From: an uncultured virus (IMG/VR IMGVR_UViG_3300032087_004917)
Taxonomy: Duplodnaviria > Heunggongvirae > Uroviricota > Caudoviricetes
Virus record (IMG/VR): IMGVR_UViG_3300032087_004917
DNA: 64,000 bases
Reading direction: 5' to 3' (one strand)
A program made the translations under genes and the position numbers. Under the pieces are notes generated by a model. The model had not been told where the DNA came from, did no database searches, and was given only the letters and a program-made list of their open reading frames with translations. Positions 1-64,000 of this stretch are shown here, piece after piece. How positions within the stretch are numbered: the first letter of the stretch is position 1; each line of letters begins with the position of its first letter.

Positions 1-150
1 TTTCATTCCACTGGAGTTATCAACGAAATGCATGAATTTAAGATACATCGGTCTTTCGAGTTTGATACTCTCTTTGCTATTTGCAATAAGTCGTGCGATG
101 ACATCATCACCACTCTTTAGTTTCAAAATCCTAAAGGGGGTTTTCTTCAT
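1..150 (-). CDS. Partial CDS running off the window start; conserved T4-like hypothetical downstream of uvsW
   Basis: Not in the ORF track. GGAG followed by ATG at 150 gives MKKTPFRILKLKSGDDVIARLIANSKESIKLERPMYLKF..., open to base 1. The 'KLxSGxxIxA' start resembles the gene that follows uvsW in marine T4-like phages. Confidence 0.7.
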   Translation of the reverse strand, partial: MKKTPFRILKLKSGDDVIARLIANSKESIKLERPMYLKFMHFVDNSSGMK

Positions 151-1645
151 TTCGTTCTCCTTGTAGTGGAATTGCGATTACCTTGTAATCAAATTTTTCT
201 GCGTCATATATCTTTCGTCGCTCAAAAAAGTGACGTAGTGTGTGATTCTGATATTTTTTCCATGATAAATCGTCAACTATATCATAGAGTCGTGCGGTGC
301 TTTTGTGAACAGACTTTCTAAGTTGTCTTCCAATACTCTGTAGCACCCTGACCCGACTCTTTGACGGTGACGCGAACACAATATTATTTAGGCGACGGAT
401 GTTTATACCAGTGCTAAATGTTCCATATGATGCCAAAATGATACCGTCATCAATTTTTTCTGCAATATTTCTTGCGTGTTCGCGTTGTTCTACATCTGTT
501 CCTCCGTGAATGAAAAACACAGGTTTACCACAATTTTTTAACATTTCGTGAAGAACCTTTCCGTGTTTCTCAACAAACTGAAACAGAATCAGAGTGTTTC
601 CTTTTGTGCTTTTTGCCAGATCACAAATAAATTTATTTCGCCTACTATCAGTTATCAGCCACTCAATCTCATCTTGATATGGCGTTCTTCTCATCAGTTG
701 CCTATTAGAACCTGTGTAGTTTAGCACCAAACAGTCGATAGTCAAGTTAGATAGAAGATCTTGCTCCATAAGTTTCTTGGTGGTGATTACCTTTTTAGTT
801 GGACCAAACAAACCTTCAATCACAAGTTTGTGAGTCAACATCCCGTCTAGTGTTCCCGTCATCGCAATCCGATAGGGACACCGTGTGAGTTGAGTCATAA
901 TTGAACTCAGCGACTTCGATTTGAACAAGTGTGCTTCGTCGCCAAAAACTGTTCCAAATTGCTGAAAGTATTCTTTTGGCATTTTGTGTAATGATTGCCA
1001 TGTTGATATCACGACTCTCTTTCTTGTATTTTTTTCCTTGCCTGCATACATGATGTGACAGTTTTCTACAGGGTTCCAGTTTGAGTCCATACCGGCGTAG
1101 TCACGAATGTCTGAAAACATTTGTGATACCAGTCCGATGGTCGGGACAATGATCAAGACTTTTTGATCTTTTGGTAGTAAATTTAAATAGTGCCTTAGAA
1201 GCGTATAGATGACCAGTGACTTACCAGAGCCAGTGGGTGATAGCATCAGACACCTATTTTTATTCATAGCGTGTAAGATGGCTTCTTTTTGGTGTTCGTG
1301 TGGATCTACTCTTTTACCACCAATGCTAATCTTGATGGATTCTAAGAATGTCTCTAGATATTTTTCTGTAACAGGTGAGGGAGATCCTCTATTCGGAACC
1401 TCAAGACTGTAATTACGATCCTCACAGAATTTGTGAATGTATGCCTCTAGACCTGCATAGATCTTTTGTGAATATAAGTTGTAGAGTTTGATCTGCCCGT
1501 CCCATCTTTTTTGTCGATAGGCAGGCATGAATTCTCTTCCCGGCACTTTGAAAGTAAAGTGATCTGAGAGTTCTTTTGCTAAGTGCTTTTCACAACGAAC
1601 ACGGATTTGAGAAGAATCCAAGTCCTCAATAGTAAAATCGGGCAT
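131..1645 (-). CDS. uvsW: UvsW SF2 DNA helicase
   Basis: FMPAYRQKRWDGQIKLY, Walker A SPTGSGKS, DEAH box, LQSIGRQLRK; adjacent to uvsY. Confidence 0.96.
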   Translation of the reverse strand: MPDFTIEDLDSSQIRVRCEKHLAKELSDHFTFKVPGREFMPAYRQKRWDGQIKLYNLYSQKIYAGLEAYIHKFCEDRNYSLEVPNRGSPSPVTEKYLETFLESIKISIGGKRVDPHEHQKEAILHAMNKNRCLMLSPTGSGKSLVIYTLLRHYLNLLPKDQKVLIIVPTIGLVSQMFSDIRDYAGMDSNWNPVENCHIMYAGKEKNTRKRVVISTWQSLHKMPKEYFQQFGTVFGDEAHLFKSKSLSSIMTQLTRCPYRIAMTGTLDGMLTHKLVIEGLFGPTKKVITTKKLMEQDLLSNLTIDCLVLNYTGSNRQLMRRTPYQDEIEWLITDSRRNKFICDLAKSTKGNTLILFQFVEKHGKVLHEMLKNCGKPVFFIHGGTDVEQREHARNIAEKIDDGIILASYGTFSTGINIRRLNNIVFASPSKSRVRVLQSIGRQLRKSVHKSTARLYDIVDDLSWKKYQNHTLRHFFERRKIYDAEKFDYKVIAIPLQGERNEENPL

Positions 1646-1654
1646 ACATTATAT

Positions 1655-2089
1655 TTATGCACCGCCTAAGAACTTCCTCCAGTCAATAGCCGCTTTGATC
1701 TTCATGTGTCGGAAGGAGACTTCTTTGACAACCTCTTCAAGATAATCCACGATTGACTTGATATAAACAATCACTTCTTTTCTTTTACACAGATCCTCAT
1801 CACCATTGAGATAAATCCCAATATCATTACGAAGAATCTTGTGATCAAAAGGCTCCCATCCACGCTCACGCAATGTCTGTTCGTCCATTTTCCCACTGTA
1901 ATATTCCCACTTCAAGCGGTATAGGCGATTGTATTCATTTGTTGCTTTTTCTAGCCTCAACTTCGCATCATGATAAAAATTAAGATACTTGCTGTGAAGT
2001 GCTGGCAATCTCAAAGACTCGGTATCGAGTTCAGTGTCATCAATACGCGAATCTTGTTCTACATGTTTTCTAAGTTCACTAAGTTCCAT
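1655..2089 (-). CDS. uvsY: UvsY recombination mediator
   Basis: 144 aa; ESLRLPALHSKYL, KWEYYSGK, IKAAIDWRKFLGG; synteny. Confidence 0.92.
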   Translation of the reverse strand: MELSELRKHVEQDSRIDDTELDTESLRLPALHSKYLNFYHDAKLRLEKATNEYNRLYRLKWEYYSGKMDEQTLRERGWEPFDHKILRNDIGIYLNGDEDLCKRKEVIVYIKSIVDYLEEVVKEVSFRHMKIKAAIDWRKFLGGA

Positions 2090-2124
2090 AAGAATCTTTA
2101 ATCCCTTTTCTCGTTGACACTCGG

Positions 2125-2152
2125 ATTATAGAGTTACCCAAAGGCGTGTCAA
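2125..2152 (-). promoter_or_regulatory. Sigma70-type promoter of uvsY, TTGACA-N16-TATAAT
   Basis: Perfect -35 (2147-2152) and -10 (2125-2130) hexamers with a 16 bp spacer. Confidence 0.8.
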
Positions 2153-2159
2153 GAGGAAA

Positions 2160-2744
2160 TCAGACAAATTCGTAGAAATCAAATGCAAAGGTAGCCGTGG
2201 CTGTTCTTGGTGCTAAATCCGGGTCTGTGGAGTCAAACTCAATGCCAGAAAGGGAAACAGGCAAAAGATTGTGGAATCTAATTTCCTGAGTCGGAACCAT
2301 GGCACTATTCAAAATATGAAGACTGCCCTCGGTAAAGTGGGTGGTGTCTTTATCTTCAAAGTCATCATAACTATTAACCAAGTAAATGGTTCTCATCCAG
2401 TTGTAGAGTTCTCTCCAGTTTTCAAGTTTCTCATCAATAATAAATTCAAGATTTAAGTTTGCGAATGATACTTTTGTGCTAGGATGATTCACGGCTGAGA
2501 ATCTAGTTGGCTGTTGAATCGCTCCCACAGAAGCAAACTCAGGCAAAGTCACCTTTTGTGCAAAATAATTGATTCGTGGCAATCTCTTTATTGAAAATCT
2601 ATAAAAAGTTTGATAAAGATAGTTTGTGGTTGTTGGCTGATTACTAACGGGACTGGTGGGATTAGAATTTTGAAATCCCTGTGTGTATCCCGGCAACTGA
2701 TTGCCATTATTAAAGATAGATTCTTGTGTGGTTTTTCCTGCCAT
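2160..2744 (-). CDS. g3: Tail tube terminator / tail completion protein gp3
   Basis: NYL..FRFSIKRLP..NYFAQKVTLP, FIIDEKLENWRELYNWM, LPVSLSGIEFD. Confidence 0.88.
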   Translation of the reverse strand: MAGKTTQESIFNNGNQLPGYTQGFQNSNPTSPVSNQPTTTNYLYQTFYRFSIKRLPRINYFAQKVTLPEFASVGAIQQPTRFSAVNHPSTKVSFANLNLEFIIDEKLENWRELYNWMRTIYLVNSYDDFEDKDTTHFTEGSLHILNSAMVPTQEIRFHNLLPVSLSGIEFDSTDPDLAPRTATATFAFDFYEFV

Positions 2745-2758
2745 ACTTTATTTAGGTA

Positions 2759-2790
2759 CAAAAAGATAAGGGGGCTTTCGCCCCCTCATC
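2759..2790 (-). terminator. Rho-independent terminator after g23
   Basis: Stem AGGGGGC-GAAA-GCCCCCT (2769-2786) followed by a T-rich run on the minus strand. Confidence 0.8.
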
Positions 2791-2815
2791 CGAAGTATTT
2801 AATTGTCACCTAAGA

Positions 2816-4240
2816 TTAGGCGTTGTTACCGTGCAGGTTCAGAATACGGAAGATTCTGTAATACTGGTTGCTTCTATTAGCAGCGGCAGCATGAGGATCT
2901 GAACGGTCAGTTCCACCACCAGACACGAACGGGTTATTCACCAGACCGTATCGGGTCTTGAAGCCAATCTTCGGTTGGAAGTTGGTTTCGTTGACTGCAC
3001 GAACCATTTGCAACGGAACGTATGGGCAGTAGAACATACCTGCGTCGTAGGGGCTAGAGCCTCTATAACCGACGAGGGCATAGTCAGCACCGGACACGGA
3101 GTATGGGTCAATGTAAACCTTCATACGACCATTGAGAGTACCAGCAAAGGTGTTGCCAGTGTCATCAACCGAAAGGTTAATGTCAGGGGTCGGGGTCAGG
3201 TTCAAGAAGCCGGACATGGCGAGTGCCGAAGCAACGTCAGAGGTGCAGAGAACAAAGTTGCCCTTACCACGACGAGTTTCTTTAGCAATCACGTTGGCTT
3301 CACGTTCCATTTGGAACATCAGACCACGGAACTTCTCAGCGGACCAACGACCATCAGAGTCTTGCTCAAGGTCGTAGATACCACCGAAGTCGGTAGCGAG
3401 AGCAGCACCGGAAAGACCGTGGTTGCTCTTATAGAAAAGGTCGGCTTGTTGTGCGCCGAGTTTAGCGTTGTTATAAATCGTTCTCACAACTTCACGGTTG
3501 ATTTCAGCGAGGATTTCAGCCGAGAGAATGTTAGCGAGTTCGACTTCCGCATCAAGACCGTGGATAGCCTTAAGGTCTTGGGCGAGTTCAGAGGTGTATT
3601 CAGCCTTCAATGCACGGGTCTTAGCAACGACGGACGTACGGTCGATGGTGAATGACATCTCTGCGAAAGTAGAAGTCTCAAGCGTAGCGGTAGATGCACC
3701 AGCAGCGACAGGAATCGCATCAGCACCACCAGCGGTGTTAGCAGCACCACCAGTACCACCAGCGGTACGAGTACCCAGAGGGTCACCAGTGCCACCAAAG
3801 GCGGGGAAGCCTCTAGAAGCGGTCGTACCGGGAGCGGAGTTCGAGAAGTCAGTTGGCGACTCGTCAAAGAGTGCTTCACCTTCTCTACCACCAGCACCAA
3901 CAAAGTTAGCCTTCATCGCAAAGATCAAACCAGTGGGACCAGACATAGGCTGGACACCACAGATGTCGTATGCGATCATGTTAGGCATGGCTCGTCGGAC
4001 GAGTGAGATCAGAACGGGGTCAAAGCCAGCAACAGTGTTGAATGCACCGTTGGTGTTGATGAAACCGTTAGCACCGGGGACCGGGGCAACACTGGTTTCT
4101 TCTTTCAAGGCTTTCTCTTGGTTTTCAAGGAGAATCGCAGTCACATTTCTACGATAGTTATCCTTAATGGGTTCCATTCCTTCACAGTTGAGGACGGGTT
4201 CCCACTTCTCCTTGAGGTTTTCAACAAGTACGTTGTCCAT
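2816..4240 (-). CDS. g23: Major capsid protein gp23
   Basis: FDPVLISLVRRAMPNMIAYDICGVQPMSGPTGLIFAM; RALKAEYTSELAQDLKAIHGLDAE; FQPKIGFKTRYG. Confidence 0.99.
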   Translation of the reverse strand: MDNVLVENLKEKWEPVLNCEGMEPIKDNYRRNVTAILLENQEKALKEETSVAPVPGANGFINTNGAFNTVAGFDPVLISLVRRAMPNMIAYDICGVQPMSGPTGLIFAMKANFVGAGGREGEALFDESPTDFSNSAPGTTASRGFPAFGGTGDPLGTRTAGGTGGAANTAGGADAIPVAAGASTATLETSTFAEMSFTIDRTSVVAKTRALKAEYTSELAQDLKAIHGLDAEVELANILSAEILAEINREVVRTIYNNAKLGAQQADLFYKSNHGLSGAALATDFGGIYDLEQDSDGRWSAEKFRGLMFQMEREANVIAKETRRGKGNFVLCTSDVASALAMSGFLNLTPTPDINLSVDDTGNTFAGTLNGRMKVYIDPYSVSGADYALVGYRGSSPYDAGMFYCPYVPLQMVRAVNETNFQPKIGFKTRYGLVNNPFVSGGGTDRSDPHAAAANRSNQYYRIFRILNLHGNNA

Positions 4241-4264
4241 TTGGGTTATTCTCCTTTTTGTGTT

Positions 4265-5437
4265 TTAGGAAACACGGTTTTGGACTGCCTTCGAATTGAT
4301 TCTCGAAAGCATGTTAGTGTATGCAGACATTGTGGGGGAAAGATCAACTGATTCTCTCACAGCATCTTCTTCATTAGTGGCGAACTCCTCAACGAGAGGG
4401 GTTTTCACTGAATCTTCTTCATTGAAGAAGTTTTCTTTAAGCGTGGAAAGTTTCTCTTGGAAATCTTCCACGTTGGTAAAATCAAGATTTTCTACCATCG
4501 AACGGAATTTTTCTTCGTCGGAATCAGCCAAGTCGCGTGAGGCAGTTTCATAAAGTGCTTCACACTGTGCCTTGACAAGTCCTTTCGAAAGTTCAATATT
4601 CTTTTCGATGGATTCGTTAAGTTTAGATTCAAGGTCATCGACCTTATCGTTCAGCCCCTCGACAAGATCATACTTCTCATCGGGCATTGCGACGTAATGA
4701 GTTTCAAAGAGGTTCTTAAGACCAATCATAAAGGATTCGGAGATGTCTGAACGAATGCCGGAGTCAATGGCGACTTCGTTTTCTTTTCTCCACTCCTCTA
4801 CGACATAGGTGAGGTACTCGTCCAGTTTGGATGCAAGTGCTTCTTTTTCCTCATCGAGTTGGGCTTCAAATTCTGAATGAAGTTCTTCTCTAACGGCATC
4901 AACTCTCATGTTGACGGCTGCTTCAAAAACAACACCAGCCTTTTCTTTAAACTCTTCAGAAAGTTCTTCACCAGTGAAAAGATTGCCAAGTTGTTCAGCC
5001 ATAGGAGTCATTTTTTTGGTTTTCTTAGCACCAAAATCATCTTCCTCTTCTTCATCACCGTGCATGTCTTCCTCTGCACCCATCTCTTCATCGGGCATCA
5101 TCATCATAGAACCCTCTTCGGATGGCATCTCCTCATCAGGCATACTATACTCTTCCTCTTCGGGTTTCTTAAGATCAAGTTTGCCTGCATCATCAACCAC
5201 TTCGGCTGATGCATCAGATGGTTTCATGGCAGGAGTTGGTGCTTCCTTGCCAGTTGGTTTGATAGTTTCGGGGGTAACACCGTCAGCAGACGTTGACGAA
5301 ACGCCATCTGCGGAGGTATCATCTCCTTTACCGTTTTTCTTTTTCATAGCCTCTGCCTCGACGTAAGTTTCATCGATTGAAGCGACTGATTGAGCGAGAA
5401 TTTCCTTCGCAGTTTCCAAAGCGTTTTTGAGACTCAT
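4265..5437 (-). CDS. g22: Prohead core scaffold protein gp22
   Basis: Acidic coiled coil; LSEEFKEKAGVVFEAAV, LDEYLTYVVEEW; between g21 and g23. Confidence 0.93.
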   Translation of the reverse strand: MSLKNALETAKEILAQSVASIDETYVEAEAMKKKNGKGDDTSADGVSSTSADGVTPETIKPTGKEAPTPAMKPSDASAEVVDDAGKLDLKKPEEEEYSMPDEEMPSEEGSMMMMPDEEMGAEEDMHGDEEEEDDFGAKKTKKMTPMAEQLGNLFTGEELSEEFKEKAGVVFEAAVNMRVDAVREELHSEFEAQLDEEKEALASKLDEYLTYVVEEWRKENEVAIDSGIRSDISESFMIGLKNLFETHYVAMPDEKYDLVEGLNDKVDDLESKLNESIEKNIELSKGLVKAQCEALYETASRDLADSDEEKFRSMVENLDFTNVEDFQEKLSTLKENFFNEEDSVKTPLVEEFATNEEDAVRESVDLSPTMSAYTNMLSRINSKAVQNRVS

Positions 5438-5456
5438 ATTTGACTCCTATCTCCCT

Positions 5457-6110
5457 TTATGTATCTTTGCTTAGATTTGAGAGGAAATCTGCGAACGCAT
5501 ACAATTTCGCTTCCTCAAGTTGTGATCTCGAAGCACGTTCGATATGCTTTTTGTGAGATTCAATACGTCGAGCGGTGAGAATACCGTTTTCCCACACCCA
5601 CTCTTTGCCTTCCATAATACCTTGAACATATGCGTCCGGTGCAGATGGATCAGCGACAATATCAACGGCTGAAAGTGAGAAATCTTCTTGCACTTCGTTG
5701 ACACCATTAACTTGTTTCAAGGAACCCATACCACGGGAAGAGACACCAATTTTGACACCCTCTTTGATAAGATCTTTTACAATTTTACCATAGGGAGTAT
5801 CAAGGATTTTTGCCTTTCCGTAAATATCGTTCCCATCAACACGAAGTTCTTTAATCAGGTGCGAAACTCTTTCGAGATTAAGTTGGGGACCATCGGGGTG
5901 ACCGAGTTCGCCCATCGCACGATTTGTTTTAACATATTCATTATTGTATCGCCGAACTTCATTCATCAAAGTTTTCTGCGGATACACACGACCATTGCGG
6001 TTCTTTTGCTCTGCTTGCATGAAGATACCATCAATGTGATATTGCTTTTCACCATTCACTTCTTCAGTGACAAGATTAATATTGTCATTTACTTCAGTGA
6101 TAAGAAGCAT
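5457..6110 (-). CDS. g21: Prohead core protease gp21
   Basis: GIFMQAEQKNRNGRVYP, GELGHP, GVSSRGMGSL, DIVADPSAPDA. Confidence 0.97.
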   Translation of the reverse strand: MLLITEVNDNINLVTEEVNGEKQYHIDGIFMQAEQKNRNGRVYPQKTLMNEVRRYNNEYVKTNRAMGELGHPDGPQLNLERVSHLIKELRVDGNDIYGKAKILDTPYGKIVKDLIKEGVKIGVSSRGMGSLKQVNGVNEVQEDFSLSAVDIVADPSAPDAYVQGIMEGKEWVWENGILTARRIESHKKHIERASRSQLEEAKLYAFADFLSNLSKDT

Positions 6111-6409
6111 CAGTCGGTTTCCTTCTCGGCTTTGTAGTTTTTGTCAACATAGTTGAAAAACTTTTTCTTGTCCTCTTCGGACTTAAGATCGGCTGGTGAA
6201 GAGATGCCAAACTTTTTCATTGCCTTTTCAAAAAATTCTTCGTAGTCATTTTTTTCTTCATCAATATTTTTTGCAAGGTTTTTGGCAACGACATCTTTTC
6301 TTTCAATAACGGCAGACTGCAACTTGTCTCTAAGCAGTTGGGCAAGTCCCTCTTCGGCAGCCGTGTATTGTTTATTTGAAATCGCGTCAACAATGTTTAC
6401 CGTATTCAT
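6110..6409 (-). CDS. Small prohead core protein (gp67/gp68 position)
   Basis: 99 aa charged protein, stop/start coupled to g21; synteny. Confidence 0.6.
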   Translation of the reverse strand: MNTVNIVDAISNKQYTAAEEGLAQLLRDKLQSAVIERKDVVAKNLAKNIDEEKNDYEEFFEKAMKKFGISSPADLKSEEDKKKFFNYVDKNYKAEKETD

Positions 6410-7047
6410 ACGAGATCCCTCTTAAGCCTTTCTTGAAAGTATTGAATCATTTGTTGTGCCTTCTCATTTGAAGATGCAAATGTTTTTTCAAACTTTTCTT
6501 TGTTCGTATTATTTAGCCTCTTATGTATTTCAAGAGCCATTTTTGTGTCCTCAAAAGTCATATTTGTCACAGATCCATCATCATGCTCGACAATCAAGCC
6601 ATCTTTTCCTGTCAAAGTGAGACTCTCAACTGTCGCTGGCTTTGATTTTTCTTTAAGATCAATAATTTTTTTGATCTCTCGTTCTGCCTGCTCGGCTGAC
6701 AAAAAGATCTCAGTTCTCTTATCATCAACATATGCAGAGACAGGGGCAGATGCACCCATTCCGAGTTTTTTCAACGTAATTACTTTGCCTTTATACTCGA
6801 ATGACTTAAGATAATATTCCTTTGTCATTTCAGGGTCAAGAGCGATGTCCTCTTTGTCACCCTCTTTTGATGCCTCTTCCTTTTCCTCTTTCGGTCTATC
6901 CTCTTCTTTTTCTTCAACAATATTTTTACATCTTTCATTGATTGAAGAAATAGTTTTCGAAGCAAGCATTGACGTAAGATAACCCTTAGCAACATTGTCG
7001 GGTGCTGTAAGGATTAAATCGATTGCGTTTCTTGCTTCTTCTTTCAT
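6406..7047 (-). CDS. Putative prohead core protein (gp67/gp68 position)
   Basis: Charged protein between g20 and g21 with coupled start/stop codons. Confidence 0.55.
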   Translation of the reverse strand: MKEEARNAIDLILTAPDNVAKGYLTSMLASKTISSINERCKNIVEEKEEDRPKEEKEEASKEGDKEDIALDPEMTKEYYLKSFEYKGKVITLKKLGMGASAPVSAYVDDKRTEIFLSAEQAEREIKKIIDLKEKSKPATVESLTLTGKDGLIVEHDDGSVTNMTFEDTKMALEIHKRLNNTNKEKFEKTFASSNEKAQQMIQYFQERLKRDLV

Positions 7048-8558
7048 TAGAATCCCATGCTTTCTGACTTGTCAGGCAGTAGACCATTTTCTCTTTCAAA
7101 CGAGATTTGTTTATCAATTTCCTTCATCTCAGAATCAGTCTGACGTAGAATATTTCTTCGCACATATTCACGGGAATAGTAATCACCGATGTGATCATTA
7201 ATGTCCCGTAGAATATTTAGTCTTTCTTGCAATACCTCATTTTCTTTACTTTCAGTGAAGTATGAGTCTGACGCAAATTCAAAACGAATGTCTTGCTGAA
7301 TTCTGTACCACTCGTCATCCTTGAGGATACCCTTGAGCAAACATTGAACACGCAGAGCATTCGTAAACAAAAGTGCAAATTTGTTTCGAAGTCGCTCAAT
7401 AAATTTAACAAAATTCAGTTCATCTCTGGTGATCTCTGACGCTCTACCCATGTTAAAACCAGTATCGGTTTCCATACGAGACAGAGGAATATTGAGTGCC
7501 TTGTAAAGTTTCTTTTCAAAATACATGACATCATCCATCTCACCTAAGTTCTGTCCACCGTCAAGGGTCGAGACTTCTGTTCCTTTACCACCTTCACGGC
7601 GGGGGAACCAGTAGTCTTCCAACATATTCATAAACTTACGGTCATCACGAATCTCACCAGTGTTCGCATCATAGACAAGTTTATTTCTATAGCGATTCAT
7701 CAAACCTTTAACATATTGTTCGGCTTTGTTTTTGGGGAGCGAACCAACATCAACGTAGAAGATTCTCCGTTCTGGCGCACGCGAAAGACGATAGATGACC
7801 GTGGCATCCTCGACCATTCGGAGTTGGTTCATTGGTTTGATTGCTTTTTGAAGGTAGGAAACGGATCTGGTTCTTGATGGATCATATAGCCCTGATGGGT
7901 AATAGTTGATTGCCTCTGGTGCAATCTCAATAGCAGATGATTCGTTTGGTTTTTCTCTATAAATGTAAACCTCTTTGACACCTTTGATGGTTTTAGCACC
8001 TGTCTTGGGGTCAACATCTTTTTCAACTTTTGCAATCTTTTTAATTTTTGCTGCGTCGATGGGTCGCATTTCGATAATGCCACGGCGGGGCTGATTCGGA
8101 TTTACAATCATGTGATAGTAGCCCTTACCATCAACATACCAACGCCTGAAGATTTCATAGCCCCTGTTGTTAAAGTCCAACAAACGCATAATATAATTAA
8201 ACTCTTTTTCGATAGACTCTTTTTGTGCGTCAGAAAGTTTTGTGTGTTCTAGAGAGATACCTACAGGGAATCTTTTTTCGTTTGTGTTTACGATAGATTC
8301 GTTACAGATATCTTCAACAGCCTGCTCGATCTCTGGCTGCATAGCCATTTCACGATATTTGCTGATAAACTGGGCTTCGTTTCTAAGAGAGCCATCAAGA
8401 TCGATACCGATACCGTAGTACCCACCAGCATCAACTGGCATGGCATCGTCGAGTTCAGGAAGTACGAATGAGGTGGCTTTTTTCTCTATTGGAGTCTGAC
8501 TCGCAAGTGCCTCTTTTTTCGCTCTTCCTATTGAAATTCCAAACAATTCAATAGGCAT
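7047..8558 (-). CDS. g20: Portal vertex protein gp20
   Basis: FRRWYVDG, YRLSRAPERRIFYVDVG, MLEDYWFPRREGGKGTEVSTL. Confidence 0.98.
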   Translation of the reverse strand: MPIELFGISIGRAKKEALASQTPIEKKATSFVLPELDDAMPVDAGGYYGIGIDLDGSLRNEAQFISKYREMAMQPEIEQAVEDICNESIVNTNEKRFPVGISLEHTKLSDAQKESIEKEFNYIMRLLDFNNRGYEIFRRWYVDGKGYYHMIVNPNQPRRGIIEMRPIDAAKIKKIAKVEKDVDPKTGAKTIKGVKEVYIYREKPNESSAIEIAPEAINYYPSGLYDPSRTRSVSYLQKAIKPMNQLRMVEDATVIYRLSRAPERRIFYVDVGSLPKNKAEQYVKGLMNRYRNKLVYDANTGEIRDDRKFMNMLEDYWFPRREGGKGTEVSTLDGGQNLGEMDDVMYFEKKLYKALNIPLSRMETDTGFNMGRASEITRDELNFVKFIERLRNKFALLFTNALRVQCLLKGILKDDEWYRIQQDIRFEFASDSYFTESKENEVLQERLNILRDINDHIGDYYSREYVRRNILRQTDSEMKEIDKQISFERENGLLPDKSESMGF

Positions 8559-8574
8559 ATTGTATAATCCTCAA

Positions 8575-9141
8575 TTATTCGTCTGCGTTTCCAACTCCAA
8601 TGCCGTTTGGAGAGGGAAGACCAGTCGTTCTATGATATTGATATCTGAGGGTGACTTGGAAAGAAGTGAGTTCATTTCCTTCTGCGGTAAGATCAATTCC
8701 AGACACACTAGTTGGGAAACACGCATCAAGTTCGTATGCCTTGATTGGTTTTCCTTGTCTATTAAGTTGTGTCACAGTCCAAGTTGAGAACAATGCCGTG
8801 TTGTTTGCAATATTAAAGTTAACATCATCGGCAATGTGATCTCTAGCACCGTCAATTCTGTCAACATATCTTTCAAAAGCAGTTCTGATTGACATGTCTT
8901 CGTCATTGAGGATTGTAATCGTCCACGGCTCATAAGTTCTAAAGCCGGGAAGATAAACCTGTCTCCCTCTATGGTTCACAGTGATTTCATTAAGTGTGGA
9001 TGGAGGAAGTTGGGCAGCAGTGCAAAGAAACGCCAAATCTTGTTTATCTTCTCCGCTCAAAATTGAAGAGTTCGTATCAATTCTGAACAAAGACGAATAT
9101 ACGCCACCGCCTAGTCTAGATTTGAATTTGTTAATGTCCAT
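8575..9141 (-). CDS. g19: Tail tube protein gp19
   Basis: AAQLP, GRQVYLPG.RTYEPWTITILND, FPTSVSGIDL; follows g18. Confidence 0.93.
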   Translation of the reverse strand: MDINKFKSRLGGGVYSSLFRIDTNSSILSGEDKQDLAFLCTAAQLPPSTLNEITVNHRGRQVYLPGFRTYEPWTITILNDEDMSIRTAFERYVDRIDGARDHIADDVNFNIANNTALFSTWTVTQLNRQGKPIKAYELDACFPTSVSGIDLTAEGNELTSFQVTLRYQYHRTTGLPSPNGIGVGNADE

Positions 9142-9166
9142 CCAGTTATCTCCTTAGTAGTATGTA

Positions 9167-11524
9167 TTAGGCTGTTCCGGCGATCTCGTCAAAGTTCACA
9201 CCAGTTCTAGTGGCGACAAAGTTAAGAGTGATGAAGTTGATCGAGCGTGTGGGTTGCACAAAGATATCTGCAACAAACTCGTTTCTATCAATCACTGCCG
9301 ATGTGTTGTTGGACTCGTCACAAATCACCTTAAAGTCGGTGATGCCGCGTCGAGACTGAACATCCGCAAGGAATGGCTCAATCAAACCTCTAAACTGAGA
9401 TCGAGTAAACTCATCATTCAGTTCAAAGAGGCTAAACTTGGCAGCAGTAGCGATTGCTTTCTCAAGAACAATGAACAATCTACGAACATTGATTCTGTCG
9501 AATGCACTTGGTCTGCTTGTCAGAGTTTTATCACCAAACAATACTGTGCCTTGTCCGGGGAAGGAAACAACAGGGTTGATTCCGTTGGAGTAAAGACTAT
9601 CTCTTTCAGCCTGCTTCGGGTTGAATGGCAGTTTGATCACATCTCTAAGTTGACCTCTGTTGAAGCCAGCAGGAGAGAACCAAGTTTCAGTTTCAACATC
9701 AGATCGCACAGCGATGCCAGCGATATCACCATTCAATGGCACATATCGGAAAACATCATTGAATCTGTCAAACATGTATTTGAAGCCAGAGTCAAGCACG
9801 ACATAAGATGAAGAAACATTCAAGTTGTTAACGCTATAGTCGGTATCACCACCCGTTGGGGTTGCATTTACACCCTTGCGATATGCAACGATGTTTGCAG
9901 CGGCAACTCTACCAGCCTTTGGCGAATCGGTGGATGAGAGAACGGTGTCTCTAGCAGGGGAAAGGAATGCAACGGCATCTTTTCTTGCATCAACCATCGA
10001 AACGATACTCTTAGCAGTGGCACTCTCTGAGGGACCACCAAGGATCACAGAGATATCGACTGTTTCTGAGTCTTCGAATTGATCGTAACCGTTGGTAAAG
10101 AAGTCACCAGCAGCGGGGGCAAATTCAGTGCCACCGATCAAACTTCCGTAGAAGTTTTTCTTCATCAATTCGTAAGTTCTGCCGGAGTCAGCGGTGACAC
10201 CCCACGCGGTTCCAGACCCAGTTCCAAAAGTTGAGCCATCAGTGTGCTTCAGCCAGAAAATGTATTCTGAATTTTCATTGATGGTATCTTTGTAGAACAG
10301 ACTTCTACCTTGCTCATCCTTAGCATTTGGAGCCTTGGATCGTGAGGAGAACCTTTCAAGAATGTTTCCCTTGGTTCCAGTCCACTTGCCATCCTCGTCA
10401 ACTACAATCGTGTGAACAAGGTCATTGGTTGCACCGTTAAACGCCGCACCGAATGAGGTATCGGGCAATTCGTCATCAAAGTTTTCTGCATACTTCCAAG
10501 TGATGAATCCATTGTTGGTTCCCGACTGACTTGCCAGTGTGGTTCCGACAGTCATTCTTGAGATGAAGTCAAAGGAAGCACCACCACCAGCCTTATCAGT
10601 TGCACCTGTAATCGTGATACCAGCACCTTCAAGGCTATCAAAGAAGAATGTGGTAATCGTAGTTCCATCATAGTGAGTTCCTGTCACGGCGGGACGAGTT
10701 GTTTTTGCAATTGCAAAAGTGCCACCTTCAACGTTAATTCTAAAGAATTCACCAGAGTTAGCACCAAACGTTGAAGATCCAACCACTGCCGATGTTTGAT
10801 CACCAGCCACGTTGATCGCAGTAATACCGGCAGATCCGGTGATTGAGTGAATAGTCAATCCAAACATATTCGATTGAGTAAATCCAGTAATTGGAGTCGA
10901 TCCAAACGCACCAATAGTAAGAAGGTCACCCGTTCCACCACTGCTTGCTTCAATAGTTTTAGTATCAGAATCGACAACGAAAGCAAACTCAGAGGTAACC
11001 AAATCAACAGTATCAAAAACTGCCGAGGTTCTGCTCGCCGCCGAAGAGGTGGGTGCTTTACCAAAGTCCACAAGACGGAATTTAGTTTGATCAGATTGGG
11101 CTACCTGAATTGAGTTACCAAGAACGCCGGGGAATCTACCAGCAAAGAATCCTTTAGAAGCCAAAGTTGATTCGGCTTTACTTTCATAATCCTCTTCATT
11201 CTTGAGCAGCAAATCACTAGTGTTCTTACCACCCGGATCTGCGATAGCGTTGAAAGATGTTGATTGGTTTACGACACGAACGACTTGAAGGTTGTTGCCG
11301 TAACCAAGAAAGTTTGCTGCGGTGAACCAGTGATTGAAGTTGTCATCGTTTGGACCCTGAAAAACTTCATTCAGATCATTGATGCTACTTACGGTCACTC
11401 TTTGCTCAAGCGGTCCCCATTGAAAGAAACCTGCGAAACCAGTGTTGGTTGTCGAAACAGCGGGAATAATTGTTGAAAGATCGATTTCACGGACTTGAAC
11501 GCCGGGGCTGACTTGGAATGCCAT
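9167..11524 (-). CDS. g18: Tail sheath protein gp18
   Basis: MAFQVSPGVQVREIDL, WFSPAGFNRG, FGDKT, SAFDRINVRRLF. Confidence 0.98.
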   Translation of the reverse strand: MAFQVSPGVQVREIDLSTIIPAVSTTNTGFAGFFQWGPLEQRVTVSSINDLNEVFQGPNDDNFNHWFTAANFLGYGNNLQVVRVVNQSTSFNAIADPGGKNTSDLLLKNEEDYESKAESTLASKGFFAGRFPGVLGNSIQVAQSDQTKFRLVDFGKAPTSSAASRTSAVFDTVDLVTSEFAFVVDSDTKTIEASSGGTGDLLTIGAFGSTPITGFTQSNMFGLTIHSITGSAGITAINVAGDQTSAVVGSSTFGANSGEFFRINVEGGTFAIAKTTRPAVTGTHYDGTTITTFFFDSLEGAGITITGATDKAGGGASFDFISRMTVGTTLASQSGTNNGFITWKYAENFDDELPDTSFGAAFNGATNDLVHTIVVDEDGKWTGTKGNILERFSSRSKAPNAKDEQGRSLFYKDTINENSEYIFWLKHTDGSTFGTGSGTAWGVTADSGRTYELMKKNFYGSLIGGTEFAPAAGDFFTNGYDQFEDSETVDISVILGGPSESATAKSIVSMVDARKDAVAFLSPARDTVLSSTDSPKAGRVAAANIVAYRKGVNATPTGGDTDYSVNNLNVSSSYVVLDSGFKYMFDRFNDVFRYVPLNGDIAGIAVRSDVETETWFSPAGFNRGQLRDVIKLPFNPKQAERDSLYSNGINPVVSFPGQGTVLFGDKTLTSRPSAFDRINVRRLFIVLEKAIATAAKFSLFELNDEFTRSQFRGLIEPFLADVQSRRGITDFKVICDESNNTSAVIDRNEFVADIFVQPTRSINFITLNFVATRTGVNFDEIAGTA

Positions 11525-11568
11525 AGATGATTCTCCTTACTGATCTTTTTATCTAGCATTTTGACGGA

Positions 11569-13212
11569 TTACAAAGAAAACTTGTCGTTATCTTCTATTT
11601 GCCATACTGTTCCGTCAGTGTCCACTATTTGATCCTCTTGTCCCGTATCCATAAAACCAAAGGGCATGAGGTCTTCTTCCATTTGCTCTATTTTCTTTTT
11701 ATAGAGTTGTTCACGAATATTTAGGTCTGTCATATCTTTGAAATATTGCTGGTTTGAAGCCCACGCAAAAAGAACGAGTGTCATAACCAAATCATCGTGG
11801 TGACCTGTCTCTGCCTCAAAAGATCCTTTTTTCGAAATGAATGAAGAAAGTTCTGCAATAATGTCATAATCTTCAATCATAAGTTTATCCTGCTCGATGA
11901 GTTCTTTGAGCATTGTGCATCCCACACGTTTTACCTTTGGACTCATTCTCACACCCTGCTGAGTCTGAAAGCCACCAAAACCACCATCCATGATTTGTCC
12001 CTTTCGACCACGCACGGACGTAACCAAAAGATTGTCGTATTCAAACTCATTATGCAAAATATCTGTAATCTCTTGACCAAGATCATTAATTTCTGTCAAA
12101 ATGTATGCATTGTTGTAGTGTGTCGCCATTCTGTAAATTAAGTTTGGAAAAAGATACGGCGACAGTTCATTGTTTCTAAATTGTGCAACAACCTTGTATG
12201 TTTCGTCGGAAATATCAATAATCGTGACCGCATGATAATCTAAATCTTGCCCACGGGAGACATCAACACCCATGAAATACTGGTGTCCCTCAACAGGCTC
12301 ATAGTAGACCTTCAAGCCGTCCTCACGCTCTTGCATCGGTTTGTGGTAGTGCATTGCCTTCAACTTTGAAGGGGCTATGAGAGTGTTTACAGAGCCAAGA
12401 AATTCACATTCGAATTCGACTCTGAATTGTGCAGGAGAGGTGTTCCTGATTGTTTCTTTTTTCCATTTTTCATCCCGACCCGGAACGTCAGACCAGTGAA
12501 CCTCGATTGGAGTATATGAATTACTACCCTCTTCGGCATCCTTCCAAAGTTTATAAAACATATTCAAACCTTTGGGAGTGCTAACGATCAAAACCTTTGT
12601 CGTTTGCCCCGCCGAGATCGTGGGATATACAGAGTTGAAGAATTCGTCTGCCACGTTTTCTGGAACAAACGCAAATTCGTCCATAAAAATTAAGTTAAAT
12701 GAACCACCCCGAACGGCTGACGATGATGTGGAGGACGCAAGAATCTTTGATCCATTTTCCAAAACAATCGAACCTTTGTTCCATTCTACAACACCTTGCT
12801 GAAGCCACTTCGGAAGATGCTCATATGCCAACTTCAGACGAGCAAGAAGTTCCCTAGCAGTTGAAAGTTTGTTTGCCAAAATTGCAACATTTACTTGTGG
12901 ATTGAAAAGAACATAGTGCAAAAGATAAGAAATAACAGTGGTGGATTTACCAGACTGTCTTGGCATCTTGCAGATCACAAAGCGATCCTCATGAACAGAG
13001 TTCAAAATATTTTTTTGAAAATCGTATGGCTGAAACTGAACAAGTCCGTCATCAAGTGAAACAATTTTGATAAAATTTTCAATAAAATACATCGGATCAG
13101 AAGCACACTTGGCGTATTCTTCGATCTGTTCTTTTGTGTATTCGGTTTCTACACCGGCAGCCTTGATGTTTGCATTACCAAGATAGGATTTGTCATCAAG
13201 TTTCTTTGTCAT
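11569..13212 (-). CDS. g17: Terminase large subunit gp17
   Basis: PRQSGKST Walker A, IFMDEFAFV Walker B, VSTPKG, nuclease GVDVSRG and HDDLVM; no intein or intron seen. Confidence 0.98.
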   Translation of the reverse strand: MTKKLDDKSYLGNANIKAAGVETEYTKEQIEEYAKCASDPMYFIENFIKIVSLDDGLVQFQPYDFQKNILNSVHEDRFVICKMPRQSGKSTTVISYLLHYVLFNPQVNVAILANKLSTARELLARLKLAYEHLPKWLQQGVVEWNKGSIVLENGSKILASSTSSSAVRGGSFNLIFMDEFAFVPENVADEFFNSVYPTISAGQTTKVLIVSTPKGLNMFYKLWKDAEEGSNSYTPIEVHWSDVPGRDEKWKKETIRNTSPAQFRVEFECEFLGSVNTLIAPSKLKAMHYHKPMQEREDGLKVYYEPVEGHQYFMGVDVSRGQDLDYHAVTIIDISDETYKVVAQFRNNELSPYLFPNLIYRMATHYNNAYILTEINDLGQEITDILHNEFEYDNLLVTSVRGRKGQIMDGGFGGFQTQQGVRMSPKVKRVGCTMLKELIEQDKLMIEDYDIIAELSSFISKKGSFEAETGHHDDLVMTLVLFAWASNQQYFKDMTDLNIREQLYKKKIEQMEEDLMPFGFMDTGQEDQIVDTDGTVWQIEDNDKFSL

Positions 13213-13681
13213 TGTTCTTTACTTTTTTCACTTTCTTTTGGGGCAACTGCTGTCTTACCAACTCTTGGAGTTCTTTTGTCGAGCCAACAAAAAATGCATT
13301 GTTTGTTACATTTTTTGCACCCTCTTCAGCCTCAAGAGTTTTCATTTGTTTGTGAATATCAAGGAGATCCTTGTTTGCCTCTGTGGCAGTTTTCAAAAGT
13401 TGACTCACGACTTCATACGCCCTCGGACTATCACTTTCCGAAGCAACTTTTAGAATACCGTCGATGGCTTCTTTACTGTAGTCAATGACTTCTTTAATGT
13501 TTTCGCGGACTTCGCCGTAGTCTTTTCGCTGATCCATCTTTTTACGTTCTGGAAATTTTGAAAGATCAATTTGAACAGGTTCTCGACGTTGAATCTGTGC
13601 CTTGGCGGTATCCGACACTTCAGGTGTCGTTTCACGCGGCTCAATATTCAAGGCATTTTCAAGGGGATTTTCATCAGACAC
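13196..13681 (-). CDS. g16: Terminase small subunit gp16
   Basis: SDSPRAYEV, NNAFFVGSTKELQ; upstream of g17. Confidence 0.92.
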   Translation of the reverse strand: MSDENPLENALNIEPRETTPEVSDTAKAQIQRREPVQIDLSKFPERKKMDQRKDYGEVRENIKEVIDYSKEAIDGILKVASESDSPRAYEVVSQLLKTATEANKDLLDIHKQMKTLEAEEGAKNVTNNAFFVGSTKELQELVRQQLPQKKVKKVKNNDKET

Positions 13682-14498
13682 TATAAGTTCCTCCAGTTAC
13701 ACTTAGCCCTGCGTCATATTCGAATATATTTTGCGTGATGCCCGCATCGGGTGGCAAGGTATTGATTCCAGACGCACCAGTAACAGATGTAAAGATTCTC
13801 GCCGCTGCCGCCGTTGGTCCGGTGATCGAGCCGTCCTGCAAAAAGTGAGAATTGAAAATTGAGATATCTGTCGATGTGATGTATTTGGAAGTTTTTGTTG
13901 GAGCAAACACATAAGTTTGAGCGGTGAAGTCAAGTGTAAAAATAATATTACGTTGCTCTGACAAATCACCCTCGTAACTAATTTCTGGGTTTACACTTGA
14001 AAGGGTGATCGGCAAATCAACTCTTGTATTGAAATCAGAGTAATTAATTGACATCGTAAACTCTGGCGTAAAGAATGGAAGAATCTGCTCAACGATTTGC
14101 AAAGCATCGTCCATCGTTCTTGCGGCGACCACCAACTGGAATCCAATATTGTAAGGAACCTCAGAAAATTGATGCTCATGAATCCCAGTGGATGATGCTA
14201 CTTTGTATCTTTTTTGCAGTGTGTTTCTTTTTCTTACACCATCATAATTGATTGATGTAATGCTGAAACCCATTCTTGGCAAGACCTGAGCCAAGTGAGT
14301 GCCTTGATCTTTCAAAATCGGAAACTCATTCAACATGCGAATAAATTTTTCTTTCGCCGCGTATGAAATCGGCACAAGAATCTTTTTCACGGTATTACCA
14401 TTTGAGTCTCTTCTTTGCACAGAAATTTCATCAAACAAAGAACCGAAAGCCACAACGACTTTACGAATAGACTCATGATAAAAAGTTGAGCCAAACAT
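13674..14498 (-). CDS. g15: Tail sheath stabiliser/terminator gp15
   Basis: FYHESIRKVVVAFGSLF, VPISYA.KEKF, LPRMGF, QIVEQILPFF.P. Confidence 0.94.
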   Translation of the reverse strand: MFGSTFYHESIRKVVVAFGSLFDEISVQRRDSNGNTVKKILVPISYAAKEKFIRMLNEFPILKDQGTHLAQVLPRMGFSITSINYDGVRKRNTLQKRYKVASSTGIHEHQFSEVPYNIGFQLVVAARTMDDALQIVEQILPFFTPEFTMSINYSDFNTRVDLPITLSSVNPEISYEGDLSEQRNIIFTLDFTAQTYVFAPTKTSKYITSTDISIFNSHFLQDGSITGPTAAAARIFTSVTGASGINTLPPDAGITQNIFEYDAGLSVTGGTYSV

Positions 14499-15367
14499 TA
14501 GAGATCACCCTCCGAGAACGGATCTGTATCCGTAAAGTCCAAGAACGACGCGGAGCCAAAGCCAAAGTCGGTATTGTTTTGAATAGGATCTTTGGCAAAG
14601 AATTCTTGAGTCAAACCAATCGAAGTGATTGCGAAGGTTGCTCCAGAAGAGTCACCCAACAATCTTGTGGCATCAGAGATAGAGCCTTCGACCATTTGAA
14701 GTGTCGCCTCGGTGGCTGCGGAGTTCCAGTTGATGACATTCATCGTAGCACCAGTTGATCCCGTACTAGTGTAAAGATAAGAAACTTCGCCCTCTGTAAA
14801 TGTGCCTTCTCCAGTTCCAAGATTCGCAAGGAATAGTTGACTCATGGCGGCAGATGTCACACCATCGACAACATCGAAACCGGAATCGAAATCCTCTCCG
14901 GTGACCTTGAACATGCTACATTCCATTTTGTAAGAAAAGATCTTACCAAAGTTAAAGAAATTGTATTCACGATCAATGAAGTTGATTTCAAAAAGTGCTT
15001 CGTCAAGGGGAAAGTAAATAAGATCGCCCTCGCGTGGATACTTATATTTTTTGTCCGCAAAGGTTTCAAGAAATCGTTTTCTTGACATAACAACAGACAT
15101 TCGATCTTTGATTTCAAGACCAATATTTGTTATTTGTTCTCCTTCACCCTCATAAGCCTCGTAGTTATCGACATACATTTCGATACCACGACCATTCTCA
15201 AACTTGGGTTGACGATCTTCACCAAAAATTTCATCTTCATTGATAATAGATCGTGGAATGTAAATCATGTCCACGCCATGAATCTTGATGGCTTCGTCAA
15301 CAAGATCTTGAACAAGTCTTTGCTCTGCCTTGCTATTAAACTTGTTAAAGTAATGATTCGTAGCCAT
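14498..15367 (-). CDS. g14: Neck protein gp14
   Basis: EQRLVQDLVDEAIKIHG, PREGDLIYFPL, LDFTDTDPFSE. Confidence 0.94.
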   Translation of the reverse strand: MATNHYFNKFNSKAEQRLVQDLVDEAIKIHGVDMIYIPRSIINEDEIFGEDRQPKFENGRGIEMYVDNYEAYEGEGEQITNIGLEIKDRMSVVMSRKRFLETFADKKYKYPREGDLIYFPLDEALFEINFIDREYNFFNFGKIFSYKMECSMFKVTGEDFDSGFDVVDGVTSAAMSQLFLANLGTGEGTFTEGEVSYLYTSTGSTGATMNVINWNSAATEATLQMVEGSISDATRLLGDSSGATFAITSIGLTQEFFAKDPIQNNTDFGFGSASFLDFTDTDPFSEGDL

Positions 15368-15370
15368 GTA

Positions 15371-16165
15371 TTATCCTGTAAAGAAGTCTGGGGGAAGTTC
15401 GTATTTGTCTTGCAGTGTATCCTCGATTTTTTCCATTTCTTCGTTGCCTTGACTCAACAAAGCCTGTCCATCGAATTGAACACCACCGGGAAGATTAATT
15501 CCTTGATATTTGATGAGGTTCATGCCCCATTGTTTTCTGAATGAGGCAGTCACATATCTTTTGAGAAGAATGTCGTTATAGATTTCTGAATAAGTATCTG
15601 GGTCAAGGCTGGCGTAGCCGTCAATCACCAAGAAATCTCCTGCGTCCAAAGTCTCAGACCAGTTCATGTCAAGATAAAGTCTGTTGGTCACGCGAGTGAA
15701 ACGCACCTGCTTTTCAGGACTAAGGAAGTCTGACAAAAGTTGAATGTAAGATTGAGTGATGTAATAGTTTGTCATATCACCCATTGCACGCAAACCATAA
15801 ACATCTTGCAGTGCCATTTGGTAGCGAATGCTAAACATGTTTGTGCCAGCAGCACCTTCATCAAACTGAAAAACTTTAGTTACAGATAATAGTTTTGTTC
15901 CGTTTTCAACCTGCGGATAGTCATTGGGACCAGTCAGACCAATCGAATCTGTATCAATGAAGCCATTGGTGATATCGTCTGCGGTCACCTCATATTTGAA
16001 AAGAACACGCTCAACGCCATCAAAATGATACTCATTGAACATTTGAAGAGCATCATCGATAGAATCCTCAAGTTGAGAATCATCGACATTAATCTCGATT
16101 ACGGGTGCGCCGAGTTTTCTTAGAGCATATTGCTTTAGTTCTTCGCGTGTTGTTGGTGTCGCCAT
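15371..16165 (-). CDS. g13: Neck protein gp13
   Basis: LKQYALRKLGAPVIEINVD, KQWGMNLIKY.G..LPGGV. Confidence 0.95.
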   Translation of the reverse strand: MATPTTREELKQYALRKLGAPVIEINVDDSQLEDSIDDALQMFNEYHFDGVERVLFKYEVTADDITNGFIDTDSIGLTGPNDYPQVENGTKLLSVTKVFQFDEGAAGTNMFSIRYQMALQDVYGLRAMGDMTNYYITQSYIQLLSDFLSPEKQVRFTRVTNRLYLDMNWSETLDAGDFLVIDGYASLDPDTYSEIYNDILLKRYVTASFRKQWGMNLIKYQGINLPGGVQFDGQALLSQGNEEMEKIEDTLQDKYELPPDFFTG

Positions 16166-16260
16166 CTACTTCGCTCCTTGTCCTTTTATATGTATTAGAG
16201 CGAGGCTTCCTACGCCTGATTTGCTTACCCCTCGGCTTGTTTGGTGGTTCAACGCTCACG

Positions 16261-17355
16261 TTAGAAGACAATATTTACGAGTTCTCTAATCGTGGACACG
16301 GCTTTAAGTTTATCAGTAATAACCCGCATAGTGTCATTATTTGTTCTAAACTTAACTTCCATATTTGCGATCAGACTTTGAAGTTGTGATGTTGAGTTTG
16401 TTCCGCCACTCACACCATCAATTGTCAGTCCTCTCGATCCGGCATTATCATTCATAAATGGCAAGAAGATTTGCCCTCTGATATTTGCAGCATCATTGAA
16501 AGCCAACTGATTTAGTGCAAAAAGTCTTTCCTGTAAAATAAGTCCAGTGAGCAGTTTTGTTTTGGATGTAGTGTCTCCAGCAAGGAACTCTGCCGTAAGA
16601 CCTGCCGTCCCGTAATTAACGGTCAGGGTCAAGCCAATACTATTTTGACTTTTTGCAAATGCCGTTGCCTGATCAACAAGTTTATCAAGAACACTTTGGG
16701 TATTTAAAATCTCTACCAAACCAGCAACAGAAGCCGTGCTACCTGACTTGACATGTTGTGCCATCAGAGATGAGCCAGCAAAAGTAAACCCACTAAATGA
16801 TGTGATACCATCAGTCCCCGTCGTGCCGGGATACAAGATTTGCATACTACTTGTCGTGCCTGTGGTTGTGCCATCAAAGAATCCACCAAAAAAGGCTTGT
16901 AGTGTCGGACCAACATTACTTCCACCAGTTCGAGAGGTAAAAACCAACTCGTCCATGTGAGACATGCCAGCGATTGAAATTCCCAGATTGGTATTACTGA
17001 AAGAAATAATATGTGTTGCTCTTGGATCTCTCACGGTCGCGTATGCGACAGTACCCGTAATACCCGCTGTAGCACCGATGGATTTTGATCCCGCAGAGGC
17101 AAAGCCAAGTCTTGATGATGAAAGTGAATTGTTTACGGTTGATTTTGTCTTTGCAAAATCCTTAAACAAAATATTTGACTTAAATGGCAACAAACTAGCA
17201 CCGGCGGCGAATGATACTCCACCAGCGGCAAAATACTGTGTCGTATTTGAGTCTGCTGGAATAGTAGTCAAGAAATCGCCACTTGTGTTAATCACATATA
17301 GTGCAAGATTACCTGCCGTTGATCCTACATCACCACTATATTGAACTTGTACCAT
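16261..17355 (-). CDS. Hypothetical virion structural protein (G/T/S rich)
   Basis: 364 aa ORF in the late structural operon; composition typical of fibre/collar proteins. Confidence 0.6.
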   Translation of the reverse strand: MVQVQYSGDVGSTAGNLALYVINTSGDFLTTIPADSNTTQYFAAGGVSFAAGASLLPFKSNILFKDFAKTKSTVNNSLSSSRLGFASAGSKSIGATAGITGTVAYATVRDPRATHIISFSNTNLGISIAGMSHMDELVFTSRTGGSNVGPTLQAFFGGFFDGTTTGTTSSMQILYPGTTGTDGITSFSGFTFAGSSLMAQHVKSGSTASVAGLVEILNTQSVLDKLVDQATAFAKSQNSIGLTLTVNYGTAGLTAEFLAGDTTSKTKLLTGLILQERLFALNQLAFNDAANIRGQIFLPFMNDNAGSRGLTIDGVSGGTNSTSQLQSLIANMEVKFRTNNDTMRVITDKLKAVSTIRELVNIVF

Positions 17356-19731
17356 TTATACCTCCACCTGCTTGAAACTAGCACTCACATATCCGGCAGC
17401 CCTAAAAAGAAGACCTGTTTCGTTAGTGACAATCGCAGTGCCACCAAACGGATCAAATCCATCCACAATCTCCCCGGTGCTAGGATCAACCCCATCAGCC
17501 AAGCCCAAATCCATCGATGCGAATGGCAAAATTTGAACTCTTCTCTTTGCTGTGCCGGTAATTTTGAAGGTGTGTCTGGTTGTCATAGTATTGTCACTTC
17601 CCATTCCAGCACCACCTCTCGCGGCGTTTAGCGTTGTTGGAATGGCAGGATCAATAAACCCTCTAGGTCCGATTGGAGCCATGAATTGAACACCGTTGCT
17701 GCCATCTGCTAAAGTTTGCACATTAAGATTACCTTTAATGTTGCCAACATAGAAAGGTTGAGTGTTATCTGCCAAAAGACCATCCGACTGAATGGCATTG
17801 CCAGTCATGTCCCCGCCTGTTTCAACGGCTTCTGCACTACAACCAAGAGTGAGTCCTAGCAAGGCATCATCGTCCATGTCAACAAAAACGGCAACGCCCA
17901 TGATTTCAGATCTTTGTCTATTAGCACCAATATTTCCATCGTAGTCGCCGGGAGGGAACACAAATTCAATTTCAAAATCTCCGACCAAGTTTTCATTTCT
18001 TTCATTTTTGAAACAAATAATCTTATCATACGGATTCCCTGCTCGACCAGTAATCAATCCAGCCTGACGATCAATGGTAATATTTACTTCCTCTCCATTG
18101 TAAGAGATATAGTTACTACCGTTTCGATACGCGATAGCAGAAACATAAGTCACACCAGCACTCGAAGCGACTCTTGCGAATTGTGAAATATCGGTTCCCA
18201 AAATTGTTTGTGTCACCGTTGCATTTGTAGCAAGTCCAACTCCACCTGCTCCAAGATACTGCCTTGTATTTCCAAGAGGTCCGACTTGAATAGCATTAGA
18301 GTTGATACCAAATGATGAATTTCTGAAAGTGTCGATGTTGATGTCTGGTTCAAGATCAACCTCATCATTGAGGAGAGCATCTGGGAACATAACCTTATAG
18401 GATGCGGAAATGCCATTCGATGAAACCACTTGAATGCCACTACTAAAGGTAACACCAGCGTCCCCACCAAGAACAAGTTTACCACTCGCAAGATTTAGAG
18501 AACCCCAAGTTGATCCACTGTCAGAGCCAGTAATGCCACCGATGACAACATCACCAGTATTACGAACGTTCAACACGGGAGCAAGTGAGATACCGGCGGC
18601 GGGTTCTCCGAAAATTGTAAAGTTACCTTTAGCCGCGTTGTCGCTAGCCATGATGTCAAAACCAACGCTGTCGATATCGCTGCTGGTAATAAACCTAGTC
18701 GATGGAAGTGTTCTAAAACCTTTATCTCTAGGTAAAGTTTCTGTCAGAATACCTTCATTATTTTTTGCAATACTGGCGGGGTACATTCTAACACTGAACG
18801 TAATGCCGTTCGGGTCTTGAAGAATTACATCAGCGGCTCGTCCGACACCCAAACTTCTTGATTGATAATGAACAGGTGCGTTTGGTGAGGTAATACCAAA
18901 CAATCCCAATTCTCTAGAAGTTTGATCAATCACAACATAAGGTGCATTGGTGTTTGTTTCAAATCCAGTGGTGCTACCACCACCAGTGATAACTACACCC
19001 ATATTGTCACTACTTCGTCCGTTGATTCGACCAAAGTAGTAGAAAGATCCCTCTTCGTTCAATGCCCCGCCGCCATAGGCGTTATAACTCGAATCGTGGT
19101 ATGAAACCATCGCTCCAGTTGCACCGAACAATTCGATATTACCAGATTGTCTGTTTGCTGAAATTACACCAAGCGGTCCTGCATCGGCGGTTCCGAGTTG
19201 CATACCACCACTACCACCAAAGCGGAAGAATTTGTTAATATCACCGTCTGCACTAAAGCCACCATCGGCATCACTACCACCCGTGAACAGATCATAGGCG
19301 ACCATAGTGCTTCCGTTGTAAATCAACATGTCACCCTTGCCCATACCGGCAGGGACACCGATACCAGTAACAGTTAGTGTCAAGTCACCAGTGAGTCCGT
19401 TGACGGTGCGAACAACTTGTCCGAACAAAGTCGCCCCACCAAAATCTACAGTTGAACCAGAGAATCTAACTTCATTTTCAAAGGTAATCCCACCACCAAA
19501 CTTATGTGGTCCGGTGATGTGACCGGGAAGAGAAAGACCAACAACAGCAGCACCAGTCGTTCTATTTAAATCAATGGTGATACCGGCGACTTCACCGGAG
19601 CCAGCAGTGATAGAATAAAACTCAAGTGGGTTGAGTTTTGTGATCAATCTATTTGTGCTATCAAACCACACACGAAAGGTGTTCGCGTCTGTGATTGTTC
19701 CAATGTTATCTCCGTTGGGTGGTATAGTCAT
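17356..19731 (-). CDS. Putative fibre/whisker-type virion protein
   Basis: N-terminal NTFRVWFDSTN resembles T4-like fibre attachment motifs; VRTVNGLTG repeat; Gly-rich; wac/g12 position; TATAAATA upstream. Confidence 0.6.
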   Translation of the reverse strand: MTIPPNGDNIGTITDANTFRVWFDSTNRLITKLNPLEFYSITAGSGEVAGITIDLNRTTGAAVVGLSLPGHITGPHKFGGGITFENEVRFSGSTVDFGGATLFGQVVRTVNGLTGDLTLTVTGIGVPAGMGKGDMLIYNGSTMVAYDLFTGGSDADGGFSADGDINKFFRFGGSGGMQLGTADAGPLGVISANRQSGNIELFGATGAMVSYHDSSYNAYGGGALNEEGSFYYFGRINGRSSDNMGVVITGGGSTTGFETNTNAPYVVIDQTSRELGLFGITSPNAPVHYQSRSLGVGRAADVILQDPNGITFSVRMYPASIAKNNEGILTETLPRDKGFRTLPSTRFITSSDIDSVGFDIMASDNAAKGNFTIFGEPAAGISLAPVLNVRNTGDVVIGGITGSDSGSTWGSLNLASGKLVLGGDAGVTFSSGIQVVSSNGISASYKVMFPDALLNDEVDLEPDINIDTFRNSSFGINSNAIQVGPLGNTRQYLGAGGVGLATNATVTQTILGTDISQFARVASSAGVTYVSAIAYRNGSNYISYNGEEVNITIDRQAGLITGRAGNPYDKIICFKNERNENLVGDFEIEFVFPPGDYDGNIGANRQRSEIMGVAVFVDMDDDALLGLTLGCSAEAVETGGDMTGNAIQSDGLLADNTQPFYVGNIKGNLNVQTLADGSNGVQFMAPIGPRGFIDPAIPTTLNAARGGAGMGSDNTMTTRHTFKITGTAKRRVQILPFASMDLGLADGVDPSTGEIVDGFDPFGGTAIVTNETGLLFRAAGYVSASFKQVEV

Positions 19732-19748
19732 CTTCAGTCCTATTTATA

Positions 19749-22700
19749 TCATGCAATTCGAGTAACTCTGTAGAATGAACCAGATCCAGCAAAGCAACTT
19801 GAGGTTCCAGTACCCAACCATCTAAAGTAAATTTTTTCTTGAGGATTGAGCGTGACAACTTCGGAAACTTCAAAGTTATTAGCCTCAGAGTCACTCTTAG
19901 AGTTTCCATCGTGTTGGTAAACACGGGACGCTCGACCCCATACTCTATCGGAAGTTGCCTCGGCGTAATCAGTTGCCGGATCTCCCGGTGTGTGTTCCTC
20001 TGATAGTGACATTTTACGAGTACGAGTAAATCTACCACGAAGCGCACGATCATTGTTGTCCATTTGAGTCATCATTGAAGCCTCAATCATAAAAGTCAAT
20101 GGAATTGATTTATCATTGAAAACTTCCAATGCTCTATTTTGATCGGTAGTGCCTTCAAACCGAGTGAAGTTAGAGATGCCGGGATAGTGTTTAAAAATTT
20201 GTCCGACACCGACCATTCCAGTTGGTTCAACGGAGGTGGTTCCAGTGTTAATACTCGCTCTATTTTTAATATTACCATCGCCATCAGTCCCACCAGCGGT
20301 GGTAGTAAATTCACTGTCTACGTCTGCTAGTGTCGCATAGCCAAAATCATCAATTGATTGAGTCGCAATAATGTGTGACTTTGTTCCGATATCAGGAACG
20401 TCAACATCATTAATCAATCTAACTGAGTTATCTGATCCTCCAATGGCTGACAACTTAAAGATTCTCGGTCCTTGTGTTGAGATAAAACTAGAGCCTTGAA
20501 GTGTTGACTCTGCACCACCAGAAAGAATCAAGACTTTGATTCTATAATAATCAAATTGATTCGGAATCTCTCTAGCAACGCTACCATCAGTGGCGTACAC
20601 GGGCTTGATTCTGAAAACATATTGCCTTGAAACGTCTCCCTCGCCAACTTCAACTGAGGTGGGGAAATTATCATCAAGATAATTAATATCTGTTGAGCCT
20701 CTTCCAGCCGGATCATTTCCAAGATAAGTGCAGAAGAAGTAATCAGACTGCTCCATATCCGAAAGTGTTTCGCCGACTTGTGCAAGCACGACGGGTCTGG
20801 AACCTTCTGGGAATAAACCCTCCATGCTTACAATAAGATCAGACGCACTATCTTCGATGTATACGGCTTTACTATAATATCTTGCGAGGCAAGTCCCAAG
20901 ACTATCATCTGGTCTATTTTCAAAACCATTTGCAAATTTATTTTGATCATCAAATCCAAAGTTTGATGGTCTTTGGTCATTATTAAGATTAAATCTATTT
21001 GCAATCAACGCCAGTCGATCAAGGTCAACCACGTTTGCAACTTTCTGGTCAACCGATACACCGAGCCTTGCCCGCACATCAATTTTTCCGTTGATGTCAG
21101 AGATTGCACCTTGTTTTGTTGAATCCAATACACTGAATGTTTTATTAAATCCTTTATCACCGGCGAGGGGGTTAGTGGCATCATCGACTTCTGCACCACC
21201 ACCATCAGTGATTGCCCTAAAGTCGTGTAGAATTGAACCACCCGCTGGATCATTGACAAACAATCTTGGTGCGTTTGCAAAGAAGTATGATCCGGCGACC
21301 AAACTTTTTGCAGATTTGAAAGTATCACCACCATTGGTTGCCGTGCCTTGCCCATAGTCTGAGAAGGTATGTGTAAAGTTAACTTTACTATCACCACCAG
21401 CAACACTCGAAGCCGCTGGAGTAAACTGCATTCGATTCATTCTAAAACGAATAAACTCATTGAGCAAGGCTTGGTTTTCACCATTGTTCGATGCGAAGTA
21501 AAGTTCGTTAACATTAATTGGTTTCTCAACCGCTTCCGAGGTCGTTGCCGTATGAACCACATAACTAGATTCGTTTGTTTCAATCGCCAGTGCATATTTA
21601 CCGGGGGATAAAATAACAGGAGAGGAAAAAGTGAATCTTGTTGTGTCAGTGTCTTGTTGGAAAGAGTCTCTTGCAGTGGTGACCACTTGCGAAGTTTCCG
21701 AGAATGGCAAAACATAATTGTAATTTGGAACACCATCAACGACAGGGTGAATACGAACTGTCACTGGCAAAGTTGCAACATCGTTACTTGGAACTTGTTT
21801 AAAGTAAAGATCGATGCTATCCAAGAAAATACCAAGCGGATTATCTACCACATCAACGGTGAAGGTTTGAGTTACAGGGGTAAACGCATTGTATGGTGCG
21901 ATGCCAGTAATAGGGAGATTATCATAATACCTGTTGTTGTATGTGCCAAGGTTTGACGAGTCTCTTCTTGGCTTCAATGGTCGAATGCCTTTGACTCCTA
22001 ATTCTTCAGTTTGATACAAACCAGTATTTTGAATGAAGAAGTCCGCCGATGAAGTTGAATTAATGATACCGTTAAATCTATTGGTATCAGCATCAAACGC
22101 ATCTGTGATCAGATAGTATTCTTCACCAGAGAGAACCTCTGGGTGTTCAAAGTTAAATGATGCAGTGCCACCCGCTCCAGTTGTGAAGTTCGCAATTGAA
22201 CCTCTTCCGATGGGAATATTTCTTGATCCAGTATCATCAGTCTGGAATACTCTATGTTCTGTATTAGGTTTCAGTCCGTTTGCAGAAACAGTAACAGTGA
22301 AGTTTCTACCCTTGAATCGGATGCTATCATCAACAACTTTGTCCGTCGCAGAGCCAGCAGTGTTTTCTTTACGAAGTTGTCTTGCACTCAACGCTCGCTT
22401 GACTGACCGTGGCTTACGAGTTCGTCGATAATAATAATTACTCGTATCATCAATATTTGGTGGATCGATTTCCGACTCAGGAACTCCGTACCAGTTAAGT
22501 TCATGTTCTCTTACATTCACTCCGCTACCATTTTTGCGAAAAACATCACCAAAAGTCGGATGAACATAATCAACTCTATCGTCAGCAGGATCATAACTAA
22601 CCTTGCCGTTGACAGGGAAGACCGCTGGCTCAAGTGACTGATTCCAATATGCATCAGTGAACGGAGTCGCCGTTGCGAAGCCGTGGAAATCAACAACACC

Positions 22701-25700
22701 ATTTGGATTCAATGGCTCATCAGTCGGAGTGGCGTTTTCATTAGATGTATCTGTTCTAATAAAGTCAACGGTAACGCCAGCAGGCATAATAATTCCATCA
22801 CTCGTTTGAATGTGACTATCCGAGTTGCTCGCCGTAATTGCGGTGGTCGTGAAGAAAGTCGTAAAGTTAGGTCTAAGACTTTCCTCAAAAATATCAATCG
22901 AAGAGTTAAACCCTTTATTGTTTGTTGTCCAAGCAGAAGACCAATCCTCAAAGGAGTCAACAAAGGTAGAGTGATCAACCGGATTAAAAGCGGGGAAGTA
23001 TGCTTTCGCCTCAGTGTACGCCTCTTGCTCAAGAGCCTGTATTCTATCATATTTTTCATTTTCAACGATATCCTGTTCGATTTCGTTGATCTCTGTCATG
23101 GTCGTTCTTTGATTGTCGTATTTGGTTACACCGACATCCGAAGCGTAAAGACCATACGCCATGAGGTTGAGATCTGCGATTCGCATTTGATTGGCAGAAA
23201 GATTTGGATAGTCTGTGATTTTCAGAGCAGGTTCACCAATAGAAATTTTCACCGTTCTATCAGAGTCGAGGTAAACTGTTGCCGGGGTTGAATTGTAAAA
23301 CTCTGATTCGTGGAAAGACTCTGCGCCCTCAAATCCCACAGGCAAGAATCCACCAGTTTTATCTTTACCAAAGGCATATGCCCTGTTGAATTCATATTGT
23401 GGTGAATCTGCGTCATCAATAAATGACCCATTGCCATTCGTCAAAGTTGAAACATACTCATATCCACGATAATCAATATGATTCATTGCATTTGCACCAT
23501 ACTCAGCCAATTGTGACAGAATGTATGGTGCGCGTACATGATCATCAAACTCAGGATTTTTTGCCTCACTCACACTCTCATCTCTACGATAAGAGTTTGG
23601 AATCGACATTTCACCCTCACCGTTGGAGCCATCGGCGTAAGTTGGTGTTGGATAATAATTGTAAGTTACAACAAGATCACCAGAAATCTGAACTTTTTCA
23701 TTTGGTTCAAGTTGAATGAATGCTCTTTCAACACGATTGTCTCTAGATGACTCGGCTCCTCTTTGTGCGTTTCGTCCTTGCTCGGTGGCTTCCCTTTGTT
23801 TAATTTTCAAGCGAATATCACTGCCACCAATTGATACAGAGGTAACATTATACAAAAATTGTTTTGACAAGAAAATTTTGTCAGAACCATCAAGGAAACC
23901 ATCACCGTCAGAGTCACAATAATTCAATGCGTCTTGTGAGATTGTGTCAGTTTGAGTGAGTCGAGCCGTGTTTCTAAAATCAAGACCTTTTCTAACCACA
24001 GTCTGGGTAGTGTGATCGTCAATATTGTAATCACAAACCATCGGTGCAGAAAGAACAACCTTTTTACTTGCGTAGGGGGAAGTGCCATCAGTGGTTTTCA
24101 GTCCAGCAATTGTTACTCTCGTACCATCATTTGAGACATTGATTGTAAATTGTGACAGGGGAGATGGCAACTGTCTGTCATATGGATCATCAATAACGGA
24201 GCCAGCATTCTCAGTTTGAATCACAACGTAGTCGGAGTCAAAGGCAAATGCAGTTCCTCTGTTGCTGCTCGTAGAAACTTGTTTAGTGTCCGATGCAAAT
24301 CTGATCTGATTACTATCTGATGAAAAAGTCACATCACCATTTGAGTCAGTGGTTCCAACAAAAGACTTGATAGCCCTAAACTTAAGATTTTTCATAAATC
24401 TCGGTCGGGTTCTATTGGCAGGCACATTCACTCTAACTTGATCAAAGTATCGTGCGTCACCTTTTCGTAATTCAACTTTTTCAAGTGCGTTTCTATTAAG
24501 AGTCCAGATGAAAAACTCAAGTAGCGTGGTGGTATCAGTAAAGTTAGCACCACTATTCAAATCCCCCGATGGAAGATTCGAGCCACTTGGTGCAGTTTTA
24601 TAATTTTCGGCGATATATTTTGCAGATGCGAGATCTTGTTCACCCAACGCTCTTACTTGAAAAAGTTGGAAAACAATTCTTTCATTCAACCCACTATCAC
24701 TGTCTTCAACACTTTCACCAAGATTCGACAATACTTGTTGGATATAGCAAGAGCCTACCGCGTGACCCGTTGAGTCCAGAAGATAAACTCTTTTTTGTCC
24801 ACCAATAATTGCATCAAAGTTTTTAAAGTTAAAGTATTTTGTATTTCCTGCATCGGCAACTTGTCTAGTCGGTGTTCTTGTTTGAACGTCGTAGTGATTA
24901 TTAAAGGGAAAGTTTGCCCTACCAGTCGTAAATGTAGATCGTGATCTATCAACAATGAACAAGTTGTTGCCAGAGGCTTCGTACTCGTAGCCGTTCAAAT
25001 ATGCTTTGCCGGATGAAACACTAATCGCACTTTTTGAGTTGTCTTCCAATGATCCAGCGGTAAATGTGTTTGGTTGAACAGCGGATGGCAGGAGAAATGA
25101 AAGTTGGAAAGGTCTGACCGTGTAGTTTCCAGACTCATCAAAAGTCCTTCGTGCGAGAGTGTCTGCAAGACCGGCATACTCAGGGTATCGAACTTTCTTA
25201 CTCACGTTGCCGTTGATCACACGAACAAGTTCGATATAATCCTCACCGTTTTCAAGTCTTAGACCAAAGGCATCGCCAGCACCAGAAAGTGTTCGAATAG
25301 TTGGGACAAGATTAATTTTATATCGGTCAGCACCCGGAGATGTATAGTTGTAAAAACCAAACGCAGGATCGTCTAGAGTGCTATCCTCATCTGCGTTGAT
25401 TGTTTCTTTGACAATATCAAAACCAACTGAGCAAGTTGTATTCGTAAAGTCACGAATCGAGTTTGTTGTATCGGTGGCATGTGCGGCGATTCTCACCTTT
25501 TCACTAAGAACAAAATATCCATTCGTAAAGAAAATTGCCTCGTCCATCGTGACATAGTTTGAAATCGTGCCAGTCGGCTCGGGATCAGTGGGTCCAGTTG
25601 ATTCAGCCTTAACGGTCAGCGTCAAATTAGGATGATTCAAACCAAAAGTCGAAAGGCTTTCAGATGCAGAAAAAGATCCGGCGGTGATATATTGCAAAGC

Positions 25701-26093
25701 AATGACATAAAAATTATCATTAGATTCGTTTGCATCACCGACATCCTCAACACCAATGATTGTTGCATTTACAGCAGAGGACTCGTCATTAGATTTAAGT
25801 TTTGAACCAACAAGAGCAGCACGTTCTTCAAGTGTCAAACTATCGGTAACACGAATAAAGTTTACAGTGGCATCAGTAATTGAACCACCAGTTACAACCG
25901 ATCCCTCTTCAAACATATGGCGACCAAATCTTTCAATTTGGTTTTGGAGCATTGATTGAAGTTGTGTGACTTCTCTAGATTGAAGGGGTCTTCCCGGTCT
26001 AAAAAGAATTTTAAGAAATCTCTTGTCCTCATCGAAATCATCAAAGTATGGAGGACCGCCCATGATTGTTTTGTCATATGCTGACTGTGCCAT
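19749..26093 (-). CDS. Large virion structural protein (DUF4815/VrlC-like)
   Basis: PYFDDFDEDK..KILFRPG..LQSREVTQLQS.LQNQIERFG; PGADRYKI; LARRTFDESGNYTV; TQTF..GIFLDSIDLYF. Confidence 0.85.
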   Translation of the reverse strand: MAQSAYDKTIMGGPPYFDDFDEDKRFLKILFRPGRPLQSREVTQLQSMLQNQIERFGRHMFEEGSVVTGGSITDATVNFIRVTDSLTLEERAALVGSKLKSNDESSAVNATIIGVEDVGDANESNDNFYVIALQYITAGSFSASESLSTFGLNHPNLTLTVKAESTGPTDPEPTGTISNYVTMDEAIFFTNGYFVLSEKVRIAAHATDTTNSIRDFTNTTCSVGFDIVKETINADEDSTLDDPAFGFYNYTSPGADRYKINLVPTIRTLSGAGDAFGLRLENGEDYIELVRVINGNVSKKVRYPEYAGLADTLARRTFDESGNYTVRPFQLSFLLPSAVQPNTFTAGSLEDNSKSAISVSSGKAYLNGYEYEASGNNLFIVDRSRSTFTTGRANFPFNNHYDVQTRTPTRQVADAGNTKYFNFKNFDAIIGGQKRVYLLDSTGHAVGSCYIQQVLSNLGESVEDSDSGLNERIVFQLFQVRALGEQDLASAKYIAENYKTAPSGSNLPSGDLNSGANFTDTTTLLEFFIWTLNRNALEKVELRKGDARYFDQVRVNVPANRTRPRFMKNLKFRAIKSFVGTTDSNGDVTFSSDSNQIRFASDTKQVSTSSNRGTAFAFDSDYVVIQTENAGSVIDDPYDRQLPSPLSQFTINVSNDGTRVTIAGLKTTDGTSPYASKKVVLSAPMVCDYNIDDHTTQTVVRKGLDFRNTARLTQTDTISQDALNYCDSDGDGFLDGSDKIFLSKQFLYNVTSVSIGGSDIRLKIKQREATEQGRNAQRGAESSRDNRVERAFIQLEPNEKVQISGDLVVTYNYYPTPTYADGSNGEGEMSIPNSYRRDESVSEAKNPEFDDHVRAPYILSQLAEYGANAMNHIDYRGYEYVSTLTNGNGSFIDDADSPQYEFNRAYAFGKDKTGGFLPVGFEGAESFHESEFYNSTPATVYLDSDRTVKISIGEPALKITDYPNLSANQMRIADLNLMAYGLYASDVGVTKYDNQRTTMTEINEIEQDIVENEKYDRIQALEQEAYTEAKAYFPAFNPVDHSTFVDSFEDWSSAWTTNNKGFNSSIDIFEESLRPNFTTFFTTTAITASNSDSHIQTSDGIIMPAGVTVDFIRTDTSNENATPTDEPLNPNGVVDFHGFATATPFTDAYWNQSLEPAVFPVNGKVSYDPADDRVDYVHPTFGDVFRKNGSGVNVREHELNWYGVPESEIDPPNIDDTSNYYYRRTRKPRSVKRALSARQLRKENTAGSATDKVVDDSIRFKGRNFTVTVSANGLKPNTEHRVFQTDDTGSRNIPIGRGSIANFTTGAGGTASFNFEHPEVLSGEEYYLITDAFDADTNRFNGIINSTSSADFFIQNTGLYQTEELGVKGIRPLKPRRDSSNLGTYNNRYYDNLPITGIAPYNAFTPVTQTFTVDVVDNPLGIFLDSIDLYFKQVPSNDVATLPVTVRIHPVVDGVPNYNYVLPFSETSQVVTTARDSFQQDTDTTRFTFSSPVILSPGKYALAIETNESSYVVHTATTSEAVEKPINVNELYFASNNGENQALLNEFIRFRMNRMQFTPAASSVAGGDSKVNFTHTFSDYGQGTATNGGDTFKSAKSLVAGSYFFANAPRLFVNDPAGGSILHDFRAITDGGGAEVDDATNPLAGDKGFNKTFSVLDSTKQGAISDINGKIDVRARLGVSVDQKVANVVDLDRLALIANRFNLNNDQRPSNFGFDDQNKFANGFENRPDDSLGTCLARYYSKAVYIEDSASDLIVSMEGLFPEGSRPVVLAQVGETLSDMEQSDYFFCTYLGNDPAGRGSTDINYLDDNFPTSVEVGEGDVSRQYVFRIKPVYATDGSVAREIPNQFDYYRIKVLILSGGAESTLQGSSFISTQGPRIFKLSAIGGSDNSVRLINDVDVPDIGTKSHIIATQSIDDFGYATLADVDSEFTTTAGGTDGDGNIKNRASINTGTTSVEPTGMVGVGQIFKHYPGISNFTRFEGTTDQNRALEVFNDKSIPLTFMIEASMMTQMDNNDRALRGRFTRTRKMSLSEEHTPGDPATDYAEATSDRVWGRASRVYQHDGNSKSDSEANNFEVSEVVTLNPQEKIYFRWLGTGTSSCFAGSGSFYRVTRIA

Positions 26094-26102
26094 TACTGCT
26101 CC

Positions 26103-28028
26103 TTAGAAGTCAAATGTCAATTGCAAAACATCTGTTTGCTCAAACTGTCTTACAACTGGATCTATACCTTCTATGTATAGCATTGTTCCAGAGAAAGCAT
26201 CCAATTCTGGCATTGATACACTTGTAATTGTTGCGCCAGTGCTATCGGGTAGAGTAAGAACTTCGTTTACGGCAAAGCCCGCTGTTGCCGCTGATGCTGA
26301 TCTAGACAAATCAGTGACAAAAAGTGTCCCAGTCGGAGGTGAACTGCCTACGTCTTCAATATACTGAGCAACGACCCCCTCACTTCCAGATGCACCCGTG
26401 ACGGTGTTATCATTTCTAACAACAGCAGCAGCGGTGGTTTCAAGACCAAGTTTAGTAGTCATTCTAAATTCTGTTTGTGAAGGAGTGAGTGTTACATTGT
26501 CAGATAGCGTCGTTCTTGCTTTAACTCTTTTTCCGCCATCCTCAAAAGTAAATCCATTGATTGAGAAAATATTTACTGTTTCGCCGTAAGTAAAATCATC
26601 TTTAAGATTTTCAATCGTCATGGTTCCAGAGTTAGTGTCTGCCCTACTCACAGCATTGATTAGACCGAACACCTTTGAAGTTTGACCGTAAGCATAATCT
26701 CCGACACTAATGTAATTTGGAGTAATCTCATCACCTCCCGGCACTTGTTCAAACTTTAAGTCAGTTTTTGAAACGTCATTGAAAGACGCGACTTTACCAG
26801 CGTTGGTGTAAGAGGAGCCAATTTTTGGATTGAGCCAGACTGCAATATTTCTGTAATCATTTTCAATTAATCTGTCAGTTGCATCAGAGTTATCTGGAAC
26901 AATAGTAGCCAAAATTTTAACTTTTGTGGTAAACAATTCAAAAACTGGATCAAATCCAATCGGTGTGAAAAGAACAGGCGTAAGTGTTGGTGCAGATCCA
27001 CTTGAGGGTGCTGGACTAATAGATGCCGATGCCGTTGAGTATCCCTCACCCTGATCTGACACAACGACCCTTGAGATTTTCAAAGTGTCTGGGTCCATAA
27101 TTGGATATGCCGCTCCACTCACCCCATCACCAGAAATACTAATTCGCGGAAGAATTTCGTAGTGGCTGTTCACTTCTGGAATAGGATCAAACGTGTTGCC
27201 AGTGGTGAGACGAATTTGATTGAAACCACTCGCGGTGATAATATTATCTTTGATTGTTTTGATTTGTCCGGCGGCATTGCCATCAATAATTCTAATGGCG
27301 TAGTTGCTGTATGTGCTATTTGTGTTTACGGCATCACTGATCACGACACTATCGGCAGACGCACCCAAAACAACTCGATCAATATCCGCTCTCAAATAGT
27401 TGTTGTATACACCAGTGTTTGTTGCTGAAACATCAACTCTTACGATTTGTCCTTTTTGCTCATCAGTAGCAGCACCTTTTTGAACAGAATACTGATACTG
27501 TCGAACGTCACTATAAGGTTGTGATTCATTATCATAAACTTTTAGATCAAGAATCGGAATCGAGGTTTGATCCAAAAATTTAAGTTTATCACTTGGAACG
27601 GAAAACACGAATTTCCAGACATATCGATCACCCATCGTGATGTTATCGAGGTCAGTGCCGAACGGCTCTCTTAATGACTCTTTTCCGCCATTGTTGTCAA
27701 TACAAATGTAAACATTGTTTTGACTATTCATAACATAAAAATTTTGTGTTGACATGTCAATATCATCTTCAACTCGATCATACACAGTCCCACTAGTCCA
27801 ATCGACACGATTGATGACCAGAGAGATATCTTTTGGCAAAATACGAGTTGCCGTCAAAATTTTGCGTCTTTGAACTTGCTCTTGTCTTTCGGTTCTAGAG
27901 GTTAGGAATTCACCCTCTGATGACCCAACACAGGCAAACAGACAATCATCACTATCAGATTGAATTTGTCTGACAAAGTTTTGTGCAATGTTTGTTCTGA
28001 ATTGTTTGTCAAGTTTTCTTTGAGTCAT
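26103..28028 (-). CDS. g8: Baseplate wedge protein gp8
   Basis: RVDWTSGTVYD, FYVMNSQNNVYICIDN, DRYVWKFVF, SGTMLYIE. Confidence 0.88.
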   Translation of the reverse strand: MTQRKLDKQFRTNIAQNFVRQIQSDSDDCLFACVGSSEGEFLTSRTERQEQVQRRKILTATRILPKDISLVINRVDWTSGTVYDRVEDDIDMSTQNFYVMNSQNNVYICIDNNGGKESLREPFGTDLDNITMGDRYVWKFVFSVPSDKLKFLDQTSIPILDLKVYDNESQPYSDVRQYQYSVQKGAATDEQKGQIVRVDVSATNTGVYNNYLRADIDRVVLGASADSVVISDAVNTNSTYSNYAIRIIDGNAAGQIKTIKDNIITASGFNQIRLTTGNTFDPIPEVNSHYEILPRISISGDGVSGAAYPIMDPDTLKISRVVVSDQGEGYSTASASISPAPSSGSAPTLTPVLFTPIGFDPVFELFTTKVKILATIVPDNSDATDRLIENDYRNIAVWLNPKIGSSYTNAGKVASFNDVSKTDLKFEQVPGGDEITPNYISVGDYAYGQTSKVFGLINAVSRADTNSGTMTIENLKDDFTYGETVNIFSINGFTFEDGGKRVKARTTLSDNVTLTPSQTEFRMTTKLGLETTAAAVVRNDNTVTGASGSEGVVAQYIEDVGSSPPTGTLFVTDLSRSASAATAGFAVNEVLTLPDSTGATITSVSMPELDAFSGTMLYIEGIDPVVRQFEQTDVLQLTFDF

Positions 28029-28043
28029 TTTTTTCCCTTAATA

Positions 28044-30386
28044 TTAACCAGTAAGTCCGCCCGCCGAAACACCAGCCGTCCCAGAGGTAACAATCAAAGT
28101 GGCGGTCATATTATCAATAAAGTCACCAACTCTCACATCTTGAAAAGCAAAATCAGCCGTGATAGATGCAACAGTGGTATTTAGTCCTAAGAAATCAGGA
28201 TCTTGCGTGATGAATCTTTTACTGGTGAATTGCTCTTGGTAAAATCTACTGTCAGTTGTCCTTGTGAATTCAACGTAACCCTCTTGATTTGTTGTCGGGA
28301 ACCTTGAGTAACCCGTGTTTGTAAATCTACCAAAATGCATTGTGATATTTGCCGAAAAAGCACGCCCCGCTGTTGGCGGATCACCCGTGTTCCCACGATA
28401 GTATCTGGTTTCATTGGATGGATTTGATCGTGGAAGAACCGTGACAGAGTTCACAGTGCCAAAGGCAGAGACGGTTTTTGCTATTTGTGCGTTATTCTGT
28501 CCCCTGATATTATCCACTGTAATGCCGGAGGGAAATTTTGTAACATCATACTGAATCGCAAAGTCACCAGCGACGGGCGTGCCGAGAAAATCATGGGGGT
28601 TATCAATACTGTCATATTGTGCATCAAAAATAAGTTCAACCTGATCGCTACTTATGACACCACTCGCATACGCATCCGCATCACTCGCCACAATCGTGTT
28701 TGTTGCTCTTTGATTTTTCGGATGTCTAAAAATCGTAAAGAATGGTGCGGTTACCGAATCAGAGTCAGTTGCTCTAAGTTGTTGATTTGTTTGCACGACA
28801 TAGCCCGGAAGAACTGTGCCAGCAGTTACAATACCAAAGGAGAAACCGAATGACTCAGGGTTTGCCGTGCCTGCCGTCGATCCACCCAAAGGTCCGTGTG
28901 TAAATCCAGCGGTGGTTGGTGCGTGAGTGACTGCGTTTCCCTCAGCGTCAAAAGATGCGAGAGCAGCAACGGTCAGACCATTGTATCCGGTGGGATAGTA
29001 ATCTGCAAACGTCACACCAAACGTATCACCTCTCAGATCAGCAGTTTCACCGACCGTGTAAGGAAAGTAATGAGCGATAATTTGTCTAATTCTGACTCCA
29101 CCACTTGCACCTGCGAGACTGCTTACGGTGGCACTATTTAAAGTAAACTCTCTTGAAAAATTATACTGTGCAAAAAGTTTTGTTCCTGCGGGGTGAAAAA
29201 GTTTTTTCAAAAGAGTCGAATAGTCTCTAAGAGATTTTTCCGCTTTGACAACATATGAAAATTGTTGATACTTGTTATTGTCTTGAATATTCGAGTCGGC
29301 ACTCAAAAGGTTTTTTTGACTTCTGTATACATCAGGCTTTGGACTAATCGCCCGTCTTTGACCAAGTGACAACTCAACAGTATTGGGATTACCGTCATCA
29401 GCCACAATCGTGTATGTCCCAATGTCTGGGACTCTCATGTTGATATCTTCAAGTTGAATAATTCGACCCAGATTTGCAGTGGTTGGTATCAGCGCACCAG
29501 TTGTTGTATCACGCTGAAAAAGTCCACCAGTTTTAACAATTCTGACAGTTTCAATGATCCTGCCATCTGAGTCTTTAATTGACAAAGTTTCGTTGGCAGA
29601 AAAACCCTTACCAGTGCCACCTACGGGTACAATAATTTTGGTAAAAACGGGAATAATTTGTTCAACGTGAAAATTTCCCGCTGAGTCATAGATTTGAACA
29701 GGTAAATTGTAATCAAAAGAACCATCCAGATCCAAAAGGTCTGCGACGATAAAGTTTCTTCCTGCTCTATGAACAACTCGCATTTGATCAAGAAATGCTG
29801 ATGCCCTTACAGGTGAAGTCGGATCTTTTGTCACTCTTTGTTTGATGGAGTAAGACTCGCTATCAAAGGTGTTTTCAATACCTTTAAGATTACTGAGTGT
29901 GATCTCGGGTCTAGTGTCAACATCGGACTCGGACAAGACAAAAAGTTTTTCTCTTGGGAGTTCGACCTCGGCAGAAACTCCAAACAAAATTCTAAACAAA
30001 AGATCAATGGATCTTGGACTACCTTTTTCTTGATAGTAGTCTTTGATTTTTTTCAGAATAAATCTTTCACCCATTCCAGACTCAAGTTGGACGGGAAAAG
30101 AAGAAAGATATTGTTTCTTAAAATATTGAAGAAACTCAGAAAGAGTTTGATCAACGTCAATATTTTTATCAATAGTTGATGCTGCAAATCTAGCGTTGCC
30201 ATCCTGCTCAAGATACTCAAAGTACGCTTTCAAAAATGCAACAAATGTCGGGTGATCAGAAACGACATAATCTGGAAGAATAGAGGTTACAAGATTTGAA
30301 ATCCCTTCGTCCGTGGATAGGGTTGCTCCCTGTACGGCTTGATATGCATCAAGGTTTTGTAATTGAAAGGGACTAAACAGTGACAT
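28044..30386 (-). CDS. g7: Baseplate wedge initiator gp7-like
   Basis: FVAFLKAYFEYLE, YQEKGS..SI.LLFRILFG, IQDN..YQQFSYVVK, HPAGTKLF. Confidence 0.8.
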   Translation of the reverse strand: MSLFSPFQLQNLDAYQAVQGATLSTDEGISNLVTSILPDYVVSDHPTFVAFLKAYFEYLEQDGNARFAASTIDKNIDVDQTLSEFLQYFKKQYLSSFPVQLESGMGERFILKKIKDYYQEKGSPRSIDLLFRILFGVSAEVELPREKLFVLSESDVDTRPEITLSNLKGIENTFDSESYSIKQRVTKDPTSPVRASAFLDQMRVVHRAGRNFIVADLLDLDGSFDYNLPVQIYDSAGNFHVEQIIPVFTKIIVPVGGTGKGFSANETLSIKDSDGRIIETVRIVKTGGLFQRDTTTGALIPTTANLGRIIQLEDINMRVPDIGTYTIVADDGNPNTVELSLGQRRAISPKPDVYRSQKNLLSADSNIQDNNKYQQFSYVVKAEKSLRDYSTLLKKLFHPAGTKLFAQYNFSREFTLNSATVSSLAGASGGVRIRQIIAHYFPYTVGETADLRGDTFGVTFADYYPTGYNGLTVAALASFDAEGNAVTHAPTTAGFTHGPLGGSTAGTANPESFGFSFGIVTAGTVLPGYVVQTNQQLRATDSDSVTAPFFTIFRHPKNQRATNTIVASDADAYASGVISSDQVELIFDAQYDSIDNPHDFLGTPVAGDFAIQYDVTKFPSGITVDNIRGQNNAQIAKTVSAFGTVNSVTVLPRSNPSNETRYYRGNTGDPPTAGRAFSANITMHFGRFTNTGYSRFPTTNQEGYVEFTRTTDSRFYQEQFTSKRFITQDPDFLGLNTTVASITADFAFQDVRVGDFIDNMTATLIVTSGTAGVSAGGLTG

Positions 30387-32437
30387 TAATAACCTCCGCC
30401 GCCCAAGGGACTAGGAGTCTGAACCACTGAGACACTCGGAATTTCGGGGGTCACAGACGCAGACACATCCCCAACGGCGGTCGTTGCGGGCGTGGTAGTG
30501 GTTGGCGTGTAAGTGCCACTATCTTGCCCTGTCAACGGAACGAAGGAGGATACTTGTGGCACTCCCGTTTCAGTGAAACTGACAGCCTCAACTGGAACGG
30601 CGGTGCTTGGTCCCGTGGTCACGAAAATCGTTTCTGGCTCAGGTCTGGCAGCAGGATCATTTTGATTAAACACATTTACATTATTTGAAAGTGAGTAAGT
30701 GTTATCATAAGCCAAAACAAATAATTCTTTCGAGGTTGCTCTGCCACTATCAACCTTAACTCTAAATCGAATATCAATTTCGTTAAGTCCCGGTTCAATC
30801 ACTATTGACCTAAGAGACACAAGACCTGTATCATAGTTAATAGTCCCCATATTGGTATTGACATAAAAACGCTCTCCATCAACGACCGTGTAGAAACGAA
30901 CCCTACCATTACCGTCTTCGTCAAAGAATCCTGAGTATTGTAAACCCGCATCATCCGTGTAGCGAATTTCATTGGTGGACAAAGCACTAATATGTCCGGC
31001 ATGAGGATAAAGAATAGGGTTTCTAAAAATAATATCGTAGCCCGACTTGATCGGCACTGCATCAAATCTTCTTTCAAGAGAAAGAGTGTTGATGACACTA
31101 GACAAACTATCATAGTTTGAAATTACATCGTTTTCGATCAAAGAAGATGAAACTGTAGTATTAAATGCGTTTGTTCGGAGCGTAATGTAATTTGTGATTG
31201 TCGCTTCAATACCAGTTTTCAACAAAGAATCACTGAGCGAAGTTTCAGCAGGATTGTAAAAAACATTTGTGTTACTCAAAACAAACAAAGGCGTTGATTC
31301 AATAACGACTGGCGTGGAGGAAAGACTTGATCTTTTCTTTAAAAAAGTCTCCATAGAATTTTTGAGTGTGGTCGTTAGTTTTGTACCTGATGTTGGTTTA
31401 ATCGCAACAAACACTCTTCCATATTGTGGAGGATTTGCCTCCTCACCACCGTAAGCGTAAACTGCATCAAACCCAGAGAAGTTTGACCTGACAAGAGACT
31501 CGTAATCGTCTTGAGTCACGGCTCTGTTTTGCGTGACAAATGATTTTGGTGCGTTGTATCGAATGCTTTCAAGAGACTCTCTTGGTGACCCACCTGCCGC
31601 AGCATCCACAACCTCAACTGTGTTGCCAGTGCCAAAGGAAAAGGTTCTTGCCGATTCTGAATCTGTCGAGCCGATACCGTTAGCGATTGCACCCTGTGTG
31701 ACAAGGTATGTTACGGTGACAAAGTTTCCTGCTTGAAGTTTTTCTCCAATGATACCATCACCAAAAGTGACAGCATATCTTCCGTCGAAATCTTCCTCGA
31801 CAAAGTATGCTTTGGTGGTAGAAATAATTTCAACAATACTCGATGCATTGTTCCAAACGTCAGTGATTCCTGTAGTATCACCAATATTCCTTTGCACGGT
31901 TACTTCAATGGTGGTCGTGTCAATATTGTTGTCATCCAAAATAAATCTTTGGTTGACGAGTGAGTTTGGAACCACGAAAGATTTAGATTTGTATGTGCCT
32001 TGTTTAAGATCAACGTTTAAGATTTGCCCATCTGTTGAGGTGTAATCCTTCACCGGAGAAAACTTATATGAAATATCATTTTCTCTGGAGTTGAAGATAT
32101 CACCTCGCCTCAAGTAAGTGCCAGAACCACCGACCGTGATATCAACAGTTGCGGTCGCAGCAGAAATTGACCTTGGATTGTATCCGAGTGATTTTGCGTG
32201 TGAAACAACAGAGGATCTCTTTACGGCTGTATCGATGAAAAGTTCGTTTGCAGCAAAGTGGTTGTAGATACCTTGGTAATATGTGACATACGATAGTGTA
32301 TCAATCAGAACGGAAAGACCAGAACCATCAAAATCATAATCTTTGAAAGTCGCTTGATCTTTCAAAAAAGTTTTGATGTTTGTTTTGATTTGTGTAAAAT
32401 CAAGTGAGTTGACTGAGAGGCTTTTTGTGCTAGCCAT
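30386..32437 (-). CDS. g6: Baseplate wedge protein gp6
   Basis: LDFTQIKTNIK, DYDFDGSGLS, FGDGIIG, QNRAVTQDDY, PPQYGRVF. Confidence 0.95.
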   Translation of the reverse strand: MASTKSLSVNSLDFTQIKTNIKTFLKDQATFKDYDFDGSGLSVLIDTLSYVTYYQGIYNHFAANELFIDTAVKRSSVVSHAKSLGYNPRSISAATATVDITVGGSGTYLRRGDIFNSRENDISYKFSPVKDYTSTDGQILNVDLKQGTYKSKSFVVPNSLVNQRFILDDNNIDTTTIEVTVQRNIGDTTGITDVWNNASSIVEIISTTKAYFVEEDFDGRYAVTFGDGIIGEKLQAGNFVTVTYLVTQGAIANGIGSTDSESARTFSFGTGNTVEVVDAAAGGSPRESLESIRYNAPKSFVTQNRAVTQDDYESLVRSNFSGFDAVYAYGGEEANPPQYGRVFVAIKPTSGTKLTTTLKNSMETFLKKRSSLSSTPVVIESTPLFVLSNTNVFYNPAETSLSDSLLKTGIEATITNYITLRTNAFNTTVSSSLIENDVISNYDSLSSVINTLSLERRFDAVPIKSGYDIIFRNPILYPHAGHISALSTNEIRYTDDAGLQYSGFFDEDGNGRVRFYTVVDGERFYVNTNMGTINYDTGLVSLRSIVIEPGLNEIDIRFRVKVDSGRATSKELFVLAYDNTYSLSNNVNVFNQNDPAARPEPETIFVTTGPSTAVPVEAVSFTETGVPQVSSFVPLTGQDSGTYTPTTTTPATTAVGDVSASVTPEIPSVSVVQTPSPLGGGGY

Positions 32438-32817
32438 TATCTGATCCTTTCTAGGGTGATATCAACAGTTACAGGCTCAGGAATATTAAGAACCTTGACT
32501 ACAATGCTCACAGTCAATTCATTTCGATCAAAGTTTGGAGTCACTTCAACTTTGAGAAGATTGACTCTTCTCTCAAACGTTTCCAATGCCTTTTGTATTC
32601 TTGTCTTGAGAGTCAAAACTGTGATGGGATTGAACTGCTCAAAAAGTTGTGCTTTGATGTTGCCACCGAATTCACTTTTGTAAGGTTTTTCGCCCATATT
32701 GGTCAGAACAATATTACGGACTGCCCGTTTGACTGCCTCCTTGTTAAACAACAAAGAAACATCATTTGTCAACGGGTTTCTCGTAAAGTCCAAATCTATA
32801 TCGACGTATCTTGCCAT
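32437..32817 (-). CDS. g25: Baseplate wedge protein gp25
   Basis: DIDLDF..NP...D, AVKRAVRNIVLT..GEKP, FERRV. Confidence 0.92.
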   Translation of the reverse strand: MARYVDIDLDFTRNPLTNDVSLLFNKEAVKRAVRNIVLTNMGEKPYKSEFGGNIKAQLFEQFNPITVLTLKTRIQKALETFERRVNLLKVEVTPNFDRNELTVSIVVKVLNIPEPVTVDITLERIR

Positions 32818-32830
32818 GAAAGTATGTATC

Positions 32831-33631
32831 TTAAATATTCAACAAACCTTTAATATCTGGTTTGACAACTTGCTGTAAAAGTTTTTGTCCGAAGCAAGGA
32901 TCTTCGACCATCGAAAGCACGGACGTTCCGAGGGAAACTTTTGCCAAATAATCAATCGCCGCCAGAGCATAATCATTATCAGATTCAATAATATTTTGAA
33001 TGTCTTCCCCGATCTGAGTGACAGAGGTGCTAATTGAGGTTAGACTTGGAAATTGATCACCTTCCTCGAACGCCTCAAGTTGACCGATCAACGCCTCTAC
33101 GTCTCCCTCAATCAATGCGTTTGCACCCTCAAACAGAGTAGAACCGGGACCGAGAATACTTGAAAACATCGCAGAATAATGATCTACCACATCTTCACCA
33201 AACGTATCTTGTTCGATTGAATTTTTTACATTATTAATATTCGAAGCCAAAGAGTTTAGACCAGCAAGACCGGGGAGGTCACCCAAATTACCAACATCAG
33301 TCACACCAGAGAGCCTGTCGGCATGTTGTGAAAAATCACTAATATGTGAAGATACATCCTCAAGTTTTTCAGAGAGTCCTCGAAGTTGAAGTCGTTGACT
33401 ATTGTTAAACTTAGAAAGGTCAGGGTTTCCGAGAGGAAATGCAAGGTTTTCGAGTTTATTGGCAGCAGCCACGGCGGCACTGTTTACTTGATTCACAACA
33501 CCCGCAACAGGATTTTCAAAAGCCTCTCCGTCCACGACACTTTTCAGAACCTTAATCTGCTCTGGGGAAAATGGTAAAGGTGGTGTTTCACAACCGCTCG
33601 GGTTGAACAAATCTAAATCAATAAGTGGCAT
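32831..33631 (-). CDS. Hypothetical protein (baseplate operon)
   Basis: 266 aa ORF with GGAG upstream, between PAAR and g25. Confidence 0.65.
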   Translation of the reverse strand: MPLIDLDLFNPSGCETPPLPFSPEQIKVLKSVVDGEAFENPVAGVVNQVNSAAVAAANKLENLAFPLGNPDLSKFNNSQRLQLRGLSEKLEDVSSHISDFSQHADRLSGVTDVGNLGDLPGLAGLNSLASNINNVKNSIEQDTFGEDVVDHYSAMFSSILGPGSTLFEGANALIEGDVEALIGQLEAFEEGDQFPSLTSISTSVTQIGEDIQNIIESDNDYALAAIDYLAKVSLGTSVLSMVEDPCFGQKLLQQVVKPDIKGLLNI

Positions 33632-33640
33632 GTTTACTCC

Positions 33641-33901
33641 TTAGTTTGCATTTACGTTTGTTGAAGATGAAGAAATACTGTGACCACAACTTGCGACATC
33701 TCCACTTCTTGCCACGGACTTTCCTTGAAAATATACGTTACCTGACCCACTGACCAATCGTGATGTGGTATGAGGTGAGTCACCATGAGGAGTGATCGGG
33801 TCACCAACCAACGCGGCTGGTTTTCCGTTCACAAAAACTGTATATCCTGATCCGATGATTGAACCACCACACGCATCAGAGTCTCTTGCGATACCCGGCA
33901 T
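33641..33901 (-). CDS. PAAR spike-tip protein (gp5.4-like)
   Basis: MPGIARDSD.CGG, VFVNGKPAALVGD...H, VARSGD..SCGH. Start moved to ATG 33901, which overlaps the upstream TAA. Confidence 0.9.
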   Translation of the reverse strand: MPGIARDSDACGGSIIGSGYTVFVNGKPAALVGDPITPHGDSPHTTSRLVSGSGNVYFQGKSVARSGDVASCGHSISSSSTNVNAN

Positions 33902-34539
33902 TAGCCCACCTCCACCCAAAAATTCAAAGTGCTTCCACTTCCGTCATTGAGGTAGGCAAACAGTTTTCCTTCTCTGTTGTCATACCAAAATGATCCCGGC
34001 TTTGGATTCGCTCCGGGTATGGTTCCAATTCGTCCGACCGCCGATCCGGTTGTATTTTGTGAATATTGTTTCGGAACAAAAATATTTTTTCTTGCACCGC
34101 TTTCTCTATAAGGTTTTCTTGAAGAAACCTCTTCGTAAAACTCACCCAAGTATCTTTGAATAGTTTCAAGTTCCCGTTCAGGAAAGTTCAAACCTGTAAT
34201 TTCAATTGGAAGTTTAAATGGTCTTCGAGTGATATTTCTTTGATACGCAGCACGCATACTTGTGATTTCGTCTTGCGTCAAATCACTGTGCTGTGCCAGA
34301 ATCTCAGCATCATTCATGGGTCGATTGATTCCGTGACCACCCTCGGTGATCATTTCAATAAAGTGTTGTCTTGCCGTGCTGTATGACCCACCAGTAGGAA
34401 GAATAAAACCTCTAGGTGAATATGAAGTAAACGTGTCATACTCTGGCTCTTCTTTAAAAATATGAAAAGAAAAACCAAGACCAACGAGATAGTCGTAGTA
34501 AGCGGGAATGTCAGTAATGTCTCTTGCACCGTTACTCAT
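33901..34539 (-). CDS. Hypothetical protein with C-terminal fibre-type motif
   Basis: C-terminal PGSFWYDNREGKLFAYLNDG...WVEV resembles a motif common in phage fibre proteins. Confidence 0.55.
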   Translation of the reverse strand: MSNGARDITDIPAYYDYLVGLGFSFHIFKEEPEYDTFTSYSPRGFILPTGGSYSTARQHFIEMITEGGHGINRPMNDAEILAQHSDLTQDEITSMRAAYQRNITRRPFKLPIEITGLNFPERELETIQRYLGEFYEEVSSRKPYRESGARKNIFVPKQYSQNTTGSAVGRIGTIPGANPKPGSFWYDNREGKLFAYLNDGSGSTLNFWVEVG

Positions 34540-34546
34540 CTTTACC

Positions 34547-35428
34547 TCAGTTCAAATTGATCGAACTCGCGTTCATCTTGATTCTGGAGCCACCCTTGAC
34601 CGTGACTGATCCCCCGACCTCTAGTTTGTAATCACCACCGACATTCGTTTCCATATCTCCGTCAACTTTTAAGTTTACGTCCCCGTTCACTAGAAGGTTT
34701 ACAGATCCCTCAACTTGACCGTTCGAATCCTGTGCGATATGAATATCATTTTCTCCCATGATCACCGTGTAATTTTTTGACACGACCTTGACCACTCGCG
34801 TTCCGTCAGGATGAATCTCCTCGAATGTCCCTGACCTGTGATATGTTTGGATTCTTTCAGCATCGGGCGTATCATCAAATTCTTGAATGTGTCCCGACTC
34901 AGTTTCTTTCACATGGTTGAAGGGATACTGTGCGGCGAAAGGTGGTGTAGGCTCTTCGATTTCTTCTGTCTGTCCTCCACCAACTGTTGTCGTAAGCCGA
35001 TCAACATTTTCTTTTTTGATTTCAACAATCGTGCCTTCTTCTTGTCCGCGAGCGAGTCGGTTCGTGTCTGGCTCTCCAACGTATGGTTCAAGGGGATACC
35101 TACCATTAGGATCATTGAATCCCTGTTGGGGATCGGAAACTTCTTGTGGCACACCGCCAAGGGTTCCAAAGTAAACAGGTTGTTGCATATTTTGATCTCT
35201 AAAGAAACCAACAACCCAAGTCCCCTCCACTGGACCCAATGGTGAAGTGCCGATGCCATTCATGGCGGCAGACGTAATCGGTTGAACAGGATAAGCCCAA
35301 GGCAAATCCTCGGTTTTAATTTTAAGTTTGTCCTCACTGTGAAGACCAACAAATCGAATGCGAACTCTGCCCAAACTTAGTGGATCATTGCGATCCTCAA
35401 CCACTCCTTGATACATTTGTGTCATCAT
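34547..35428 (-). CDS. g5: Baseplate central spike gp5 (OB fold + beta helix, no lysozyme domain)
   Basis: GVVEDRNDPL.LGRVR.R, LPWA, GTWVVGFFRD, YPFNHV.ETESGH..EFDDTP..ERI, VxG repeats. Confidence 0.92.
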   Translation of the reverse strand: MMTQMYQGVVEDRNDPLSLGRVRIRFVGLHSEDKLKIKTEDLPWAYPVQPITSAAMNGIGTSPLGPVEGTWVVGFFRDQNMQQPVYFGTLGGVPQEVSDPQQGFNDPNGRYPLEPYVGEPDTNRLARGQEEGTIVEIKKENVDRLTTTVGGGQTEEIEEPTPPFAAQYPFNHVKETESGHIQEFDDTPDAERIQTYHRSGTFEEIHPDGTRVVKVVSKNYTVIMGENDIHIAQDSNGQVEGSVNLLVNGDVNLKVDGDMETNVGGDYKLEVGGSVTVKGGSRIKMNASSINLN

Positions 35429-36828
35429 GTTGCTTCCTCCGAATTCACAGGGTTTTGTTGACTTGGCACGATAGAGCCTCTAAAGTTTCTTACAAGATTT
35501 AGATAAGTTTTGTAACTTCCGTCTTGTAAAAAGAATCTGTGGTGAACACTACTAATCACATACTTGCCACTTTTTTCTTCATTGAATTCACTGGCACTAC
35601 TTTTAATTTTATCAACTGGTTCGTTTCTTGCCACCATAAAAGTTACAACTTGTCCTGCACGAAGAAGTGAGTTGCCCGAGACGGTAATCTCAACCTCGGT
35701 ATCATTGTAAAGTGACATATTAGATTTCACTCTTGGAAGTGTTTCGTAGTTATTCTCATTTGTTCCAAAATCTTCACCCTGCACATTTGTATGTCGTGGT
35801 GCAAAAAATATTTTTTGAGGTGAATAGTTTTCTACTTGATTTTGAGAAACCACTGGGAACATTGTGTTGTCAATATTTTGTGCCGTTGCGATTGCCCTTG
35901 CCAAAGGTGCATTCAAATTTGTGTTCAAAGTATTAGGACTCCCTGACTTTTCATTTACCAAGTTTTCATTAATGTAACTAAAGTTTCTTGCACCCCATTG
36001 TTTTGTTGTCAAATCATGAAAGTATGTTCTGCTTGAAAACGCACCATTTTCGTATTGTTTTACTCTGTTTGATGAGTCTCTAAAAACAACTTTTTCTGTA
36101 ATGAAAGTGCCTTGCGTGAACTCGTCAGTTTTTGGATCAGCACCAATAGTATCACTGTTAAAGAAAACGTATGAGGGTTCTTGTTTAAAAAGATTATTAA
36201 AACATTTGAAGTTCAAGCCATCGATTGTTTCGTAAAACAAAAATCCTGCGTCAAACTCTGGAACAGTTGAATCAGATGGTGTTGCGTTTACCATCACTTT
36301 TTGAATCATCTCTAGGGGGCTTTGAAACGGAAACACTAATGAATATTCTTCATCATTAGTTTCATCGAACGCCAAAGAAATATCAGGACTTAGATACTCT
36401 TCCTTAATTTTTTGAACAATGACCTCCGGCTTACCCTTGATTGATACGCTATCGCGTGTGGTTTGATTTTTAAAATAGTTTTCAGAGACAAGTCTTAGAT
36501 TGAGAATATAACCTCTAGACTTGTTTGGTTGAATTTTACTTTTTTGACCAATGACTCTAAAGTTGACGGTTCTAATTTCTGGATCAATACCCGGAGTGCT
36601 AAAAGACACTGTGATTTTTTCACGACCAACAATACTAAGATTCGTCATGATATCTTGCATGTCTTGTAAAGTCATATCGCCAACAATAAATGGTGTGAAG
36701 ATTGACTCGTAGAAACCAAGGCTGGTAATAAATTCAGTGATGTCAGCCTCAAGACCAAAATCATTTGTGATAATGATACGATCAATATCAAGATCATTTA
36801 GTTTTGAGATTTGATCTCGTTTGATCAT
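35425..36828 (-). CDS. Putative baseplate hub protein (gp27-like)
   Basis: FYESIF, FLFYET..G.NF, ITVSGN..LRAGQVV, SGKYVISSVHH; upstream of g5. Confidence 0.7.
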   Translation of the reverse strand: MIKRDQISKLNDLDIDRIIITNDFGLEADITEFITSLGFYESIFTPFIVGDMTLQDMQDIMTNLSIVGREKITVSFSTPGIDPEIRTVNFRVIGQKSKIQPNKSRGYILNLRLVSENYFKNQTTRDSVSIKGKPEVIVQKIKEEYLSPDISLAFDETNDEEYSLVFPFQSPLEMIQKVMVNATPSDSTVPEFDAGFLFYETIDGLNFKCFNNLFKQEPSYVFFNSDTIGADPKTDEFTQGTFITEKVVFRDSSNRVKQYENGAFSSRTYFHDLTTKQWGARNFSYINENLVNEKSGSPNTLNTNLNAPLARAIATAQNIDNTMFPVVSQNQVENYSPQKIFFAPRHTNVQGEDFGTNENNYETLPRVKSNMSLYNDTEVEITVSGNSLLRAGQVVTFMVARNEPVDKIKSSASEFNEEKSGKYVISSVHHRFFLQDGSYKTYLNLVRNFRGSIVPSQQNPVNSEEAT

Positions 36829-38954
36829 GATTTGATCGCTCTTTCAAACGCCTTAATAATCACAGGCATTGCCGCAGGTCGAGGGAGTCTGATCCTCCTT
36901 TTCGCCTCGTTCAAATTTTGCTCGTAAAGTTTATTTGTTAAAACATATTGTCCGTTATTGTTGATGATGTAATCATAAAGAATAGTTGAACCATACGTCA
37001 CGGAAGTCAGTCCAGAATCAAAGGATGCCGATGTCATACCAATTGGGGTTTGATAATTATTGTCATCGGGTGCGGACGCGAACGGATTAAGCGGATAAAT
37101 TGTCGAGCCACCCGGATTTAAGGCAAACTGTTTTGGTGCGTCTTGACCATTGACAACTTTTGTAATGGAAAGAAGTCTTTCATCTCCATCTGCTCCGACA
37201 TTAATTGCTACGTCAGTGCCATTGTCAGTTGGCACTTCATTTTGAATCAAAACATCTGAGGTAATGGTTGGCTTTTCTACACTGTAAGGGTGTGTTCCCG
37301 GTAATACTGCTTCCTCTAGACCATACTTGTGAGCAAGGTATCCCTCTGTTCTCTCCATCATTGCGGTGAAGGCAGGATCTCTATTTGCAAAGGTAACACC
37401 GGCAGTAAATCCTTTGTAGATAATCATCTCATACCAGTCACCATTCGCAGCACCAAAAACATTGCGATTTGGATCGGTGACATCAGTAAGTGAGAAAATT
37501 GTTGAGTGATCTCCAGACTGAACTTTTTCAAGGTTTACTGATGATATGAAGTCAGATTCGGAACCAAACATATTGTATCCTGTAAGTGGGTGTGCCTCTT
37601 TTCCATTGATCCTAAAGAATGGTCGCATGCCACTACCGTCTGTCAAAGTTGAGCCGCTACCTCTACCCCACGTTAAAATATTAGGCTGCCCAAGACCAAA
37701 CATATTTTCATTAGGACTTAAGGGTTGGTGGGCTTGAAGACCCGATCTAAGAGAATAGAACGAGGTTTGTAGAACTGATCCCAGAAATTCCCCGTTAAAG
37801 TTGAATCTATTATTAATATTAAATTGAATCCATCTCTCTCTATAGTCTGGTGAATCACCAAGAACACCTCTGGTATATCGGACTCCGCCAAATCCACCTT
37901 GAAAATCTTGGTAAACATCCATGGCAGGATAATCAAAAAGATTAACCGCCTTTGGGAGTGTTGGTGTTTTATAAAGAACCGTCACGAAAAAACTATCAGT
38001 TGATTTAAAATCAAAGTCACCCGTGTGACCGAGTTGGTATCCACCAGTAAGCGAACTACTGGGCGCACCACTCAAATCAACGTATGAATAACCGTTGTAA
38101 CCATTCGTGCCAAGTGGAGGTTTGCGTTCTTGTGTGAAACTAGTATATGTGGTGGTGCTTGCGCCACTAAACGCAGATGCAGAGTTTGAGATAGTTTCAA
38201 TGTATGTAATTGTTTCACCACCAGAATAAAACTCTGATGTGCTATATCCCTCTGGTCTATACCAGCCGACGAGGCTACCACCCACCGCGTTCTCTGGTGT
38301 CCAATCAGAGTTGATGGTAATTGTTGTTTCACCAGTTTGTGAGTTGATTGTTTCTGTGACACCCGCCTCTGCATTTTCTTCAAGAACATTCGTGACGGTG
38401 GCACTTGGATCTTGTGGAAATTGCGTTCTGTTGACAAGTTTATCCCCAGCGGCAAAAGTTCCTTTTTGTTTGAATAGTTGAATTTTTGACAACGCGGGAT
38501 CTACATCTTTTACTGTTGCACTTTTTGTTGTGTCCGTAAAAATTCTTTCGTTATTCTCACCAAGTTTTTTCTCTGCAACAAAATCCCCGACATCAAACGA
38601 ACCTCTGTTCAAGAAGAATGGCAAAGACGATCCAACGGTGCTACAAAACAATGCTTGTCCGGCATACTTTGACTCGACAAACTCTTCAAATTCATTGGTA
38701 TTGAGTGGGGTTGAAAAGAATGGATCAATAATTGAATTGTAAAGAATCAAAACCCAATCTAGTTTTTCATCGCCATAAGTTTTTCGTGCGACATCACGAA
38801 GTGTCTCACCATCAGACAAACGATAGTAATCATATACACTATCGTTTTCGAAAACCTCATCACTAATTTTTACACGACGAAGAATATCTTTGACAGATAC
38901 TTCGTTGCCCTCAATTGGAATCGAAATGTTAGGAAAATTCTTAAAGTATGACAT
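36825..38954 (-). CDS. g53: Baseplate wedge gp53 with large internal insertion
   Basis: N-terminal MSYFKNFP, YRLSDGET...VA.KTYGD..LDWVLILYN.I.DP; C-terminal YE..LNEAKRRIRL; 709 aa. Confidence 0.82.
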   Translation of the reverse strand: MSYFKNFPNISIPIEGNEVSVKDILRRVKISDEVFENDSVYDYYRLSDGETLRDVARKTYGDEKLDWVLILYNSIIDPFFSTPLNTNEFEEFVESKYAGQALFCSTVGSSLPFFLNRGSFDVGDFVAEKKLGENNERIFTDTTKSATVKDVDPALSKIQLFKQKGTFAAGDKLVNRTQFPQDPSATVTNVLEENAEAGVTETINSQTGETTITINSDWTPENAVGGSLVGWYRPEGYSTSEFYSGGETITYIETISNSASAFSGASTTTYTSFTQERKPPLGTNGYNGYSYVDLSGAPSSSLTGGYQLGHTGDFDFKSTDSFFVTVLYKTPTLPKAVNLFDYPAMDVYQDFQGGFGGVRYTRGVLGDSPDYRERWIQFNINNRFNFNGEFLGSVLQTSFYSLRSGLQAHQPLSPNENMFGLGQPNILTWGRGSGSTLTDGSGMRPFFRINGKEAHPLTGYNMFGSESDFISSVNLEKVQSGDHSTIFSLTDVTDPNRNVFGAANGDWYEMIIYKGFTAGVTFANRDPAFTAMMERTEGYLAHKYGLEEAVLPGTHPYSVEKPTITSDVLIQNEVPTDNGTDVAINVGADGDERLLSITKVVNGQDAPKQFALNPGGSTIYPLNPFASAPDDNNYQTPIGMTSASFDSGLTSVTYGSTILYDYIINNNGQYVLTNKLYEQNLNEAKRRIRLPRPAAMPVIIKAFERAIKS

Positions 38955-40177
38955 TAAAATCCATCCAAAATACCTTGTTTCGTGATGAAGTTGATCTGAT
39001 CAAATTTAAGACTCAAGAGAATTCTTGTCGCCTGTCCATTTTGAAAGAATGCAGACCTATCATCAGGAGTATAATTTACTTTAACATTTGACAAGTAACA
39101 CCTGCCGATTTTTGGCATTGTGGTGTTTACTTCTGAACCAAATGTCTCACCATTTTCAGTAAACTTAGAGTTGAGATTCACCACGGTGATTTCAAATTCT
39201 TGTGGTGCAAAAAGAATAGAAGTTGAAAGTGAAACCTCGGGGGACATGTAGTATCTGAAAACCTCAATGATTTCCAGTGCCGTGTCTGCTTCTTTTTTGG
39301 TGCGAGGTGCGAATTCAAACTCAAAGGAGAAACTGCCACGTTTCGGTCCCTTGAAAATCATCTCATTTTTTGGATTTTCAGAGAAGCCTGCTCTGGCTCT
39401 CAACCCACCCTCGACATCAAGTCCGATTGCTTTACCTGCGACACTACCCAACTTTAGTGCCTTAAGTGCGAGGTTTGTGCTGATCGCCGCCGTATCAGAA
39501 AATCCAGACGCGATGAACTGAGTCAAGGCACTCAAACCAGCGAGAGATGCCTCATCGTATTCAACGGTATTGTCAAACTCAAGACCTTTTGGCACATACA
39601 ACATGACCTCATCCTCAAGTTTTTCTGACGCAAATCCAAACCTTGCCTGTTCTTGACTTTGAATAAAAGATGCAAGTCTCGCGTCATCGGCATCTGGATT
39701 ATCACCAAGAACAAAATTTTTCAAATTTACCAAATCAACTTGATTTTGTCCAGCCTGTCTTCCCGCTGCATCAGCAGCCGCTTGTCGATTTTGCCCGATT
39801 GAAACCTCGTCAAAAAGTGGATCGTCGGCTGTGTATTCTGAAAAAGGATTGTATTCACTAGTTGCTATTGCGTTTGCCGCCACCGATGCGGCGACTTTTG
39901 CACCTTGCGACGCGATTCTCCCAAAATCACCGACTGTCTGAGACAAATCAAAAGATTGACTTTTTCTTGTAAAAATCGAAAAGTGCAAAACTTGTCCACC
40001 ACGACGAGCAAACTCCGTGCTTCTCAGATCCTCTGGATAAACATAAGACTTCATCGAGCCTTCAAAGTTTTTGTCTCTAAATCTCTGCACGTTATTTTTT
40101 GAGGATAACCGATCACTAAAAAGTGCTGTGGTATCAAAGTCCTCATTTGGTGGTATATCGCCGGGATTGGTACTCAT
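38954..40177 (-). CDS. g48: Baseplate tail tube cap gp48
   Basis: LYVP, NPKNEMIFKGP..SFSFEFEFAPR..KEA, CYLSNVKVNYTPD. Confidence 0.85.
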   Translation of the reverse strand: MSTNPGDIPPNEDFDTTALFSDRLSSKNNVQRFRDKNFEGSMKSYVYPEDLRSTEFARRGGQVLHFSIFTRKSQSFDLSQTVGDFGRIASQGAKVAASVAANAIATSEYNPFSEYTADDPLFDEVSIGQNRQAAADAAGRQAGQNQVDLVNLKNFVLGDNPDADDARLASFIQSQEQARFGFASEKLEDEVMLYVPKGLEFDNTVEYDEASLAGLSALTQFIASGFSDTAAISTNLALKALKLGSVAGKAIGLDVEGGLRARAGFSENPKNEMIFKGPKRGSFSFEFEFAPRTKKEADTALEIIEVFRYYMSPEVSLSTSILFAPQEFEITVVNLNSKFTENGETFGSEVNTTMPKIGRCYLSNVKVNYTPDDRSAFFQNGQATRILLSLKFDQINFITKQGILDGF

Positions 40178-40187
40178 GGTCTTCTCC

Positions 40188-40202
40188 TACATAAACTATG
40201 TA
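40188..40202. promoter_or_regulatory. Overlapping divergent late promoters for g48 and g4 (TACATA-aac-TATGTA)
   Basis: Palindromic pair of the TACATA motif in the 24 bp gap between divergent late operons. Confidence 0.65.
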
Positions 40203-40642
40203 TGGCGTACAGTGGAAAGTATAAACCAAAGAATCCCTCAAAATATATCGGTGATCCTACAAAAATTAATTATCGATCTCTTTGGGAAAGAAAATGCATG
40301 GTGATGTTTGATGCCAACCCAAACGTGATTAGGTGGGCATCAGAGGAAATGGCTATTCCGTACCACTCTCCCGTGGACAGAAAAAGACACAGATACTATC
40401 CCGATTTCATTGTTGAACTTAAAAACAAAGATGGAAAAATTGAAACTGTTATGATCGAGGTCAAACCATACAAACAGACGCAGGCTCCGAAAAAGCCAAA
40501 GCGAATGACGAAGACTTTTGAAAACGCAGCCAAAACATATTTGACAAATCAGGCAAAATGGGAGGCTGCCGCAGCGGTATGTGAAAAGAGAGGATGGAAG
40601 TTTCAAATTCTGACGGAGAAAGAAATCTATGGCAGAAGATAA
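40202..40642 (+). CDS. g4: Head completion nuclease gp4 (TnsA-like)
   Basis: YSGKYKPKNPSKY.GDP..I.YRSLWE, WASEE..IPY, HRYYPDF, IEVKP, NQAKW.AA. Confidence 0.95.
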   Translation: MAYSGKYKPKNPSKYIGDPTKINYRSLWERKCMVMFDANPNVIRWASEEMAIPYHSPVDRKRHRYYPDFIVELKNKDGKIETVMIEVKPYKQTQAPKKPKRMTKTFENAAKTYLTNQAKWEAAAAVCEKRGWKFQILTEKEIYGRR

Positions 40643-41222
40643 AGATCAATTTAAATCCCTTCTTGGAAGATATCAAAACGCCGTCAAGGGAGTTGACGAT
40701 TCGTTTTACGAAGAGAATAACATCGAAGCCTTACGTCCTCAAAGTATACCATTTGGCGTGCGAGGTCGTGGCACTGCATATATTTTTAGGTATTTGGTTC
40801 CCAAAGGTAGAGCGACACTCCCATACTACACCGTAATGCCCTTTGTTATCACTCTTGATAGGACACCAAAAACTTTAACTGGACTCAATCTTTTTTACCT
40901 ACCAGCGAGATTGCGAGAGGTTATTTTAAATTTATATTTGTCAAGAACAACGTCCCAAACGATTGAGGGTAGATCAACATTGTTATATGAAACCCTCAAA
41001 AAACAAAAGATTTTTTACTCAACAATCAAACCGGCGATCAAGCAGTATCAAGTAAAAAGAATGGGACCAATCGCTTTTCGTGTAGCACCCCAAAGTTGGA
41101 ACCTACTTTACAACGAAAAGCCATCAAATACTCTGCTAAAGGGTTTTATGAAAAAAACTGCTCCGCAGGTTCATTACTATTCGAAGGCTGAAATTATCAG
41201 GAATTTGCTTTCACCGGCATAA
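40629..41222 (+). CDS. g2: DNA end protector gp2-like
   Basis: YIFRY..K...LPYY..MP, GLNLFYLP..LR, AIKQY. Confidence 0.75.
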   Translation: MAEDKDQFKSLLGRYQNAVKGVDDSFYEENNIEALRPQSIPFGVRGRGTAYIFRYLVPKGRATLPYYTVMPFVITLDRTPKTLTGLNLFYLPARLREVILNLYLSRTTSQTIEGRSTLLYETLKKQKIFYSTIKPAIKQYQVKRMGPIAFRVAPQSWNLLYNEKPSNTLLKGFMKKTAPQVHYYSKAEIIRNLLSPA

Positions 41223-41230
41223 ATACTTTT

Positions 41231-41806
41231 ATGGCAAGACAAAGAGACAAATATAACATCAATAGAATCAAATCAAGTCTGGGTAGATTTGGGACGATGA
41301 ACACCTCTTTGTATCAGGTGGAGTTTGGTTTTACCAATCAAGTTCAAAATGCTCTTGATGCCTCCAGAACCACAGCCGAAGAAATCAATTTGAGGGCATC
41401 GAAAGTAGCCCTACCCGGAAGGGAGATTGGCACTATCGCCGCAAAACCCTTTGGTGTTGATTATGAACATCCGACAGAACTTAAATTTGAAAAGAATCTG
41501 TCGATCACTTTTTTGAATGATAAAAATAATTTACTGAGAAGATTCTTTACGGCTTGGCAAAAACTTGTGATTGATGATGCAGGGGTTCATGGATTCCGTG
41601 AAGAGTATGGCTGCTCATTGAAAATTATAAGTGAAACCAGAGATGCGAGAACGGCGGCAGAGTTTGAGTTTTCTAGCGTGTATCCCAGAGTTATTCAAGG
41701 TAATGAATTTACTGCCGCAGCACCAAACTTCGTAGAGTTTGATGTTGCCTTTGATTATATCGAGGCGAAAGTGACTGATAAATTTTTAAGAAGCGAACAG
41801 AACTAA
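41231..41806 (+). CDS. Baseplate tail tube initiator (gp54 / gp19-like)
   Basis: VALPGR, LSITFLND....RRFF.AWQ, VYP; tube-fold motifs; synteny. Confidence 0.7.
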   Translation: MARQRDKYNINRIKSSLGRFGTMNTSLYQVEFGFTNQVQNALDASRTTAEEINLRASKVALPGREIGTIAAKPFGVDYEHPTELKFEKNLSITFLNDKNNLLRRFFTAWQKLVIDDAGVHGFREEYGCSLKIISETRDARTAAEFEFSSVYPRVIQGNEFTAAAPNFVEFDVAFDYIEAKVTDKFLRSEQN

Positions 41807-41816
41807 GGAGTAGATT

Positions 41817-42515
41817 ATGTCTGTACCATTGATCGTGACCCCCGAACACCAGACGGTGGTTCCCTCGGGCAAAACTGTAATCTTTAGACCATTCTTGGTC
41901 AAAGAAGAAAAATTGATGCTTACCATCAAAGAAAATCAAAGAACCGATGAAGTGATGAGAGTCATGAAACAGGTTGTAAGCAATTGCGTCATTGATGATA
42001 AGTTTGATGTTGATAAAATTTCATATAATGATCTTGAGCATCTTTTTGTCATGATGCGTGCGAGATCTGTTGGCGAGTCAGTAGAGTTTCCATTCTCATG
42101 TAAAGAGTGTGACTATGAGGGAACCACTGAAATTGATATTACAAAAATTCAATTGTCAAGACCTGTTCCAGAAGATGACACCGTGATGCTCAACGAAAGC
42201 GTAGGAGTCAAGGTGAAGCCGGTGGGTGTCAAAGGCATGGCTCATCTTGCAAAGGTCGCAGACACAGATCCTCTGAGCATGTTGAATCATGTTATTGAGT
42301 ATATTTACAACAAAGAGCAAATGTGGAAGATTGATGACATGTCGCAAAAAGAGATCACCGACTTTGTTGAGACGCTTTCTCTCACGCAAGTTCAAAAAAT
42401 CATGGGAAAGGTTGAAGAATTTCCTAGATGTTGTATAAAAGACACCGTGACCTGCCCATCTTGTCAAAAACAACAAGAAATCAACGTGGAGGGTCTTGAG
42501 AATTTTTTTACCTAA
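41817..42515 (+). CDS. g26: Baseplate hub assembly protein gp26
   Basis: FRPFLVKEEK, DLEHLF..MRARSVGE, CxxC pairs, ends EGLENFF. Confidence 0.92.
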   Translation: MSVPLIVTPEHQTVVPSGKTVIFRPFLVKEEKLMLTIKENQRTDEVMRVMKQVVSNCVIDDKFDVDKISYNDLEHLFVMMRARSVGESVEFPFSCKECDYEGTTEIDITKIQLSRPVPEDDTVMLNESVGVKVKPVGVKGMAHLAKVADTDPLSMLNHVIEYIYNKEQMWKIDDMSQKEITDFVETLSLTQVQKIMGKVEEFPRCCIKDTVTCPSCQKQQEINVEGLENFFT

Positions 42516-42517
42516 GC

Positions 42518-42691
42518 GTGGGGCATGACTCTTTAGAGGCTCATATCCACACAAACTATTATCTTATGATTCATGCACACATGAGTCTTGAGACAATCAA
42601 CAACATGCTTCCTTGGGAGAGGCAGGTTTACGTCGCCATGTATATTGAGGAACAAAAGAAAAAGCAAAAAGAAGCAGCAGCAAGAGGCTGA
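42518..42691 (+). CDS. g51: Baseplate hub assembly catalyst gp51-like (57 aa; not in ORF track)
   Basis: GTG 42518 to TGA 42691 reads (M)GHDSLEAHIHTNYYLMIHAHMSLETINNMLPWERQVYVAMYIEEQKKKQKEAAARG; the NMxPWER.vY motif is typical of gp51. Confidence 0.88.
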   Translation: MGHDSLEAHIHTNYYLMIHAHMSLETINNMLPWERQVYVAMYIEEQKKKQKEAAARG

Positions 42692-42715
42692 TGCACATGA
42701 CGGATACATATTTAC

Positions 42716-44302
42716 ATGGCGTTGACACCAGAGGAAAAAGAAAAATTAAGAGAGGCTCTCAAAAGTGAGACTGCCGATGAGGGTGGTTCGCTTAAAAATC
42801 CCTTTGGTGGTTTGATTTCAGGGTTTGGTAATCTTGGCTCATCTCTGAAAAAACTCAATGATACGCTTGCCAAGGCTCCTGCAAAACTAAAGGATGCCTC
42901 GACGATCAAGTTCAAGGGACCAAAAGTCCCAAATATACCAAAAGCGATTGCGAAAGGACTCGGCACTATTCTTGGCGAGGGATTTGCTAATGCGATTGCA
43001 TCTTTTGGAAACGTCAAAGTTTTCAAAGGCATTTTAAATCTTGGTCTGCTCGGTGGATCTTTGATCCCCTTTGCATTAGCCCTTAAAAAGTTTGGCGGCG
43101 TTCGTTTTGATAAAGTTTTGATTGGTGTTGGTGCATTGACAGCGATTGCAGGAATCGCCAGAATTTTGGGTGACCCTGCCATTTCTACATTCGTATTTTT
43201 AGGTGCTGCCGCCATTGGTGCTTTAGGTCTTGCTCTCATGCCATTTGGTCTGGGACTCGACATGGTTGCATCTGCCATGGAAAAACTAGAGCCACAACTG
43301 GCAAGTCTAGCCAACGCTCTTGATGTGGCTTTGACACCTTTCGTGACGGGCATAGTGGAGTTGTTTGAGACTCTGAGAACAGGCATTGAAACAATTGGAT
43401 TTGTTCTCGTTGGTGAAGACGGTCAATCTGGAATCGTAGGCACTATCGGTGGAACCGTTCAGACAATTGTTGGCGCAGTTGGTGAAACCCTTCAAAGTTT
43501 TGGTGACAATATTGAGGGAATCGTTACAACAATTGTTAGCACAGTTGGTGAAACCCTTCAAAGTTTTGGTGACAATATTGAGGGAATCGTTGGAACAATT
43601 GGAGAAACTGTTACGTCGCTTGCAACAACCCTAAAAGAAACTGTTCTCGGTGTGATAGATGGTGTGACCGGAGCCTTGGAAACTGGTTTTGATAAAAGTA
43701 TGGAACTTCTCACAACGATTGATGGACTGTCGCTTACTGGTGGTCAGTTGGCGGCAATTGGTGGTGGACTGATTGCTCTTGCTGCTGGTCTTGCAGCAGT
43801 CGTGGGTGCGAATGCAGTATCATCAGTCGGTGGTGTTTTCTCCGCTGCCGGTGACTGGTTATCAGGTAGAGATACAAATGTTATAACTTTGATTGAAAAA
43901 ATTACATCTTTGGGAAGTAGATTTGAAAGTCTTCGTGGTGTACCAAGTGTTCTTGACAGGATGAAGAGATCACTTAAGGGTCTTCTTGACATGGACTACG
44001 ACACCGCGAACTTTAGTCAAGCCATAAGTGAAGTTATTACTGCGGTTTCGGAATTGGGTAATCAGGTCTTTGGCACTGATGGATCTCCATTCACATCTCC
44101 CACAGTTGGAGCCACCGCCGTTGGACTTGCAACAGGAGTCGGAGCAGGTGGAGCAGGAAATGTCACGGTGAATAATATTAGCAATGCCACCACATCACCA
44201 ACACAAATTGTCCCCGATAGTAACATTGGTGCGAGATCGTTTGATCGTGATGTTCTCTCACCACTCGACTCAGCGTCACCATTTATGCTTGGTGGTAGAT
44301 AA
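42716..44302 (+). CDS. Putative tape measure protein (gp29 position)
   Basis: Ala/Gly/Leu-rich helical protein with hydrophobic stretches and 11/22-residue periodicity; directly after g26/g51. Confidence 0.7.
   Translation: MALTPEEKEKLREALKSETADEGGSLKNPFGGLISGFGNLGSSLKKLNDTLAKAPAKLKDASTIKFKGPKVPNIPKAIAKGLGTILGEGFANAIASFGNVKVFKGILNLGLLGGSLIPFALALKKFGGVRFDKVLIGVGALTAIAGIARILGDPAISTFVFLGAAAIGALGLALMPFGLGLDMVASAMEKLEPQLASLANALDVALTPFVTGIVELFETLRTGIETIGFVLVGEDGQSGIVGTIGGTVQTIVGAVGETLQSFGDNIEGIVTTIVSTVGETLQSFGDNIEGIVGTIGETVTSLATTLKETVLGVIDGVTGALETGFDKSMELLTTIDGLSLTGGQLAAIGGGLIALAAGLAAVVGANAVSSVGGVFSAAGDWLSGRDTNVITLIEKITSLGSRFESLRGVPSVLDRMKRSLKGLLDMDYDTANFSQAISEVITAVSELGNQVFGTDGSPFTSPTVGATAVGLATGVGAGGAGNVTVNNISNATTSPTQIVPDSNIGARSFDRDVLSPLDSASPFMLGGR
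43476..43591 (+). repeat. Exact 50 bp direct repeat with 66 bp period inside the tape measure gene
   Basis: CAGTTGGTGAAACCCTTCAAAGTTTTGGTGACAATATTGAGGGAATCGTT at 43476-43525 and 43542-43591. Confidence 0.95.
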
Positions 44303-44303
44303 C

Positions 44304-44332
44304 AAAAAACCCCCGCCGAGGCGAGGGTTTTT
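44304..44332. terminator. Bidirectional terminator between the convergent tape measure gene and g32
   Basis: AAAAAACCCCCGCC-GA-GGCGAGGGTTTTT hairpin with A and T tracts on both sides. Confidence 0.8.
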
Positions 44333-44352
44333 GACCTTTTCGTGTAAAGGGT

Positions 44353-45243
44353 TTAGTCTTCATTGGCGAGCCGTGAGAAGTAATCCAAAGCGGACTCCTC
44401 TCCATCAGGCTCCACGTTCTCCCGTTGTGGAGCCGCTTCACTGGTCGCCGCTGGTGCGACCTCATCAGAAATGGCAGTATATTCTGCCGTATTAGTCGGC
44501 TGCGAGCCACCGAGAACAGACTCAAGACGAGTCTTCAATTCATCATAAGACTTATAGTTTGCCGGATCGACAAACTCACGAAGGGAGTGCTGTTGCTCCC
44601 AGATCTCCTTCAACTTACCTTCGTCACCATCGAAGAGAGCCGAGGGAGTATCAAACTCCGACTTGTCGTAGTTAGGATAACCAGCGACTTTGCGTTGACG
44701 CAATCGGAAGTTTGCACCTTGCCAGAAATCGTGTGGGATGATTGGCTCTTCATCCGCAAACTCTGGCTTCATGGCATCCATGATCTTGTTGTGAATCTTC
44801 ACACCATAACGATAAAGGAAAACCTTACCGTTGTTTTCTGGATTGCCTGAGTCATTAATCACAAGGATGTTTGAAACAAAGTTCTTCTTTCTTTTATACT
44901 TTTGAGAAACGAGATCTTTGTTGGATTGCAAACCACTGTTCCAGAGTTTTGAGTTATGCTCTGACACTGGATCTTTTTCACCAAAGGTGGTTCGGGAGTT
45001 CTCGATGAACCAACCACCCGGTCCTTGGAATGCATGATTGTAGTAGAGAACCCAAGCATCTTCTTCACCTTCGGCTTCGGGCAAGAAGCGAATAACGGCA
45101 CTTGCGGTTCCTGCGTCATCAACAGTTGGTCGCCAAAAGCGATCATCTTTGTATGACTTCTTTTCGCCGTCATCCATCGACGTAAGTTTTTGGATGAGAG
45201 CGTCCTTGTCTTGACTTCGTTGTTTTAGTTGTTCAAATGACAT
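44353..45243 (-). CDS. g32: Single-stranded DNA binding protein gp32
   Basis: DDRFW, AVIRFLP, HAFQGPGGW.IENS.TT, DFWQGANF.L, NYDKSEF, acidic tail. Confidence 0.97.
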   Translation of the reverse strand: MSFEQLKQRSQDKDALIQKLTSMDDGEKKSYKDDRFWRPTVDDAGTASAVIRFLPEAEGEEDAWVLYYNHAFQGPGGWFIENSRTTFGEKDPVSEHNSKLWNSGLQSNKDLVSQKYKRKKNFVSNILVINDSGNPENNGKVFLYRYGVKIHNKIMDAMKPEFADEEPIIPHDFWQGANFRLRQRKVAGYPNYDKSEFDTPSALFDGDEGKLKEIWEQQHSLREFVDPANYKSYDELKTRLESVLGGSQPTNTAEYTAISDEVAPAATSEAAPQRENVEPDGEESALDYFSRLANED

Positions 45244-45296
45244 ATACTGTTTTCTCCTTTTTTAGTTGTTGTAGACAGTTTTAAACAGATGTAGGA

Positions 45297-45324
45297 ATTG
45301 TAGTCGAGAGTGACACGTTGTCAA
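45297..45324 (-). promoter_or_regulatory. Sigma70-type promoter of g32, TTGACA-N16-TACAAT
   Basis: -35 at 45319-45324, -10 at 45297-45302. Confidence 0.75.
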
Positions 45325-45548
45325 CCCCCATTGGAAAAAAGTTTCGGTGTTTTTGGCATAAGATTAATCTCCTCTGCCTCGACACGGATTTTTTCGATTA
45401 TAGGCTTAGATAAATACTTAGCGACGAGTTCTGGTTCAACGCCAATCTCTTCACAAAGGTTATTTATTGATTCCATATAACCTTCACCAGTGTTCAAGAC
45501 TCGATCCTCAACTCGTTTGGAAAAAGTCTTTTCTAAATCTTCAAACAT
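45321..45548 (-). CDS. g33: Late transcription coactivator gp33
   Basis: FSKRVE..V....YMESI..LCEE..VEPE.VAK.LS.PI.EKI..EA...N. Confidence 0.88.
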   Translation of the reverse strand: MFEDLEKTFSKRVEDRVLNTGEGYMESINNLCEEIGVEPELVAKYLSKPIIEKIRVEAEEINLMPKTPKLFSNGG

Positions 45549-45559
45549 AATGACCTCAC

Positions 45560-45572
45560 TACATAGTATGTA
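45560..45572. promoter_or_regulatory. Overlapping divergent late-type promoters (TACATA-g-TATGTA)
   Basis: Palindromic motif pair between g33 and the + strand gene at 45587. Confidence 0.6.
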
Positions 45573-45586
45573 TTAGGAGAACCTAA

Positions 45587-46291
45587 ATGGCAGCCGGGAT
45601 AACAAACGCAGATAACATTACCCTCAACTTAGGATCTGGCGGTGCTAATGTCGCCACGGACTATCTTACCACAGAAGGTGGTCATGCACAATTCGTAAAA
45701 CTCGGAATTGGTGGCGATGGTACGTTGAATCAAATTACTTCAACAAACCCACTCCCTGTCCAATTGTATAGTATTAATCCAACATTCAAAACTTTGCCAG
45801 TTGGCGGTGGGACGAATGGTGAGGGCATCACTGTTTTTGCAGATATTACCGTTGGAGAAGTGAGTCTAGCCACTGGTGCGACTCTGGATGCGATTGTTAG
45901 TGGTATTTCTGCCGATATCACATCTTTTAAATCTGGCATTACTTTAGGAATTGATAACGCCACCGGAACGACGATGAACATCGAGGGAACCGTGTCAATC
46001 TCCTCCGTTGCAACTCCTACGTCATTCACCTCTGGCACGTTCAACCTCACGACCGATGCCACTGTCTCGCTACCGGGATTTACTTGTGAGTCTGGAATCA
46101 AAGTTAAAAATACCTTTAGTGGTGGTCAAGGTGATATTCGTGTTGGTGTCGGCGGCGTAACTCCGACCGATGCAAATTCATATCTTTTGTCCGTAAGTGA
46201 AGAATTGTTTGTTGAAATCAACAATGTTGACAATATTACTTTCGGAACGGGTAGTGCAGCAGGAGCGACTATCACTTACATCGGATCATAA
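45587..46291 (+). CDS. Putative virion decoration protein
   Basis: AGGAG RBS; G/T-rich beta-type sequence; C-terminal domain resembles the 48440..48787 protein. Confidence 0.6.
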   Translation: MAAGITNADNITLNLGSGGANVATDYLTTEGGHAQFVKLGIGGDGTLNQITSTNPLPVQLYSINPTFKTLPVGGGTNGEGITVFADITVGEVSLATGATLDAIVSGISADITSFKSGITLGIDNATGTTMNIEGTVSISSVATPTSFTSGTFNLTTDATVSLPGFTCESGIKVKNTFSGGQGDIRVGVGGVTPTDANSYLLSVSEELFVEINNVDNITFGTGSAAGATITYIGS

Positions 46292-46294
46292 CTC

Positions 46295-47752
46295 ATGGGA
46301 AGAGGTCGGCTTAAATCTGGACTTCAAGCGTTCGGAGAAGGAAGACTTAGAAGAGTCCCGTCTGCGTTTGTTGAGGATATACTTATTGATCCCGGTGGTG
46401 GACTAACTGGTGATCCCGGTCACCCCGACAGTGGCTCTGGTGGCTCTGGTGGTGATAACTCGGGAAACCCAACAATCGGCGGACCTATCATTGGTGGTCC
46501 CGATGTTAATAATGATGTGAGTTCTGGTGATCCAACTATTATCATTACTGAGCCGGAGGTTGAAAACCCTGTTGGCACAACTCCCGTCATCACTGCCACT
46601 GAACCTAACTTGGGTAACGGCGGTCCAATCAGACCACCAGTGCGTGACCCTATTAATAATGGTGGTGGTGCTTTGCCAGCAGAGGGTGGCTCGATTCCAA
46701 GAAGAGACACAACAAACAAAAATTTATCCAATCCTTTGTCGGTGCAACAAACACCAAGCACAACAGTTGGCTCAGAAGGAAGAATTAGATTTCCGGCAGA
46801 CGGCATTACAAACACTGATCCCACGATTATCACCGAGCCACAGTTTGATCCCGGTGTTTTGGGTGGAAGTGTAAATGATTACATAAAAAATAATTTATCA
46901 GTTTACACTCTTCACATCAATGATTTCATTGGTCCCGGTGGTGCGTCTGGATCAAATTATGTAAGAGGTGGGCGATCATTTTTGAGAATGTTGAAGTCAA
47001 TTTACAGTTTAAGTCCAGATGGAAAAGATAAAGATCCGTTGATTTCAACGACCACGACTGGTTTGAGTGCAGCAGGGTTCACCGTGTCCGCAAGAACAAT
47101 TGCTAATCTCGCTGAGGGAGCCAGTGGTGCAAATGCATTTTCTCAACAATTCTTTAGGTTTGATCTTACAAAAAATAATGGTGCGACTGGTATGACCTCG
47201 GGGGATACACTTGGTCATGCAAACTTGGTTTTGTCGATCAAGAATCACATGGTGGATAGATCATCCGCACCTGCCTACACTGGTGACACAACTAGTTTTG
47301 TGCAAGGACCGCTTTCCGTACCAAGGATGGATTGTGAAATTATTAAAATTGCTGCGACGTATGACGCTGATTTTGGTAGATACCTCAACGGTGTATCGTG
47401 GGGGGCTACTTACGCTTGGGACAGTTTTTACGGAACATCTGGAGCAGACGTAGACACATCACTGACTGTTGGATTCACAATCGACCAACCCCTTAGCCAC
47501 AATCAAGAACTCAATATTGATATTAAGGAATTGGCTCAAGATGCGATTACAAACACAAGCGGTATTTTGAGATTTGCGATTCGACCCATCGCAACACAAT
47601 ACGGGATTACTGGTGCGAGTATGGGTGGTGCAAGAATGGGTTTGAATATGTTTAGTATTGACCGCAGTGTTAAAAAACCAAGACTCGAAATTGCATTCAG
47701 ACCATCGAGTGCTTCGTCACTCTCAAGACTTGCTGATCTTGGAAGACTTTGA
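46295..47752 (+). CDS. Pro/Gly-rich protein with a DNRLRE/CBM96-like C-terminal domain
   Basis: Low-complexity N half; C half FFRFDL..ANLVL..W..W..G.D..IDIKELAQD..PRLEI. Confidence 0.5.
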   Translation: MGRGRLKSGLQAFGEGRLRRVPSAFVEDILIDPGGGLTGDPGHPDSGSGGSGGDNSGNPTIGGPIIGGPDVNNDVSSGDPTIIITEPEVENPVGTTPVITATEPNLGNGGPIRPPVRDPINNGGGALPAEGGSIPRRDTTNKNLSNPLSVQQTPSTTVGSEGRIRFPADGITNTDPTIITEPQFDPGVLGGSVNDYIKNNLSVYTLHINDFIGPGGASGSNYVRGGRSFLRMLKSIYSLSPDGKDKDPLISTTTTGLSAAGFTVSARTIANLAEGASGANAFSQQFFRFDLTKNNGATGMTSGDTLGHANLVLSIKNHMVDRSSAPAYTGDTTSFVQGPLSVPRMDCEIIKIAATYDADFGRYLNGVSWGATYAWDSFYGTSGADVDTSLTVGFTIDQPLSHNQELNIDIKELAQDAITNTSGILRFAIRPIATQYGITGASMGGARMGLNMFSIDRSVKKPRLEIAFRPSSASSLSRLADLGRL

Positions 47753-48397
47753 GTTTTCGTAAATATCAATCGCTCTTTTTAACTCTGCAACATAGTCGAG
47801 TGGTTTTTTTACAAAAACTTGATTCGCCCCGTCCTCAGATGTAATAAGAATCACAATCTGTTCAATTTCCTCTTTCATCATCTCATGCCACATGATTGCA
47901 TAGGCTGTCGCTTGGCAGAAATAGTTGGTGATATTAGAGGGGCTTTTACGCCTCGTAGAGCCTTTGAAGTCAATAATGGACAACTTCCCATCAAACTCCG
48001 CAACGCAGTCCACACGCCCTGCTAGACGCAGTGTGTGGCTCCACAGAGGAACCTCTTGTGCGCGGATGTTATTGATACGATGCAGGCTTCGTTTTAAATT
48101 ATTAAACAACATTGCTTCATTCGAAGCGAGTTCCCCAACAGGTTCATTGTTCAAATAATTTTCACAGGCTTCGTGAATCACATTACCACGATCAGTTGTT
48201 CGCTTTGCCTCAACAGGATTCTCTGCTCTCCATTTTGCAAAGAAACGTGCCTTCTCAAATCCACAAACAGTGGTCACGGACGGATATCTCTTCTCACCGG
48301 GAGCGAGATAAAAGCGACCCTCCTCAGACTCAGTTGTTTTGAGTTCTTGAATATTTTGTGGTGGTTTAACGTGAGTAAATTTAAAGCCTTCAATCAT
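47723..48397 (-). CDS. PD-(D/E)xK exonuclease (Cas4/MGME1-like phage exonuclease)
   Basis: YPSVTTV, RGN.IH..CE.YL, AGRVDCVAEFDG.LSIIDFK, YFCQATAYA. Confidence 0.9.
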   Translation of the reverse strand: MIEGFKFTHVKPPQNIQELKTTESEEGRFYLAPGEKRYPSVTTVCGFEKARFFAKWRAENPVEAKRTTDRGNVIHEACENYLNNEPVGELASNEAMLFNNLKRSLHRINNIRAQEVPLWSHTLRLAGRVDCVAEFDGKLSIIDFKGSTRRKSPSNITNYFCQATAYAIMWHEMMKEEIEQIVILITSEDGANQVFVKKPLDYVAELKRAIDIYENSKSSKISKS

Positions 48398-48406
48398 GAC
48401 ATTGAA

Positions 48407-48434
48407 ATTGTAAGGGGCTTTGTTTTGGTGTCAA
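48407..48434 (-). promoter_or_regulatory. Sigma70-type promoter of the exonuclease, TTGACA-N16-TACAAT
   Basis: -35 at 48429-48434, -10 at 48407-48412. Confidence 0.75.
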
Positions 48435-48439
48435 GTAAA

Positions 48440-48787
48440 TTATGAGCCAATGAAAGACAAAGTTTCTCCACCACCGGCGGACATAACATTAACTTTGATC
48501 AATTGATCAATGTCAATAAAAACTTCTTCATTTGCGTTCAATTTGAAACCCACGTTATCAAGATTAGCACGATTGTCCGTGGTAACACCAGATCCAGATC
48601 CAATGAAGACTGTTTCAGCGTTTGCTGCGTCTGCTTTGATTCTCACACCGGAGAAAAGTTCAGCGTTCCCAAGAGTAGTGCCAAGGGCGGTAACTGAGTG
48701 GACACCGTGGACAAAATCTCTCACGGCAGTTGGTGTTGCAAATCTCATGCGACCGTTTCTAGTTCTTCCTGCATAAACGTCTGTCAT
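48440..48787 (-). CDS. Small putative virion protein, paralog of the 45587 C-terminal domain
   Basis: SGVRIKA..VFIG..GFKL..NEEVFIDID..LSFIGS. Confidence 0.65.
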   Translation of the reverse strand: MTDVYAGRTRNGRMRFATPTAVRDFVHGVHSVTALGTTLGNAELFSGVRIKADAANAETVFIGSGSGVTTDNRANLDNVGFKLNANEEVFIDIDQLIKVNVMSAGGGETLSFIGS

Positions 48788-48788
48788 T

Positions 48789-49661
48789 TTACTCTCCGTT
48801 CATTTTATTTAGGATTGTTCTAATTGAGGGATACTCTTTTTTACCCTTACCCTCTTGGACTGCTTTCAAGGCAGAGTGAATACCAACATATCTCTCATTG
48901 GTTTCTTTTTTGTCCTTAGCCCCTTGCTTTTTTTCGTTTTCGGCAGATGTATCCGAGTCTTCGGTGTCAGATGCATCAGATCCTTTTGCCTTGGCGATTT
49001 TTTCCAAAAGTTTTGCTCTTTCCTCTTCGGACATACTCTTAAACTTTTCAGGCGTGATACCCTGTGCGTCAAAAACCGCTTTGATTTTTGCAAACTCTTC
49101 TGGATCACCCATCCTTGCAATCAATTCATCCATCGCAGCCTGAGCATTGCCAAGTTCCTCTAAAGTATTAGCACGTTTAAGTTTTGCCTCAACAGAATCA
49201 AACAATATTTTTCCGATCATTGGAGGAGGAGGCTCCTCAAGTTCTGGTCCGAAACCAACGAGTTTTTTTAACTGTGGGAAAAGTTTGTCTCTCATCACTT
49301 TGTTGATACCCAAAAGTAACTTTCTTCCAAGACCGGGATTGTCAGCCTTAAGTTTGACGCTTTTCAATTTTGCTTTAATTTTGTCAGACTCCGTTTTGTA
49401 ATTTTTTAGGAAGTCCTTTTGCATTTTTTCATTTTCGTCTTCTTTTTTCTTCGCTTTGTCTTCTTTTGCCTTGTCTTTTTCTTTTGCCTTACTTGCTTTC
49501 GCCGCTGCGTCTTTTCTTCTCTTGATGACCGCTTGTGCTTTGCCTTTGCTCGGAGATCCTGTGTCTACAGTGCGTTGCAATTCAACGGTGCTTGCCTTAT
49601 CGACATCTTTGATGCCTTTGGTGTTATCTCGCCTTGTTTCCTCACGAAGATCGAGTTTCAC
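48789..49661 (-). CDS. Lys/Glu-rich hypothetical protein (candidate internal head protein)
   Basis: Coupled to the upstream ORF; begins MKLDLREE; highly charged. Confidence 0.65.
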   Translation of the reverse strand: MKLDLREETRRDNTKGIKDVDKASTVELQRTVDTGSPSKGKAQAVIKRRKDAAAKASKAKEKDKAKEDKAKKKEDENEKMQKDFLKNYKTESDKIKAKLKSVKLKADNPGLGRKLLLGINKVMRDKLFPQLKKLVGFGPELEEPPPPMIGKILFDSVEAKLKRANTLEELGNAQAAMDELIARMGDPEEFAKIKAVFDAQGITPEKFKSMSEEERAKLLEKIAKAKGSDASDTEDSDTSAENEKKQGAKDKKETNERYVGIHSALKAVQEGKGKKEYPSIRTILNKMNGE

Positions 49662-51241
49662 TTCTTTTTACCTTTAGCCTTGTATCCGCTAGCGAAAGCG
49701 GCACGACGTTGAGCATCACTGGCGAAACCCTCTTCCATGTCTGGCTTATCATGAAGATATCCCATAGCCTTGAATTTCAAATGATCCTCTCTAGTTTTTG
49801 CGTCAACCTCTTCACCAGTCGTGGGATGATACATTTTGTGTGCTTTGAATTCTTTTTCATCAAGTCGGAAACCCTCCTTGATTGCGATGAGTTGTGCTTC
49901 TCCCCTCATTCCTAAATCTTGTTTGTCACCGAGTTTTTTGATTTTATTTCCCATCATCATATCTGACACAGGGTGAATTTCGAAACCAATTCCTCTATCT
50001 GACGTAGTGACGTAAAAACCATCACCGGATTTAGCATTCTTCTGGAAGTCCTGCATCATTTTTCTATATTCTTTATCAAAGCCAAACTTTTTGAGTTTCG
50101 TTTGAAATTCAGTGGCTTCCCTACCGAAACCCTTGAACATGATTTTCACGGTTTCGTCAAGAATCTCAACTTGCTCTTCGATGGACCGATCAAACTCACC
50201 ACCAGAGTCCTTGATCATTTTTGCAAGTTTTCTTCTCACTGCTCCAGTATGCTTCTTAGCGTCAAAGGTAAGCGTGGTCATTTTTCCTTTGAACATAGCA
50301 CCCTCGTAGCCGGGGACTTTGCCCATCGTGATGGCTCTTGTCAATCTTTCGTAGGCATTTCTATCACCCTTGACCATCACTTGAATTTTAGATCCACGCT
50401 CCTCTTCAAGTTCTGCATACTCTTCAAAGACCTTAGCCATTTGTCTTTCACTGGTTTTAATCAGTTTACCACCATACTTTTTCATAATCTTTGCTACGCT
50501 CTTAAGTTCAAGATTACCTAGATCAGTAAAATCAGTGGTGACTTTACCATCACTCGTTCCGGTCGATGATCCTTGTCTTGCCTGTGAAACTTCTCGCATG
50601 AATTTTTGTGCAGTCGCTTTGTCTGAAAACTGAAACTCAGCCTTTGCTTCGTCAAGTTGCACATCCTCAAACATCTTCGCATCCTTTTCGGCTGCGGCTT
50701 TGCTTCTGTGGGGTGGACCCTGTGGAATGTGTTTTTTCAACTTGCGGCTGAAAACCATCACTTGATAGCCTCGTCTTGTTTTTACAACTTTTGGTGCTTC
50801 CAACTTAGCGTCCTGCATTGCAGCCTCAATGTCAAGATAGTCAAAATCGTCACGGCTCTCGTCAAGTTCCTCTACACCTTCTTTGACAATTTTCATATCA
50901 CGCAGGATGGTTCCCATGTCACCCTGAGCGAGAGACACGGAGCCATTGCGATCAAAAAGTTTATACTTCACGCCACGGGGATTCTCTGTATTCACAAGGA
51001 TGATACGACCGACTCTAGACGCACCCACAACACGATGCCCACTGGTCACTTTTAGTGTAATCGGCGTGCCACCTCTGGTAAACGAATTGCCAAAGTCAAC
51101 CTCGATTTCGCTGCCTTTTTTCAACTTATCGTAAATATCTTTTGCTTTTTTCTTATCAATAGTTTTAACTTCTTCATTTACTTTGTTCAGTGGATGAAAG
51201 AATGGACTGGTTTTATCGTTTTGTGGTGGGTTAAAATACAT
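49658..51241 (-). CDS. Modular protein, about 7 basic modules separated by acidic [LV]-x-E linkers
   Basis: Linkers KVNEE, EGVEELDE, EDVQLDE, EEYAELEE, EEQVEILDE, EGFRLDE, DMEE. Confidence 0.8.
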   Translation of the reverse strand: MYFNPPQNDKTSPFFHPLNKVNEEVKTIDKKKAKDIYDKLKKGSEIEVDFGNSFTRGGTPITLKVTSGHRVVGASRVGRIILVNTENPRGVKYKLFDRNGSVSLAQGDMGTILRDMKIVKEGVEELDESRDDFDYLDIEAAMQDAKLEAPKVVKTRRGYQVMVFSRKLKKHIPQGPPHRSKAAAEKDAKMFEDVQLDEAKAEFQFSDKATAQKFMREVSQARQGSSTGTSDGKVTTDFTDLGNLELKSVAKIMKKYGGKLIKTSERQMAKVFEEYAELEEERGSKIQVMVKGDRNAYERLTRAITMGKVPGYEGAMFKGKMTTLTFDAKKHTGAVRRKLAKMIKDSGGEFDRSIEEQVEILDETVKIMFKGFGREATEFQTKLKKFGFDKEYRKMMQDFQKNAKSGDGFYVTTSDRGIGFEIHPVSDMMMGNKIKKLGDKQDLGMRGEAQLIAIKEGFRLDEKEFKAHKMYHPTTGEEVDAKTREDHLKFKAMGYLHDKPDMEEGFASDAQRRAAFASGYKAKGKKK

Positions 51242-52272
51242 TAGTCGTTCCCCTCGGCGAGATAATCATCAATGTTATCGATGACATTGGTTTCCATGAC
51301 ATCCTTGACTTGGAGATACATGTCTGACAATGGGTCGTAATACTTGCCTGCCTTCTTGTCGTAGTAGTAGACCTGACCAGACTTTCGGCTGCGGAACGGT
51401 CCCTCAAGACCTTCCTTCTCACGATTTGGGAAACGATCTCTGTCAATCGGAGTCACCAACCGACCTCCTCGACCGACTTTCCCTTGGGCTACCATTTTGT
51501 TATAGTGCGCCCTCGCAGACATCTCATCAACCTGCTCGACATCCTCTTTAAACATTTTGACCTTTTGACCGATTTTCGCACCGGGAAGTTCCATGACCTT
51601 TTGTCCAAACTTCTTCTTCTTCTTGGCATCCTTCTCTGTCATGCCAGCGGCGATGATCATGCCTCTGCCGTCTACAATCGCGTGAAACTTTTGTCCACCC
51701 AAAGCAGAGACACTTGCAGGTCGCTTGTAGAAAATCTGCGATTCCTCATTCTGCACATCATCCATCATCATTCTGTTGACATCAAACATGCCGGGGTTGT
51801 CTTTCATAATCTGGTCAGCAGCCTTCTTGACATTACCCCTATGCTTCTTGAGCATATTGCGAACAAGAGTGTCGCTCTGTTCACCCATACGGAATCCTTC
51901 CTTGTCAAGAATCTTGAAGACCTTCTCCATATCGCTGCCTTTGTATTTTTTCATCATCGCACGATATTCGGGCGTGCCTTCTTCAAGTTCCTCAGTGCCT
52001 TCGTTCAGTTTATTTTCATATTTGTCCATAAACTTATTCATTGTAGCGTTATTTGTAAAAGTGATTTTGTAAACTTTATCTTTCACTTTCTTGCCACTGA
52101 CAACCAAACCTCTACGTCCAGTCTCGGAGCCAATGGCAGCAGCACCATCGGCATCTTTCTTGAATTCAATATCAACAGTCACGGCTTCTTGCAATGCTCG
52201 TTGTTGCTCTGCAATGATACGAGAGTAAAATGGGTTGGCTGGATTATTTCCGGGGTTTGGCAAGTTAAACAT
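51241..52272 (-). CDS. Modular protein, about 4 modules separated by acidic linkers
   Basis: Linkers ALQE, EGTEELEE, DDVQNEE, EDVEQVDE; last module GLEGPF...YYYD...GKYYDP..DMY. Confidence 0.8.
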   Translation of the reverse strand: MFNLPNPGNNPANPFYSRIIAEQQRALQEAVTVDIEFKKDADGAAAIGSETGRRGLVVSGKKVKDKVYKITFTNNATMNKFMDKYENKLNEGTEELEEGTPEYRAMMKKYKGSDMEKVFKILDKEGFRMGEQSDTLVRNMLKKHRGNVKKAADQIMKDNPGMFDVNRMMMDDVQNEESQIFYKRPASVSALGGQKFHAIVDGRGMIIAAGMTEKDAKKKKKFGQKVMELPGAKIGQKVKMFKEDVEQVDEMSARAHYNKMVAQGKVGRGGRLVTPIDRDRFPNREKEGLEGPFRSRKSGQVYYYDKKAGKYYDPLSDMYLQVKDVMETNVIDNIDDYLAEGND

Positions 52273-52547
52273 TAGTCATCCTTCCGAGTTGAAAGTTCAT
52301 TGCGAATCCAGATCAGATCCGTCTTGATTTCTGCGAGTTGAGTTTGGATAGTAGTTCGAAGAGCATCGGCATCTTTCATTCTTTCTTCCAACGCCGTGTT
52401 TTTCTCCTCAAGAGACTGGATTCGATACTCCATTTCTGCATGATTCGCTGAGAAGTTCCAGATAAAAATCGAGATCGTCAACGCCCATCCGACGATTGTT
52501 GCAACAAAAGATGGGGTGAACCATTTAGATTGAGTATTAGAAGCCAT
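52272..52547 (-). CDS. Small membrane protein (one TM + coiled coil; holin/spanin-like architecture)
   Basis: FVATIVGWALTISIFIW followed by heptad coiled coil; GGAG RBS; TACATA upstream. Confidence 0.6.
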   Translation of the reverse strand: MASNTQSKWFTPSFVATIVGWALTISIFIWNFSANHAEMEYRIQSLEEKNTALEERMKDADALRTTIQTQLAEIKTDLIWIRNELSTRKDD

Positions 52548-52616
52548 TTATGATATCTCCGTGCTAATATGTATCATTACTTTTTGTTGCATATACATAA
52601 CTTGACGGAGTAAAGT

Positions 52617-52835
52617 ATGAGATTGAACCCCAAAAATAGGCACGGAAAGCATATCATCAACATTCACGGTGAGCGTGAGGTTGTGAAAGAGGAGCGTCCT
52701 GCCGCTTTTTCTGACACTTTAGACTCAGACGTTGAATCTGGTGATGTGGCTGATGTGATTATTCGTCAAAATCAAATCATCAACCGCGCACTGAGAAGGA
52801 CTTTCAGATCGCGGATTGCACGAAAGGCAATCTAA
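52617..52835 (+). CDS. Small hypothetical protein
   Basis: TACATA (52594-52599) and GGAG upstream. Confidence 0.6.
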   Translation: MRLNPKNRHGKHIINIHGEREVVKEERPAAFSDTLDSDVESGDVADVIIRQNQIINRALRRTFRSRIARKAI

Positions 52836-52836
52836 C

Positions 52837-54009
52837 ATGGCAGATAAAAACGATGATGTCTTGGGTGATCTCCTTGATCCCAAGAAATTGCTTGAGCAAC
52901 TTCGTGAATGTGAAACAAAGCAATTTAAAAACGCCATCGATCTTCTGCAAGAATGTGAAGAGCGTCACCGTCGAAACGAAAAGAAGTTATCTCGCCTGAC
53001 AATCGCCGCCTCTGCTGGCGGTGCTTTGGTCGGTCAAGAAGCAGTCAAAGAAGCAGGTGCAATTGTTGAAACACTCGACTCTGTTATCTCTGGCGATGTA
53101 TCCGCTATTACAGACGTAGCCGAAGGTGCTGGATTTGATCCGGCATCCATTGGTTTGTCCGTTGACGAAAATGGTAACGTTGTTCTTCCCGGTGGATTCT
53201 TTGGTGGTGCTGGTGGTGCAGGTGGTAATGGTTTTGGCAACTTAGGCGTAAATCCAGAGAAAGCAAACCCAACCACAGAGGACGAAGAAGACGCTACCGA
53301 CGAGGACGAAGAAAAAGGTAAGAAAGAGGAAGAGGAAGAAGAGGGCGAAGAAGAGGAAGAGGAGGAAGAGTCCGAAGAGGAGGAAGAAGAGGAGTCCGAG
53401 GAGGAAGAGGACGAAGACGAAGAAGAGGATGAGGAAGAGGACGAGGAAGAGGACAAAGAAGAAGAGGAAGAGGAAGAGCAGGAAGAAGAGGAAGAGGAGC
53501 AGGAAGAGGAAGAGCAAGAAGAACAGCAAGAACAAGAGCAGGAACAGGAGCAGCAGCAAGATACGCCTGAGCCTGACCCACCCTCATCCGACCAATCTGC
53601 AAGTATTCCGAGTCTCCCTGACAATACACAAGAAACGAAACTTATGGATTTCTTTGAGGATGTTGCCCTTACAGAAATGGAGCAGGCAATAGAAACAATC
53701 ATCCAAGACACACCCGACCTCCTTGAGAACCTGCCTGCAATCTTGAGATCAAGAAAGCCCGACGCTGGTGAGGTGATTGTTGGTGATTACGATACGAACG
53801 ATCCGACCCCGCCTATCGTGATTGATGAGGAAGTGGATGTCATGGAGGAGGTCATTGAGACTGTCGAGGTTCCGGCTTCACCTATCGACCCATATATCCC
53901 ACCGATTGCGGGTGTTCCGATTCCTGAGCCGGGGGTGCTTAGTGTCGTTATTTTAGTGGCTTGGTTCTGTGCCGGTTGGTCATTCAGACGCAGGCGAGAT
54001 AAGGATTAA
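52837..54009 (+). CDS. Poly-Glu acidic protein with C-terminal PEP-CTERM sorting signal
   Basis: ATG 52837 two bases after the upstream stop; ~90 aa Glu/Asp/Gln tract; ends VPIPEPG-VLSVVILVAWFCAGWSF-RRRRDKD. Confidence 0.8.
   Translation: MADKNDDVLGDLLDPKKLLEQLRECETKQFKNAIDLLQECEERHRRNEKKLSRLTIAASAGGALVGQEAVKEAGAIVETLDSVISGDVSAITDVAEGAGFDPASIGLSVDENGNVVLPGGFFGGAGGAGGNGFGNLGVNPEKANPTTEDEEDATDEDEEKGKKEEEEEEGEEEEEEEESEEEEEEESEEEEDEDEEEDEEEDEEEDKEEEEEEEQEEEEEEQEEEEQEEQQEQEQEQEQQQDTPEPDPPSSDQSASIPSLPDNTQETKLMDFFEDVALTEMEQAIETIIQDTPDLLENLPAILRSRKPDAGEVIVGDYDTNDPTPPIVIDEEVDVMEEVIETVEVPASPIDPYIPPIAGVPIPEPGVLSVVILVAWFCAGWSFRRRRDKD
53278..53560 (+). repeat. Low-complexity GAR/CAR trinucleotide tract encoding poly-Glu/Gln
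   Basis: About 280 bp purine-rich (GAA/GAG/GAC) run. Confidence 0.9.
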
Positions 54010-54224
54010 ACCTTAGAATCCAAGTAGTCTGCCATTCCGTCAAGATTGTCAACGGCAATAGCAACTTTGTCAGTCCACCATGATGGTAGCATGGCTTCAT
54101 TTGGAAGTTTGTCTAATTCCATTTGCATTGTCATCAATGCCTTCGCTGCAATTTTGACTTTATTTTTTGCAGAGGCGACATCAGTATGTCCGTCTTCACT
54201 CAGTTCTTTGGGATCAAGTTTCAT
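54006..54224 (-). CDS. Small hypothetical protein (single module; candidate internal head protein)
   Basis: MKLDPKELSE then DGHTDVASA...LPSWWTDKVA; coupled to the upstream ORF. Confidence 0.7.
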   Translation of the reverse strand: MKLDPKELSEDGHTDVASAKNKVKIAAKALMTMQMELDKLPNEAMLPSWWTDKVAIAVDNLDGMADYLDSKV

Positions 54225-55921
54225 ACGGTGTCTCCTACCTTTTTGGCTGCACCACGAATTTGTCGAATCATCAACTTTCGTGGTTGAATTTGTTTCTTTA
54301 AGTAAAGTTTTGCGTCTCCGGTATCCGTGGGACCGTATACTATTTCTTTAGATCTACGGTCGATCACATATGTCATCGCTCTTTCATCAAGGCTCATTTT
54401 AAGACTCTCAAGTTTCATCACCTTTTTCATTGCATTAAACAAATCTTTAGGTTTGAACTTGTGAACATTGTCCACTCTTGCCTCATAGTCACCATAGCCT
54501 GAAAGATTCATGTCATTCAAGGCATCTGCGATCTCTTGCTTGGCTCCCCTTTTCAGTCCTTTGATCATGCTCTCCAGATCACGGGCTATCATGGTTTCGT
54601 CAAGTTGCACATCTTCATCAACATGAGCATAAATTCTGTCTAATTCAGCCACCATATTATCAAAATTTTTGAGGACTCTTTCCGCGCGTTCTTTATTCTC
54701 GCGGTCTAATTTCGCTTTGTTCCTTGGTAAATTGTTATACGCTCTTGCAAGCCTGTCCAACTTCCTCTCCACCTTGTCCAACACTTTATCAAGTTTACCC
54801 AAGATTGATTCGTTGATATCCTCAAACACTTTCACCATCAAAAAATCATATTCACTTTCAAACCTGTTGAACTGTCGCCTACTGTTGAACGTGACATCAA
54901 ACATTTTACCTTTTGCTGCGCTCACATCTTTGGCATCAACGAACATGTTCTTTTTCTTTGCATCTCGCATATCAGAGTTATTTTGGTTTGGTCTGCCAAA
55001 AAATGCGACCCGTGCCTTGATAACCTCTTCACCAAGTTGCACATCCTCAATCAGACCATCTTTCTTAGCAAACTTCTTTGCTGAGTCTGTGTCCATGTGT
55101 GTTCCGTAGTATGCCGACACCTTACCCCGTTTGTCGAAGATTGCCATCATCACTCCGGCTTGGCTGGATGGACGGGAAGTCTTGATGGGAATGACGGCAA
55201 AAGTGCCACCATCGGCTGCGGGTGCAGAGAAACTATACTCTGATGGCTTGGTCATTTCAAGTTGATTTCTTGTGTCTCTGCCAATCTTGGTTGCAGGCTT
55301 ACGTTTCCCACTACCCATAGGATTGAACGGAGCCATCGCTTCATCGACTTGCACATCCTCTTTCATCGCATCAACATGACGCTTTGCAACGAAGAAGTAG
55401 GAGCCTTTGTCTTTAGGGCTTTTTGCACCGACAAATCTATCACCATCAAACGGGTGCAAGTCAATGACCTGTCCCTTTTTGAACATCTCTTTTGGCATAC
55501 CCGACTTTTGTGATTTGTTGTATCCGGTTCTCAGTCTGCCTTTCATCCACTTACTGCTGGTAGGTGAAATGTCAAACAAACTTTTCTCTTCGTCAATCTG
55601 CACATCCTCGTTCATCAACTTACGGAATTTTTCACGCGAGGCGGCAGTTTTGAATTGTAAAAGAATTTCTTTATCATCTTCTTCACGACCGATGACAAGA
55701 TTAGCCATTTGCTTTTGCTTCTTGCGACCAGCCGGAGTCTCGTCATCAAGAACCTTTTGCATTTTCTTTGCCATGGTGGAGGTCTTGGGCAATGCCATCT
55801 TGATACCAGACACAGGAGCGACACCGGGAGATCTTGCACGATAGGTCGTACGTCGCGTTATCTCGCTAAGAGGATGGTTGATATTGTCCAATGCACGCTG
55901 AATGATTGCTTTTTTATCCAC
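54221..55921 (-). CDS. Modular protein, about 7 modules separated by EDVQ[LIV]DE linkers
   Basis: Start moved to GTG 55921 (GGAG upstream). Linkers HPLSE, EDVQIDE, EDVQVDE, EDVQLGE, EDINE, EDVQLDE, MSLDE. Confidence 0.8.
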   Translation of the reverse strand: MDKKAIIQRALDNINHPLSEITRRTTYRARSPGVAPVSGIKMALPKTSTMAKKMQKVLDDETPAGRKKQKQMANLVIGREEDDKEILLQFKTAASREKFRKLMNEDVQIDEEKSLFDISPTSSKWMKGRLRTGYNKSQKSGMPKEMFKKGQVIDLHPFDGDRFVGAKSPKDKGSYFFVAKRHVDAMKEDVQVDEAMAPFNPMGSGKRKPATKIGRDTRNQLEMTKPSEYSFSAPAADGGTFAVIPIKTSRPSSQAGVMMAIFDKRGKVSAYYGTHMDTDSAKKFAKKDGLIEDVQLGEEVIKARVAFFGRPNQNNSDMRDAKKKNMFVDAKDVSAAKGKMFDVTFNSRRQFNRFESEYDFLMVKVFEDINESILGKLDKVLDKVERKLDRLARAYNNLPRNKAKLDRENKERAERVLKNFDNMVAELDRIYAHVDEDVQLDETMIARDLESMIKGLKRGAKQEIADALNDMNLSGYGDYEARVDNVHKFKPKDLFNAMKKVMKLESLKMSLDERAMTYVIDRRSKEIVYGPTDTGDAKLYLKKQIQPRKLMIRQIRGAAKKVGDTV

Positions 55922-56201
55922 GGGTGATCTCCAGAATTCTTTGAATTTGTGCCTCACAAGCCGCGACTCGTTTTGCACCATCCCACACGATATAGTCTCG
56001 TTCAGGGTTTTTCTTTAAATTGTAAAGAATGGGAAGCATGAGTTTTTCAAGATTTGACATCTTGGACTTCACATCATCGGATACACCAGAAACCTCACTC
56101 ACCTCTACCTCATCGGCAAAGGTAAAATCAAAGTCACCAAATGTGTCTTGTGAGAGAAGAGCCTCAAACTCTGCGTCGATTTTGTCTCTATCGAATGCCA
56201 T
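55914..56201 (-). CDS. Conserved T4-like hypothetical protein
   Basis: DFDFTFADE and PILYNLKKNPERDYIVW resemble a small conserved gene of marine T4-like phages; TACATA 5 nt upstream. Confidence 0.7.
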   Translation of the reverse strand: MAFDRDKIDAEFEALLSQDTFGDFDFTFADEVEVSEVSGVSDDVKSKMSNLEKLMLPILYNLKKNPERDYIVWDGAKRVAACEAQIQRILEITRG

Positions 56202-56212
56202 GTTAATATGTA

Positions 56213-56512
56213 TTAGAACATATGTTTTTCGCGTAGTTGCTTCTCGTACTTGGTTCCCTTGACACCGGCTCCGTTGCAGACTCTCTCCATCATGTCTTGG
56301 AATCCACCCTCATTGTGCGGTCTGTCAATACGCTGATTGTCATCCATCTTCATCGAAGGTGCAGAACCATTGGTTGAGACATACCCTTGTTTGATCTTTT
56401 TCTTTCCACACTCGGGACAGACTTCCTTTTCAGGCTTCTTTCTGTCATCGAGCCATTGAAAGGACTCAAACTGGTAATTACATTCACGGCATTCATATTC
56501 ATACGTTGGCAT
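56213..56512 (-). CDS. FmdB-family zinc ribbon protein
   Basis: [14 protein letters not shown] ... CPECG. Confidence 0.88.
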
Positions 56513-56963
56513 TGTTCTCTCCTCTGAGATCTTTCAAATATTTATCACTTCTCTCTGCGGCTTTATCATTATACAGATTCCATTCTTGAAGCAACAACAA
56601 AGCCCGTCTTTCTGCATCATCCTCAAGAGCATGACTATTCGCCTCATTGTCGTTCTTGTCCCATGCAAGGTAGATCGGATCGTCTTCGTACCATTGCATC
56701 AAATGTGAAAATTCGTGTGCAAGAGTATGCAAAACTTCATCTTTTTCTTTACCAATGCAAATCACCAAAGAACCAGACTCACCTTTCTCTGGATGCTCAA
56801 AAAAACCATCGCACGGCTCACCCCCACGAATGACCTCTTTATCAGGCGAGATAAGGAAATTGACATTAAATTTTTTACATTTTGACATCACATATACAAC
56901 AAAAGGCAAAGAGATGAACTCTTTGCCCTTCGCATATTTTGGTAAATTGGATCGCTTCGCCAT
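56499..56963 (-). CDS. HExxH zinc metallopeptidase-like protein
   Basis: [11 protein letters not shown] ... LEDDAERRA. Start moved to ATG 56963; the longer ORF overlaps the lysozyme gene. Confidence 0.7.
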
Positions 56964-56967
56964 GTAA

Positions 56968-57549
56968 TTATTTAGGAGGGATCGGTCCAGCATTGTGAAT
57001 GTGTTGAAGGAAGCGTTGAACTTTTTCTTTACGCTTTCTGACAATGACCTCCCATACCTTGTCCCAGTATTTCTTGGTCGCCTCTTTCTTGTGACCATTG
57101 GGACCACCATTGTGCATTCGTGCCATTTTCTCAAGAGTGACAACACCGAGTCTTCGTTCTGTGGCATAGATCTTGAGCCATTCGATCACGACCTGTCGAG
57201 CATACTCTTTGTTAAAACAATCTTCATATTTGCCACCCAAATTTGATCTTTTGTTTACGTCTGTCCAGTAGATACGCCAGATCTGATATGCCCCGATTGC
57301 ATTTCCATTGTCTCCGATGGCTCCGCTCTGACAATTTGATTCGACTTCACATATGGCATCGAGCAGAGCATCAAGGTCATCTTGCATGATGCCGGGAATG
57401 ACACTTTCTTTGTCTTCTTCAATGACAAAGGTGACTTCTGGAGCAGGTGGTTCAGCGAACGTAGGGATCTCCACAATGGGTCCGGTGAAGAGTTTGACGA
57501 AGCATCCTACGGTAAATCCAACGACGATAGAGGCAAACGTATTGTGCAT
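56968..57549 (-). CDS. Lysozyme-like protein (i-type/destabilase-like) with N-terminal hydrophobic anchor
   Basis: LDAICEVES, GD.G.AIGAYQIW..YWTD, ARMHNGGPNG, T.KYW.KV; N-terminal FASIVVGFTVGCFV. Confidence 0.78.
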   Translation of the reverse strand: MHNTFASIVVGFTVGCFVKLFTGPIVEIPTFAEPPAPEVTFVIEEDKESVIPGIMQDDLDALLDAICEVESNCQSGAIGDNGNAIGAYQIWRIYWTDVNKRSNLGGKYEDCFNKEYARQVVIEWLKIYATERRLGVVTLEKMARMHNGGPNGHKKEATKKYWDKVWEVIVRKRKEKVQRFLQHIHNAGPIPPK

Positions 57550-57689
57550 GTTAAAGAGTCCTTTTTCTAGCGAGATAAGAGTGAAATCTTTGTTATTAGT
57601 TTTTAAAAAGCGAAAAGCGTAAATTGTTTCAGTAAGTAAAGCCCGCAGGTCAAGGCGGACATACTATTTATTTTTGAAAATTTTTGATT

Positions 57690-59891
57690 TTAGGCGGCGA
57701 TAAAATCAGTAATTTTTTCGACCAGCGGACGGCACGCGGCACGACTCTGGAGTGACTTGACATAAGCCGAACGAATCTTTGCCTTTGAAGCATCATCTTC
57801 AAGATTGTCCATCGCATCATCGACATCCGTAGCGGCATTGTCGTAGACAACGAACGCGGCATCCCAACCTTCTCGGGCTGCCTTCTCTTGAGACAGAAGA
57901 CCCCAACGTTCCTTCTTCCAAGTCTTGACGTTTTGATCACGTTGGGCTGGCGTGCTGGAATACTCCAACATGTTTTGACCCTCTCGCTTGCCAGTCATGA
58001 AGAAGTTGATGACCTTCGAACCAGTCTCTCCACGAATCCAATCGCAGATAGCCATCTGTCCAATGTTGCGACCGTATTCGCTTTGGGCAGTGTAGGATCG
58101 ACGGGAGATCGGATCGGTCACCACGACGGCTTTGCTGCCACGTTCCTGCACACCGTGATCGCCTTGACCATCGGTGAGGAAAATGATGTTACCGACTTCG
58201 GCGTTGGTGCGAGCCATGAGCGACTGGTGGGTGAACTTGGAGATCGTGAGAGCAGCACCAAGAGGAGTCGATCCAAGATTGAACCCGTCAAGAGTGAACA
58301 TGCGATAGTCATCAGCAGACTCACCAAGGAAGAGAGCCGTGGTCACATCTTGATTGAAAAGATTGTTTCGCACAGAAGTGTCAAGAATCTGCAAAAGTTT
58401 AGCATTGTTTTCGATAGTGCCATCCTTGAAGACGACATCGTATTCGCTGGTGAAAAGGTAAACTTCGCAAGGGACATTGACCTTCTTGCAGAACATCGCC
58501 AGCGTAACGGCTTGCTTGATCGTCGATTGACACTTGCCATTCATCGAACCCGACCAGTCGATCACCACGGTCAGAGCGTGGTTCTTGCCATCGGGACGCT
58601 GTTGGGTCTTGAGGAAGATGTCTTCCGTCAACTTGTAGTTAACAAGTTTGTTCATATCGAGCCGACCAGACTTGGCGACTTGAGTACGACGGGCGATGTG
58701 TGCAGCCTGCTTACGAGTGAAAGCCATCGCCATAGCGTTGACAGTAGGACGAAGATCAGCAGCAGAATCGGACAACTTTTTGATCTTTCGCTGGCTGATG
58801 TGTCCACGGGAAACCGAATCGGCGAAACGCTTGCGAGTCTCGGAGACAGGAAGAACAGCCTCGTCGGTGATACCAGTGGGCATCTTGTTGCTGCCGACAT
58901 CTTTGTAGTAAGAGGAATCCTCTTTACTTGCCATTTCTTGAAGATTCTTTGCCATGGCATCGGCAGACTTCGCCATCACATCGCTCCAGCCATCGCTGGC
59001 GGCATTGGTTTCTTGATCGCCTTCGGCAGTGGAACCATCGTCTTCGCCTTCGGCAGCGGATTCCATAGTGCCTTCGCCTTTAGTCTCGACACCATCCTCA
59101 CCGCCTTCGCCAGTCTCGTCACCTTGCTGGTCACCAGTATCGCCGGAGGCATTGTTTTCGGTTTCGTCACCCTCGTCGCCAGTATCTTGTGACTGCTCGC
59201 CAGCAGATTGTCCATCCTCGGAACCTTGGGGAGCATCGTCACCAGACTCGACATCGCCGGAGTCGGATTCTTCTTCGGGTTGATTTTCTTGATTCTCGTC
59301 ACGCTGCTGCTTCATCAAGTCGAGAACGTCGGCAGTCAACTCCAAGACCTCTTCGTAAGTCTCGGTGTTCTCTGCACGCTCGACCAGCGTACGCTCTTCG
59401 TTGGTGAACATCACTTCGCCATTGTAGGCTTTCGCATTGAGATTCATGCGGTCAAGGAACGAACGCTCGTTGATGTCCTCGTCCTCACCGACTTCGAAGA
59501 GATTCATCTCACGCATCTCGGGGTAGCCAGCAGCATAGTCCGAAACCAAACCGCGATATTTGCGTTGGATCAATCGGTCGATGCGAACATCTTCGACAAC
59601 GTTGAGGGCATTCATCGCAACCTGTTCGGGAACGCCAGCATTTTTTGACAAAGTTTTTACAGTTTGAAGAAGATCATCGTCGATAGTATGCAGAGCATGG
59701 GACACTTCGTGACCGAGCAACATGTCCGTCAATGATTCGCTCATGTTTTCCCACACTGGCATGATCAACTCACGCGACTCGACATTGAACGATGCCGTAG
59801 GTGCGGACGAATCAACACGAACCGAAATGTTTTCGGTAGCCAAAAGTCGGGCAAAACCAGAGGAAACGGTAGGAATGGACAGGTTGCTCAT
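57690..59891 (-). CDS. Metallopeptidase + VWA domain protein (CobT-like MoxR partner)
   Basis: LLGHEVSHAL, NVVEDVRI, acidic linker, SGRLD, MIDAS DWSGSM, STPL, FLTDG. Confidence 0.88.
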   Translation of the reverse strand: MSNLSIPTVSSGFARLLATENISVRVDSSAPTASFNVESRELIMPVWENMSESLTDMLLGHEVSHALHTIDDDLLQTVKTLSKNAGVPEQVAMNALNVVEDVRIDRLIQRKYRGLVSDYAAGYPEMREMNLFEVGEDEDINERSFLDRMNLNAKAYNGEVMFTNEERTLVERAENTETYEEVLELTADVLDLMKQQRDENQENQPEEESDSGDVESGDDAPQGSEDGQSAGEQSQDTGDEGDETENNASGDTGDQQGDETGEGGEDGVETKGEGTMESAAEGEDDGSTAEGDQETNAASDGWSDVMAKSADAMAKNLQEMASKEDSSYYKDVGSNKMPTGITDEAVLPVSETRKRFADSVSRGHISQRKIKKLSDSAADLRPTVNAMAMAFTRKQAAHIARRTQVAKSGRLDMNKLVNYKLTEDIFLKTQQRPDGKNHALTVVIDWSGSMNGKCQSTIKQAVTLAMFCKKVNVPCEVYLFTSEYDVVFKDGTIENNAKLLQILDTSVRNNLFNQDVTTALFLGESADDYRMFTLDGFNLGSTPLGAALTISKFTHQSLMARTNAEVGNIIFLTDGQGDHGVQERGSKAVVVTDPISRRSYTAQSEYGRNIGQMAICDWIRGETGSKVINFFMTGKREGQNMLEYSSTPAQRDQNVKTWKKERWGLLSQEKAAREGWDAAFVVYDNAATDVDDAMDNLEDDASKAKIRSAYVKSLQSRAACRPLVEKITDFIAA

Positions 59892-59897
59892 GTCTCA

Positions 59898-59906
59898 AGT
59901 GTACCA
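59898..59906 (-). promoter_or_regulatory. Extended -10 promoter (TGGTACACT) 6 nt before the VWA gene ATG
   Basis: TGn-TACACT, then TGAGAC, then ATG; no Shine-Dalgarno. Confidence 0.6.
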
Positions 59907-59939
59907 TAAATCCCCCGGCAGGATAGCCCATAGGGTCAA

Positions 59940-60250
59940 AAAACTGACAGAATGTGTCAGTTGACGCAAAAAACAACAAAAAGTGTCGCAAAACGCTACA
60001 AAAACGCCGACCGTGGCGTAAAACTTGCATTTTACGCTGATTTTACGACATTTTAACGTTTTTGACGCAAAATGATACCTTTGTGTCGCAAAAATCAGAT
60101 TCCGGCTCCAACTGTGTCTTTTTGACACACCCTGACGCAAAATACGAGTAAATTTCACTTTTCCCGCCACGGTCGGCGTTTTTGTGGCGTTTTGCGACAA
60201 ATGAACGTTTTTATGCATTTTTTACGCCACTGACACATTCTGACAGTTTT
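59940..60250. repeat. Nested inverted repeats with about ten TG[ATG]CG[CT]AAAA-like repeats
   Basis: Outer arms 59940-59961 / 60229-60250 (21/22 match); inner arms 59984-60018 / 60165-60199 (34/35 match). Confidence 0.92.
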
Positions 60251-60264
60251 CTTGAGAAACAGGC

Positions 60265-60293
60265 TTGAGGGCTGGCGGGTTTTCGATTAAACT
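60265..60293 (+). promoter_or_regulatory. Promoter TTGAGG-N17-TAAACT 6 nt before the MoxR/CobS ATG
   Basis: -35 at 60265-60270, -10 at 60288-60293, ATG at 60300; no Shine-Dalgarno. Confidence 0.6.
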
Positions 60294-60299
60294 TTGGGC

Positions 60300-61652
60300 A
60301 TGAGCAAATTGAACAAATCACGACGCGAGTGGCTTGATGCCCTTTCTGCTACTGGTTCCGTGCGATTCGTCACGGACGAGGCTCTGGTCGTTGCTAAGGC
60401 AAACGGCTGGAATGGCATCCCTCTCTGGTTCCGTTCCTCTGGCTGCGAATACAAAAAAGGTCGCGGCTTTTGGGACATTTCTTCTTACGTCAATGGCGAG
60501 GCTGCTCCTGCTGCTCCCGCTCCTGCTCCCGTGACTCCTGCTCCGGCGGTCGAGTCTGTTCCTGCTTCCCCCGTTATGCAAATGGCGGGTGCGGAAGCAC
60601 GAATCGTTCCCGAAAAAATGGAAGGCTACGTCAAGTGGGGACACCACAAGACCGTCGCCACGATTCTCGCCTCTGGTGAGTTTTACCCCGGCTATGTGAC
60701 TGGTCTTTCCGGCAATGGTAAGACCACCATGATCATGCAGGCTGCTGCCGATGCCAACCGCGAAATTTATCGCGTCAATATCACCGCCCAAACCGATGAG
60801 GACGATCTCATTGGTGGCTTCCGTTTGCTCAATGGTGATACCGTGTGGGTCGATGGTCCCGCTGTCGTTGCCGCCAAAAAGGGTGCGATCTTGCTTCTCG
60901 ACGAGATCGACCTTGGCGGTCCTGCCCTCATGTGTCTCCAGCCTTTGCTGGAAGGTAACGGCATCTTCGTCAAGAAGACTGGCGAGTATGTCGTTCCTGC
61001 TGCCGGTTTCAATATCTTCGCCACTGCCAACACCAAGGGTAAGGGCGACGAAACTGGTTCGTTCGCTCACACCGGAATCATGAACGAGGCTATGCTCGAC
61101 CGATTCCCCGTGACGCTTGAGCAGCCATATGCCACCGAAGCCACCGAGAAGAAAATTCTCAAAGGAAAATGTCAAAAGTTTGGCGTTGATGTCAAAGCCG
61201 AAGAAAACTTTATCGCCGATCTTGTCTCTTGGGCAAACAATATTCGTAAATCTTACGAAGTCGGTGCTTCGACCGAGATCATCACCACCCGACGTTTGGA
61301 GTCGATCATGAAAGCCTTCGCCATCTTCGGCAACCATGCCAAGGCGATTGAGATGGGTATTTCTCGCTTCGACGAGCAGACCAAAGCCGATATGCTCAAA
61401 CTTTATGAAAAGATTTCTGGCGAGCGTGCCACTGCCACCATGGAGGAGGTCATCGACCTCACCCAATCCGCCCGCGTCAACCTCAACGTGCCATATGCTT
61501 CCAAGGATGAAGCCAAGGCATACGGAGCCAAGTGGGATGATGTCGAGCGTACTTGGTACACCACTGGCGAGAACTATGCCCAACACAAAGATTTCTTTGA
61601 CGGTTACAACCCCACCGCCTCACAGGAGAACACCAATGCCTGCCCATGGTAA
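60300..61652 (+). CDS. cobS: MoxR/CobS-like AAA+ ATPase with C-terminal DUF5710-like domain
   Basis: GLSGNGKT, RVNIT.QTDEDDLIGGFRL, LLLDEID, ATANTKGKG, NEAMLDRF, ITTRRL; tail LNVPYASKDEAKAYGAKWD..RTWY. Confidence 0.9.
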   Translation: MSKLNKSRREWLDALSATGSVRFVTDEALVVAKANGWNGIPLWFRSSGCEYKKGRGFWDISSYVNGEAAPAAPAPAPVTPAPAVESVPASPVMQMAGAEARIVPEKMEGYVKWGHHKTVATILASGEFYPGYVTGLSGNGKTTMIMQAAADANREIYRVNITAQTDEDDLIGGFRLLNGDTVWVDGPAVVAAKKGAILLLDEIDLGGPALMCLQPLLEGNGIFVKKTGEYVVPAAGFNIFATANTKGKGDETGSFAHTGIMNEAMLDRFPVTLEQPYATEATEKKILKGKCQKFGVDVKAEENFIADLVSWANNIRKSYEVGASTEIITTRRLESIMKAFAIFGNHAKAIEMGISRFDEQTKADMLKLYEKISGERATATMEEVIDLTQSARVNLNVPYASKDEAKAYGAKWDDVERTWYTTGENYAQHKDFFDGYNPTASQENTNACPW

Positions 61653-61764
61653 TCTGACTATCGTACAGGGAGAGCCTGATCTCCCCGACTTCGACATCGA
61701 ACTCATTGAGGATCTCGATGCCGACCTTCTCAACGACCCCTGCCTTGGAGGCTCCGAGTTTTGA
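61636..61764 (+). CDS. Possible 42 aa acidic peptide
   Basis: AGGAG at 61624, ATG 61636; MPAHGNLTIVQGEPDLPDFDIELIEDLDADLLNDPCLGGSEF. Confidence 0.4.
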   Translation: MPAHGNLTIVQGEPDLPDFDIELIEDLDADLLNDPCLGGSEF

Positions 61765-61854
61765 ACTCTTTTGAAACAATTCTTGTTATTGGCGGTATCA
61801 TCACCCCAATTTTTGGACTTTTTAATCTTTACATCACCAAAGGAGGCAAATAAT

Positions 61855-62097
61855 ATGCCACGACCAAAAAAGGTTATCGTTCTTCCCGAGTCTCAAATCC
61901 AAGACTCACTCACCAACGGTCGCGTGACTGTTGCTATGCTGGCTACTGCTGCTGGCTGCTCTGTGCCTACCATGCGTAAGCACCTTGCGGAAGCCTATGG
62001 CGACCGCATCACCTTCTCCCGTGGTCGGACTGGTGGCATCACGCTCACCGCTCCCGTGACCACCACCCCCGTGGGCGAAACCCCACTCGCGTCCTGA
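61855..62097 (+). CDS. Small winged-HTH DNA-binding protein
   Basis: AGGAGG RBS, ATG 61855; VTVAMLATAAGCSVPTMRKHL helix-turn-helix and RGRTGGI wing. Confidence 0.72.
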   Translation: MPRPKKVIVLPESQIQDSLTNGRVTVAMLATAAGCSVPTMRKHLAEAYGDRITFSRGRTGGITLTAPVTTTPVGETPLAS

Positions 62098-62269
62098 TCG
62101 GGACGTTTGCTCATACGCTGCCGCAGGGGGAAACCCTTGCGTGCAGTATTCAAAAAAACAACAAAAAGTGTTGTGTATATTGCAAAAAAACAGTGTATGC
62201 TAACACGACCCCTATGAGCCTCTGGTGGGCTAGCCCCCGGTTGCTCTTCCTTCCCCGGAGTAAAAAAAT

Positions 62270-62473
62270 ATGTCAAGTTTGATTCTTTTTCTTTTTCTTT
62301 GTTTGATCATCATCGGGCTTCCTTTCGGATTCATCGTTTCTTTGAATACCCTTTTTGATCTGGGTATCGGATACGGATTCTCCGAGTGGCTTTCTGCAAT
62401 GTTCATTCTTTGTGTTTTCTGCTCTCGTCAACTCCCCGTTGAAAAAACAGAAGAAGAAGATACAGAAAAGTGA
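62270..62473 (+). CDS. Small two-TM membrane protein
   Basis: GGAG RBS; two hydrophobic segments and an acidic tail. Confidence 0.65.
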   Translation: MSSLILFLFLCLIIIGLPFGFIVSLNTLFDLGIGYGFSEWLSAMFILCVFCSRQLPVEKTEEEDTEK

Positions 62474-62605
62474 AAAGTTTTTTGAAAAATCGATTTTCAA
62501 AATTTTTTTCGGGGCAAAAATCTGACCTAGACCCCAATCAAATTTTTCTGGCTTTTTTCTTCCTTCTCTAGTTTCTTGGTCTTTTATTTCTGGTACACTA
62601 TCCAC

Positions 62606-63007
62606 ATGGCAATCACCAATCACAATCTTTATCTTTCCGCTCCGACCAACTCTTCATACGGATACCAAGTTGCCCGTTTTCGTTTTCAACACCATTCTGA
62701 AAAGGGTAAAGTTTTTATTCGAACTTACTGCGATCAGTTTGGTGACAACGAGCAAGAGTTTAATCTTCACCGTGACTACATGCAGAGTCAATATCACTGG
62801 GCAATCTCCGATGCATTGAGACAGGAGTTTGATGGCATCGCAAATGAAATGGTGACACAAGAAGCGGCAGAGTCAGACGATGGTGACTACAATGAATACA
62901 CCGCTCGGAAGATTTGGAATGCCCTCGCCAGCCATGGCTGGTCTACGGACATGGGTGAAGTGATCGGAAAGAACGATGAGCGACAACTGGCATTTCAGGC
63001 TTCGTAA
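62606..63007 (+). CDS. Hypothetical early protein (AR..W..L...GW motif)
   Basis: Start moved to ATG 62606, 6 nt after TGGTACACT. Confidence 0.7.
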   Translation: MAITNHNLYLSAPTNSSYGYQVARFRFQHHSEKGKVFIRTYCDQFGDNEQEFNLHRDYMQSQYHWAISDALRQEFDGIANEMVTQEAAESDDGDYNEYTARKIWNALASHGWSTDMGEVIGKNDERQLAFQAS

Positions 63008-63022
63008 GGAGGAAGCATACCA

Positions 63023-63340
63023 ATGAACAAATGGCAAGCATGGTGGGACAAGGCAAACGAGGTGATCGATGCTGCACCAAACGGTGTGGACTATTACTGG
63101 CTCGCTGCTCCTCCCACAGACGCAGTACCCGAAGTCAAACTTTTTCGTTTTGAACAAATCGTTCCCGGTCAAATCGAGATTGTCAGACATAGGATCTACT
63201 TCGAAAAGGATGCCTACCAGCCCGCCGCTCGTCAAGAGGGTCGCCAAATCATGGGGGCAGGAGAAGCAAGATGCTTTTGGGACAATCATGTTGAGTACGG
63301 ATGTTTTCGTTTGCGTTCCTTAGAAGGAGAAACAGTATGA
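63023..63340 (+). CDS. Hypothetical early protein
   Basis: AGGAGG RBS; EARCFWDNHVEYG motif. Confidence 0.7.
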   Translation: MNKWQAWWDKANEVIDAAPNGVDYYWLAAPPTDAVPEVKLFRFEQIVPGQIEIVRHRIYFEKDAYQPAARQEGRQIMGAGEARCFWDNHVEYGCFRLRSLEGETV

Positions 63341-63708
63341 AGTTTCATCGTGTTGTAAAGAATCACAATCGTCAAGGCGGTTCTCATTATCAAACTTTGT
63401 GGTCTGACATGGGCGAGAGCCGTTGGATCATCTGCTCTTCTTCTTTCATCGAGATCAACGGAGAGACAATGTGCGATGAGGTGATGGCTTTCCAAAGCAA
63501 CTCCAAGGGTGATTTGTTTACTGCATCATATCTTGATGTTTGTTATCCTCACTCCGTGGATCACAAGGTTCACCAAGCACTGGCATCGTCCGCCTATGAC
63601 GAACTCGCCAAGCAACACATGGGTGTCGATGGTGGTATGCAAGAACTCCGTGACGAGCAAGCCAACTCCTCTGGCTGCACGCTCGCTCACATGGAGGAAG
63701 CAATCTAA
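63337..63708 (+). CDS. Hypothetical early protein
   Basis: AGGAG RBS; ATG 63337 overlaps the upstream TGA; begins MKFHRVVKN. Confidence 0.68.
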   Translation: MKFHRVVKNHNRQGGSHYQTLWSDMGESRWIICSSSFIEINGETMCDEVMAFQSNSKGDLFTASYLDVCYPHSVDHKVHQALASSAYDELAKQHMGVDGGMQELRDEQANSSGCTLAHMEEAI

Positions 63709-63981
63709 ATGGCAAAACAAACGTTTACTCTTTACACGGAAGATGCAAACATTGGTGGGTATGATCCATCAAAGTTTTATCGTGCAGAGTATTCGTTTGT
63801 TCATTGGGATGACGAAGAGCATCCCGACTTCATCGTGACGCTGCGATTCCTTGAGAAAGATGTCGATAACGAATGCATTGAACACGGTAACACACAGAAC
63901 ACTCGCAACAAGACAAAAGATACAGCGAGAGATCTGTGGAACTCTCTGGCAAGAAAGGGGTGGGAACGTGGCTGTCACTGA
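63709..63981 (+). CDS. Hypothetical early protein (AR..W..L...GW motif)
   Basis: GGAGG RBS; TARDLWNSLARKGW. Confidence 0.7.
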   Translation: MAKQTFTLYTEDANIGGYDPSKFYRAEYSFVHWDDEEHPDFIVTLRFLEKDVDNECIEHGNTQNTRNKTKDTARDLWNSLARKGWERGCH

Positions 63982-64000
63982 TATCAATCACATGTTGACC

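Follow-up and report, generated by a model that had tools for sequence, protein, structure and literature searches.

The window, by which we mean the whole 64,000-nucleotide stretch of DNA analysed here, comes from an uncultured marine T4-like phage. Six 21-mers highlighted in the original prediction sit in three late-type genes, each of which is a chain of basic modules. Comparison with relatives shows that modules have been added, removed, rearranged and transferred among the three genes, with junctions within the linkers that the 21-mers encode. We consider it likely that all three genes are arrays of in-frame cassettes encoding proteins that are probably packaged into the head, that the arrays are shuffled at their linkers and that the proteins would be cut there by a gp21-type protease. 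A cassette array inside coding sequence had been proposed originally; the in-frame position of the 21-mers was borne out, but they are spread over three open reading frames instead of one.

All three array genes lie on the minus strand. Gene A (54221..55921, GTG start at 55921) encodes 566 aa, made up of a leader and the modules EKSL, AMAP, EVIK, SILG, TMIA and RAMT, modules being named after their first residues. Gene B (51241..52272, 343 aa) has a leader followed by AVTV, GTPE, YKRP and MSAR, and gene C (49658..51241, 527 aa) a leader followed by VKTI, SRDD/EAPK, AKAE, ERGS, TVKI, KEFK and GFAS. The 4–8 modules per gene are basic, 60–110 residues in size and joined by linkers of the E-D-V-Q-L-D-E type. 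The median segment is 88 aa long and 95% of 957 segments have a pI above 9; 72 segment clusters have at least three members, some of these clusters being fused or cut pieces. Each gene is shown to consist of such basic modules, predicted to fold separately, and of acidic linkers with the pattern E-x(3-5)-[LIV]-x-E. The AlphaFold2 array model places separate domains between linkers of low confidence (pTM 0.33), and in the predicted model the AKAE and ERGS modules of gene C adopt ferredoxin-like folds. Foldseek with the whole AlphaFold2 model returned generic ferredoxin/ACT-like matches only, at TM-scores near 0.1, and ESM Atlas gave a single match at 0.77 for gene C residues 199–356, which we treat as a lead.

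Pfam and PHROG searches returned no function for the array modules. Gene A had no match in either database, the last module of gene B matched phrog_13298, a PHROG family of unknown function, and just 1 of 70 array homologs (74 chosen, 4 dropped for size) had any Pfam match. Searches for relatives found none of gene A in viral_contigs, none of protein P0014 in genome_contigs and none of gene B among cultured phages. The late-promoter-like motif ATACATA, presumably functional, lies on the minus strand at 56207..56213, upstream of a 95-aa gene and gene A, and at 52568..52574, upstream of a 91-aa gene, gene B and gene C; the exact sequence TATAAATA was searched for upstream of the arrays and was absent.

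The six 21-mers were found on the minus strand with the positions and letters originally predicted, and all are junction sites. Gene A contains A1 (EDVQIDE, 55589..55609; junctions in relatives L106 and L112), A2 (EDVQVDE, 55340..55360; L114), A3 (EDVQLGE, 55028..55048; L108, L113 and L114) and A4 (EDVQLDE, 54596..54616; L115). C2 (EDVQLDE, 50648..50668) has the highest number of partners, and B2 (DDVQNEE, 51742..51762) is degenerate, having lost the L/I-x-E motif where relatives have DDVQIDE. L/I-x-E is present in four of the six, V-x-E in one and neither in the remaining one. The consensus GANGATGTGCAR matches 6 times in 64 kb against a shuffle mean of 0.07, with 0/100 shuffles reaching 6; chance is nevertheless the wrong null for these matches, since the peptide itself is conserved. 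The shared GAT-GTG-CA was confirmed through the 8-mer GATGTGCA, all 6 occurrences of which in the window fall in the six linkers. Pairs of linkers are identical at 15–20 of 21 bases, with longest exact runs of 8–18 nt, and the 30 nt to each side agree at just 5–15 positions, so the flanking DNA is indeed unrelated.

Although the six copies are real, the inventory had overlooked about ten variant linkers in the arrays that lack GATGTGCA. Junction sites on the minus strand include a collapsed linker, EDINE (54809..54823), where relatives have EDVQLDE, as well as the variants EGTEELEE (51979..52002; relative L103), EDVEQVDE (51523..51546), EEQVEILDE (50153..50179; L100 and L113) and EGFRLDE (49856..49876). 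On the same strand, 230 extra letters are inserted at ESLKMSLDE (54383..54409) in contigs from two runs, and at EGVEELDE (50858..50881) relatives L100/L083 carry an inserted module with 11 identical bases, AACTTGACGAG, on each side. At EEYAELEE (50399..50425), motif-blind protein and DNA junction calling found no junction.

Module order proved not to be fixed among the relatives compared, in which modules come and go, change places and pass from one gene to another, and the expectation that breakpoints would concentrate in linkers was upheld by junction counts made blind to the motif. At the protein level, 65 of 138 junctions fell at the six linkers, which make up 6.2% of positions, and 44/138 at other, variant linkers (8.8% of positions). 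The corresponding DNA counts were 13 of 37 (4.6% of positions) and 14 of 37 (8.8%). Junction ends beyond any linker numbered 29/138 for protein and 10/37 for DNA, and many of these look like plain divergence. Junctions could be followed to the base in relatives of 95–99% identity. The 199 proteins resolve into 161 architectures with 219 distinct neighbour pairs of modules, and the most promiscuous upstream module has 20 different partners. In 4 runs from 4 studies, the contig comparison showed joints as well as contig ends falling at linkers; among contigs, no joint closes one module on itself. The joints 50668-55680, 51507-54600 and 54623-55339 were excluded as evidence because their sides measure 22–24 letters, about the length of a linker.

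The linkers of unrelated modules are shown to share one DNA ancestor. GAT-GTG is used in 39/41 lineage linkers but in only 7/40 Asp-Val pairs of module bodies, and the hexamer GATGTG is found in 9 of 52 cases elsewhere. Counted by upstream module, the contrast is 29/31 against 7/40 (Fisher P 5e-11, with copies that are not independent). For the six copies alone, the chance of all agreeing on some Val codon is ∼0.03, and relatives were therefore required for the claim of DNA conservation. Codon bias alone fails to explain GAT-GTG, but the choice of GAT for Asp and of CAA for Gln is in large part forced, as GACGTG and AGCT are missing genome-wide. The claim that the linker is conserved as DNA accordingly holds for the G at the Val wobble position and not for further synonymous positions, which vary near background; conservation beyond the peptide is this one free base, which the two missing sequences do not explain. 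Avoidance of TGTACA (0 vs 3.1 in the window, 16 vs 20 in lineage loci) weakly suggests a lock on the Val codon and, being weak, explains it only in part.

Residues 1–2 of the linker follow the upstream module and residues 5–6 the downstream module. Agreement at base 3 is 0.75 for pairs with the same upstream module, 0.40 for pairs with the same downstream module and 0.37 for background. This tracking of the adjoining modules by the linker ends is as expected if crossovers happen within the linker and not at a site for a recombinase. On the other side, just 3 of the 6 DNA triads that could be tested are exact hybrids of their parents. The original prediction that in-frame microhomologies drive module shuffling is sustained as regards shuffling at the linkers. 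Homology as its cause, as opposed to selection on joins, is an inference, and linkers without the 8-mer carry junctions too (the 44/138 and 14/37 above).

An unlikely alternative is that selection acts purely as a filter: illegitimate joins would occur anywhere, survivors would be those that keep modules, frame and cutting site, and linker identity would be inherited rather than causal. Junctions at divergent linkers sharing little DNA (EEQVEILDE/EGFRLDE, MEEG) are in keeping with this, as are collapsed spacers (E, QLDE, EDINE), the 73 of 286 spacer entries that are not 7 residues long and the three triads that are not exact hybrids. However, unrelated modules have synonymous bases in common (29/31 upstream modules with GAT-GTG), so the linker DNA must have been copied. 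Moreover, 213/286 junctions are in register, a figure biased by the choice of anchor, and the module inserted in L100 has 11-base identity on both flanks.

The enzyme proposed to process the arrays is a gp21-type prohead protease (Peptidase_S77; 5457..6110, minus strand; PF03420, E 8e-41; phrog_207), in which His, Ser and Asp motifs are present that we take to be catalytic. The gp22 scaffold (4265..5437) and the gp23 major capsid protein (2816..4240), both assigned by Pfam and PHROG, are encoded next to it on the same strand; the former is rich in QLDE, KLDE, KLNE and SIDE sites and the latter has the N-terminal L-x-E sites LLE39 and LKE47. As a motif, L/I-x-E is short and occurs in acidic regions of any protein. 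T4 gp21 cuts by the rule L/I-X-E (PMC9026906). In the three array proteins, 18/19 L/I-x-E sites lie at leader ends or linkers, with one in a C-terminal tail. Since its peptide matches the gp21 rule, the linker is probably a protease site and a crossover point at once.

It is quite unlikely that the linkers are shuffling points that stay uncut, either as flexible acidic spacers in proteins of several domains that bind DNA or act on the host, or as a scaffold-binding motif. In favour of this alternative, the depletion of L/I-x-E within module bodies (6 vs 10.3 expected, P 0.096, 29 modules) is not significant, and the degenerate B2 is tolerated. Against this, the P3 and P1 residues obey the gp21 rule in lineages with different linker DNA, and the linker-type tetrapeptides also stand out in gp22 and gp21, but not in the portal, sheath or tube proteins or in the body of the capsid protein. 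A stand-alone gene of 72 aa (54006..54224, minus strand) also consists of a short leader ending in LSE and one module, which is flanked by linkers in relative L094.

A dedicated recombinase or nuclease that reads GATGTGCA and moves modules as cassettes, as in integrons, is improbable. The 8-mer is confined to linkers (6/6) and nearly invariant though adjacent wobble positions vary, and none of 41 linkers has GTT or GTC, even though Val is most often encoded by GTT. The position of the junction nevertheless differs within the linker, unlike the crossover of integron arrays, linkers without the 8-mer are also used, and other lineages write the same peptide with other codons. Dyad symmetry is absent, the 25 longest of 158 inverted repeats included none with both arms at linkers, as a fixed attC-like crossover in palindromic sites would have, and Pfam and PHROG found no recombinase among 22 proteins scanned in this 64 kb of genome. 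That the mosaic relatives are assembly chimeras of the repeated linker is extremely improbable: every relative is a metagenomic assembly and short-sided joints may stem from other organisms or repeats, but the longest exact repeat among the six linkers is 18 nt, 123/257 neighbour pairs recur in at least two cluster representatives, identical joints occur in runs from different studies, and many junctions import modules absent from the window.

For arrays shuffled and cut at their linkers, general phage recombination would pair two linkers across 8–20 near-identical bases. With the linkers in register, the recombinant product would stay in frame and retain its cutting site, so that the linker would spread and become homogenised. 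The core GAT-GTG-CAA-CT may be fixed by avoidance of GACGTG, GTAC and AGCT, not by recombinase reading, as synonymous transitions would yield sequences that the lineage lacks or disfavours. The array genes would be expressed late and the product would enter the prohead by its N-terminal leader, where gp21 would cut behind the last Glu of each linker. By analogy with T4 internal proteins, the small basic proteins so freed could condense DNA or be ejected to act on the host.

The internal-protein loci of T-even phages were reportedly found by Repoila and colleagues in 1994 to be shuffled via conserved leader and flanking sequences, their units being said to vary in number, order and identity between relatives and to be separate genes. 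The array units vary in the same three respects, but share genes. T4 IPI-III and Alt combine a capsid targeting sequence with gp21 processing (PMC9026906). The arrays resemble them in belonging to a phage having a T4-type head module with an S77 protease (gp21, gp22, gp23), in their small, basic units bounded by L/I-x-E sites, in their variable, non-core cargo and in a short leader at the N-terminus that ends with a site. The T4 targeting sequence is 10–19 residues long; conserved array leaders with HPL or NPF end in an L/I-x-E-type site in 118/199 proteins. In contrast to the separate small T4 genes, each with its own propeptide, one array leader stands ahead of up to ∼10 modules in a single frame.

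Three further systems share single aspects. PeSLs are ∼100-bp intergenic promoter-terminator (stem-loop) elements of early genes in T4-type phages (PMC2839356, PMC4122927); there too the repeat provides crossover points at which unrelated units are excised, inserted and swapped in hyperplastic regions with no dedicated recombinase known, but the array repeat is 21 bp, coding and frame-keeping, and is probably a protease site as well. The gp37/gp38 adhesins likewise exchange inside coding sequence at conserved peptide motifs (PMC3157838); their motifs build up the core of a single folded adhesin in strict order, whereas array domains are whole and unrelated and vary in number, in order and in the gene that holds them. 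Polyvalent proteins of phages and conjugative elements also combine many unrelated domains per chain, some being head-packaged and processed (PMC5512222), but they contain enzymatic domains that can be recognised and frequently a peptidase of their own, where no Pfam family was found in the arrays; the main text of that paper does not use the word 'linker'.

Our literature search did not find such polyproteins described, although supplementary files could bear on prior description. If the proposal is correct, the arrays are a diversity generator whose protease site is its recombination site, so that the product of a non-allelic crossover stays in frame and still cleavable. It would also account for one class of the long hypothetical proteins that marine T4-like phages encode, dividing them into dozens of small units open to testing (the 72 clusters), which are candidates for anti-defence or host-takeover functions. 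More tentatively, and with slightly less than even confidence, we suggest that aquatic T4-like phages keep an integron-like library of injected proteins inside reading frames, with a 21-base word as both prohead-protease and crossover site. Modules may circulate among co-occurring phages, and one leader may load freely recombining host-takeover or anti-defence proteins whose boundaries are readable from sequence. In the cultured Methylophilales phage Melnitz, genes 18, 20 and 21 encode the comparable linkers EEFQLDE, EEIEIDE and EEVELDE, and one module is common to this phage and the arrays, which makes the cutting half of the proposal testable in a cultured phage.

The six 21-mers of the original prediction were recovered as described (six matches, against 0.07 by chance), and comparison of their flanks agreed that the surrounding DNA is unrelated. 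All are in frame, and three genes on the minus strand carry them: A (54221-55921, 566 aa), B (51241-52272) and C (49658-51241), each encoding a leader and a chain of modules separated by short E-D-V-Q-L-D-E-type peptides. The segments between linkers are small and basic, and about ten variant linkers (EGVEELDE, EEQVEILDE, EGFRLDE, EDINE and others) fill out the array pattern. A stand-alone 72-aa gene (54006-54224, minus strand), the body of which is an internal array module in one relative, may be a candidate route for module entry into or exit from the arrays.

Modules are shuffled at these linkers. Protein searches returned 102 and 160 homologs, many of them 85–99% identical across just 15–38% of the query (for the second search, among the 120 of 160 matches listed), and the homologs differed by whole modules bounded by linkers. 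Module order is not fixed, as the prediction had anticipated: modules have been gained, lost, moved and reordered. Gene C carries three additional modules and is missing one in related locus L100 (95–99% identical), two gene-C modules sit in gene A in L108, two modules are in swapped order in L114, and L113 has B and C as a single fused array. There were 161 architectures among 199 proteins, with 219 neighbour pairs at 7-residue linkers.

Breakpoints likewise fell at linkers. A motif-blind protein test of 196 homologs gave 390 block ends, reducing to 138 distinct junctions. Sixty-five of these were no more than 3 residues from one of the six linkers, a zone that covers 6.2% of positions; a further 44 fell at other linkers (8.8% of positions; a hand-picked set, two of which were added after the junctions were seen) and 29 elsewhere. 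The motif-blind DNA test of 30 loci placed 37 ends inside arrays, 13 at the six linkers (4.6%), 14 at other linkers (8.8%) and 10 elsewhere; the genes flanking the arrays held 8 ends in approximately twice the aligned bases. Joints were also seen in contigs from four runs in four studies: 54610-54818 in one run, 54824-51755 in two, an insert of 230 letters at 54391-54400 likewise in two, and numerous loose ends and contig ends at linkers. It is unlikely that the mosaic arrays are assembly chimeras, because exact repeats among the six linkers reach 18 nt at most and 123 of 257 neighbour pairs recur.

Junctions with the same upstream module agreed best at linker residues 1–2 and those with the same downstream module at residues 5–6; linker DNA has the same gradient, in few pairs (28 and 20). 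The identity switch point falls after GAGGA(T), at AACTTGA or past the entire linker, and three of six triads were exact hybrids. This pattern fits short-homology recombination. The differing switch points, and linker ends that track the neighbouring modules, argue against a fixed recombinase site within the linker. A pure selection filter, whereby survival and not homology places joins at linkers, is possible. Homology-driven crossover together with putative gp21 cutting at the linkers appears the likely reading of these sequences.

The proposal that shared GAT-GTG codons reflect conservation of the linker as DNA held in part. The DNA scan for linkers left Asp and Val codons free, and GAT-GTG was used in 39 of 41 distinct D-V-Q linkers of the window's lineage (29 of 31 with one linker counted per upstream module; window copies included in both), against 7 of 40 Asp-Val pairs in module bodies, so codon bias alone fails as an explanation. 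Val-Gln pairs in module bodies had GTG in 8 of 16 cases. With the six linkers subtracted, GAT-GTG encodes 13 of 90 other Asp-Val pairs in the window and GTG is used in 12 of 43 other Val-Gln pairs; the post-hoc chance of a shared Val codon from six copies alone is ∼0.03. Linkers from other lineages have GAT-GTG in 9 of 52 cases, the Val codon of V-E linkers is GTT or GTC in 8 of 8, and the remaining wobble positions vary freely. GAT before GTG and CAA before CTN are, however, largely forced, since neither GACGTG nor AGCT occurs in the window or in 152 kb of lineage loci, some overlapping (17 and 667 expected). The conservation signal is carried by one base, the Val wobble G. Its sole transition creates GTAC, which is threefold under-represented (94 against 298 expected), and 68–81% of variants in run contigs are transitions. 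Strict TGTACA avoidance as a lock on the Val codon was borne out weakly at most by the counts. We interpret the linker DNA as common descent, partly locked because restriction sites are avoided; the 8-mer common to the six linkers may also act at the DNA level. Across the 64 kb, AGCT (257 expected), GGCC (282 expected), CCWGG, GGYRCC, GTCGAC, GGATCC, CTGCAG, CGATCG, CACGAG and GACGTG do not occur, an extreme avoidance of restriction-type sites that suggests a host armed with numerous restriction systems.

T4 gp21 cleaves after the Glu of L/I-X-E, and T4 internal proteins are loaded by propeptides of 10–19 residues (PMC9026906). In A, B and C, 18 of 19 L/I-x-E sites coincide with linkers or the ends of leaders, but the bodies of 29 modules were not significantly depleted of such sites. 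AlphaFold2 modelling of gene C (65 sequences) gave separate domains with low-confidence linkers (pTM 0.33), two modules being ferredoxin-like in the model. Pfam and PHROG comparisons yielded no function for any module. ATA(A/C)ATA resembles the T4 late promoter consensus. Of its 19 occurrences (ATACATA 12, ATAAATA 7), 13 are no more than 60 bases from a gene start, and these include the ones at both array operons.

By analogy, the arrays would combine features known from T4 internal proteins and PeSL shuffling. They are like T4 internal proteins strung together as a single polypeptide, and resemble PeSL shuffling (PMC2839356 and PMC4122927) but inside coding sequence; they belong to neither class, nor to the integrons. 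Motif-bounded exchange is known in adhesins (PMC3157838). Linked, shuffled modules are not described in the available portions of PMC5512222 or PMC9503650, and no description of such arrays was found in the open-access literature, the scope of the search excluding subscription journals.

Cultured Melnitz phages have similar linkers and one gene-C module in common with the window, with a second recognised by eye. Other viral lineages (L005, L024, L025, L029, L047 and others) also encode long proteins in which EDVQLDE/EEVELDE linkers are written with different codons and shared modules occupy different positions; the array design is therefore widespread.

The window comes from a T4-like phage, with gp23 (2816-4240), gp22 and a gp21 protease of family S77 (5457-6110); the nearest cultured capsid proteins (Pelagibacter phage HTVC008M, cyanophages) are ∼55% identical. 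By gene order, 131-2089 is presumed to hold uvsW and uvsY-like genes. The stretch was present in 20 of 24 listed sequencing runs, 19 labelled seawater, marine, biofilm or rhizosphere metagenome and one with a coded organism. Near the arrays are a destabilase-family lysozyme (56968-57549, minus strand; Pfam) and a small membrane protein (52272-52547, minus strand) that matches a holin family weakly (phrog_1296, E 0.004). A 390-aa protein (52837-54009, plus strand), encoded between the arrays but on the other strand, is kept by relatives. It contains a lengthy poly-Glu tract and, at its C-terminus, PEP, a hydrophobic stretch and RRRR. This C-terminus resembles a PEP-CTERM sorting signal; no such Pfam match was found. 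Away from the linkers, at 49405-49489, 82–83 bases of a 290-aa gene give way to 22–23 letters in related locus L099 and in contigs from two runs.
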